A DNA stretch of 40,236 nucleotides, from UHGV virus genome UHGV-0191845. One strand, 5' to 3'. Numbering within the stretch: position 1 is the stretch's first letter; each line of letters begins with the position of its first letter. Positions 1-40,236 of the stretch are shown in pieces. Both the position numbers and the translations under genes were made by a program. This DNA is from a virus. The notes beneath the pieces were generated by a model. That model had not been told where the DNA came from. It did no database searches and saw nothing but the letters and a program-made list of their open reading frames with translations.

Positions 1-261
1 ACGGCACAATCACATCACGCGGAGCGGAGCACAGAAGCCGCAAAACAAAACCGCTTACTTACCGACAGCGCACGTCGGTTACAGGTTTCACTCCTGTGAG
101 ACCGTTCAGGCATAAGAGGTCAGCTCTCTTATGCCGAGGGGTATGGGGGAATCGAAACCCCCATGTTTTTGGTTCTTTTGACACCAAAAGAACATAATCC
201 GTTCGATTCCGAACAACGCTTCTGCTGCTTAGCGATTCGGTTTTAAAGGCGTCAAGCCTTT
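1..261 (+). repeat. Structured ~350-bp dispersed element, copy A (right part; continues from 40110-40236 across the window end)
   Basis: Colinear with 35956-36215. Hairpins TATGGGGG-AATCGAAA-CCCCCATG (142-165), GTTCTTTTG-ACAC-CAAAAGAAC (172-193), GTTCG-ATTC-CGAAC (201-214), AAAGGC-GTCAA-GCCTTT (245-261). Confidence 0.95.
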
Positions 262-276
262 ACAGCGTGCAAAAAG

Positions 277-305
277 TTTACAGGATTTTAAAACGGGATT
301 ATAAT
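277..305 (+). promoter_or_regulatory. Putative late promoter for the head operon
   Basis: TTTACA (277-282), 17 bp, TATAAT (300-305) just upstream of the scaffold gene; same AAGTTTACAG(G/C)ATT context as at 18326 and 36231. Confidence 0.75.
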
Positions 306-328
306 TAAACATGAGAGGAGTGAGTGAG

Positions 329-1273
329 ATGATAAATAAACACTCTGAAGGAAGCATTGACCTGCAGAGGTTCGCAATCGGCACGGGCGGCGGTGCGGAC
401 GGAGCGGGAGATGCGGGCGTAAGCGCGGCGAGCGCCCAGCCGCAAACGGACGTAAAAGTTTTATACGGCAGGCAGCCGGCTGCCGAAGAGTCCGCCGTCG
501 GGACGGAAGAAAATGCAGAGGGAGAAAATCCCGATGTGCAAACGGCTGAAAATGACGGGGAAGAAAACGCCGGGGAAAACGGCGCGGAAAGCTTTGACGA
601 CCTCATCGGGGGAAAATTCAGAAACGAATTTAACGAGCGCGTGAACGGGATTGTTCAGCGCAGGCTTGCCGAAAAGAACGGCGCGCACGCACGTGAGAGC
701 GCGATTGTAAGCAGACTTTGCGCACGCTACGGCGCAAAGGACATCGGGGAGCTTGAGGCGTTTCTGGGGAGCGAGGAGGCAGTTTCGTCCTTGGCAGTGG
801 CGGCGGGAATGAACACCGACACATACCTTGAGCTTGAAAGGCTGCGCGAGGAAACGGCGGCGGCGCACGAGATGCAGCAGAGGCTTATGCAGACGCAGGC
901 GGCGGAAAAGCAATATGCCGACTGGACACGCGAGGCGGAAAGCGTGCGCGGAGTTTACGGGGACTTTAACCTTGACGAGGAGCTTAAAAATCCGCAGTTC
1001 CGTTCGCTTATAATGACAAAGAATCCGCAGTACTCAATTTCGATGCTTGACGCATACAGAATTGCGCATTTTGACGAGATTTCAAAGGCGGCGGAGGCAC
1101 AGGCGGCGGAAAAGGTTGCGGCGAGCGTGAGCGCGAGAGCGGCGCGCCCGACCGAGAACGGACTGGGCGCGGGGAGCGGCGTTGTTGTTAAGAGTGATGT
1201 TAAATCTTTCACAAAAAAGGACCGCCAGGAAATTGCCCGGAGAGTTGCAAGAGGAGAAAAAATTGTTTTGTGA
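329..1273 (+). CDS. Capsid scaffolding protein
   Basis: Directly upstream of the capsid gene; N-terminal DLQRFA Prp-cleavage-type motif, acidic low-complexity region, then coiled coil. Start chosen after GAGGAG RBS (ATG at 311 is an alternative). Confidence 0.8.
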   Translation: MINKHSEGSIDLQRFAIGTGGGADGAGDAGVSAASAQPQTDVKVLYGRQPAAEESAVGTEENAEGENPDVQTAENDGEENAGENGAESFDDLIGGKFRNEFNERVNGIVQRRLAEKNGAHARESAIVSRLCARYGAKDIGELEAFLGSEEAVSSLAVAAGMNTDTYLELERLREETAAAHEMQQRLMQTQAAEKQYADWTREAESVRGVYGDFNLDEELKNPQFRSLIMTKNPQYSISMLDAYRIAHFDEISKAAEAQAAEKVAASVSARAARPTENGLGAGSGVVVKSDVKSFTKKDRQEIARRVARGEKIVL

Positions 1274-1289
1274 GAAAGGAGAAACAGAT

Positions 1290-2615
1290 ATGTTTAAATT
1301 AAATTTACAGCGCTTTGCATCGGGCGCGGACACCGTTGTGAATACCACGGTGGGATACACGAATGCACAGTCGGGAGCGAATTCGCCGTATGACGAGGGC
1401 GGCGGACTTTCGCAGGAGATGAAGCAGTATTACTCGGATTATCTTATCGACATGGCAGAGCCGAAGCTTGTGCACGACCAGTTCGGGCAGAAGCGGCCGA
1501 TTCCGAAAAACAACGGAAAGGTGATTGAGTTCAGGAAGTACGATCCGCTTCCGAAAATGACAACGCCGCTTGCCGAGGGAGTGACGCCGCGCGGACAGAA
1601 GCTGAACATGGGAACGGTTTCGGCAGAGGTGAAGCAATACGGCGGATACATTGAATTATCCGACATTTTGCTGTTGGCGGCGATTGACAACAACTTGGTG
1701 CAGGCAACGAAGGTGCTCGGCGGACAGGCGGGCAGAACGCTTGACACGATTACGCGGGAGGTGCTTTCGGGCGGTACAAACGTGCAGTATGCCGAGGGTG
1801 ACGTTTCGGAGCGTTGCGAGCTTGTGGGCGGTGCGGCATCGGGCAATCATTATTTGACGGTGGACGCAATCCGCCGCGCGGTGCGATACCTTAAGACGCA
1901 GAACGCAGAGCCGATCAACGGAAGCTATGTGGGGATTATCCATCCGGACGCAGCATACGATTTGATGAGCGATCCGAAGTGGGTTAACGTTAAAACATAT
2001 TCAGATCCCGAGGGAATTTATCAGGGCGAAATCGGAAAGATTGAAAATGTGCGCTTTGTTGAAACGAGCGAGGCAAAGATTTTCAATCCCACGCTTAAGT
2101 TTACCGTTTCATCGTACAGTGCGGCAAGCGGAACGACCCCGGACGTGGGCGTGACGAGCGGCTACAAGCTGACGGTTAAGGAACCGCTTTCAAAGGCTGA
2201 CATACAGGCGGCGATAAGCGGCGAACTCGACATAATCCTGTGTGACAAGGACGGCGGAACGGGTTTGTATGTAACAGTTGTCGGCGGATTGAGCACATCG
2301 GGCATTTTGCTGCTTGAGGAGGCGCCGAGCTTTACACCGGCGGCAGGCGACGTTATCTGCACGGACGACGGCGGATTTATGGGACGCGCCGTTTACTCCA
2401 CGCTTATTTTGGGCGATAACGCATACGGCACAACGGAGCTTTCGGGCGGCGGACTGGAGCATATCACAAAGCAGCTCGGTTCTGCCGGAACAGGCGATCC
2501 GCTCAATCAGCGCGCAACGGCAGGCTGGAAAGCAACAAAGGCGGCTGTGCGGCTTGTTGAGCCGTACATGGTGAGAATCGAAACGGCGAGCACGTTCGAT
2601 TCGGACGATAATTGA
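1290..2615 (+). CDS. Major capsid protein, N4-gp56 family
   Basis: AAGGAG RBS; MFKLNLQRFA start; motifs PIPKNNGKVIEFRKY, LAEGVTP, QYGGYIELSD, GEIGKIENVRFVET, DPLNQRATAGWK typical of this family. Confidence 0.9.
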   Translation: MFKLNLQRFASGADTVVNTTVGYTNAQSGANSPYDEGGGLSQEMKQYYSDYLIDMAEPKLVHDQFGQKRPIPKNNGKVIEFRKYDPLPKMTTPLAEGVTPRGQKLNMGTVSAEVKQYGGYIELSDILLLAAIDNNLVQATKVLGGQAGRTLDTITREVLSGGTNVQYAEGDVSERCELVGGAASGNHYLTVDAIRRAVRYLKTQNAEPINGSYVGIIHPDAAYDLMSDPKWVNVKTYSDPEGIYQGEIGKIENVRFVETSEAKIFNPTLKFTVSSYSAASGTTPDVGVTSGYKLTVKEPLSKADIQAAISGELDIILCDKDGGTGLYVTVVGGLSTSGILLLEEAPSFTPAAGDVICTDDGGFMGRAVYSTLILGDNAYGTTELSGGGLEHITKQLGSAGTGDPLNQRATAGWKATKAAVRLVEPYMVRIETASTFDSDDN

Positions 2616-2630
2616 GGGAGGTAGTTACAG

Positions 2631-2957
2631 ATGGCTTCTAAAAAAGAAAATGCAGAAGCGCTTTCGGCGGTAACGGAGGAAGCCGCACCGAAAAGCACAA
2701 AGTCCGGAAGATACGGGCGAATAATAAACGGCGGCGGCAAAACGGAAGTAGAGCTTTTCCGCGACAGCAAGGATTACAAGGACGATGTTTTTGTAGCGGT
2801 GAACGGCAAGGGGATACAGATTAAGCGCGGAGTGCGCGTGAAAATCCCCGTAAGCTACGCAAAGGTTTTGCGCCGCGGACAGAAGCAGGATACCGAGGCG
2901 GCGCGGCTTGCCGACAAAAAGCAGGATGAATTTTACGAGGAAACGCAGAGAATCTGA
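2631..2957 (+). CDS. Hypothetical virion-associated protein following the capsid gene
   Basis: GGAGG RBS, 108 aa, DVFVAVNGKGIQIKRGVRVKIP; position after the capsid gene. Confidence 0.7.
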   Translation: MASKKENAEALSAVTEEAAPKSTKSGRYGRIINGGGKTEVELFRDSKDYKDDVFVAVNGKGIQIKRGVRVKIPVSYAKVLRRGQKQDTEAARLADKKQDEFYEETQRI

Positions 2958-2972
2958 GACTGATGCGGATTG

Positions 2973-3008
2973 GGGGCATTGAGGCGGCGAGCTTTAATGC
3001 CCCTTTTT
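2973..3008 (+). terminator. Rho-independent terminator after the head genes
   Basis: GGGGCATTGAGG-CGGCGAG-CTTTAATGCCCC followed by TTTTT. Confidence 0.85.
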
Positions 3009-3028
3009 ATAAAGGCGGCGATATGAGA

Positions 3029-3088
3029 GATGCGGAATGCGGAATGCAGAATGCTGAATTATGAATTATGCATTGCGCATTGTGCATC
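3029..3088. repeat. Degenerate 7-bp tandem repeat (GAATGCG/GAATTAT/GCATTGC)
   Basis: About 8 heptamer units; related arrays at 31738-31780 and 34878-34917. Confidence 0.8.
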
Positions 3089-3105
3089 AGATCGGAGGTT
3101 ATGAA

Positions 3106-5238
3106 ATGGATAAATTTTTTAATATTGGTGTTGACATAAAAAACGAGAGGATAAAGGTGCTTGAGGGAATTTTTACGGGTGACGGCGTGAGAATGAGGCT
3201 GACGCTTTCGGACAACGGAAAAAGGATTGATTTTACGGGGGCGCAGATAATCAGACTGACAGTCAGAAAGGGCGATTACAAGACCGTTGAAACGGTTGAG
3301 CTGCTGAAGGAAATTCAGGCGGCGGAGGCGGAGAACGGGATAATCGAGATAATTCTTCCCGAAAGCTTTGTGAGCGATAAGGGAATGCATCAGCTTCAGG
3401 CGGCGCTCATCGGTGCGGACGGGCAGATTTCATGTGCAAGAGTGAATTATATTGTAAGCTCGGCAGGAGAGGACGCGGAGGCGAGCGGGGAGGATTTGCA
3501 GACGTGCGGTCAGCTGCTGAAAAAGGCTTCGGCGGCGCTTGACGCGGAGAATGTGAGAGTTACCGCGGAGGCGGCGCGGCAGACGGCGGAGGACCTGCGG
3601 GCGGCGGCGGAAGCTGAGAGAAAAACCGCGGAGAACGGCCGCGAGGCGGCGGAAACGGCGCGCGCAGGCAATGAGACGGCGCGCAAAAATGCGGAAGCAG
3701 CGCGCTCTGCGGCGGAAAGCGACAGAAGCTCCGCCGAGGGTGCACGCAAGGGAATGGAAACGCTGAGAAAAAACGCTGAAAAGGCACGCACCGAAGCGGA
3801 GACGGAGAGGGCGGCAGCCGAGGAAGAAAGAACCGCAGCCGAAACGGAGCGGCAGGCAGCGGAAACGGCGAGAGCGACAGCGGAAACGGCGCGCGCGAAT
3901 GCGGAGGCGGCGCGTGAGAGTGCGGAAAAAAGCCGAGCTGCGGCGGAAACTAACCGCAGATACAAGGAGATTGACCACGCAAACCGCGAGGTTGAGCGCA
4001 AAAGCTCGGAGACGACGCGAAAAAAAAATGAAACGGCGCGCGCGAATGCGGAGGCTGCGAGAGCAGCGGCGGAGGACGACCGCACGGCAGCGGAAGCGGA
4101 GAGAGCGGCAGCGGAAACGGCGCGCGAAAGTGCGGAAACAGAGAGGGCGGCAGCGGAAGCGGAGAGAGCCGAGGCATTAAAGCTTAAAGCCGATTACAGT
4201 TACGTTGATACGGAGCTTGCCGAAAAAGCCGATGTTACGGATATACCGACAAAGGTGTCGGAGATGGAGAACGACAGCGGCTATATTACGGAATTAAAGG
4301 CGTCTGACAAGCTTTGCCCGAGGGGGAGCGCGGAAAGTCTGACATCATCGCTCACGCTTGCGGACTGCTGCGGCGGCACAAATGTCCGCAATTATGTAAT
4401 TCACGGAGCAGAGGGCGGCGTCGGTGATTTAAACTCAGACACGGGGAAATATGAAATCCCCGTAACGGTTCGCGGAAAGAATATTATGAGTATGTCAAGA
4501 GATGTGCGGGCGGGATTTGATTCGGGGGCGATAGTCGAAAAGGGTGTGGACTATGTTGTCGCGCAAATGTCCGCCTCGGCATCAAATGCAGAACATGGCA
4601 GCACAAACAACTCCTCGGGGTGGCTGGGGATAAATGCGCTGAAAGTGACAGCGGCGGCGTTTAACAACTGCTTTTTTAAAGATATAAAGCCGAGCACAAC
4701 ATATACGCTGAGTTACGATTTTGAGTATTTTTATCTGCCTGACGGGCTGACATCGGTAAAGCATCGGGGTCAGATTTCAATCAGCGGGAAAAGCGAGTAC
4801 ACTAACGCGTTGGTAACGGAGGCAGGCAAAAAGTATCATTATAAGCTGACGTTTACAACGCCCGAAACAATCACGACAATTATGTTTTTCTTCACGCTTA
4901 ACTCATGCAAGGTGAAGCTTTCGAACATAATGCTTGAGGAGGGCGGAAGCGAAACGGATTACGAAAGATATGCAGAGCCGCAGACGGCGGTAATCGAGCT
5001 TTCCGCACCGCTCGGGAAAAACGACCATGTTGTGAATGCTTCGGGAACAACGTTTAAAAACAGCGTGCTTTCAAAGGCGAGCACAGCGGAAATACCGCTT
5101 ATTGCTTCGGGAACGAACACAATCGAGGTCGGAACAGCGACTGCGCCGGGGAAAATCGAGGTTGAGTATTACAAGGACATAAACAAAATAGTAAATAATT
5201 TAACAAATGCGATACTTGCACAGGGAGGAAATGTATAA
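3106..5238 (+). CDS. Tail fibre / receptor-binding-type structural protein
   Basis: GGAGG RBS; BppU-like N-terminus, long Ala/Glu/Arg heptad coiled coil (AETERAA repeats, ~3550-4175), PTKVSEMENDSGYIT linker, beta-rich C-terminal domain starting GKNI. Confidence 0.7.
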   Translation: MDKFFNIGVDIKNERIKVLEGIFTGDGVRMRLTLSDNGKRIDFTGAQIIRLTVRKGDYKTVETVELLKEIQAAEAENGIIEIILPESFVSDKGMHQLQAALIGADGQISCARVNYIVSSAGEDAEASGEDLQTCGQLLKKASAALDAENVRVTAEAARQTAEDLRAAAEAERKTAENGREAAETARAGNETARKNAEAARSAAESDRSSAEGARKGMETLRKNAEKARTEAETERAAAEEERTAAETERQAAETARATAETARANAEAARESAEKSRAAAETNRRYKEIDHANREVERKSSETTRKKNETARANAEAARAAAEDDRTAAEAERAAAETARESAETERAAAEAERAEALKLKADYSYVDTELAEKADVTDIPTKVSEMENDSGYITELKASDKLCPRGSAESLTSSLTLADCCGGTNVRNYVIHGAEGGVGDLNSDTGKYEIPVTVRGKNIMSMSRDVRAGFDSGAIVEKGVDYVVAQMSASASNAEHGSTNNSSGWLGINALKVTAAAFNNCFFKDIKPSTTYTLSYDFEYFYLPDGLTSVKHRGQISISGKSEYTNALVTEAGKKYHYKLTFTTPETITTIMFFFTLNSCKVKLSNIMLEEGGSETDYERYAEPQTAVIELSAPLGKNDHVVNASGTTFKNSVLSKASTAEIPLIASGTNTIEVGTATAPGKIEVEYYKDINKIVNNLTNAILAQGGNV

Positions 5239-5447
5239 TGTTTAACTACAGAAATTTTTTGATGACGGGATTCAGAAGCGCGGTCGGTCACATGGCGGAT
5301 TATCAGGTGATACTAAACGCTAACGGCTACTATGAAAAGGGAGTTCTGACGGAAGATGACCTTTCCGAGCTTCAGTCAATGATTGAGGAGAAGAACGCGG
5401 CGGAAAATGCGGGGGTGACGGAGAATGACGGCGAGGGAAATTGTTGA
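5238..5447 (+). CDS. Small tail-fibre-associated protein
   Basis: Translationally coupled (TAATG), GGAGG RBS, 69 aa. Confidence 0.7.
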   Translation: MFNYRNFLMTGFRSAVGHMADYQVILNANGYYEKGVLTEDDLSELQSMIEEKNAAENAGVTENDGEGNC

Positions 5448-5769
5448 ACGCGTTCGGAGGCGCGACATTGCGGCGGACGAGCTGAGGCTTTACGGTGCGC
5501 TTGAGACGCTTGAGGAAAAGATAAGAGATTACGCGAGGCTGCCGGAAAAGCAGTTTTCAGAGGACGGAGAGCTTTACGCGCCGGAGATGTTCTTTGACAT
5601 GTACGAGGAATATTTAAAGCGCGACAACGCGATAATTTCCGAGGACTGGGACTGCTACGAGCGGCACGAGGGGCTTTTCCGCGCGGCATGGGAGCGGTAC
5701 TGCGAATATGCGGTGAGGAATGCGGAGCTGCGCGAGCAGAAATTCAAGATCGAAACGGGGTGGACATGA
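5425..5769 (+). CDS. Putative head-tail adaptor protein
   Basis: 114 aa helical protein (ELYAPEMFFDMYEEYL) directly before the tail hub gene; function inferred from position. Confidence 0.5.
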   Translation: MTAREIVERVRRRDIAADELRLYGALETLEEKIRDYARLPEKQFSEDGELYAPEMFFDMYEEYLKRDNAIISEDWDCYERHEGLFRAAWERYCEYAVRNAELREQKFKIETGWT

Positions 5770-8351
5770 TGGCGGACATGACGGCGAGGACGGCGGTTTT
5801 CAGGGGACTGAACAGAAAGCCTTATATTGCGGACGGGGAAATGCGGAGAATGAAAAATCTTTGCTCGGACGCATATCCGTATCTTTCAAGCAGCAGAGCG
5901 GCGGATGAATATCGGTTTAAGGTGTCGGTACCGGCGAAAGCGGGGGACGGATACGAAGCGAATACGGCAGAGCTGCCGGACGCGGCTGCGGAGCACGAGG
6001 GGGCGGTGTACAGGCTTGTGCCTGCCGCCGCCGCATACACCCCGGGAGAATATTATTACGCATACGGCGGAGAGTGGAAAAAGGGAATTTACGAAAAAAA
6101 ATTCATGGGAGCGGTGACGGAAGCGCCGAGCGGATTCCGGACGGATTTGTATATCTGCACGACACCCAAAAATACAGATATATATGGGGAATGGCGCTAT
6201 GCAGGCGATCACAACGGGAAAATAATAAAATGGCTTGGGAAAACGGGCGGCGGATTTGTGCGCGGAGGGTATTACGTTTACAAATCGGAGTCATGGGAGG
6301 AATGGATACCGACAGATCAGGATTACAACGGATTCAATTTTGAAGAGAAGAACCTTGAGGAATGTTCGACGAGCAGATGGTACGGCTATGACAGGAAATG
6401 GATCGGAGAAACAAACGAGCAGTTTACAAACGGAGAAAGATATATGTTTGTGCGGAAATCGCGCGGGTGGTGGCAGAGCACGGCATATTCATACGTGACG
6501 GCGGCGGAAATGCCGAGTGCGGCGAATGCGGCGGACGGGACGCAGTACCGCTATGCAGGCGCGCCGATACTGCAAAACGGTGCATATTACCGATGTGACG
6601 AGGATGTGAACACGGATGGGGCGGTGTACTTTTACAGCGAGGTGGAAGCCGCAGCCGCAGCCGAGGAAGTGACAACGCTGCCGCAAGCCGCAGCGGCGCG
6701 CCTTGGGAAGGTATACAAATACACAAAAGAAACGGAAGCCGGATATTACATTTGCGAAAAGACGGATACAGGGTGGGGATGGAAACAGACGGAGCGGCCG
6801 AACACCGTTAAAAACCTTACGCTGACGGAATACTTGAATAATTATTACAAAAAATTTGAAGCGGCAAGCTTTTTGGCGGTGCATGAGCATTTCGGCAGCC
6901 TTGCGGCACTGGTGAAGGCTGCGACCGGAGATATTTGGCTTTATTACAGGGAAAAATGCTACAAGGTGCCGAGGCAGAACGCAGAGGGCGCGCTTAAGCT
7001 TTCAAGCTGCGGAGATTATTTGCTGATAGGCGAGTGCGGCGATTATCTTAATACGCGGACGGAAAAATACACCGAGGGGGACGGCTGCTTTGATTTTGCG
7101 GTGCAGTGCGACGAATTTGAATCGGCGGCATCGGGGAAAATTCGGAAAAGCGCCGTTACGGAGACCTGTTTGCGCGTGTATTCGCAGGACAGGGGGCTGC
7201 TTGAAAAAATTGCGGAAGCGCTTGACAAAAGCGAGCTGACCTTTAAATTATACACAGACGTGCACCGTGACGAATCGCTTTATACAACGGTGAAGCTTGA
7301 GAACGGAGAACACGCGGCAGCGGTTGAGGACGCATCGAGCGGGAGAAAGCTTGCAAGCGGCGCATGGCTTGAGCTTGAGCTTTATGTGCTTTCGGTGAAG
7401 ATAAAAAGCACGATGATGCGGCGCGACTTCAACAGCGAGGAGCTGAGGATAAAATCAGTCGGGCAGGAGGACTGCGTGCCGTGGAAAAACAGGCTTTGGA
7501 GCTACGACGGCGGCGCAGTGCGCGGAAGCGTGCAGGGAATATTTAAGGAAAGCGGCGGAATTGACTGGACGACGATGGACTCCACCGGAATGTCGGCAAT
7601 AAGGAGAACGCTTTGGCAGGGCGGAAACGTGACGGGGATTGCGGCGATAACGGGGAGAGTGGTGTGCTTTAAACGAGGGTACATATACACGCTTTCGGGA
7701 GAGATGCCGTCGACGATGTACACAAGCGGAATAAGCTGCCCGGGACTGAGAGAGGATAACAAAAAGAGCATTGCGGTGCTTGAGGACGGTGTGTTTTACC
7801 TTTCGGACACGGGAGTTTATGTGTTCACGGGAGGATTTCCGACAAACATTTCCGAAAATGCGGGGATAAAGGGCACGGACGCTTGCGGCGGCACTGACGG
7901 CGTGAAGTATTATCTGTCGCTTAAAGAGGAAAGCGGAGAATACGCGTTTTATGTGTATGATGTGAGAAAAAGGCTGTGGCACAGGGAGGACAGCGTGCAT
8001 GCGCTGTCGTTTACGGTGATTGACGGAAAGGTGTGCTACTGCGACGCACAGAGCGGCAAGGTGATGGTTTACGGAAGCGAGGGCGCAGAGGAATGGGAAA
8101 CGGAGCTTGAATATGACGAGGGGACATGGCAGAAGAAAAAGTACAAAAAAATTGTTGTGCGCGGTGATTTTGAGGACGCGGACGTTTACCTGAGCGCGGA
8201 CGGCGAGGAGTGGCGGGCAATCGGCCACAGCACGGGAAAAGAGGAATTTCCGATTATTCCGCTTGTGTGCGAAAGACTGAAAATAAAAATTAAGGGAACG
8301 GGCAAATGCGTGATTAAGAGCATTGACAGGATATTTGAGGTGATAGCATGA
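5766..8351 (+). CDS. Podovirus-type tail nozzle / stabilisation protein with inserted repeated modules
   Basis: N-terminal FRGLN...DGEMRRMKNL.SD.YPYLSSR and C-terminal beta-propeller-like segments (SIAVLEDGVFYLSDTGVYVFTGG.P, YVYDVRKRLWHRED). Confidence 0.65.
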   Translation: MMADMTARTAVFRGLNRKPYIADGEMRRMKNLCSDAYPYLSSSRAADEYRFKVSVPAKAGDGYEANTAELPDAAAEHEGAVYRLVPAAAAYTPGEYYYAYGGEWKKGIYEKKFMGAVTEAPSGFRTDLYICTTPKNTDIYGEWRYAGDHNGKIIKWLGKTGGGFVRGGYYVYKSESWEEWIPTDQDYNGFNFEEKNLEECSTSRWYGYDRKWIGETNEQFTNGERYMFVRKSRGWWQSTAYSYVTAAEMPSAANAADGTQYRYAGAPILQNGAYYRCDEDVNTDGAVYFYSEVEAAAAAEEVTTLPQAAAARLGKVYKYTKETEAGYYICEKTDTGWGWKQTERPNTVKNLTLTEYLNNYYKKFEAASFLAVHEHFGSLAALVKAATGDIWLYYREKCYKVPRQNAEGALKLSSCGDYLLIGECGDYLNTRTEKYTEGDGCFDFAVQCDEFESAASGKIRKSAVTETCLRVYSQDRGLLEKIAEALDKSELTFKLYTDVHRDESLYTTVKLENGEHAAAVEDASSGRKLASGAWLELELYVLSVKIKSTMMRRDFNSEELRIKSVGQEDCVPWKNRLWSYDGGAVRGSVQGIFKESGGIDWTTMDSTGMSAIRRTLWQGGNVTGIAAITGRVVCFKRGYIYTLSGEMPSTMYTSGISCPGLREDNKKSIAVLEDGVFYLSDTGVYVFTGGFPTNISENAGIKGTDACGGTDGVKYYLSLKEESGEYAFYVYDVRKRLWHREDSVHALSFTVIDGKVCYCDAQSGKVMVYGSEGAEEWETELEYDEGTWQKKKYKKIVVRGDFEDADVYLSADGEEWRAIGHSTGKEEFPIIPLVCERLKIKIKGTGKCVIKSIDRIFEVIA

Positions 8352-8470
8352 CGGAGCTGATAGACGCGAAACGGATTATATTTGAAAACGGAAAAAACGC
8401 GCAGGAGCTTTTCGAGGAGCTGAAAGCAAGGCTTGAAGAGCTGAGCGCGGCAAAAACCGAGGAGGGGTAA
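8348..8470 (+). CDS. Small hypothetical protein (40 aa)
   Basis: GAGGTG RBS, ATGA overlap with upstream stop; MTELIDAKRIIFENGKNAQELFEELKARLEELSAAKTEEG. Confidence 0.6.
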   Translation: MTELIDAKRIIFENGKNAQELFEELKARLEELSAAKTEEG

Positions 8471-8472
8471 AA

Positions 8473-9798
8473 ATGTACGACAAGGACAAGGATTATCAGG
8501 CGGAGATAAACAAGGCGGAGGCAAATGCAAACTTTTCCGCAGCGGCGGCAGCGGAAAAGGCGCGAAACGAAAAGATAGACGGCGAAGACTTGGATATGAA
8601 AAAGACATACAATTACACGGATAACCCGGCGGCGGTGATTCCGCAGAGCTATTCGGGGAAGCAGAGCCTTTCGAACGATTACATGCAGCAGGGCATGGAC
8701 GCATACAGACAGGGGAATTACAACGCATACGGCGCATTTACGGACATGCATAATCAAAAATCGAGAGAGACGGGCATTTCACAGCCGGTTTTCAATCCGC
8801 TGTTATACGATGATGTGAACGCACAGGCACGGCAGGATGCGCGCGGCGCGATTGCCGATTACGGGAAAAAGGGCTTTTCATACGACCCGAACAGTGATAT
8901 TCAGTACCAAACGATTAAGAAAATCAAAGAGGACGAGGCAAAGACGGCGGGGCGGAACATGATTGCGCAGCTTGCGGCGCAGAACGGCGGCGTTCTGCCG
9001 GCGGACATGGCGGGGCTTGTTGCCGGGACGCAGCAGAGCATTATAAATCAGGCGGACGCGCAGATTCCCGAGCTTTACAGGTTAGCCTATGAAAAATGGG
9101 CGGACAGCAGGAGCGATATGTATAACCAATACGGACTTTTAAACAATGAAAGCGAGTTCGGCCGCGAAAGCTGGCAGATGGGAAGTCAGAATTTCTGGGA
9201 CAATGTTGACCGCGAGCGCGAGGACGGGAAGTGGGAGAAAAGCTTTCTGCGCTCGAATTACGAAAACGACCGCGACTATAACAGGGGCGTGCTTGAAAGC
9301 GACAGGGATTATAACAGGGGCGTGGTTGAAAGCGACAGGAAATTTAATGAAGATAAGTTCCGCGACAGGCGCGACTATGACAGGGGCGTGCTTGAAAGCG
9401 ACAGGGATTATAAGCTGAATGAGGCGCAGGTGTACAATTCGTATTTAGGAACGTACATGAACAGCGGAAAATATTACAATCCGGGATCTGCAACGGGATA
9501 TGCAAACGCGGCATGGAACAAGATATACGGCGGAGCGCCCGACTATGCGGCGGAGGCGCTTTCGGGGCAGAGCGGCGCGGCAGGCGGCGGAGAAGCAAAG
9601 AGCAGTAAGAAAACATCAAAAAAAGCCGGCGGAAGTGAGAGCGCGGCGGCACTTCCGAAGAGCACGGAGCCGCAGAAGAAAGAACCGGAGAAGATTCACG
9701 TTGACGGAATCGGATACCTCACACCAAAGCAGGCGGAGGCTGCCGGGGTTGTTGCATACATTGACGGAAACGGACAGACGCGATACAGAAAGGGTTGA
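8473..9798 (+). CDS. Putative internal virion / ejection protein
   Basis: GGAGGGG RBS; FSYDPNSD.QYQ and IPELYRLAY motifs, DRDYNRGVLES repeats; precedes the giant protein. Confidence 0.6.
   Translation: MYDKDKDYQAEINKAEANANFSAAAAAEKARNEKIDGEDLDMKKTYNYTDNPAAVIPQSYSGKQSLSNDYMQQGMDAYRQGNYNAYGAFTDMHNQKSRETGISQPVFNPLLYDDVNAQARQDARGAIADYGKKGFSYDPNSDIQYQTIKKIKEDEAKTAGRNMIAQLAAQNGGVLPADMAGLVAGTQQSIINQADAQIPELYRLAYEKWADSRSDMYNQYGLLNNESEFGRESWQMGSQNFWDNVDREREDGKWEKSFLRSNYENDRDYNRGVLESDRDYNRGVVESDRKFNEDKFRDRRDYDRGVLESDRDYKLNEAQVYNSYLGTYMNSGKYYNPGSATGYANAAWNKIYGGAPDYAAEALSGQSGAAGGGEAKSSKKTSKKAGGSESAAALPKSTEPQKKEPEKIHVDGIGYLTPKQAEAAGVVAYIDGNGQTRYRKG
9268..9410 (+). repeat. 33-bp (11-aa DRDYNRGVLES) coding tandem repeat
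   Basis: GACAGGGATTATAACAGGGGCGTG(C/G)TTGAAAGC-type units, about 4 degenerate copies. Confidence 0.85.
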
Positions 9799-9804
9799 TG
9801 CGCC

Positions 9805-12800
9805 ATGGCGAAAAAGGACAAGGAAAAGAAAAAAGAACGGGAAACCGCGAAAAAGGAAGTCCGGCAATCGGCGGCAAAGGCAGCGGCAGAGGGGCTTTCG
9901 GAGCACATATTAAGCGGAAATGCGCTCAGAGAAAAGAAGAAAACAAGCGCCGCCGCGCCCGACCCGACATTCGGCACGGGAACGGTGCGCGTTAAGGCGA
10001 GCAAGGACGGCACAAAGGCAGAGCTTGACATGCCGAAAAAGGCTGTTTCCTCATGGGTGAAAAGCGACGCGGCAAAGCGCATGAGCAGCAGCGCCGAGAC
10101 GTTTGAAAAAGAAAGACAGCGCCAAAGAGCGCAGACAGATCAAAACAAAAGGCTGCGGCAGAGGGTATCCTCCGCCGCGGCAAGTGCCGCAAAAGAGGAC
10201 GCGGACAGTTTGCTTAAAACAAGCTTCAAGGACAGAATGAAGGGCACACAGGCGCGGAGAGTGCCCGACCCGACATTCGGCACGGATATGTTTTCGGACA
10301 AGATTTCGGGCAAGGGAATTAAAAATTATGTGCGCGGAACGGAGGAAAGAGAACAAAGGCGGAAAATCGCAAACAGTTGGGAAAACGAAAAGAAGAATCT
10401 TGAAGCGATGAAAAGCGGCAAGCTGCCCGATACGGAGATAAAAATTCCCGGTGTGAAAAGCATGCTGCCGAGATATATGGGGGAGAGGGTCGGCAAAGAA
10501 GCGTTTGACATTATCGACAAATATGCGACCGATGACGAAAGGCGCGCGCTGCGCAAGGTTTTGGAAACAAAGGGGCAGAACGAATACGGAAAGGCGCTGA
10601 GGGCGGCGCTTCCGGAAATAGGCGCGAGGGGAGCGAGAGAGGAATCAAGGATAAATTATGATTACGGAAAAGAGCACCCGATTCTCGCATCGGCGGTAAG
10701 TGTGCCGGCAAACATGGAGGCAGGCGTGCAGGCATCGCTTGACAACACCGGGCAACAGCTGAAAAAGCAGCTTACCATGATAGGGAAAACGCTCGGCACG
10801 AAAAAGATGAAGGAATATTTCGAGGCAAAGGAAAAGGACGAAAATGCAACCGCGGACGCGCTTATGGAGGGAAGCCTGTCAACCGATCGGCGCGGCGCGG
10901 ACGTTTACACACAGGCATTTCAGCGGCTGAGAAACGTGCAGGCAATGCGAGAGGGTGCGGGGAGTCATTTCGGAAAATTCAGAATGATATACGATATCGG
11001 AATGTCTGTGGTGGACTCGGTGTTTGCAACGGCTGTTGCCGGACCGGCTGCAACGGGAATACTTGCGGCGAATGCGGCGGCAAGCGGAATGATTGAAGCG
11101 GCGGAGCGCGGAGCAAGTGACGATCAGATCCTTGCAACAGGTGTTGCACAGGGAGTTGCGGAGGGACTGTTCGAGAAGATTTCGATTGACCATTTTATAA
11201 AAATAAAGGACGCGCCGGGGCTGCGCGGTGCGGTGAGACTTGCGCTTTCGGGCAACAAAAGGGGCGCGGCAAAGATTTTAAAAACAGCCGGACAAAACAC
11301 GCTGAAGCAAGCCGCCATAGAGGGAAGCGAGGAGGCGTTTACGGAGGTTGCGAACATCCTTACGGACGCGGCGATAATGGACGGCAGCAGCGAAACGCAG
11401 CTGCGCATCCGAGAATATGTGCATGGAGGCATGAGCGAGAAAGAGGCGCGGAAAAAGGCATACATCGACAACGTTGGACAGGTTGCGCTTTCCGCGGCAG
11501 GCGGCGCGCTGAGCGGCGCACTGATGGGCGGCTTCGGAGCGGCTATCGGAAACGGGGACGCAGCGCCGTACACAAACGAAAGCCTTGCCGGGCAGGAAAG
11601 CTTCTACAGAAGTGCAGGCGAGAGAGGGGCCTCCTTTGAGAATGCAAACGCTGCGGACAGTATGCAGGCTTTATCACCGGCGGAGAGAGAAAGCGCATAC
11701 AGGAGCGGACAGCAGGCTTTTGCGCAAAGCGTTACCGACACAATAAAAAAAGACCCCGGGGAGGGGGGCGTTCGGCTGGCGCTTCTGAGAAGCGGATTCA
11801 CCGGGGCGGACGACGCGGTTCTTGCGCGCGACATAATCGATTTTGCGCGCGGAAAAAAGCTGACGGACGGGCAGCGCCGCCGCATGAGCACAAACGACAG
11901 CGTTATGCGCGTGACGGAGGCGATTGCGGCATCGCCCGAAACGATGGAGGCAATCCGAAACAGATACGCGGAGGCGCAAAGCAGGGCGGAAACGGTTCGG
12001 GGAGAAAATAAAAAAAACAGCTCCAATACCGGTTCGGCACAAGAGAGTGCACTCCCCAATAGGCCGGAGCTGTCTTTCAATAACAGTACATCACAGGAAA
12101 ACGCGAATGTCAATGGGGAAAATTTGACGAACGAGGGAGGTTCGCAGCGGCTTGACCCGCGGACGCCGATTGAAGAGATACGGCGGACGATGGGAGAAGA
12201 CGCGGCGATGACGGAGCTTTTCAGGCGCGAAAGCGGACTTTTCCAAACAGCCGGAAGAAACGGCGACGATTTCGAAACGCTGTTTTCACAGGCGCCGCTG
12301 CGAATGGTTGACAGGCGAGCCGCGGAAACGGCATACCGCGCCGGGATAAAGGACAGGTTTTATGCTGCCGGAGAAAACGGCGAAAGCTTTGAAAGCGTTC
12401 GCGGATTCGCGCCCGAGAGAATGCAGGCGGCGGCAGCGGAAGCATATCAAAAGGGGCTTGACAGCCGCGCGAGGAACGCTGAACAGATATATTCCGGGGA
12501 AACGCGCGAGGGCGGCGGCTACGGCAGACCGGACACGAGCGGAAAGCAGCCGGGGCTTGTGTGGAACGAGGAGGCGCAGCAGCTCACGCCGCAGGAAAGA
12601 AAAAACATTGCCGCGCTTGCAAGAAAGCTCGGCAAAAGGGTTTATATTCAAACGGGGCTTGTGACGGACGACGGCAGACCGGCGCTCGGGAAGATAAACG
12701 ACGCGGCGATTTATGCCGACCCGAGCAGGGGAACGCTCGTGCAGGATATTATCGTGCATGAATTTTCACACAGAATGAAGCAGCTTTCGCCGGATTCATG

Positions 12801-15800
12801 GCAGAAATACGCCGATTATGCGATAAACGACCTTAAGAAAACCGGGAGATATGACGGGATATACAGCGAGTTTACAAAGCATTATGACGGCATGGCGGAG
12901 AGCGAGATTCATGAGGAAATGGCGGCGGACTATGCATACAAAATGTTTGATTCGGAGGAAAGTCTGACGGAGCTGATAAGGCAGGACAAGCCGCTTGCGG
13001 AGAAAATCAAAGACGTTTGGTTTGCGCTGCTTGAAAAGCTCGGCCGCGATGTGACATTGAAGCGCGCAAAAAACATGTGGAAAATGTGCCTGACGGAAGC
13101 CGGAAAGACGGCGGAGAGGGGCGGTAATCAGAGCGGAACAAAATATAAAATTGCGTACACAACCGATAATCAGCCTGTTGTGGTAGTTGAGGAGGATTTC
13201 CTTAAGGGGATAGATCCAAAAGACCACATAAAGGAAACAAAGAAAAAACTGGCTGAATTTTCGCCGGGGATTCAAATAAACGGCAGATTTATTGCGGTAA
13301 ATAAGACCACAAGGGGCGAATTTACTTTTTCTAAGAACAGCCGACATTTGAAGGGAATTTCACCCGATGTACATTCTGATAAGATGAGAATTGCGGAAAA
13401 TATTGATGATGCGGTGAAGGCTTCAACCGACTATGTTGGAGAAGCGCCAAAGCATGAAAGAAAGGATAATATCAAGGAGTTTGCTCGTGGAAGTCTGCTT
13501 GTTCAAGTAGGAAAGAATCAGTACGATGCAGATGTTGTTGTCGGTTGGACGGGAGAACAGATGGTTTTATATGATATTGTCAAAATGAAAAGAACATCGT
13601 TTGACATAAAAAAGGAAGCACCCTCGTCAAAAACCGGTACAACGCAGAATACTACGCTTCCCAGTAGTGGAGGAATGCTTCCTAATGATAGTGTAACACA
13701 GCCGGGCGGAGTTGTCAAGGGGGGAAATTCGTCGAATCAAGGAAAAAATTCCGGCGGAACGAAATATATGCTGAATCCCAATTTCAACAAGGCGGTTGAC
13801 AACTGGTATAAAAATTTAAAACAAAAAACAGGGGTTACTTTGCTTGTAGGAGAAACATCTGAGGCGTTAATGAATATCGGGGTAAAAAAACAGAAAATAT
13901 ACTGGGATACAACAAAAATTAACATGACATTAAACAAACACACCGATATAAATATTGATGTGATAAAATCAGTGCCGTACTTGCTGGAAAACCCGGTATT
14001 GATAACAAGAACAAAAGATCCGAAAAACAGGCAGGGAAATAACCGGATTTCGCTTTACGGAGATTTATACAACCGCGATGGATTGCCGGTTGCAGTGTTC
14101 CTTGAGCTTGAGCCTGACAACGGGAAGTTTATATTAGATGAAATAAAGATAGTAAGTACATACGCAAAAAGCGATGCAAGCAATCCCTCGAGCATGGAGG
14201 GCACACAGAGGCAATTGAACAGCCAGCAAATTATAAGTAACAACAAAAAAAGAACCGCAGGTTGGCTGGCACGTACCGGGCTCCAATTGCCTTTCCTCCC
14301 AGCTGATAGCGGTTCTGAATACAGAATACCATACAAAGACAAGATTGTCAAGGGGGAAAATTCGTCGAAATCGGAAAAAAATATGCTGCCGTTCGAGGGA
14401 GGACAGAGAGAATTTACACGGACGGAGGAGCGGCACGCAGGGCAGCGCGCATACAAGCCGACGGATACGATGACGGCGCGCGAATGGCAGACGGAAAGGC
14501 GGAACGGAAACACGGTTGACGCGGCAAGCCTTAGGGAGATTGCGGACATTGTGAGAAACGATTTCGGAATACCGGTTTCGAAAGAACATTTCGAAAATGA
14601 AAATGTGACGGGAATTTTCAACGAGATGCCCGAGACCATTCGGACGGCGGTTACAAACGACATTGTGACCGTGGCGCACGAGGTGGGGCATTTGCTTGAC
14701 AGGAAGCTCGGGCTTGAGGATTCGCCGCATTTGCAGCAAGCCTTTGACATGATTGACCGCGATTTTGCAATGAATTACAGCGGAAAAGAAATAAAGGGCG
14801 AGGCTGTGAGCGAATTTATCAGAACATACATAAAAAACAAGGATGAGGCAAAAGCCGCCGCACCCGATTTCTATGAGGATTTCGAAAGCCGGATAAAGGG
14901 AACGGAATACGAAAAGCCGCTTGCAAGGCTTGCCGACAGCGTGAACGCATATCTTTCAGCCGGGGCAACGGAGAGGATAAACCTTGCGCTTGCGCCGGAG
15001 GAGAGCAAAAAAACGGCGCTGAAGCGTGCCGCCGAGAACAAGGCGAAGATGGGAGAGGTGTTTGCACGGCTTCAGAACGACTGGGTTGACAGCTTTTACG
15101 GAATAAAGAGAACGGAAACGCTTTTACAGGTGAAAGAAAAGGGGAAATACAGTCCATACGTTCTGGCGACAAACAGCAGAAACGCGGCTTCAAAGGCGGC
15201 GTATATTCTTACGCAGAAATTTGTTGACCATGAGGGAAACGAAATCGGAGATTCATTCATAGACTGCCTGAATCCACTCAATTCGAAAAACAGAAAGCAG
15301 AGAGAAAGTAATCTTTCGGAGCTGAACAGATACCTTATTTTAAAGCACGCGCTTGAATGGATTGAGCCGCAAAACGGCGCAAAGCAGAAAAGGGTGTTTG
15401 CAGATCCGACGCTTGAAAACCCCGATGTTATCCGTTCGGAGATTGCAAGGATTGAGCAGAATGTTCCGCAGGTGCGCGAGGCAGCCGAAAGGATTTACGA
15501 ATACCAAAGAAATCTGATGCAGATTTACGGCGTTGAATCGGGAGGAATTTCGCAGCAGACGGCGGACGATCTGAGAAAAAAATACCCGTGCTACGTTCCT
15601 TTCATAAGACAGTCCGAAAAAAAGAAAACCATGAGAGCGCGCAGCACGATTGCAAATCAGAGAGCGCCGGTTATGCACGCTTTCGGCGGCGGCGAGCTGA
15701 TTGTGAATCCGCTTGAGAGCATTATAGGGAAAACGGAAAGCTATGTTAAATTCGCGGCGAGAAATTCGGCAATGCGCGCGCTGACGGACATTGCGGACAG

Positions 15801-18324
15801 CGTTCCCGGCAGCGGCTTTGTGATCGAAAAGCTGGGCGGAGACATGCTGCGGCATGTGCAGACGACCGACAATGCGGACGCAAGGCTTTCGGAAGCAAAA
15901 AACAGGCTGAACACCGCGGAGGGGATTCCGCAGGAATTTAACGGAATCGAGGACGTGGGAAGCTGGGAAAGCCTTATAAAGCGCGGAACGGAATACGTCA
16001 GCGTTATGAAGGACGGAAAAAAGCAGTATTATCAGGTGCATGACAAGGAGCTTTTAAGATCGATTGCGGACATGAGCCCGAATCAGCTAAACGGTTTTCT
16101 TAAATTCAGCAGAATGATACTCAATATAAGAAAGATTTTCATCACGCAGATGAATTATTTGTTTTCCACAACGAACCCGGCGCGCGATATTCAGACAGCA
16201 TGGCACAACATGGGGATTAACAATCCGGCGCAGTTTGTAGGAGAATATTTCTCGGCGCTGGCGAGCGTTATAAAAAAGGACGAATCATACAGGCGCTGGT
16301 GCGCGATGGGCGGCGGACAGAGCAGCGAGCTTTCGGCAAACATCGATGAAATTTCGCGCTCAATGTCAAAGGCGATGAACGGGCGGCTAAGGTACGCTAT
16401 AGAAAACCCGACAAAGATATTTTCCGAAATATTCGGGGCGGTTGCAGACCTGAACGACCTCATGGAATCGGCGCCGCGGCTGATGGCATTTAAAAATGAA
16501 ATGAAAAGAAGCGGAGACGTTCAGCAGGCGATATACGAGGCGGACGATGTGACAACGAATTTCAAGCGCATGGGAACAAAGGGGCGCGTTGCAAACAGCA
16601 TGTTCATGTTCGCAAATGCGCAGATACAGGGGTTTGACAGAGGAATCCGCAGCTTTACTGACGCATCGGCAGGGGAGCGCACGGCGCGCATTGCAAAGTA
16701 TGTGATAGGCGCAATGCTCATGGCGGCGCTGAAGCAGTGGTGGAACAGAGAAAAGGACGAGGACGGTTATAACAAGCTTTCAAACTACATGAAGAACGCG
16801 CACACGATTATCGCACTCGGGAAAGGAAGCTTTCTAAGGATTCCGAACGCGAGGGAGCAATCGCTTGCATCGGCAGCGCTGGACAGGGCGATGGATTATT
16901 TCAAGGGGGACAAGGAAGCTTTTGACGGATTCATCGGTTTTGCGGTTGACAACCTTATGCCGCCGTTTATCCCCGTGCCGACCGACATAAACGGAAAGAG
17001 CGCAACCGACATTTTCACCGACTGCATACTGGAAGCGGCGCGGAACACAATGTTCGGAACGGCTACGGACTTTATGGCGAACAAGAATTTCACGGGCAGC
17101 CCGATTGTGCCGGAGGCATACAGCGATCTGCCGCCGGAGCAGCAATACAACGAGAGAACGACCAAGCCGGCAATATGGCTCGGAAAGAAGCTGAAGGATT
17201 CTCCGATGAGGCTTGATTATATCATCAACAACAATCTCGACGTTTTCGGAAATATCAACAAGGCGCTGCTTCCGAACGATGACGCGCAGCGCGACAAAAC
17301 GCTCGGCTTCAAAAACCGCTGGACCGCGGACGCGTACTATTCGACCGATATTTTGAACAGGGAATACGAGGCAAAGGACGCCGCCGACATGGAGCTGAAG
17401 CGCAGCAACACGCCGAAAAATGCGGAGGACTATTACGGAAAGCTTGAAAAGACGACATATATTTCACAGATGAACGGGGCAATAAATGAAATGCCGCAGG
17501 ACGAAAAGCGCGGCGCGAGAAAGCAGCTGCTTGACGTTGTGACGGGGTGGAGTGCAGCGGACGCGGAGGTTTCGGACGAGCTTCGCAGGCTGTACAAAAA
17601 GACGGGCGAGAACCGATTCTGGCAAACACCCGACAGGACTTTCAATGTAAACGGCGAGGAAATCAGCCTTTCTCCGAAAAAGTACGAAAGGTTTGCGCTT
17701 GAAGCGAGAGAGAATTTTGACAAAAACGCAGCGGAGCTTATAAATTCCAAGCTTTACAAATCGCTCAATGACGCGGAAAAGGCGGAGGCGATGCAGAGCG
17801 TGCGCGAATACACGGTTGCGGCAGGGCGAAAGGACGCCGACAGGAATTATTCGCTCGAAAAGTGGCAGGTAGGCGTATACAGCGGAGATATCAGCTTAAA
17901 TGACAGCATATCCGAAAAGGTTACGAAGAAAAGAACCGAGGCGGCAAAGGAACGCAAGCGCGCCGAAATCAGCATAGACACGAAGAACGCGACCGGCTAC
18001 ACAAAGGAACAGGCGGAGAGGCTTACATCGGAAGCGGCGCAGTATTACGCGAACAAGGAACAGGATAAAAATTATGTCGGCACAAATACTTATGCGCATA
18101 TGGAAAAATACGAAAACACGCTTAAAAAATACATGCCGCTGAATGATTATCTGCAAATCCGCACGGGATATTACGCATACAAGGAAAGCATCGGCAAGCG
18201 CGACAAGAGCAGTCTTAAAAAACAGGAGCTGACGGCATATATAAACAGCTGCACGGATTCGCGCGAGGTTCGGCGCGCGCTTTTTGACGCACTTCCGCAC
18301 GGCGGCAGCAAGAATCCTTATTAA
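9805..18324 (+). CDS. Giant polyvalent virion protein (2839 aa): two zincin HExxH domains, LPD3-like and MuF-C-like (BECR-fold) modules, LPD38-like C-terminal region
   Basis: IVHEFSH (~12751-12771) and VAHEVGH (~14671-14691); AT-richer modules at ~13141-13600 and ~13762-14300; FLRIP...NKNFTGSPIVP...SPMRLDYII resembles LPD38. Recognised by motif only. Confidence 0.75.
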   Translation: MAKKDKEKKKERETAKKEVRQSAAKAAAEGLSEHILSGNALREKKKTSAAAPDPTFGTGTVRVKASKDGTKAELDMPKKAVSSWVKSDAAKRMSSSAETFEKERQRQRAQTDQNKRLRQRVSSAAASAAKEDADSLLKTSFKDRMKGTQARRVPDPTFGTDMFSDKISGKGIKNYVRGTEEREQRRKIANSWENEKKNLEAMKSGKLPDTEIKIPGVKSMLPRYMGERVGKEAFDIIDKYATDDERRALRKVLETKGQNEYGKALRAALPEIGARGAREESRINYDYGKEHPILASAVSVPANMEAGVQASLDNTGQQLKKQLTMIGKTLGTKKMKEYFEAKEKDENATADALMEGSLSTDRRGADVYTQAFQRLRNVQAMREGAGSHFGKFRMIYDIGMSVVDSVFATAVAGPAATGILAANAAASGMIEAAERGASDDQILATGVAQGVAEGLFEKISIDHFIKIKDAPGLRGAVRLALSGNKRGAAKILKTAGQNTLKQAAIEGSEEAFTEVANILTDAAIMDGSSETQLRIREYVHGGMSEKEARKKAYIDNVGQVALSAAGGALSGALMGGFGAAIGNGDAAPYTNESLAGQESFYRSAGERGASFENANAADSMQALSPAERESAYRSGQQAFAQSVTDTIKKDPGEGGVRLALLRSGFTGADDAVLARDIIDFARGKKLTDGQRRRMSTNDSVMRVTEAIAASPETMEAIRNRYAEAQSRAETVRGENKKNSSNTGSAQESALPNRPELSFNNSTSQENANVNGENLTNEGGSQRLDPRTPIEEIRRTMGEDAAMTELFRRESGLFQTAGRNGDDFETLFSQAPLRMVDRRAAETAYRAGIKDRFYAAGENGESFESVRGFAPERMQAAAAEAYQKGLDSRARNAEQIYSGETREGGGYGRPDTSGKQPGLVWNEEAQQLTPQERKNIAALARKLGKRVYIQTGLVTDDGRPALGKINDAAIYADPSRGTLVQDIIVHEFSHRMKQLSPDSWQKYADYAINDLKKTGRYDGIYSEFTKHYDGMAESEIHEEMAADYAYKMFDSEESLTELIRQDKPLAEKIKDVWFALLEKLGRDVTLKRAKNMWKMCLTEAGKTAERGGNQSGTKYKIAYTTDNQPVVVVEEDFLKGIDPKDHIKETKKKLAEFSPGIQINGRFIAVNKTTRGEFTFSKNSRHLKGISPDVHSDKMRIAENIDDAVKASTDYVGEAPKHERKDNIKEFARGSLLVQVGKNQYDADVVVGWTGEQMVLYDIVKMKRTSFDIKKEAPSSKTGTTQNTTLPSSGGMLPNDSVTQPGGVVKGGNSSNQGKNSGGTKYMLNPNFNKAVDNWYKNLKQKTGVTLLVGETSEALMNIGVKKQKIYWDTTKINMTLNKHTDINIDVIKSVPYLLENPVLITRTKDPKNRQGNNRISLYGDLYNRDGLPVAVFLELEPDNGKFILDEIKIVSTYAKSDASNPSSMEGTQRQLNSQQIISNNKKRTAGWLARTGLQLPFLPADSGSEYRIPYKDKIVKGENSSKSEKNMLPFEGGQREFTRTEERHAGQRAYKPTDTMTAREWQTERRNGNTVDAASLREIADIVRNDFGIPVSKEHFENENVTGIFNEMPETIRTAVTNDIVTVAHEVGHLLDRKLGLEDSPHLQQAFDMIDRDFAMNYSGKEIKGEAVSEFIRTYIKNKDEAKAAAPDFYEDFESRIKGTEYEKPLARLADSVNAYLSAGATERINLALAPEESKKTALKRAAENKAKMGEVFARLQNDWVDSFYGIKRTETLLQVKEKGKYSPYVLATNSRNAASKAAYILTQKFVDHEGNEIGDSFIDCLNPLNSKNRKQRESNLSELNRYLILKHALEWIEPQNGAKQKRVFADPTLENPDVIRSEIARIEQNVPQVREAAERIYEYQRNLMQIYGVESGGISQQTADDLRKKYPCYVPFIRQSEKKKTMRARSTIANQRAPVMHAFGGGELIVNPLESIIGKTESYVKFAARNSAMRALTDIADSVPGSGFVIEKLGGDMLRHVQTTDNADARLSEAKNRLNTAEGIPQEFNGIEDVGSWESLIKRGTEYVSVMKDGKKQYYQVHDKELLRSIADMSPNQLNGFLKFSRMILNIRKIFITQMNYLFSTTNPARDIQTAWHNMGINNPAQFVGEYFSALASVIKKDESYRRWCAMGGGQSSELSANIDEISRSMSKAMNGRLRYAIENPTKIFSEIFGAVADLNDLMESAPRLMAFKNEMKRSGDVQQAIYEADDVTTNFKRMGTKGRVANSMFMFANAQIQGFDRGIRSFTDASAGERTARIAKYVIGAMLMAALKQWWNREKDEDGYNKLSNYMKNAHTIIALGKGSFLRIPNAREQSLASAALDRAMDYFKGDKEAFDGFIGFAVDNLMPPFIPVPTDINGKSATDIFTDCILEAARNTMFGTATDFMANKNFTGSPIVPEAYSDLPPEQQYNERTTKPAIWLGKKLKDSPMRLDYIINNNLDVFGNINKALLPNDDAQRDKTLGFKNRWTADAYYSTDILNREYEAKDAADMELKRSNTPKNAEDYYGKLEKTTYISQMNGAINEMPQDEKRGARKQLLDVVTGWSAADAEVSDELRRLYKKTGENRFWQTPDRTFNVNGEEISLSPKKYERFALEARENFDKNAAELINSKLYKSLNDAEKAEAMQSVREYTVAAGRKDADRNYSLEKWQVGVYSGDISLNDSISEKVTKKRTEAAKERKRAEISIDTKNATGYTKEQAERLTSEAAQYYANKEQDKNYVGTNTYAHMEKYENTLKKYMPLNDYLQIRTGYYAYKESIGKRDKSSLKKQELTAYINSCTDSREVRRALFDALPHGGSKNPY
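12010..12078 (-). ncRNA. Candidate antisense hairpin sRNA 3 (orphan) inside the giant ORF
   Basis: Minus-strand TTGACA (12113-12108), 17 bp, TGTACT (12090-12085); RNA GAAAGACAGCUCC...GGAGCUGU with a U8 run. Confidence 0.55.
13608..13683 (-). ncRNA. Candidate antisense hairpin sRNA 1 at the end of the LPD3-like module
   Basis: Minus-strand TTGACA (13718-13713), 17 bp, TG-n-TACACT (13695-13690); +1 at 13683 begins AGGAAGCAUUCCUC, which pairs with 3' GAGGGUGCUUCCU, followed by a U run. Confidence 0.7.
14245..14316 (-). ncRNA. Candidate antisense hairpin sRNA 2 at the end of the MuF-C-like module
   Basis: Minus-strand TTGACA (14351-14346), 17 bp, TG-n-TATTCT (14328-14323); +1 at 14316 begins AGAACCGC, which pairs with 3' GCGGUUCU, followed by a U run. 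Confidence 0.7.
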
Positions 18325-18325
18325 G

Positions 18326-18354
18326 TTTACAGCATTTTAATTTGATGTTAAAAT
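18326..18354 (+). promoter_or_regulatory. Putative lysis-cassette promoter
   Basis: TTTACA, 17 bp, TG-n-TAAAAT upstream of the holin gene. Confidence 0.65.
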
Positions 18355-18377
18355 TAATTCAAGGGAGTGATTGAGTC

Positions 18378-18569
18378 ATGAAGGAATTAAGAAAGCTTAT
18401 CGATGTGAAAAGCATTGTAACGCTTCTTTTGGTGTTTACACTGGTGTACATTGTGGTAACCGGAAAAACGCTTGACGAAAAGGTGTTTCTGCTTTTCAGC
18501 AACACTGTCACGATGATAGTGACATATTTTTTCACGAAGAAAAAGACCGGCGGTGACGGCCATGAGTGA
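18378..18569 (+). CDS. Holin-like two-TM membrane protein
   Basis: 63 aa, two hydrophobic helices, KLIDVKSIVTL and YFFTKK motifs; lysis cassette. Confidence 0.7.
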   Translation: MKELRKLIDVKSIVTLLLVFTLVYIVVTGKTLDEKVFLLFSNTVTMIVTYFFTKKKTGGDGHE

Positions 18570-18810
18570 AACGATTATAACAGCGATAATCACGGGCGGA
18601 CTGGCGCTGATTGGCAGCCTTGCGGCGAACAACAAAACAAAGGCGCTGATTCTGTACCGGCTCGAACAGATTGAGCAGAAGCAGGACAAGCACAATGCAG
18701 TAATCGAGCGGACGTATCACATCGAAAGCATACTTGCGGAATACGGCAACAGGATAAAAGTGTCGGAGCACCGTATCGAGGATTTGGAAAAGGAGAGTCA
18801 CCATGGATAA
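18562..18810 (+). CDS. Holin-like / lysis-associated single-TM coiled-coil protein
   Basis: MSETIITAIITGGLALIG...YRLEQIEQKQDKHNAVIERTY, a common type in Firmicutes lysis cassettes. Confidence 0.7.
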   Translation: MSETIITAIITGGLALIGSLAANNKTKALILYRLEQIEQKQDKHNAVIERTYHIESILAEYGNRIKVSEHRIEDLEKESHHG

Positions 18811-20164
18811 ATTCACGCTTCCGAAGGAGCGGCTTCCGCGCCCGTTCTCGCAGAATATCTACAAGGGCGGCAAGTTATATTCCTCTGTCGGTTCGTGCGT
18901 TGCGTGCACGTTTACGCGCATTTTGGAGGTTATCAATTACCTTAAAACCGATGCATATGTAAATCTGTCAGTCGGGTATATGTACGGGCGGCACAACCGA
19001 AAGGACAAGCAGGGCGGCGGCATGAATGAAAGGCTCGTTCTCGATGAGCTTGTGCAGTCGGGCACCGTTCCCGAAAGTATGTGCGCCGATTACTGCGAGT
19101 TTCCCGAAATAAAGAATATACTTGAAAGCCGCGCAGACCTTGCAGAGCTTGACGAAGCGGCAAGGGAATATAGAATAAACGGGTGGACGGACATCAGCGG
19201 CAGCGGCTTCAAGGCGCGTTTTGAGTGTATTAAAAAATATCTGACCGTGTACGGCTTGCCGCTTGCAGGCAGAACACGCAAATGCGGAGAAAATCACGAA
19301 TGCCTGATAGTAGGCTTTGACGGTGATTATATCCTGTGGCTTGACCATGACGGAACGGATAAGATACACAGCTCGAAATACGACAAATTTACGGCGGCAT
19401 TTTTTATTGACGGAGGCACGGGAGAAATGGATAATTTCAGAATATTTACATCAGCGGAGCTTAAGGCGTGGCTTGCAGCGCAGAGCGTGAAAAGAAAAAT
19501 AACAACAGTGCAGCTGCATCACACCTACGGCCCGTCATACAAGGACTTTAACGGGAGCAATCATGCAAAGCTTCAAAGCGGCATGAAAAGCTATCATGTG
19601 AAATCGCGCGGATTTTCGGACATAGCGCAGCACTTCACAATCTTTCCCGATGGCAAAATAATGACGGGGCGCAGCCTTGACCGCGCGGCGGCAGGGATAA
19701 TCGGGTGCAACGCGAGCGGCATATGCATTGAGTGCCTCGGAAATTTTGACACAGGCGGCGATACAATGACCGCGGCGCAAAAGGCGGCAATCGCGAAAAC
19801 GGTGAAAATTCTGCTTGACAGGTTTCATCTTACCGCCGATAACGTGACATACCATGCATGGTGGACGGCAAAAGGGCGGCAGCTCGGCGACTACATCAAA
19901 GGAAAGTCCGCAAAAACATGTCCCGGCACAAGCTTTTTCGGGGGCAACACACGGGCGGCATATGAAAAAAATCTCCGCCCGATGATAGAATCAAAGGGGG
20001 AGACAGTTTTGAAAAAGGTTGAAAGCATTAACGACATCGTTTGGGAGCTCACAAACGCCGGAATCGTCACGGACGGCAAGCTGTGGATGAAGAAATGCGC
20101 CGAGGATAAAAATGTTTATTGGCTTTGTTACAAGATGGCGAATAAATTGAGAGGAACGCTGTAG
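18803..20164 (+). CDS. Endolysin: papain-like (C1) N-terminal domain, Amidase_2 domain and short C-terminal domain
   Basis: GSCVAC...LSVGYMY...HECLIVGFD; amidase VQLHHT, DIAQHFTIFPDG, ICIECLGNFD, YH...KTCPG. Confidence 0.85.
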   Translation: MDKFTLPKERLPRPFSQNIYKGGKLYSSVGSCVACTFTRILEVINYLKTDAYVNLSVGYMYGRHNRKDKQGGGMNERLVLDELVQSGTVPESMCADYCEFPEIKNILESRADLAELDEAAREYRINGWTDISGSGFKARFECIKKYLTVYGLPLAGRTRKCGENHECLIVGFDGDYILWLDHDGTDKIHSSKYDKFTAAFFIDGGTGEMDNFRIFTSAELKAWLAAQSVKRKITTVQLHHTYGPSYKDFNGSNHAKLQSGMKSYHVKSRGFSDIAQHFTIFPDGKIMTGRSLDRAAAGIIGCNASGICIECLGNFDTGGDTMTAAQKAAIAKTVKILLDRFHLTADNVTYHAWWTAKGRQLGDYIKGKSAKTCPGTSFFGGNTRAAYEKNLRPMIESKGETVLKKVESINDIVWELTNAGIVTDGKLWMKKCAEDKNVYWLCYKMANKLRGTL

Positions 20165-20210
20165 CGTTTTAGTCAAAATTTAGTCAAACAGCGAATTTTA
20201 ACGAAAAACA

Positions 20211-20253
20211 AAAACCGCATTATATACCGTAAATGGCTATATAATGCGGTTTT
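20211..20253. terminator. Bidirectional terminator hairpin
   Basis: Perfect 16-bp stem AAAACCGCATTATATA / TATATAATGCGGTTTT between the endolysin and the tRNA 3' end. Confidence 0.85.
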
Positions 20254-20257
20254 CGAC

Positions 20258-20303
20258 TGGTGCGCCATCAGGGACTCGAACCCTGGACACCCTGATTAAG
20301 AGT
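20258..20303 (-). other. attP core: 3' half of tRNA-Lys(CTT)
   Basis: Minus strand reads ACTCTTAATCAGGGTGTCCAGGGTTCGAGTCCCTGATGGCGCACCA (anticodon loop CT-CTT-AA, T-arm GGTTCGAGTCC, CCA end); no 5' half present. Confidence 0.9.
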
Positions 20304-20468
20304 TATAGAATTTCGGGGTGGGGTAAATGCCGAAAAAATGGCGGTTTTGCCTATTTTTCGGGAGGTTGTGGGTAACACACAGTACATTTCGGTGCTGTGA
20401 TTTTATACTGATTATTTAGTCAAAATCGGTATTATTTAGTCAAAATTTAGTCAGAAAATCAAAGGGAA

Positions 20469-21563
20469 TCAGCCGAGAAATGCATTAAGTTTTTCCTCGG
20501 CGTCATCAATTTTTTTATCGGAGAGGTGGGTATATATATCCATTGTCATTTGAATTGACGAATGACCGAGGAGGTATTGTGCGGTTTTGACATCGATTCC
20601 GGCTTCGAAAAGTGTTGTTGCGTATGTATGGCGGAGAAGGTGCGGAGTTACATCATCGCCGACAGGGGAAAATTCCTGCACCTTTTTTATGATTCCGTTC
20701 CAAAACTTTGTGAATGATGATTTCGTCATAAGCGATGAAGAATCTTTCTGTTTCGGGAAAACGACATCGCCGGGAAGAGAGAGAAGATAATCATTTATAA
20801 CGGAGGCTGCTGCGGACGGCAGCGGCACGGAACGGTTACCGGCTTCAGATTTCGGGCTGTGCTTCAGCTCAGATTCGCCGGAATCCTTTAAAATGAGATT
20901 CTTTGATACATTCACCTTGCCGTCTGCGAAATCGTCTTTAAAAAGGGCGAGAGCTTCACCGCGGCGCAGACCGCAATATAACAAAAGATAAATATAGGAT
21001 TTTTCCTTTAAAGAGAGCGGTGCGGAGACGAAAGCCTTTTTTTCGTCATCCGTGAGCGCTCTTTTTTTCTTGCGCTCTTTATTTTGCGGCAGGCGAACGG
21101 TTTGAGCTGCGCTGCGCGGAACGATATCGCTTTCAGCCGCGGCGGACAGGAGCTGCTTTAAAACAAGCAGAACCAGCTCTGCGGTGCGGCGCTTCCCGGA
21201 AGACAGGAGAGAATTGACGAGCTGCTGAACATGGAGCTTTTTTATATCCTTGACTTTCACCCTGCCGAGAGACGGAAGAATGTGGACGCGGAGCGCGTCC
21301 GAGTAAGACCGGCGGGTGTTATAGGAAACGTTCGCCTTATAGACGGAGATCCATTTTTCAGACCATTCGGCAAGCGTTATCCCATCGTCAAAGCAATATG
21401 TTCCGTTGCCGAGCGAGAGACGGATCTGTTCCGCTTTGCGGATTGTTTCGGCTTGAGTTTTTCCGTACACGCTTTTATATTTCGGTTTCCCGTTGTCGCC
21501 GTAACCGACAAGGACATTTATGAGATAACGCCCGTCGGCGCGTTTTTTTATTTTCATATGCAA
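20469..21563 (-). CDS. int: Tyrosine integrase
   Basis: N-terminal arm-binding domain (KKRADGRY...YKSVYGKT); catalytic GLRRGEALAL, KSEAGNR, HLLRHTYAT, LGHSSIQMTMDIYTH. Confidence 0.97.
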   Translation of the reverse strand: MHMKIKKRADGRYLINVLVGYGDNGKPKYKSVYGKTQAETIRKAEQIRLSLGNGTYCFDDGITLAEWSEKWISVYKANVSYNTRRSYSDALRVHILPSLGRVKVKDIKKLHVQQLVNSLLSSGKRRTAELVLLVLKQLLSAAAESDIVPRSAAQTVRLPQNKERKKKRALTDDEKKAFVSAPLSLKEKSYIYLLLYCGLRRGEALALFKDDFADGKVNVSKNLILKDSGESELKHSPKSEAGNRSVPLPSAAASVINDYLLSLPGDVVFPKQKDSSSLMTKSSFTKFWNGIIKKVQEFSPVGDDVTPHLLRHTYATTLFEAGIDVKTAQYLLGHSSIQMTMDIYTHLSDKKIDDAEEKLNAFLG

Positions 21564-21590
21564 AACCTCCGGGAGAGTGAAAGATAAGCC

Positions 21591-21628
21591 GCCGAAGCGG
21601 CGGCTTTGAAAATCCCAAACGTTTGGGG
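21591..21628. repeat. 38-bp direct repeat, copy 1 (copy 2 at 23491-23528)
   Basis: GCCG(A/G)AGCGGCGGCTTTGAAAATCCCAAACGTTTGGGG, one mismatch; contains the palindrome CCCAAACGTTTGGG. Confidence 0.9.
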
Positions 21629-21639
21629 GAAAGGCTATA

Positions 21640-21837
21640 CTATCGGAATCTGAAATTGATTCCGCTTTGTTTCAATATGGCGTTCGCTGTGTGTCTTGAT
21701 TTGATTTTTGTGTCAACCGTGACATGACGTGAAGTGATGGGACTGTACCAAATATCATGATCGCCTTTGCCGCGTCTGACAAAAGAACAGTTATTCTCTT
21801 TTAATATTCGGCGGACTTCTTTCTCAAACTCAGCCAT
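21640..21837 (-). CDS. hicA: HicA-family mRNA interferase toxin
   Basis: RRGKGDHDIWYSP...HTANAILKQSG HicA signature, 65 aa. Confidence 0.9.
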   Translation of the reverse strand: MAEFEKEVRRILKENNCSFVRRGKGDHDIWYSPITSRHVTVDTKIKSRHTANAILKQSGINFRFR

Positions 21838-22055
21838 TACAACGCAATCCTTTCGTGCCGTTCGGACAGAAATGACACATTGAGCGGCATTTTTTTATCA
21901 TTGTTAAGCTCCAGCAGTTCGGGGATTGCAAAGCGCACGCGCTCTAAAAGTGCGTCATACGAGCCGGATTCAAGGACAAGCCCGGGAATATCTTCACTTG
22001 TTGCGACCCAGACGTTCGCATCGTTATCCCAAAGCAGTTTTATAACATATTCCAT
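21837..22055 (-). CDS. hicB: HicB-like antitoxin (short, DUF1902 type)
   Basis: WDNDANVWVATSEDIPGLVLESGSYDALLERVRFAIPELLELN; coupled to hicA; GGAGGTG RBS. Confidence 0.85.
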   Translation of the reverse strand: MEYVIKLLWDNDANVWVATSEDIPGLVLESGSYDALLERVRFAIPELLELNNDKKMPLNVSFLSERHERIAL

Positions 22056-22234
22056 ATGCGACACCTCCATATATTAGTATATCTGATTTCAATGTTGTTA
22101 TTACGGTTCAGGCATAACAGACCCGAATGCCATGCGCCCACTGTTGAAACAAAGTGTTATTGCGAGGGAGAACAAGAATAGCTTTTTTCTCATATGTAAA
22201 AACCTCGGTTATATTTAATGACCGTCTGTCGTAG

Positions 22235-22612
22235 TCAAAATCGTAAATATGCAGTAATGACAAATAATGCTGCAAGAGGAATAAAAGCAACAGCACATAT
22301 TATAACAATTTTTAAATTACGCTTGTAAACGGGCTTCCACGATTCTGAATCATGGCTGTTCGAATATGTTGCGGCATAGGTTGTTGACTTAATCCATTTG
22401 TATTTTTTTAAGTAAAGAACAATAAAAATAATGTAAAAGAAACAGTAAACAAGAGCTATGCTTCCGGCAATGTTGTTAGCAATACCGTACAAAAGAAAGG
22501 AATCAACAAGTGCTATGATGGCGAATAATCTGTACGGCAGTTTCTCTTTAAGAGGTATTTGCTTACGAATACCGTCATCGGTATAATACAGGGAACGTTC
22601 ATATTCGGTCAT
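22235..22612 (-). CDS. Hypothetical membrane protein (about 3 TM)
   Basis: AAAGGAG RBS, hydrophobic segments, AT-rich. Confidence 0.7.
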   Translation of the reverse strand: MTEYERSLYYTDDGIRKQIPLKEKLPYRLFAIIALVDSFLLYGIANNIAGSIALVYCFFYIIFIVLYLKKYKWIKSTTYAATYSNSHDSESWKPVYKRNLKIVIICAVAFIPLAALFVITAYLRF

Positions 22613-22637
22613 AAGAAATCTCCTTTCTTTTGCGCAA

Positions 22638-22898
22638 TTATCTTATAATATCTGATATCATATCATACCAATAGATCAGAGGTATGGTAATAATGGCTTG
22701 AATGCATTGAAATACAAAAGGATATCTGTATATAATCATGAACTGCCTGTAATCGCATAAATCCTTGTCAGCCATAAATTCCTCATGCGAATCGGTCTTT
22801 GTGCGTTTGTATATTCTCCATTCCGCATAAACCCCTAAAAACTGCATAAACACAAATATTTTGATAACGAGATTTCCTATCAGAAAATTATTAACCAA
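22638..22898 (-). CDS. Hypothetical membrane protein
   Basis: 86 aa with two hydrophobic segments; may be the frameshifted 3' part of 22891-23181. Confidence 0.5.
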   Translation of the reverse strand: MVNNFLIGNLVIKIFVFMQFLGVYAEWRIYKRTKTDSHEEFMADKDLCDYRQFMIIYRYPFVFQCIQAIITIPLIYWYDMISDIIR

Positions 22899-23181
22899 TA
22901 ATCCGATAGCAACGTAGAGCCATGTCCAAACGCTTTTTTGCCCACAGGATTTTTCTTATATTTGCAAAACCCGGCTCATACCGGCTATAAGAATTAATAT
23001 CTGAATGTACAAGAAAAAAACTGTCGGGCAGCAAGAAATTATTTTGTATGTACAAATACCGCAGTTTTATTATAAGGGCAAACAGATAATAGACCAAAGC
23101 AATGGGAATAACGGAATAAGCGATAAAAAATAACACTGATCCGACCTCTTTCAATATTTGATATTTGAGCTTGCATAGCAT
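22891..23181 (-). CDS. Hypothetical membrane protein
   Basis: GAGGGT RBS, N-terminal TM helix. Confidence 0.55.
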   Translation of the reverse strand: MLCKLKYQILKEVGSVLFFIAYSVIPIALVYYLFALIIKLRYLYIQNNFLLPDSFFLVHSDINSYSRYEPGFANIRKILWAKKRLDMALRCYRIIG

Positions 23182-23219
23182 AATAACAACCCTCAGTCAT
23201 TTGTTAAATTCGGGTGTTA

Positions 23220-23510
23220 TCACGGTTTACAAACAGAGCAGGGAGCGTAGTGCTTTAATGCTTCCGTTTTGCTGAGCGCAACGCAGAATTTATCCTTGAC
23301 ATACATGCAATCGGCGCGGTGATACTTTGTGCCGGAGTGAGTTATATACACGGCAGCGGACGGCGCGGGTTTTTCGGCAGCAGATGCGCCCGCATTAACG
23401 GTTTGAACCGCATGGGGATTGTGCAGAGAATAGCCCGTGATTCCGCCGGCGGCAAATGCGAGCACGGCAATTGCTGCGAGGACGGAAAGCGCCGGAGCGG
23501 CGGCTTTGAA
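23220..23510 (-). pseudogene. Probable 5'-truncated TM plus Zn-finger gene (Ada metal-binding-like), paralogous to the C-terminus of 24310-24939
   Basis: VYITHSGTKYHRADC...YAPCSVCKP; the frame runs back into the 38-bp repeat with no RBS or ATG. Confidence 0.55.
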
Positions 23511-23528
23511 AATCCCAAACGTTTGGGG
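23491..23528. repeat. 38-bp direct repeat, copy 2
   Basis: Matches 21591-21628, 1900 bp away. Confidence 0.9.
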
Positions 23529-23530
23529 AA

Positions 23531-24271
23531 TTATTTTTGAGGCTTTATCATATTATAACAATCATCAAGCACTTTGTATACTGTTTCACCGTAAGAGTTC
23601 CAAAATCCTTTAGATGCTAAATCATAATAAGCATTATATATATTACTGTAATACTGATAAGTATAATTTCCGTTCAAATAGCCGATAGCCGCATTCTTTA
23701 TTTGCTCAAGGTTCTGACGAGATTGTAATAGAGATGCATACATGGCGTCCGGGTCGCATTTTGTTATTTCGAGGAACACATCATAGCTGACATCAGAACC
23801 GTTTTTAATTAAACTTATTGTATTGTCGATTTTTTGTAATTTATCATTCAATATATCATAACTATTATTTATCCATCCGATTTGGGTTAAATTACTCCCG
23901 GCGGCGCTATGCTCATCTGCCGCTAAAATAGATTCGATACAATTCAGGAGTTGGTTATATGTATCTTTGAAAAGATACATGAGATCAAGACCGAGAGCTG
24001 CATAACGCGCAATCTCGGCGGAGGAGTTTATAATGCTCACACTTTGATTTTCATTGTTCCAATTGACATATAGACCGCTTCCTTCGGAAATTTTACGGAG
24101 CGGCACATAAGTGCTTCCGTTAAGGTTAAGAATGGGGAGGTTGTCGGATGGAAGGAGAGAACCGTTAATATAGATCGGATAGTACACCTGAGTACATGTG
24201 AAATCTACGGCGGTAGCGGTTTGTGCGAGCATAAGAGAAAGAACAGTTAAGATTGATAAGATTTTTTTCAT
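23531..24271 (-). CDS. Secreted protein with copper-amine-oxidase N-terminal (stalk)-like domain
   Basis: Signal peptide MKKILSILTVLSLMLAQTATA; PIYING...NGSTYVPLRKISE...VNWN motif; AAAGGAG RBS. Confidence 0.8.
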   Translation of the reverse strand: MKKILSILTVLSLMLAQTATAVDFTCTQVYYPIYINGSLLPSDNLPILNLNGSTYVPLRKISEGSGLYVNWNNENQSVSIINSSAEIARYAALGLDLMYLFKDTYNQLLNCIESILAADEHSAAGSNLTQIGWINNSYDILNDKLQKIDNTISLIKNGSDVSYDVFLEITKCDPDAMYASLLQSRQNLEQIKNAAIGYLNGNYTYQYYSNIYNAYYDLASKGFWNSYGETVYKVLDDCYNMIKPQK

Positions 24272-24309
24272 TGTTAAAAACTCCTTTATAAATAATATAA
24301 ATAATATAA

Positions 24310-24939
24310 TTAATTTTTATCGGGGTTGCAGTAAGAGCAGGGGAGATAATTGCGGTGTGCGGCGGAGGGGGATATTTCGTAGGCGGAGGTTTTTTCGAAA
24401 ACGCAGCCGCACCACTGCCGATGGTAGTGCGTTCCGCCGGGGGTTACCATAAATGTTATGTCGGAAGCGGAACGAATGCAGAGAAAAAAGGAAAAAAACA
24501 CGGCAGCGGAGATTATTGCGGCAAACAAAACCGATATTCCGGTGCGCCGTTTTTTTGAAATTAGAAAATCGATGGCTGCATGGATATCGGTTACTTGCTT
24601 TTCTTCGGAAACGGTGGCAGAGCAGTTATTGCCCAGGTGACCGAGATAGATATGTATGTTTTCGTGGAGGATTGCGATGACGCGCTCGGCTTCCGTGAGA
24701 GACTGCAAAACAAAAATGAATTTTACGGAATCGGAACAAAAGGAAAAGGCAAAGCGGCCGAGCATTGAAGCGTCGCAGTTAAGACTGCGGATGAGGTTAA
24801 TATCGGAATCACGCCACGGAAGAAAAGGGCGGACGGTGAAACCCTGCTTTTGGGAAATTGCGGTTACATCGTCAAGAGTGGGGCAGCGCTTGAGAGAAAA
24901 AGCTTTGATAAAATTTTTTGCCGATTTGTAGTTATTCAT
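24310..24939 (-). CDS. ImmA/IrrE-like metallopeptidase with TM helix and C-terminal Zn-binding domain
   Basis: ILHENIHIYLGH HExxH, TM helix, VTPGGTHYHRQWC...PCSYCNP; GGAGGG RBS before ATG at 24939. Confidence 0.7.
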   Translation of the reverse strand: MNNYKSAKNFIKAFSLKRCPTLDDVTAISQKQGFTVRPFLPWRDSDINLIRSLNCDASMLGRFAFSFCSDSVKFIFVLQSLTEAERVIAILHENIHIYLGHLGNNCSATVSEEKQVTDIHAAIDFLISKKRRTGISVLFAAIISAAVFFSFFLCIRSASDITFMVTPGGTHYHRQWCGCVFEKTSAYEISPSAAHRNYLPCSYCNPDKN

Positions 24940-24996
24940 AAAATTACCCTCCAATATAAAAGATAACCTTATTATAACATATTTCGACAAAATTTA

Positions 24997-25404
24997 TTAA
25001 TTATTTTCAGATGCTGCGGCGCGACCGCAGACGATAAGCAGAATATAGTACAGACACATTACAAGAAGATTGAGCGAAAAATCGTGGTGCAATATATCGA
25101 AGTATATTCTTAATATGCTGCATATGAGCATGAAAACGGCAAAGACAACATAACGAGTGCCGTTTTTTGTTTGGGAGATCGATTCCGACGCCCAGACGGT
25201 CAGAGCAGAACCGCGGATCGCCGGCAAAAGAAGAAACGACAATATTGTGCTGCCTGCTGTGAGAAAAAGAATAATCTGAAAAAAAGCGTTTAATTTCCCG
25301 ATCAGATCCAATATGTATCCGCCAAACATCACAACAAGTGCGGAAAATATATCAATAACCAAGGTTATGACGCATAATACGATCCATGAAAGAAATCTTC
25401 TCAT
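24997..25404 (-). CDS. Four-TM membrane protein (possible superinfection exclusion)
   Basis: Four hydrophobic helices, co-transcribed with the repressor. Confidence 0.65.
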   Translation of the reverse strand: MRRFLSWIVLCVITLVIDIFSALVVMFGGYILDLIGKLNAFFQIILFLTAGSTILSFLLLPAIRGSALTVWASESISQTKNGTRYVVFAVFMLICSILRIYFDILHHDFSLNLLVMCLYYILLIVCGRAAASENN

Positions 25405-25411
25405 AGTTTAG

Positions 25412-25885
25412 CTACTCCTTATTATCTTCGGATAAAGCTTTTGAAAGGGCGGAATAATCGATCTTGGGGTCGGACTGAGGTGCGCCGCCGAATGCGGCAA
25501 TTGCTGCGCCGGAGAGATCCATGCCGGAAAAATCGTAAGCCGGTTTTCCGGTCAATCCGAGAAGCTTATCAACAGCCGGGCGAACGTCCGGTTGTTTTTT
25601 ATATGCGTCAATAAGCGCTTTATCGTGCGCGGTGAAGCCGTCGCCGTAGAAAGAAGCGGGGGAATCGGCGCGGCCGAGCAAGTAATCAACCGAACAGTCG
25701 AGGTAATCGGCTATTTTAGCGAGGCTGTCAAAAGCAATCGAACGACCGTGCAACATATGAGAAAAAGTATTTGAACCCAAACCGCAATTTTCTAACATGG
25801 ATTTCAGCGAAATTTTTTGAAGTTTGGCATACTCTTTTATTAGATTCGCCACATTTGGCGAATTATATAAAAACTCATCATTCAT
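25412..25885 (-). CDS. CI-like XRE repressor
   Basis: HTH with LAKIADYLDCSVDYLLGR; divergent from cro; GGGAGG RBS. Confidence 0.85.
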   Translation of the reverse strand: MNDEFLYNSPNVANLIKEYAKLQKISLKSMLENCGLGSNTFSHMLHGRSIAFDSLAKIADYLDCSVDYLLGRADSPASFYGDGFTAHDKALIDAYKKQPDVRPAVDKLLGLTGKPAYDFSGMDLSGAAIAAFGGAPQSDPKIDYSALSKALSEDNKE

Positions 25886-25957
25886 TTTGTGCAACCTCCC
25901 GAATATGACATATTTGGCGAAAAATATATTGACAATCGCCAGATATAGAGATATACT
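25844..25957. promoter_or_regulatory. Genetic switch: rightward promoter and three candidate operators
   Basis: TTGACA (25929-34), 17 bp, TATACT (25952-57); palindrome ATTCGCCA-CATT-TGGCGAAT (25844-63) with half-sites at 25905-20 and 25936-51 (inside the promoter spacer). Confidence 0.75.
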
Positions 25958-26010
25958 GTTCCCATAGTTAATTACTAACTAAAATATACCACAAAGGAGA
26001 GTGAAAGTCA

Positions 26011-26199
26011 ATGAGTATCGGAGAGAATCTGAGGGATCTGAGAATGAAGAGGGGGCTGACGCAGGGAGAGCTTGCGGAGATGGTCGGTGTGACGAGGGCG
26101 TTTTTGTGCCAGATTGAGAGAGGGACGAAAGCGCTGAGTCTGCCGCTGGCGAAAGAGATTTCGGAGGTTTTGAAATGCGGAATTGCGGATCTTGTTTAG
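26011..26199 (+). CDS. Cro-like XRE regulator
   Basis: GLTQGELAEMVGVTRAFLCQIERG HTH, 62 aa. Confidence 0.9.
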   Translation: MSIGENLRDLRMKRGLTQGELAEMVGVTRAFLCQIERGTKALSLPLAKEISEVLKCGIADLV

Positions 26200-26216
26200 G
26201 CATATGCCCGGGCAAA

Positions 26217-26297
26217 TAAAAAAAGAGCCTCCGCAACGGGAGGCAAAAGAAAAAATATTACATTTGATATTATAGCATACGGCTGAAAAGATGTAAA
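26217..26297 (-). ncRNA. Short antisense transcript unit between cro and xis
   Basis: Minus-strand TTTACA (26297-92), 17 bp, TG-n-TATAAT (26274-69); GCCTCC stem-loop (26227-44) followed by a U run. Confidence 0.55.
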
Positions 26298-26328
26298 GAA
26301 AAATATTACGGAAAGGGAGCTTGAAGAG

Positions 26329-26535
26329 ATGGCGATACCGAAATTTTATACAATCAAGGAGGTTGCGGAGATGATGAAGCTTCATGAAAACATGGTGCGA
26401 AAGCTGATTTATTCGCAGCAGCTGAGAGCGGTTTTATTCGGAACGGCTTACAGGATAAGCGAGGAGGACATTGACAAATATATAAAGACACATGCGGCGC
26501 ACCCGTACCATGTGTTTCCGACGAGAGGGAGATAA
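26329..26535 (+). CDS. Excisionase-like HTH_17 protein
   Basis: FYTIKEVAEMMKLHENMVRKLI...YRISEEDI. Confidence 0.85.
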   Translation: MAIPKFYTIKEVAEMMKLHENMVRKLIYSQQLRAVLFGTAYRISEEDIDKYIKTHAAHPYHVFPTRGR

Positions 26536-26541
26536 GGGAAA

Positions 26542-27084
26542 ATGATTGCATACAAGGGATTCAACAAGGATTTGACATGCAGGGGGCACAAATTCAGCGT
26601 TTCGGACGTGAACGTTTGCGAGGAGGCAAACTGCGTTAAGAACGGATTCCACTGCGCGGAGAATCCGCTGGATGTGCTGACATACTACCCGAACATGGAG
26701 GAGTCGGTTTACTGGCTTGTGCTTGCGGAGGGAGACATCAACGAGGACGGGGCGGACAGCAAAATTTCATGCACGGAGCTGACGCTTTTGCAGGAGCTGA
26801 CGGTGGAGGATTTTGTTTGGGAGAGTCTTTTATACATGGCGAAGCACCCAGGGAGGGCGCAAAACGGAATCAAAGAGACGGCAAAGGCGGACGCGCTGCC
26901 GTTTGCGATTGCGAGAGGGAAAGCGCCGAGGGTGCAGGGAAAGCTCGGCGCGGTGCTCGGCGCGGCGGTGGAAAGCCCGGGGAGCGCCGGGATTGTGAAG
27001 ATTGCGGCGGCGGTGGTTGACGGCGAGAGGCTGAAGCCGGGGGTTTGGTACACGGCGGAGGAGCTGCTGTGTGCGCTGAATTAG
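26542..27084 (+). CDS. Conserved phage early protein (DUF7666-like)
   Basis: AYKGFNKDLTCRG...GFHCAENPLDVLTYY...VDGERLKPGVWY. Confidence 0.75.
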   Translation: MIAYKGFNKDLTCRGHKFSVSDVNVCEEANCVKNGFHCAENPLDVLTYYPNMEESVYWLVLAEGDINEDGADSKISCTELTLLQELTVEDFVWESLLYMAKHPGRAQNGIKETAKADALPFAIARGKAPRVQGKLGAVLGAAVESPGSAGIVKIAAAVVDGERLKPGVWYTAEELLCALN

Positions 27085-27095
27085 GGTAACAAGGC

Positions 27096-27450
27096 AAAGG
27101 CAGCTGCCTTTAAAACGGTATAGCTCAAAACCGAACCGATGAGCATCGGGAGGCATTGTTCGGGCGCGAACGGCGTTGTTCTTTTGGAGTCAAAAGAACC
27201 AAAAACGCGGGGGTTTCGATTCCCCCGCGCCCCTAAACGACCTCGCAAGGGCGGAGATTACGGCGTGCGTGCGTTGGCGGAGGTGCAGCGGTTTTGTTTT
27301 GCGGCTTCTGTGCTCCGCTCCGCGTGATGTGATTGTGCCGTGCGCGACTGTATGCAGTTTATAGTCAAACTACTTACAACATGCCTCATGCTCCGGCTGC
27401 GCATGGCGAAGCCGCAAAACGGCGGCCGAGTGCAAGAAAACGGCGGCGGA
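27096..27450 (-). repeat. Structured dispersed element, copy C
   Basis: Reverse complement of copies A/B; contains CGCGGGGG-TTTCGATT-CCCCCGCG (27206-29). Confidence 0.95.
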
Positions 27451-27475
27451 GGGAGAGAAAACGGAGGAGTTAAGA

Positions 27476-27646
27476 ATGGACAATTCAAAAATATGCTTTT
27501 CGTGCAAGGCGGAGAAAATCTGCGGCAGCTCTGTGACGGCATATTCCGCAGGGTGCATGGAAAACATGAGAATTTACATACACGATAAAAAGAAGTTCAG
27601 AAAGATTTTGAAAGACATAAAGGAAAAGGCGGAATCGGGACGATGA
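27476..27646 (+). CDS. Small hypothetical Cys-containing protein (56 aa)
   Basis: GGAGGAG RBS; MDNSKICFSCKAEKICG... Confidence 0.6.
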   Translation: MDNSKICFSCKAEKICGSSVTAYSAGCMENMRIYIHDKKKFRKILKDIKEKAESGR

Positions 27647-27795
27647 TTGAATTTATAAAAACAAACGCGTTTCCGTGCGTGATAATCGCGCTGTACATAT
27701 GCGCGGCGATACATGACGGAGCGCGGCTCGAATTGGAAAGGGCGTTATACTGGCTTGCCGCGGCGGTTGTTAACGCGGCGGTATTGATGATGTAG
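27643..27795 (+). CDS. Small membrane protein (50 aa)
   Basis: ATGA overlap; MIEFIKTNAFPCVIIALY...ALYWLAAAVVNAAVLMM. Confidence 0.65.
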   Translation: MIEFIKTNAFPCVIIALYICAAIHDGARLELERALYWLAAAVVNAAVLMM

Positions 27796-27804
27796 AGGGG
27801 AGTA

Positions 27805-28275
27805 ATGAAAATGACAAACAATAAGATTCAGCTTGAAGTGTGCAAAGCTATGTTAAATTCGAATCGGATGTTAGTAATGTCGGAAATATCCGATGAAATT
27901 ATCGGCGTAACACTGGACGGATTTATAGCGTACGCTCTCAATAAAAACGAATGCATATTTAACACCGACAGAATATCGAAAGAACATTCAGAGAATATGA
28001 AAAAAATTTTCGAGCCTAATGAGAAAGATAAACTGCTTACTGCAACACGTATTGTAATTGAAGACAAAGACTGTTCCGTGAGAAAACTGACGTGCGAGGA
28101 TTTCGACTGCTACATAAAGGAAAACCTGTACAAACAAGTTTCGGGGCTTAACCTTTACGGTTACGGAAATTTGAACAGAATATTAGCGACAGATGATTTC
28201 GGCTTTCCGCGCGTTGTTGTAATGCCGCGCAGATTGAGCGAATCGAAAGCTTTGAAGGAGAGTAACCGACGATGA
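27805..28275 (+). CDS. Hypothetical protein
   Basis: GAGGGG RBS, 156 aa, AT-richer than its flanks. Confidence 0.7.
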   Translation: MKMTNNKIQLEVCKAMLNSNRMLVMSEISDEIIGVTLDGFIAYALNKNECIFNTDRISKEHSENMKKIFEPNEKDKLLTATRIVIEDKDCSVRKLTCEDFDCYIKENLYKQVSGLNLYGYGNLNRILATDDFGFPRVVVMPRRLSESKALKESNRR

Positions 28276-28496
28276 ATAAAGCAACAATATATGATTTTGC
28301 AAGAATGTGCAATAATTTCAATTTCAACTGTAGTGAATGCCCGTTGCACTTAAGTGGTCGCGGAATGTGTTTAGGTTGCGGTGAATTTATTATCGATTTA
28401 ACTGACAAAGCAAATGAAATAATACTTAACTGGTGCAAAGAGCACCCTGTTGAAACACGGAATGACAGGTTTTTGAAGATGTCGCGGCGGTTGTAA
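28272..28496 (+). CDS. Cys-rich phage protein, probably 3'-truncated
   Basis: RMC...CSECPL...WCKEHPVETRNDRFLKM, then ends inside the direct repeat at 28483. Confidence 0.6.
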   Translation: MNKATIYDFARMCNNFNFNCSECPLHLSGRGMCLGCGEFIIDLTDKANEIILNWCKEHPVETRNDRFLKMSRRL

Positions 28497-28528
28497 ATGC
28501 AGCAGTATTGATGATGTAGAGGGGAGTA

Positions 28529-28705
28529 ATGAACATGGTGAGAAGGGTATATTTGGCGGTGAATCTTGCGGCGTTATGGATTGCGGCGCTGCTGGTATGC
28601 GATTCGGTAGGCTTGGGGAAGCTTTCGCCCCTTTACGGCGCGGCGGTGATATTTGCGATCATGATGTCGGCGGTGACGGCGTATGAATTGATTAAAAGAA
28701 ATTAA
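28529..28705 (+). CDS. Small two-TM membrane protein (58 aa)
   Basis: GAGGGG RBS; MNMVRRVYLAVNLAALW...YGAAVIFAIMMSAVTAYELIKRN. Confidence 0.65.
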   Translation: MNMVRRVYLAVNLAALWIAALLVCDSVGLGKLSPLYGAAVIFAIMMSAVTAYELIKRN

Positions 28706-28720
28706 AGGAGAACAAAAACA

Positions 28721-29020
28721 ATGTTGAATTTAAAAGGGAAAACGGTACTTGTAAGAGGTGCTCAGAGCGGTGTACATATGGGAATTTTGGAGGACAGAAT
28801 CGGCGCAGAAGTTGAACTGTCGGAGGTTCGTAATATTTGGCGGTGGCGCGGTGCAAATAACTTTACAGAGCTTTCCGCAAAAGGTGTTGTTAATGATTAC
28901 ACGAGAGTGACCGCACCCGTGGATTCTGTGATTTTCATAGATATATGCGAAATAGCGCCGTGCACGGAGAAAGCTATAAAAAGAATAAAGGGGTGCAAAC
29001 CGTGGCAGTATCAGAATTAA
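28721..29020 (+). CDS. DUF6948-like phage protein
   Basis: [13 protein letters not shown]...RNIWRWRGA...EIAPCTEKA. Confidence 0.75.
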
Positions 29021-29733
29021 AAATCAAAGAATTTTTAGCAGACGGCAGCCGCTTTGTCAACGGCGACGGCAGCCGCTTTGTCAACGGCGACGGCAGCGGC
29101 AGCGGCAGCGGCAACGGCAACGGCAGCGGCTTCGGCAACGGCAGCGGCTTCGGCGACGGCAACGGCAGCCGCTTTGTCAACGGCAGCGGCGACGGCTTCG
29201 GCTTAGGCGACGGCAGCGGCGACGGCAGCGGCGACGGCAGCGGCAACGGCAACGGCAACGGCGTAAAAAGCATAAACGGAATGACTGTATACAAGGTTGA
29301 TTCTGTGCCGACTGTATTTACAAGCATACACGGAAACATAGCAAAAGGAATGATTCTCGGCGGAGGATTAAAGCTCTCTCCCTGTTTTGTTGTGAAAGGT
29401 CACGGATATTTTGCACACGGAAAAACGCTTAAAGAAGCGCAGGTCGCGCTTGAAAGCAAAATCTTTGACGATATGGACATTGAAGAAAAAATTGCAGAAT
29501 TTAAAAAGCAATTCAATGTGACGGATAGATATCCCGTCCGCAATTTTTATGACTGGCATAACAAGCTGACAGGCAGCTGCGAAATGGGGCGTAAAGCATT
29601 TGCGGACAGTCATGGGATAGACATTGACAATGATTTTATGACGGTTGCTGAATTTATAAAAATTACAAAAGATTCTTACGGCGGAGAGGTTATAAGGCAG
29701 CTTGAGGAAAGTTATGGGGTGGAACAGGAATGA
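29002..29733 (+). CDS. Gly-rich repeat phage protein
   Basis: GTG start after AAGGGGTG; (G-S/D/N) repeats, then [10 protein letters not shown]...[13 protein letters not shown]. Confidence 0.75.
29041..29262 (+). repeat. Hexamer coding repeat GGC(AGC/GAC/AAC/TTC)
   Basis: Includes a 24-bp unit GACGGCAGCCGCTTTGTCAACGGC that occurs three times (third copy with one change). Confidence 0.85.
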
Positions 29734-29834
29734 CGCGCGAGGAAACGGAAAAGGCATTTTATGACGGCGCGGCGGTGATATTTGCGATCATGATGTCGGC
29801 GGTGACGGCTGCCGAGCTTATCAGAAGGAAGTGA
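29730..29834 (+). pseudogene. 34-aa chimeric junction ORF
   Basis: The 5' part matches gene 33274 (MT.EETEKAFYDGAAVI); the 3' part matches gene 28529 (GAAVIFAIMMSAVTA). Confidence 0.7.
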
Positions 29835-29840
29835 GAGACG

Positions 29841-30014
29841 GTGGCAAAGCGGAAAGAAGTGCGGAGCGGCCCGTCAATTAAGGATTATTCGGAAGCATGC
29901 AAAGAATATAGAAAGAGAACGGGAAGGTTTTTAGCATACCGCGATTTTCAGAGCGGAAAATATATTGAAGACATGGAGAATGCAAAAAGGGGTGACAGGA
30001 CGGATGGAGTTTGA
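29841..30014 (+). CDS. Small hypothetical protein (57 aa)
   Basis: GTG start; fills the gap and overlaps the PcfJ start. Confidence 0.5.
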   Translation: MAKRKEVRSGPSIKDYSEACKEYRKRTGRFLAYRDFQSGKYIEDMENAKRGDRTDGV

Positions 30015-31746
30015 CGGAATGCCGGAGATCCCGGAGGAGGAGCTGCGGCGCGTGCGGGAGGAATTTCCCGATTACTTATTTTTCACCAATCAAAAGCGCG
30101 GAGAGCGGGCATGGCGGTGCACGGCGTGCGGAGAGAGATACCGGACGGGAGGCTTGAAGAAAACCGAAACGCCGGAGGACAGGGAGCTTATTTATGCAAG
30201 GATGGGAGAGCGGCGCAGATGCGCAAAGTGCGGAAAGCTTTGCACGGTTAAAAGTGCGCTGAGAACAAATCCGGGCAGGCTTTACGAGGCGAGATACATT
30301 GTTTTCGTTATTCCGAAGGGACGGAATGAGGTTTGGATGCGGTGCATTACGGCGCACATGGATTACGCCGCCGACGGAGGATTCGGCTTTCGCGAGGAGC
30401 TGCGCTGCCGCCTTGTGCCGGGAGAGGCGCGGCAATGGGAGAGCTCGTATTACAAAGGATGGAATGAGAGAGAAACGTTTGCCGAGCCGTTTCGGTACAA
30501 CTATGGGCTTTACTGCGAAAAGCACCCTTACAAAATCCGGGGAGTCCGCGGAGGAATTGAAGAAACGTTTTTGAAATACAGCGCTGTTGAGCTTTTTGCA
30601 AGCAGGCATTACGATGTGCCGTGGGTGAAATACCTGTGCCGGTACGCGGAAATACCGGCGCTTGAAATGGTTGTGAAATTAGGGCTGCAATCGATTGCGG
30701 ACGCGCTGGTTTACGAAAATCTTCCGAACAAGCGCGTTATAGACTGGGAGGCGAGAAAGCCGTGGAATCTTGTGCGGCTGGAGCGGAATGTTTTCAAGGT
30801 TTGGTTCGATGAAAGCAAGGAGCTTGGCGTGCTGAAGCTCAACCGTGCTTTGCGCGGAAAGAGCGAAAAGGACATGCGCGCGGCGATGAGGCTTTACGAT
30901 TATTCGTACAATTTAAAGGAAGCGAGGACGGCGGCAGCGGCAATCGGCACAGCGGCGGAGGTTGCGCGGCTGATAAAATACATTGAAAAGACGGCGGCAG
31001 AGAGCGGCGGAGGCTGCCACTGCTGTCCCGGAATCACGGAGAGGGAGGCATTTAATCTGTGGCTTGATTTTGCGGACATGGCAAAGCGAATGAAGCTTGA
31101 GGGGAAAATCAATCCCTTTCCGAAAGACCTTAAGGCGGCGCATGACGCGCTTGCGAGAACGTGCGAAATAAAGGACATGAAGGCGCGCGCGGCGGAGGCG
31201 CACAAGACGGCGGCGGCGGAAGCGGTTAAACGGGAGAAAGAATTTCCAAGGGTCGGGAAGATATATAAGAGAATCAGAAAAAAGTTTGAATTTGAAAGCG
31301 GAGGCTTTCGGATTGCCGTGCCGGAGAAGATTGAGGACATTTTATTTGAGGGGAGGATGCTCAACACATGTCTGAGCCGCACGGGGCGGTATTTTGAAAG
31401 AATACAGGACAACGAATCGTATTTGTTTTTTCTGCGGAAAACGGACGAGCCCGACATGCCATGGTACACAATCGAGGCAGAGCCGGGCGGAACGATACGC
31501 CAGAAGCGGACGGTGAACGACTGCCAGAACAGCGACCTTAAGGAAGCGGAGGGATTTCTGCGCGAGTGGCAGGAGCACATAAAAAGGACGATGACGAGGG
31601 CGGACAAGAGGAGCGCGGCAAAGAGCCGCGAGGCGCGCATCCGCGAATTTGCGGAGCTGAGAGAGAAAAGCATCCGCGTTAATTACGGAGTGCATGCAGG
31701 GCAGCTGCTTGCGGATATTTTGGAGAGAGATCTGACAGAATGCTGA
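30004..31746 (+). CDS. PcfJ-like protein with N-terminal Zn ribbons
   Basis: CTAC/CAKC; PFPKDLKAAHD, EGRMLNTC, FFLRKTDEPDMPWYTIE...IRQKR. Confidence 0.85.
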   Translation: MEFDGMPEIPEEELRRVREEFPDYLFFTNQKRGERAWRCTACGERYRTGGLKKTETPEDRELIYARMGERRRCAKCGKLCTVKSALRTNPGRLYEARYIVFVIPKGRNEVWMRCITAHMDYAADGGFGFREELRCRLVPGEARQWESSYYKGWNERETFAEPFRYNYGLYCEKHPYKIRGVRGGIEETFLKYSAVELFASRHYDVPWVKYLCRYAEIPALEMVVKLGLQSIADALVYENLPNKRVIDWEARKPWNLVRLERNVFKVWFDESKELGVLKLNRALRGKSEKDMRAAMRLYDYSYNLKEARTAAAAIGTAAEVARLIKYIEKTAAESGGGCHCCPGITEREAFNLWLDFADMAKRMKLEGKINPFPKDLKAAHDALARTCEIKDMKARAAEAHKTAAAEAVKREKEFPRVGKIYKRIRKKFEFESGGFRIAVPEKIEDILFEGRMLNTCLSRTGRYFERIQDNESYLFFLRKTDEPDMPWYTIEAEPGGTIRQKRTVNDCQNSDLKEAEGFLREWQEHIKRTMTRADKRSAAKSREARIREFAELREKSIRVNYGVHAGQLLADILERDLTEC

Positions 31747-31799
31747 ATGCTGAATTAAGAATTATGCATTATGAATTATACAGAGGGGGAGAGGTTAAT

Positions 31800-32102
31800 A
31801 TGGAGATAAAAAAGCGGATTGAGGAAATGGCGGAAAAGTCCTCGGACGGGGGGAAAGCCGTGGGGCTGTTTTTATGCGAGCTGATTGAAAAGGAGCCGCA
31901 GGCGGCAAAGGACATTGAAAAAGCGCTTGACGGAGGGAAGACGCTTGACGGCGGCTACAAGGAAATTTCGGATTATGCAAAAAAGGTGAGCCCGAACGCG
32001 CCGACGGTGGTGCTGCCGGAAAAGGCGGCAGAGCTTGTGCGCGGATACATGGAGATAAGAGAACACAGGGAAGAAAAGAGAAGCATTTTCGATATGCTGT
32101 AA
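31800..32102 (+). CDS. PcfK-like (AcrIIA9-family-like) protein
   Basis: Adjacent to PcfJ; KTLDGGYKEISDYAKK...ELVRGY and a C-terminal SIFDML. Confidence 0.55.
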   Translation: MEIKKRIEEMAEKSSDGGKAVGLFLCELIEKEPQAAKDIEKALDGGKTLDGGYKEISDYAKKVSPNAPTVVLPEKAAELVRGYMEIREHREEKRSIFDML

Positions 32103-32106
32103 GAGG

Positions 32107-32200
32107 GATTATGTTCTTTTGGAGTCAAAAGAACCAAAAACATGAGGGAAACGGCAGCGGAGCGGGGAAAACGGCGGCAAGGCGTGAGAAAACGCCGCCG
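32107..32200 (-). repeat. Internally deleted fragment of the structured element (copy F)
   Basis: GGATTATGTTCTTTTGGAGTCAAAAGAACCAAAAACATG joined to ACGGCGGC-rich end repeats. Confidence 0.8.
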
Positions 32201-32236
32201 TGCGTTAAAAAAATATTTTTGGAGGTTGAGGAAAAA

Positions 32237-33274
32237 ATGACGGAAAACAGAGAGCTTTTAATAAATGAAGCGGCGGAGCTTGAAGACGGGAAGCTTGACA
32301 GGCTTTCGGCGGAGGTTATTTCACTGACGCGCGCGGCGCAGAAAATTTCCTTATATTATATATGCGAAATCGGGGAGCGATTGACGGAGGCGAAGGCGAT
32401 AGTCGGGCGCGGCGGCTGGGGTGAATGGCTGAAAAACAAGGTGGATTATTCACAGAGCACGGCGGAAAACTTCATTAAAATATACAAGGAATACGGAAGC
32501 GGACAGATAGGAATGCTCGGGGAGGGAAATTCCGAAACGTTTGAGAGGCTTCCATATACAAAGCTTTTGGCGCTGGCGGCGCTTGACCCGGAGAGCCGGG
32601 AGGAGTTTTGCGAAAACAACGACGTTGAGGCGGCGAGCGTGCGCGAGCTTAAGGACATGGTTGCGAAGCTGAAAGAGGAAAACGAGGAATCGGCGCAGGC
32701 GGCAAGCAAAAAAGCGGACGAGCTTGAGAATGTGCGCCGCGAGGCAGCGGAGGCAAGAGAAGCCGAGGCGGACGCGCGGAGAGAAGCGGAGGAGCTGAAA
32801 AAAGAGGTTGACAGCCTTTCGGCAGAGCTTGACGCGGCAAACGCGAGGGAGGTTTTGCCGGGGCTTGAGGAGGAGAAAGCGAAGCTGTGCGAGAAGTACG
32901 ACAAAAAGCTTGAAAAGCTCAAAAAAGAGCTTGAGAAAAGAAAGGCGGCGGAGGAGAGCGCGGCGAAAGCTGCGGAGGCGGCAGCGGAGGAGCTGAGAAA
33001 AAAGACGGAGGAGACCGTTCGCCGCGAGGTTACGCAGGCGGCGGAGGCTGCGCAAAAAGAGCTTGAAGCGCGGTGCGAAAATGCAGAAAGAAAGCTTTCG
33101 GAGGCGCAGAAAACAGACCTCGGTGCAATATCGATTTATTTTGACGATGTGCAGCGGCTGATGGGGCTGATACGCGCGGAGCTTGAAAAGGTGCGTGCGG
33201 CTGACGCGGCGGTATATGAAAAGCTTTCGGGAGGAATAAAGGAAACGATGAAAAAGCTTTCGGAGGTGATCTGA
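32237..33274 (+). CDS. DUF3102-domain protein with long coiled coil
   Basis: EIGERLTEAK...GGWGEWLKNKVDYSQSTAENFIKIY...LPYTKLLAL. Confidence 0.85.
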   Translation: MTENRELLINEAAELEDGKLDRLSAEVISLTRAAQKISLYYICEIGERLTEAKAIVGRGGWGEWLKNKVDYSQSTAENFIKIYKEYGSGQIGMLGEGNSETFERLPYTKLLALAALDPESREEFCENNDVEAASVRELKDMVAKLKEENEESAQAASKKADELENVRREAAEAREAEADARREAEELKKEVDSLSAELDAANAREVLPGLEEEKAKLCEKYDKKLEKLKKELEKRKAAEESAAKAAEAAAEELRKKTEETVRREVTQAAEAAQKELEARCENAERKLSEAQKTDLGAISIYFDDVQRLMGLIRAELEKVRAADAAVYEKLSGGIKETMKKLSEVI

Positions 33275-33480
33275 TGACATGGGAGGAGACGGAAAAGGCA
33301 TTTTATGACGGTGCGGCGGTTATATACAGATTCTGGAATGATGAAGCGCATTATCCGAACATTCACGCGCTGAGATATACGAGAAATGAAATCGGCGGAG
33401 TGGATCTGACGGTTGAGCTGCTTGACCGCGGCGGCAATTCGGTCAGACGGGTGAAGTATCAATACATAGAGTATGCATAA
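33274..33480 (+). CDS. Hypothetical protein (68 aa)
   Basis: GGAGGTG RBS, coupled to the upstream stop. Confidence 0.7.
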   Translation: MTWEETEKAFYDGAAVIYRFWNDEAHYPNIHALRYTRNEIGGVDLTVELLDRGGNSVRRVKYQYIEYA

Positions 33481-33640
33481 AAGGCAACTGCCTTTAAATC
33501 TGCTGAGTTTCCGTTGAGCCGATGAGCGTCGGGGGCGTTGTTCGGGAGCGAACGGATTATGTTCTTTTGACACCAAAAGAACATCGTCCCTTTTTGACTC
33601 CAAAAGGAAAAAGCGGTTCGCTTCCGAACAACATGCCGCA
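33480..33640. repeat. Element copy E: two right-end fragments fused head-to-head upstream of the HUH gene
   Basis: AAAGGCA-AC-TGCCTTT; arms GTTGTTCGGGAGCGAAC (33537-53) and GTTCGCTTCCGAACAAC (33616-32) enclose two CTTTTG-n-CAAAAG hairpins. Confidence 0.85.
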
Positions 33641-33755
33641 ATGTTAATCGGATTGGATTAAAAGTAAAAATATTTACTTTTGCAAGGCGTTTTTTACAGC
33701 GCCTTGGCGGGCTTGGTAAACGCCTAAGTTTGCGACCATTTTTAAATAACGGGAG

Positions 33756-34538
33756 ATGAAAAAGGTGCAGGGAATCGGATATTGGGTAATCAGAACATAC
33801 GTGAGCGGAAGCGTGGGAGAAAAAATCAAATATTGGATTCCCGGAGAGAAACCGACAAAGAGCAGGAGAAAGCTTGCGGCTGACATAAGAAAACAGGATC
33901 AGAACAAAAAGGCATGCGAGAGAACGCTTGCAAGAATCATCAACGCGAATTTTTCACAGGGTGACGTTTTGGTGGGGCTTGATTATGATGACGCGCACGT
34001 TAAGAAAGTGACGGGAAGAACGGGCGATGAGACAATTGAGAAAGCTGAGAAAGAACTGCGGCTTTGCCTGCGCAGGGTGAAGCGCGCGGCGGACAAGCTC
34101 GGGATTGAGGTGCGCGCGGTAGGAGTGACAAGCGACTTAAACGGTGAGACGGGGGAAGAAGTTCGGGTGCATCATCACTTGGTCGTGAACCGTGAGGCGG
34201 CGCGTTTGTTCGGCGAGAAATGGAAGGGCGGCGGAGTTGATTACGAGCCGCTGAAGCCGCAGCAGGATTACACAGCCGTTGCGCATTATCTGCTTGCACA
34301 GGTGCGCCATGTGCCGGACAAGAAAAAATACATAGCAACGCGGAATTTGAAAAAGCCGGAGAGAAACGACAGAATCGCGAAGAACGGAGCGGAGATAAGT
34401 GTGCCGCGCGGCTGTGTGCTGCTTCATCGGAGCGAATACAATGTCGGCATGACGCAGTATGTGAGGTATTATATCCCCGGAGGGGGAAAGGGAAGACGGC
34501 TGCCTTCTGATCCGCGGCGTTTAAAACCAAACCGATGA
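33756..34538 (+). CDS. HUH-superfamily Rep-like endonuclease
   Basis: NANF...LVGLDY (motif I-like), VRVHHHLVVN (HUH), AHYLLAQ (catalytic Tyr candidate), YIATRNLKKP. The last ~14 codons are read from element copy D. Confidence 0.75.
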   Translation: MKKVQGIGYWVIRTYVSGSVGEKIKYWIPGEKPTKSRRKLAADIRKQDQNKKACERTLARIINANFSQGDVLVGLDYDDAHVKKVTGRTGDETIEKAEKELRLCLRRVKRAADKLGIEVRAVGVTSDLNGETGEEVRVHHHLVVNREAARLFGEKWKGGGVDYEPLKPQQDYTAVAHYLLAQVRHVPDKKKYIATRNLKKPERNDRIAKNGAEISVPRGCVLLHRSEYNVGMTQYVRYYIPGGGKGRRLPSDPRRLKPNR

Positions 34539-34865
34539 GCATCGGGGAAGCATTGTTCGGGCGCGAACGGCGTTGTTCTTTTGATGTCAAAAGAACCAAA
34601 AACATGGGGGTTTCGATTCCCCCATACCCCCTAAACGACCTCGCAGGGGCGAAGCTTGCGGCGTGCGTGCGTTGGCGGAGGTGCAGCGGTTTTGTTTTGC
34701 GGCTTCTGTGCTCCGCTCCGCGTGATGTGATTGTGCCGAGTGCGGCGGAGTGCAGATTATAAACAGGGGCTGACAAGGTGCGTTTGCTCCGGCTGCGCTT
34801 TACGGAAGCCGCAAAACGGCGGCGGAGAGCAGAACGGCAGCGGAGTGGGGAAGACGGCGGCGGAG
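34493..34865 (-). repeat. Structured dispersed element, copy D
   Basis: Near-identical to copy C over ~34523-34738; overlaps the 3' end of the HUH gene. Confidence 0.95.
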
Positions 34866-34935
34866 AGGATGAGAAACGCTGAATTATGCATTTTAAATTT
34901 TGAATTATAAATTATAAAAAAGGGGTGGCGGAGAG

Positions 34936-35106
34936 ATGAAGCACGGAAAGCGACCGACGGTTCGGCAGAAAAAGCTTATGGCAGAAAAACGGTTGAATCC
35001 TGATAACTGGCTTGTTTTCAAGGACACGCCGGAGGCGATGCATGTTGTGCACAGGCATTCGGACAAAACGGTGCGCGTGATACGGAAAGAGGCTGAGGAG
35101 AGATGA
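34936..35106 (+). CDS. DUF6906-like small protein
   Basis: MKHGKRPTVRQKKLM...LNPDNWLVFK. Confidence 0.75.
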   Translation: MKHGKRPTVRQKKLMAEKRLNPDNWLVFKDTPEAMHVVHRHSDKTVRVIRKEAEER

Positions 35107-35318
35107 AAAAGACATACTGCCCGTTTTTCATAAAAGAAAACATGCAGATGACGGAGCTGATATGCGCGAGCGCTGTTATAAACTTCCCCGACCGCGAGGC
35201 GCGCAGGGAATTTGTTTACACGTTATGCGGTTCGCTGGGAGGATATGAAAAATGCCCGGTATACAAATTTTTAGAAAACAGAGAGGAGCGGAAATCATGC
35301 AGGAAAAAGAGAGGCTGA
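35103..35318 (+). CDS. Small Cys-containing protein
   Basis: YCPFF...IC...C...YEKCPVY; ATGA coupling. Confidence 0.7.
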   Translation: MKKTYCPFFIKENMQMTELICASAVINFPDREARREFVYTLCGSLGGYEKCPVYKFLENREERKSCRKKRG

Positions 35319-35623
35319 AAGAGCTTTTGAAAAAGCGTGCGAAAAAGATAAAGAGCCTGGAGGATGAGCTGGAGGGATACCGCGAGCTTGTGCGGCTTTC
35401 GGGCGCTTTTGTGCTTGCGGCGGCAAGGGAGCGCGGAGAGGTGCGGCTGAGCCGCAGCGAAGTTTCGAAAGCGGTTTACGGAGAGGTGAAGTTTGAGAAA
35501 ACGGATGATGAATACATAATCAGAGCGGAGGTGCGCGGCGATGATGCGGATACGGATGCGCAGGGGGATAATAAACGAGGTGCGGATAACGGGGCACGCA
35601 GGGTATGCGAAAAAAGGCAGTGA
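35297..35623 (+). CDS. Hypothetical protein
   Basis: GAGGAG RBS; coiled-coil start MQEKERLKELL. Confidence 0.6.
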   Translation: MQEKERLKELLKKRAKKIKSLEDELEGYRELVRLSGAFVLAAARERGEVRLSRSEVSKAVYGEVKFEKTDDEYIIRAEVRGDDADTDAQGDNKRGADNGARRVCEKRQ

Positions 35624-35813
35624 CATTGTGTGCGCGGCGGTGAGCGCGCTTATTGACGCGCTTGCGGCGGTGACGGACGGCAGCGTGCGCGACGACGGAG
35701 AAACATACGTTTGCGCATTCGTGGGGTTCGGGGAGGCGTTCGACATGGCGCGGATCGGCTTTGCAAGAATCGCGGCGGCTTATCCCAAACATGTCAGCGT
35801 GGAGGTTTTATAG
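35541..35813 (+). CDS. prp: Prp-family cysteine protease (ribosomal L27 / phage capsid maturation protease)
   Basis: ITGHAGYAKKGSDIVCAAVSAL catalytic His/Cys motif; C-terminal YPKHV. Confidence 0.9.
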   Translation: MMRIRMRRGIINEVRITGHAGYAKKGSDIVCAAVSALIDALAAVTDGSVRDDGETYVCAFVGFGEAFDMARIGFARIAAAYPKHVSVEVL

Positions 35814-35821
35814 CGTTTAGA

Positions 35822-36215
35822 ACAGCGGACAGAGAGTATACAGCTTTCTGCCGCTGTTTTTTGTGCACTTTGCCGCTGTTTTGCGGATTCGCCATGCGCA
35901 GCCGAAGCAAAGGCACGTTGTACGCATTTTACGCAAATACCGCATAATGCCGCGCACGGCACAAACACATCACGCGGAGCGGAGCATAGAAGCCGCAAAA
36001 CAAAACCGCTTACTTACCGCCAACGCACGTACGCTGCAATTCTCGCCCCTGCGAGGTCGTTTAGGGGGCATGGGGGAATCGAAACCCCCATGTTTTTGGT
36101 TCTTTTGACACCAAAAGAACATCGTCCTCTTTTGACACCAAAAGAACATAATCCGTTCGATTCCGAACAACGCCTCCGCTGCTTAGCGATTCGGTTTTAA
36201 AGGCGGAAAGCCTTT
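35822..36215 (+). repeat. Structured dispersed element, copy B
   Basis: Colinear with copy A; the CTTTTGACACCAAAAGAACAT hairpin is tandemly duplicated (36099-36149). Confidence 0.95.
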
Positions 36216-36230
36216 ACGGTATGCAAAAAG

Positions 36231-36259
36231 TTTACAGGATTGAGAGAGTGAGATACAAT
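36231..36259 (+). promoter_or_regulatory. Putative late promoter for the packaging operon
   Basis: TTTACA, 17 bp, TACAAT upstream of terS. Confidence 0.7.
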
Positions 36260-36287
36260 AAAAATGCGATGAGAGGGTGAAAACAAT

Positions 36288-36821
36288 ATGGCGGAGCGGC
36301 GGCACGGAATTAAATGGTGGTGCAAAAAAGAGAATCTGGACAAGCTTCAGGCATGGGCGGCAAAGGGGCTTGCAATGCGCGAGATTGCCGAAATGATGGG
36401 AATAAGCCGCTCGACGCTTTACGAATGGATCAACAAAAGTCAGGACATTTCGGACAGTTGCGCGCGCGGCTGCGCGGAGGCTGACGAAAACGTTGAGGGG
36501 GCGCTGTTCAAAAAATGCATGGGCTACAACGCGATTATAAAAAAGCCGATGAAGGTGCGCAGAATCAGATACGAAAACGGCAGGAAGGTTGAAGAATGCG
36601 AGGAGATTGTTGAGGTTTCGGAAGAGGTGCACGTGCCGGCGGACAGCAACGCGCAGAAGTTCTGGCTGATAAACAGGCAGCCCGACAGGTGGCAGACGCA
36701 GCCGGGAGGCGAAGAAACGGATTCGGAGGGGTGCGGCGTTGTGATGCTTGCGCCGGTTAAGAAAAGCGAGCCGCCGATTGAAGCGGAGGCGGAGGAGCAC
36801 AGGACGGAGGCGGAGAAATGA
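36288..36821 (+). CDS. terS: Terminase small subunit (HTH type)
   Basis: EIAEMMGISRSTLYEW, VEGALFKKCMGY, AQKFWLINRQPDRW; directly upstream of terL. Confidence 0.85.
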   Translation: MAERRHGIKWWCKKENLDKLQAWAAKGLAMREIAEMMGISRSTLYEWINKSQDISDSCARGCAEADENVEGALFKKCMGYNAIIKKPMKVRRIRYENGRKVEECEEIVEVSEEVHVPADSNAQKFWLINRQPDRWQTQPGGEETDSEGCGVVMLAPVKKSEPPIEAEAEEHRTEAEK

Positions 36822-38248
36822 AAAACGTTATATGGACGCCGCAGCCGAAGCAGCGGCTTTTCATGGAGCGCGGAGAGGATGAGGCGCTTTACGGCGGAGC
36901 AGCAGGCGGAGGAAAGAGCGACTGTGCGCTTGCCGAGGCGCTGAGGCAGGTGCATATTCCGCATTACAGGGGGCTGATTCTGAGAAAAACTTACCCCCAG
37001 CTTTCGGAGCTGATTGACAGAAGCCGCGAAATATACAATGCGGCGTTTCCGAAAGCGAGATACAACGACCAGAAGCACTGCTGGAGCTTCCCGAGCGGTG
37101 CAAAGATATATTTCGGGGCGATGCAGTACACAAAGGACCGGACGAATTATCAGGGAAAGCGGTACGACTTTATCGACTTTGACGAGCTGACGCATTTTAC
37201 GTGGGACGAATACAGCTACTTATTTTCGAGAAACCGTCCGAACGGCAGCGGCACGCGGTGCTACATACGCGCGCAGGCGAACCCCGGGGGAGTGGGGCAC
37301 GGTTGGGTGAAGGAACGCTTTATAACGGCGGCGCCGCCGCTGACGCCGATATGGGACAAAATAAGCTACAGGGCGCCGGACGGAAAGACCGTGACAAAGT
37401 GGCGGAGCAGGATTTTTGTGCCGTCAACGGTGTTTGACAATCAAAAGCTGATGGAGAACGACCCGGAATACATAACAAGGCTTGCGGCGCTTCCCGAAAA
37501 TGAGAAAAAGGCGCTTTTATACGGAGATTGGGACAGCTTTTCGGGGCAGGTGTTCACGCAGTGGCGGAACAATCCCGACGGATACGAAACGAGAGTGAAC
37601 ACGCACGTTATAAAGCCGTTTAGGGTTCCGGAATCGTGGAGGATATACAGGGGGTTTGACTTCGGATATTCAAAGCCGTTTTCGGTGGGGTGGTACGCGG
37701 TTGACCATGAGGGGCGAATGTACCGCGTGCGCGAGCTTTACGGCTGCACGGGAATCCCGAACGAGGGCGTGCGATGGGAGCCGACGGTGATTGCGCACAA
37801 GATTGCCGAGATCGAAAAAGAGGACGTCAATCTGCGCGGACGGAGGGTTTACGGAATTGCAGACCCTTCGATTTTCGACGAGAGCCGCGGCGAAAGCGTG
37901 GCGGCGATGATGGAGCGCGCGGGTGTTTACTTCGAGCCGGGGGACAACACGCGGCTTGCCGGGAAAATGCAAATTCACAACCGTTTGGCATTTGACGAAA
38001 ACGGAATCCCGATGCTTTACGTGTTCGACACGTGCAAGCACTTTATCCGGACGATTCCGCAGCTTGTTTATTCGATGACGGACGTTGAGGACATTGACAC
38101 GGACGGAGAGGATCACATATACGATGAGGTGCGCTATGTTGCGATGGCGCGGCCGATTAATCCTCCGAGGGCGGCGGAGAAGAAAGCGCGGGAGTTCAAT
38201 CCGCTTGAAACGGCGGCGGAGGTGAAGCCTTATGCATGGTGGCAGTGA
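36818..38248 (+). CDS. terL: Terminase large subunit
   Basis: PQPKQ, Walker A YGGAAGGGKS, Walker B FIDFDELTHF, ANPGGVGHGWVK, nuclease GFDFGY and EDHIYDEVRY. Confidence 0.97.
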   Translation: MKNVIWTPQPKQRLFMERGEDEALYGGAAGGGKSDCALAEALRQVHIPHYRGLILRKTYPQLSELIDRSREIYNAAFPKARYNDQKHCWSFPSGAKIYFGAMQYTKDRTNYQGKRYDFIDFDELTHFTWDEYSYLFSRNRPNGSGTRCYIRAQANPGGVGHGWVKERFITAAPPLTPIWDKISYRAPDGKTVTKWRSRIFVPSTVFDNQKLMENDPEYITRLAALPENEKKALLYGDWDSFSGQVFTQWRNNPDGYETRVNTHVIKPFRVPESWRIYRGFDFGYSKPFSVGWYAVDHEGRMYRVRELYGCTGIPNEGVRWEPTVIAHKIAEIEKEDVNLRGRRVYGIADPSIFDESRGESVAAMMERAGVYFEPGDNTRLAGKMQIHNRLAFDENGIPMLYVFDTCKHFIRTIPQLVYSMTDVEDIDTDGEDHIYDEVRYVAMARPINPPRAAEKKAREFNPLETAAEVKPYAWWQ

Positions 38249-38330
38249 GAGAGAAAGGCGGCGGAGTGCGAGGAAACGGCGGCGAGCGTGCGCCGGGGCG
38301 GAAAAAGATTGAGAGAGGGGAAAATTTGAT

Positions 38331-40103
38331 ATGAAGAAGATTACGAAAAACGAGGTGGCGGAGGCAAGGACGCTGCTGCGGCAATACAAGGACGGGAAAA
38401 AGCACCTTGAAAGCCGCATTGTGACGGAGGAGGAGTTCTGGAAGCGGAGGCACTGGGAACAGCTGCGCGGAAAGGACGAAAAGACGCGCCCGGCGAGCGG
38501 CTGGATGTTCAACTCGATATGCAACAAGCATGCGGATGCGATGGACAGTTACCCGGAAATAAAGTGCCTGCCGAGAGAGCAGTCGGACGAGGGTTCGGCT
38601 GCGCTTCTGACGGAGATAATCCCCGTGATAATGGAGCGCAACGGATTTGAAGAGACATACAGCGCAAACTGGTGGTACAAGCTCAAGCACGGCTGCGCGG
38701 CTTACGGAGTTTTTTGGGACAGCTCGGCGCAGAACGGTTTGGGCGACGTGCAGGTGACGCGGATTGACCTTCTGAATATTTTCTGGGAGCCGGGGATAAC
38801 GGACATTCAGAAAAGCAGAAATATTTTCATCGTTGACCTTGTGCCGACGGAGGACCTCCGCGCGAGGTATCCGTCCGCAGGAATAAAGGGCGGCAGCGGC
38901 GCAAATGCGGAGCTTGAATCGTACCGCTTTGACGACGCGGTGAAGGTGGACGACAAGACGCTTGTTGTTGACTGGTATTACAAAAAAACGGACAAAAACG
39001 GGAAAACGGCGCTGCATTACTGCAAATTCGCCGAGGATGCGGTTTTGTTTGCAAGCGAGAACGAGAAAGCATACGAGAGCCGCGGCTGGTACGACGACGG
39101 GAAATACCCGATAGATTTTGACGTTTTATACCCCGAGGAGGGAACGCCGGTTGGGTTCGGGGTTGTTTCGGTGTGCAAGGACGCGCAGCTTTCGATTGAC
39201 GAGCTTGACGGAGCGATACTGAAAACGGCGGTTATGGCGGCAACGCCGCGCTTTTTCGCAAAGGAAAGCTGCGGAATAAACGAAAACGAGTTCCTTGACT
39301 GGACAAAGCCGCTGGTGCATACGGCGAGCGACGTTGACGACCGCGTGGTAAAGCAGATTAATTTAAACCCGATGAGCGGATTTATTGCGAATTTCAGGCA
39401 AAACAAGATTGACGAGATGAAAGAAACAAGCTCGAACCGCGATTTTTCGCAGGGGAGCACGGCGAGCGGAGTGACGAGCGGCGCGGCGATTGCAACGCTT
39501 CAGGAAGCGGGAAACAAGACAAGCCGCGACATGATAAACGCGTCTTACAGGTGCTATGCGAGGATTGCGGAAAAGATAATCGACAGAATGAGACAGTTTT
39601 ACGATGAGCGGCGGTGCTTTCGGATAACGGGGGAAGCGGGGGCGCAGACGAAATACGTGAGCTTCGGAAACGACGCGTTAAAGCCGCAGAGCATGGGAAA
39701 CGTCGGAGGGAGCGAGCTTTTCCGCGAGCCTGTGTTCGACATCAGGATAAAGGCACAGAAGCACAATCCGTTTTCAACGCTTTCGCAGAACGAAACGGCA
39801 ATCAATTTATACAATGCAGGATTTTTCAATCCGCAGAACGCACAGGCGGCCGAGGCGGCAATACGCATGATGGATTTCGAGGGCAAAAAGGACGTTGAGG
39901 AATACATTTTGCAGGGGCAGACGCTTTATAATCAGCTGACGGCGCTTCAGCAGCAGAACGCACAGCTTCAGCAAATGCTGACGGGAATCCGAACGCAGCC
40001 GCAGACCGCCGTGCAGCCGGGCGGCGGCGCTTCCGCCGCGCCGACGGAGAAGCAGAAAACGGCGGCGGAGAAGCTTGCAAAGGCGGCAACTAAAAATGTT
40101 TAA
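38331..40103 (+). CDS. Portal protein
   Basis: 590 aa directly after terL; FNSICNKHADAMD.YPE...PRE, NIFWEPGITDIQ.SR, GVTSGAAIATLQEAG. Confidence 0.9.
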   Translation: MKKITKNEVAEARTLLRQYKDGKKHLESRIVTEEEFWKRRHWEQLRGKDEKTRPASGWMFNSICNKHADAMDSYPEIKCLPREQSDEGSAALLTEIIPVIMERNGFEETYSANWWYKLKHGCAAYGVFWDSSAQNGLGDVQVTRIDLLNIFWEPGITDIQKSRNIFIVDLVPTEDLRARYPSAGIKGGSGANAELESYRFDDAVKVDDKTLVVDWYYKKTDKNGKTALHYCKFAEDAVLFASENEKAYESRGWYDDGKYPIDFDVLYPEEGTPVGFGVVSVCKDAQLSIDELDGAILKTAVMAATPRFFAKESCGINENEFLDWTKPLVHTASDVDDRVVKQINLNPMSGFIANFRQNKIDEMKETSSNRDFSQGSTASGVTSGAAIATLQEAGNKTSRDMINASYRCYARIAEKIIDRMRQFYDERRCFRITGEAGAQTKYVSFGNDALKPQSMGNVGGSELFREPVFDIRIKAQKHNPFSTLSQNETAINLYNAGFFNPQNAQAAEAAIRMMDFEGKKDVEEYILQGQTLYNQLTALQQQNAQLQQMLTGIRTQPQTAVQPGGGASAAPTEKQKTAAEKLAKAATKNV

Positions 40104-40109
40104 TGTTCG

Positions 40110-40236
40110 GGAGGCAGCGGCTTTTTCGCACTCTGTTGCCCCCACGCACTCTGCTGCTGTTTTAAGGCTTCGCCATGCGCAGCCGGAGCAGAGGCGCGTT
40201 GTATGCATTTTGCGCGTATACCGCACACAGCTGCGC
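40110..40236 (+). repeat. Structured element copy A, left part (joins position 1)
   Basis: TTCGCCATGCGCAGCCGGAGCA...CTGCGC|ACGGCACAA is colinear with 35888-35964. Confidence 0.9.

Follow-up and report, generated by a model that had tools for sequence, protein, structure and literature searches.

Polyvalent proteins carry predicted RNases without a visible immunity protein, which leaves open the question of how cells can produce them safely. We analysed the virus genome UHGV-0191845, a stretch of 40,236 nucleotides that we refer to as the window. A gene on its plus strand (9805..18324) encodes a protein of 2839 aa within the structural module of a temperate phage, after the capsid and internal-virion genes and before the endolysin gene. 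The product matches phrog_616, a profile of 2793 positions, with an E value of 2e-21. Its LPD3, MuF-C and LPD38 domains, two HExxH motifs, structural-gene context and mosaic exchange are features of polyvalent proteins (Iyer et al., 2017; PMC5512222), which places the window protein in this class. The protein is likely an ejection protein, and a phi24B protein with LPD38 and MuF-C domains is reported to have been detected in virions by proteomics.

The preliminary description of this DNA had taken the LPD3 and MuF-C domains as predicted BECR-fold RNases and had proposed a structural check of both. The LPD3-family domain (13147..13596, plus strand) matches Pfam LPD3 with an E value of 1.3e-5, which falls below the cut-off, contains an invariant His (alignment A5) and has a predicted BECR-like fold. 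Its model (pLDDT 93) has a weak best match to CdiA-CT 6cp9 (Z 5.0, rmsd 3.6, 96 aligned), and the top rows of the fold search comprise CdiA-CT, BrnT and ParE/RelE-type toxins with Z at most 5.0. The MuF-C (PBECR) domain (13780..14229, plus strand) exceeds the cut-off for Pfam MuF_C (E 6.4e-8). Its model (pLDDT 84) matches BrnT (Z 6.5, rmsd 2.9, 73 aligned) and CdiA-CT (Z 6.4, rmsd 2.7, 91 aligned), and the 19 top rows, with a best Z of 6.5, are all TA or CDI toxin structures. Residues H54, S126 and T127 are invariant in alignment A3; in the model they lie where helix 44-53 ends and on strand 123-127. The domain retains the His on a helix and the Ser/Thr on a strand that have been described for members predicted to be active. 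Foldseek returned no match at E 0.001 for either model, and the fold matches given above are middling (Z 6.5 and 5.0). The RNase assignment holds for MuF-C insofar as the accessible part of Iyer et al. (2017) treats it as a PBECR domain, the ribonuclease activity of which is itself a prediction there. Because LPD3 is listed apart from the PBECR domains in the same part, its BECR status is argued from the weak fold match.

Three minus-strand units lie inside the 2839-aa reading frame, which remains uninterrupted across them. Unit A (13608..13718) has a -35 element TTGACA at 13718-13713, a -10 element TACACT at 13695-13690 and a predicted +1 at 13683, followed by a 71-nt hairpin RNA and a U run. 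Unit B (14245..14351) has TTGACA at 14351-14346, TATTCT at 14328-14323, a predicted +1 at 14316 and a 66-nt RNA with a U run, and unit C (12010..12113) has TTGACA at 12113-12108, TGTACT at 12090-12085 and a predicted RNA from 12078. The positions, the open frame and the common geometry of TTGACA, 17-nt spacer, TGn extended -10, 6-nt gap, +1 opening a stem and U run all agree with the preliminary description, except that position 2 of the -10 in unit C is not A and this -10 does not pass a standard promoter scan, which suggests that the element is likely weak in the window allele. The earlier claim that the units are otherwise unrelated in sequence did not survive: a 49-nt repeat (D1; 13688..13736, with copies at 12083-12131 and 14321-14369, strand not assigned) is common to all three at 65-73% identity and covers the promoter plus approximately 20 nt beyond the -35. 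The stems opened by the +1 contain 11 (A), 8 (B) and 15 (C) pairs with G-U counted and close 66-71 nt later; each unit is a single hairpin rather than a set of tandem repeats. Folding predicts almost fully paired rods with no evident unpaired variable guide segment, and the folding z-scores are -5.4 for unit A (13683), -5.4 for unit C (12078) and only -1.5 for unit B (14316).

A perfect TTGACA plus -10 occurs at only three sites on the minus strand of the 40 kb, all three with a stem, and at four sites on the plus strand, none with a stem. No unit arose in 200 synonymous-codon and 200 codon-order shuffles of the ORF. Because this shuffle and strand filter was written after the units had been seen, the tests on homologues described below are the independent ones. 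With loops longer than 8 nt, the units escape the standard terminator scan. At gathering score, Rfam covariance models detected no unit in window positions 9000-21000, at 20 homologous loci or at 10 orphan loci, and no sequence relative of unit A was present among the 258 units collected. One locus, L205, contained a long hairpin with sub-threshold microRNA matches in the Rfam search.

Comparison of alleles revealed that RNA and domain travel together. The LPD3-family domain and unit A form an exchangeable cassette (13133..13767, plus strand) flanked by direct repeats of 14 nt (13133-13146 and 13754-13767) that differ at one position. This cassette is missing from G001 and L361, which carry one repeat copy, and in L360 its position holds another domain with another RNA; across four alleles of the 2839-aa gene, domain and RNA are swapped together. 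In G001 and L361, an LPD3 domain directly precedes the equivalent of unit C, whose -10 reads TATACT or TACACT, which indicates from the aligned alleles that unit C is the leftover of an LPD3 domain deleted in the window allele. We rejected promoter decay after domain loss as a general rule, given that the window reads TGTACT yet the domain-less L360 keeps TATGCT. In G001, L360 and L361, and likewise in contigs from runs X2 and X4 (probably DNA, used for allele junctions only), the 49-nt anchor is joined to other RNAs or to other downstream sequence, which suggests that it is likely a recombination point. G002 had no match to the 2839-aa gene.

The survey of MuF-C homologues that the preliminary description had proposed found the antisense promoter in 44/44 cases and the full unit in 36/44 (a set of 44 rows, one of them a duplicate; 2 further rows had been dropped for short flanks). 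In controls, full units were found in 0/44 cases on the sense strand, 0/39 upstream and 1/41 far downstream. LPD3 domains had the promoter in 15/17 cases and the full unit in 13/17, and both PBECR3 domains had a unit. The viral LPD3 set was weaker, with 6/10 promoters and 4/10 full units, and the sole PBECR5 domain seen (n=1) has no unit; both results were counted against reading the units as antitoxins. Non-BECR domains had no unit within 100 aa (0/24), and none lies behind the LPD38 domain of the window (16762..17238, plus strand). Phage Mu gp30, a single case called inactive in the accessible part of Iyer et al. (2017), also has no unit. In the reverse direction, IMG/VR pattern matches were preceded by MuF-C in 17/24 cases with a stem vs 3/96 without one. 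The loose promoter-plus-motif pattern was discarded as a detector, with 93/120 matches being ordinary gene starts. These unit counts are not independent because the sampled genomes are related. Together, the allele swaps and the domain surveys support the claim that an antisense small-RNA gene of its own accompanies every exchangeable BECR-type module. The family ranges over gut Clostridia, Akkermansia, Aeromonas, Pasteurellaceae and Stx phages, and includes phages and conjugative elements. The MuF-C profile matches 6939 protein clusters at 50% identity, and one strict RNA pattern matches an estimated ~550 stored genome stretches; MuF_C was found in 2/301 genomes of a phylum-wide sample. Single-protein scans of IMG/VR with the LPD3 and MuF-C domains of the window returned no relative.

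We also examined constraint at the RNA level. Unit B belongs to a widespread family of MuF-C-type RNAs, which share a short apical hairpin with an AAUUGGA-type loop; in unit B this hairpin is GGC-AAUUGGA-GCC (14279..14291, minus strand), which reads GLQLP on the plus strand. Within the loop, codon CAA is fixed in 27/27 cases against a background of 117/216, and TTG in 30/30 against 102/529. All three apical stem positions pair in 28/28 RNAs, and stem changes that turn the peptide into VQFP, LQLS, LQLL, LHLL or YQLP keep the pairing. The AAUUGGA-type loop is fixed across MuF-C domains that are just 14-25% identical. These patterns of substitution indicate that the hairpin is constrained as RNA and not as protein. 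The closing stem averages 7.7 Watson-Crick pairs with its cognate 3' half vs 3.1 with swapped halves (n=128), and the apical stem beats shuffles for just one pair beyond the core. Since the closing stems do not line up in register, an alignment-based consensus fold recovers the apical stem of 3 bp and nothing else. LPD3-type RNAs share no common sequence motif, and units A and C cannot be aligned though their LPD3 domains are 55% identical, so RNA-level constraint for this type is seen only in the closing stem. The MuF-C-type loop may resemble tRNA D-loops. Anticodon loops have U at position 33; anticodon mimicry was rejected, since this U is absent from the loop, whose middle triplet simply complements the codon it overlaps.

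The preliminary description also held that a housekeeping-type promoter expresses the RNA, and transcription evidence for this claim comes from one homologue, studied in cultured E. coli O157 with the prophage. Published dRNA-seq reports a start at 1301472(-) in the Stx phage gene ECs1242 with an enrichment of 24.07, which is exactly the predicted +1 of the unit in that gene. Antisense Hfq-crosslinked reads are abundant at ECs1242 and exceed sense reads in 5/5 samples, a result that fits base-pairing RNAs equally well. The minus-strand Hfq peak EcOnc36 (1301433-1301515, prophage Sp5) was described from five datasets (Tree et al., 2014; PMC4104026), and its target is listed as unknown (PMC7873438). 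This peak overlaps the first 40 nt of the homologous unit and reaches 43 nt above its start; for three other peaks on the minus strand, this distance is 4-10 nt. From this overlap, EcOnc36 is likely the RNA of the homologous unit. The accessible parts of the EcOnc36 literature contain no link to MuF-C or to an RNA family.

Unit copies, including tandem arrays of up to eight, are also found in non-coding DNA. These free-standing copies are new beyond the preliminary description, as are the spread of the family over several phyla and to conjugative elements and the origin of unit C as a leftover. G771 has an eight-unit array plus one unit nearby, G772 has four units within an ICE, and other genomes have two or three. 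The arrays often lie between housekeeping genes, and tandem sets consist of loop variants. No MuF-C match was present in 9/10 genomes with free-standing arrays, and the genomes without one are mostly incomplete MAGs. The reading frame is closed in 35/128 copies, and 36/97 'free' units match an embedded unit at 75-98%. A 20-nt pattern of one orphan RNA type had no match in IMG/VR. Some stand-alone MuF-C genes have the RNA just past the stop codon (L273).

Based on these findings, we consider it fairly probable that the units encode RNA antitoxins that bind BECR-type nucleases. In this reading, the small-RNA gene, which lies on the opposite strand within the protein gene directly after a predicted BECR-type nuclease domain and is exchanged with it, yields a ~70-nt hairpin RNA that would bind and neutralise the cognate domain. 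The domains would cut RNA, the apical loop may occupy the RNA-binding cleft as a decoy, and expression from the housekeeping-type promoter may maintain the RNA in lysogens and ICE carriers at times when the late gene is silent. The RNA could protect the producer during assembly and protect carriers against the same domain injected by a related element, and hosts and elements may collect orphan copies as an antidote library, like orphan immunity genes. The altered loop of unit B in G001, although the domain there is 67% identical, was counted against the antitoxin reading. The preliminary description had left neutralising the RNase and silencing its mRNA as alternatives; the family-specific loop and the free-standing arrays favor the former, and the latter explains neither well. 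A wider proposal is more tentative, with a chance slightly short of even: RNA-based immunity to injected effectors, in which cassette-paired antisense antidotes operate in phages and conjugative elements of several phyla, and bacteria harvest the 110-nt genes into loop-variant arrays as acquired protection.

Silencing in cis, for which the type I toxin-antitoxin pairs of Firmicutes are a precedent, would have the RNA pair with the mRNA past the nuclease domain, or convergent transcription block it, and would make leaky late transcription harmless. The convergent geometry at the 3' end of the domain, the RNA just after the stop codon of some stand-alone genes (L273), the excess of antisense Hfq reads in all five ECs1242 samples and the lack of a common motif in LPD3-type RNAs are consistent with such silencing. 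We nevertheless regard it as unlikely: a conserved loop is not required for perfect complementarity, but the loop stays fixed even between divergent domains; for arrays in genomes that lack the gene there is no target in cis; an mRNA cut downstream of the domain leaves translation of the domain possible; and the RNAs are almost fully paired rods. We assign a similarly low probability to the RNA being a partner (cofactor, specificity factor or substrate) in an RNP that serves the phage or ICE once inside the recipient. One RNA per domain, a family-specific loop and co-exchange would suit any obligatory RNP, and the accessible part of Iyer et al. (2017) suggests targets beyond tRNA/rRNA, including CRISPR RNAs. 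However, a housekeeping promoter that fires in the lysogen state in a homologue suits protection better than assistance, as do the copies kept in the absence of the domain, both in host chromosomes and as tandem loop-variant sets, and no unpaired variable guide segment is evident.

It is quite improbable that the units are ordinary trans-acting sRNAs, or mere recombination anchors, that hitchhike at module borders without a link to the nucleases. The shared 49-nt anchor does mark crossover points and the EcOnc36 Hfq peak overlaps the E. coli unit, but units lie behind BECR-type domains only (0/24 others), RNA and domain families go together from Clostridia to E. coli, and recombination does not require covariation in the RNA body. 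Finally, the pattern could be a by-product of conserved linker peptides (KK ... LQLP ... SI ... VN), given that the promoter-frame peptide is present in 195/255 domains and an LQLP-like peptide in 101/255. The 200 synonymous shuffles that yield no unit, the fixed synonymous choice, the persistence of the 35/128 copies with a closed frame and the promoter mapped experimentally in ECs1242 make this source very improbable; shuffles, codon choice and mapped promoter already largely refute it.

The antitoxin reading invites comparison with known systems. In type III TA systems (toxIN, cptIN, tenpIN), an RNA serves as antitoxin to a toxin that is in most cases an endoribonuclease, according to the accessible part of PMC12283969, and the window likewise pairs a predicted ribonuclease with a small structured RNA from a sigma-70-type promoter. 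However, the known antitoxins lie upstream of the toxin on the same strand in one operon and consist of tandem pseudoknot-forming repeats, whereas the window units are antisense, downstream and inside the ORF, and form single rod hairpins. The window domains are Pfam MuF_C and LPD3, with best fold matches to BECR-type toxins, not the ToxN/CptN/TenpN family, and inhibition of the toxin protein by RNA is suggested for the window by the conserved loop and orphan arrays only. Polymorphic toxin systems also have exchangeable toxin cassettes with the cognate partner encoded right behind, as described for BECR-Tox2/Imm2 and DUF6883/DUF4926, and they contain arrays of orphan immunity genes; here the partner is instead an RNA on the opposite strand, so the cassette can sit in the middle of a fused protein. 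The type I systems txpA/ratA and bsrG/SR4 have convergent antitoxin RNAs, and their toxins are small stand-alone peptides. The likeness lies in a convergent antisense RNA with its own promoter and terminator on the 3' side of the toxic coding region, and in complementarity to the mRNA by position, which applies to embedded units and not to free-standing copies. Unlike in type I systems, the RNA has a conserved loop and also occurs as orphan copies, and its partner here is a globular domain of 150 aa that forms part of the 2839-aa protein. The main text of Iyer et al. (2017) contains 0 occurrences of 'antisense', 'noncoding' or 'small RNA', and its PBECR section proposes no RNA partner. In line with the preliminary description, our literature search, with subscription journals largely outside its scope, found no earlier account of an overlapping antisense RNA gene behind BECR-type cassettes.

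One overlapping RNA gene per cassette would answer the question of safe production and would explain how a single long reading frame can accommodate the shuffling of cassettes. The units would also offer a direct assay for MuF-C and LPD3 domains and a candidate function for the orphan E. coli O157 RNA peak EcOnc36, and the free-standing arrays would represent acquired defence or superinfection exclusion of a new kind. Next to the array in G771 lie a CRISPR array and five further arrays, each led by a promoter, with repeats of 34-54 nt.

The window, which carries genes for integrase, terminase, portal, capsid and amidase, is a temperate phage. Its giant plus-strand ORF (9805-18324, 2839 aa) encodes a polyvalent protein in which Pfam places LPD3 (aa 1145-1247), MuF_C (aa 1374-1483) and LPD38 (aa 2320-2478), and in which we read two HExxH motifs from the sequence. 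Three minus-strand units, each a promoter followed by a predicted hairpin RNA and a U run, had been claimed within this ORF, and they are present as described at 13718->13608 (unit A), 14351->14245 (unit B) and 12113->12010 (unit C, whose -10 lacks the conserved A). Using a script filter that combines TTGACA, 16-18 nt, a -10, a closing stem with 7 pairs or more and a U run, we found across the 40 kb that 3/3 minus-strand sites with a perfect TTGACA had the stem, against 0/4 plus-strand sites; when one mismatch was tolerated, the same filter gave a stem at 3/14 minus-strand and 1/18 plus-strand sites. The codon-shuffled control proposed in the preliminary description yielded 0 units in 200 synonymous and 200 codon-order shuffles of the giant ORF. 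Because the filter was designed after the units were known, the weight rests on tests in other genomes. Folding z-scores were -5.4 for units A and C and just -1.5 for unit B. The units had also been held to be otherwise unrelated in sequence, which is incorrect, as a 49-nt repeat is common to all three.

Both this RNA family and its association with the nuclease-like domains are well supported. A survey of homologues, suggested beforehand, placed antisense units behind most MuF-C (36/44) and LPD3 (13/17) domains, counts that come from related genomes and are not independent events. For MuF-C, a protein-first search whose profile stops short of the unit found 46 rows, of which two with short flanks were excluded and 44, including one duplicate, were used. 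All 44 carried the antisense promoter, and the 36 passed the strict stem filter. Controls gave promoters and full units, respectively, at 5/44 and 0/44 on the sense strand, 3/39 and 0/39 upstream, and 5/41 and 1/41 at 500 nt further downstream. LPD3 matches had the promoter in 15/17 cases, and the viral LPD3 subfamily was weaker (promoter 6/10, unit 4/10). A Pfam scan covering 25 of 31 long ORFs, with the best stretch per family only, showed a unit behind both PBECR3 domains, none behind the sole PBECR5, and by our own count none behind 24 non-BECR domains (7 ART-PolyVal, 3 LPD38, 3 LPD23, 4 DUF6782, 7 others); no sense-strand site with a stem occurred in the scanned ORFs. In the reverse direction, MuF-C lay upstream of 17/24 stem-bearing pattern matches in IMG/VR versus 3/96 stemless ones, with 40 of these loci being short. 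A peptide proxy for the unit was detected at 195/255 domains versus 52/230 upstream controls.

The constraint on the MuF-C-type unit is, as read from sequence comparison, one that acts on the RNA. An apical hairpin whose 7-nt loop is of the AAUUGGA type is common to MuF-C-type RNAs. Beneath this hairpin, Gln is encoded by CAA in 27/27 cases and Leu by TTG in 30/30 (protein-first set), against a background in the same domains of 117/216 Gln and 102/529 Leu codons. Stem variants alter the peptide and preserve pairing, and three apical stem positions are paired in 28/28 aligned RNAs, with two to three pair types at each. Across 128 motif-selected units, the closing stem averaged 7.7 Watson-Crick pairs, which fell to 3.1 when halves were swapped, and folding energy was -28.1 versus -17.7 kcal/mol. 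Among the 128 distinct units, 76 had MuF-C within 130 aa, 114 had spacings differing by multiples of 3, and 35 had no open antisense frame. Several MuF-C RNA subfamilies have other loops, the loop of unit B is altered in the compared genome G001, and LPD3-type RNAs have the architecture alone in common.

The strict RNA pattern occurs in an estimated 550 stretches of GTDB genomes; by record titles, the first 80 loci are mostly Bacillota, with Akkermansia, Aeromonas, Lonepinella, Collinsella, Acidobacteria and others. The 187 phage records matched by a MuF-C query were, with few exceptions, Stx-type E. coli phages. The unit, including its hairpin, recurs in VT2-Sakai and phi24B. In Pseudomonas phage LKA5, inspection by eye places a unit after an LPD3-like domain; the -35 of this unit is divergent, and its fold reaches -43.9 kcal/mol. 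Phage Mu gp30, called inactive in the consulted part of Iyer 2017 (PMC5512222), has no unit; it is a single weak case that the MuF-C profile used here did not match.

Published data on ECs1242, the homologous polyvalent gene of an E. coli O157 Stx prophage, bear on expression. The accessible portion of Dataset S1 of Sy et al. 2020 (PMC7547250) lists four starts in this gene, of which the top-enriched is antisense, at 1301472 (factor 24.07); immediately ahead of this start stand the -35, 17-nt spacer, -10 and 6-nt gap of the unit. Just two antisense starts are listed there in the 8.4-kb gene, which makes chance coincidence with the predicted +1 unlikely. In the available sections of Tree et al. 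2014 (PMC4104026), ECs1242 holds rank 17 of the Hfq-bound coding sequences, and its antisense reads number 7,138-73,833 against 0-3,342 sense reads. Just 40 nt at the 5' end of the predicted RNA, whose 3' end would fall about 70 nt below 1301472, are covered by the Hfq peak EcOnc36 (1301433-1301515), listed with target unknown in an excerpt of PMC7873438. Three further Hfq peaks on the minus strand stop 4-10 nt above their starts; we therefore do not claim that EcOnc36 is the unit RNA. According to partial texts, ECs1242 is required for plaque formation and lysogenisation (PMC5155283), and its phi24B counterpart is a virion component for which ejection has been proposed (bioRxiv 10.64898/2026.04.10.717836).

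We compared four alleles of the giant gene. The segment 13148-13753, which holds LPD3 and unit A and is bounded by a 14-nt direct repeat, is absent from G001 and locus L361, both of which have a different LPD3 domain immediately before unit C. At locus L360, a third domain with a new RNA replaces both LPD3 with unit A and MuF-C with unit B, and unit C stands without a domain, its -10 intact. This comparison indicates that every such domain comes with its own RNA and that an RNA can outlast its domain. Contigs of two public runs joined the promoter anchor to other RNA bodies. At aa 2123 of a 2971-aa ORF (L046), a MuF-C-type RNA lies in frame without its domain, right behind an LPD3 unit.

Free-standing copies also occur. 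At 19 loci, we found 21 motif units whose frame is closed and which lie more than 900 nt from any domain. Many free units lie between housekeeping genes (such as rsgA, metK, ispD/F-rpoB and rpsI), and some in phage replication regions. Of 97 units classed as free, a class that also takes in units following a domain with a stop or frameshift, as well as some hairpins due to chance, 36 match an embedded unit at 75-98%; L251 and L357, for instance, match at 94%. A MuF-C match was absent in 9/10 genomes with free units, most of them incomplete MAGs. At one of the 19 loci (L273), a stand-alone MuF-C gene ends ahead of the neighbouring unit. L273 and L224/L225 are Acholeplasmatales loci in which the RNA gene lies past the stop of such a gene, possibly the ancestral non-overlapping layout.

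Genome G771 contains eight tandem units with varied loops and one more nearby. Adjoining this array are five promoter-led arrays of 34-54-nt repeats (L356:7188-8850, contig C9) with no toxin gene alongside; a CRISPR array with csn2 lies 3 kb away. These repeat arrays resemble type III antitoxins by eye, had no Rfam match, and may represent type III antitoxins orphaned within an island of RNA antidotes. An ICE in genome G772 (L357, C4:52000-72000), encoding a TraG-like ATPase, a topoisomerase and a methylase-helicase polyvalent protein, carries two MuF-C polyvalent genes that each embed a unit, and upstream of these genes it has four free units; near locus position 165 there is another promoter-led repeat RNA. 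In an Oscillospiraceae genome (L211-L212), a toxin-deaminase gene pair has a free unit on either side, the two units being nearly identical, and close relatives of this RNA are free in five IMG/VR loci.

For the structure model of MuF-C (pLDDT 84), the top 19 fold rows were all TA or CDI toxin structures, led by BrnT at Z 6.5 and a CdiA toxin at Z 6.4, and the LPD3 model (pLDDT 93) ranked the same proteins first at Z no higher than 5.0; Foldseek returned no significant match for either model. These fold scores are middling, and a modelled fold alone would not show function. The His and Ser/Thr of predicted active members, as described in the consulted part of Iyer 2017 (PMC5512222), are retained in MuF-C. 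The constitutive-type promoter, the single RNA per domain, the family-fixed loop and the orphan collections fit together if the RNA is an antidote acting on the nuclease-like protein, a reading that we consider somewhat probable and for which we infer toxicity, binding and protection. Silencing of the gene in cis by antisense RNA would agree with the geometry and the Hfq reads, but it leaves the loop and the orphans unexplained and seems improbable to us. The loop would suit an RNA that serves as an RNP cofactor of the protein, an unlikely role with which the orphans fit less well.

If the units are RNA antidotes, their working mode would be like that of type III antitoxins, whereas they have none of the gene order, repeat structure or toxin family of type III systems, as set out in the accessible part of PMC12283969. 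The convergent geometry of type I systems is present, but the small type I toxin is absent. The units had no Rfam match, and we found no description of the arrangement in the openly accessible literature; paywalled papers, supplements of preprints or the FTP files of Iyer 2017 could contain an earlier mention. Protein immunity is the sole kind mentioned in the available portion of a 2026 BECR survey (bioRxiv 10.64898/2026.08.28.747851), and the consulted part of the PMC13502914 supplement adds nothing further on the arrangement. We infer an antitoxin function for the units, which can be tested.

Other features of the giant gene were observed. Its N-terminal part contains an exact 23-nt direct repeat (9957-9979 and 10263-10285), and directly past its stop, before the lysis genes, lies an extended -10 promoter-like site (18326-18354, plus strand). 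After the promoter anchor, a purine-rich stretch and an in-frame ATG occur at 14370-14390 and 13740-13770, and many homologues have Met a few residues past the unit, so translation of the following module may begin internally. Modules open with a (G/T)-K/R-Y/F-S/K/M peptide that recurs among them; it falls on the 14-nt direct repeat copy at 13133-13146 and might also be where the HExxH peptidase-like domains cut.
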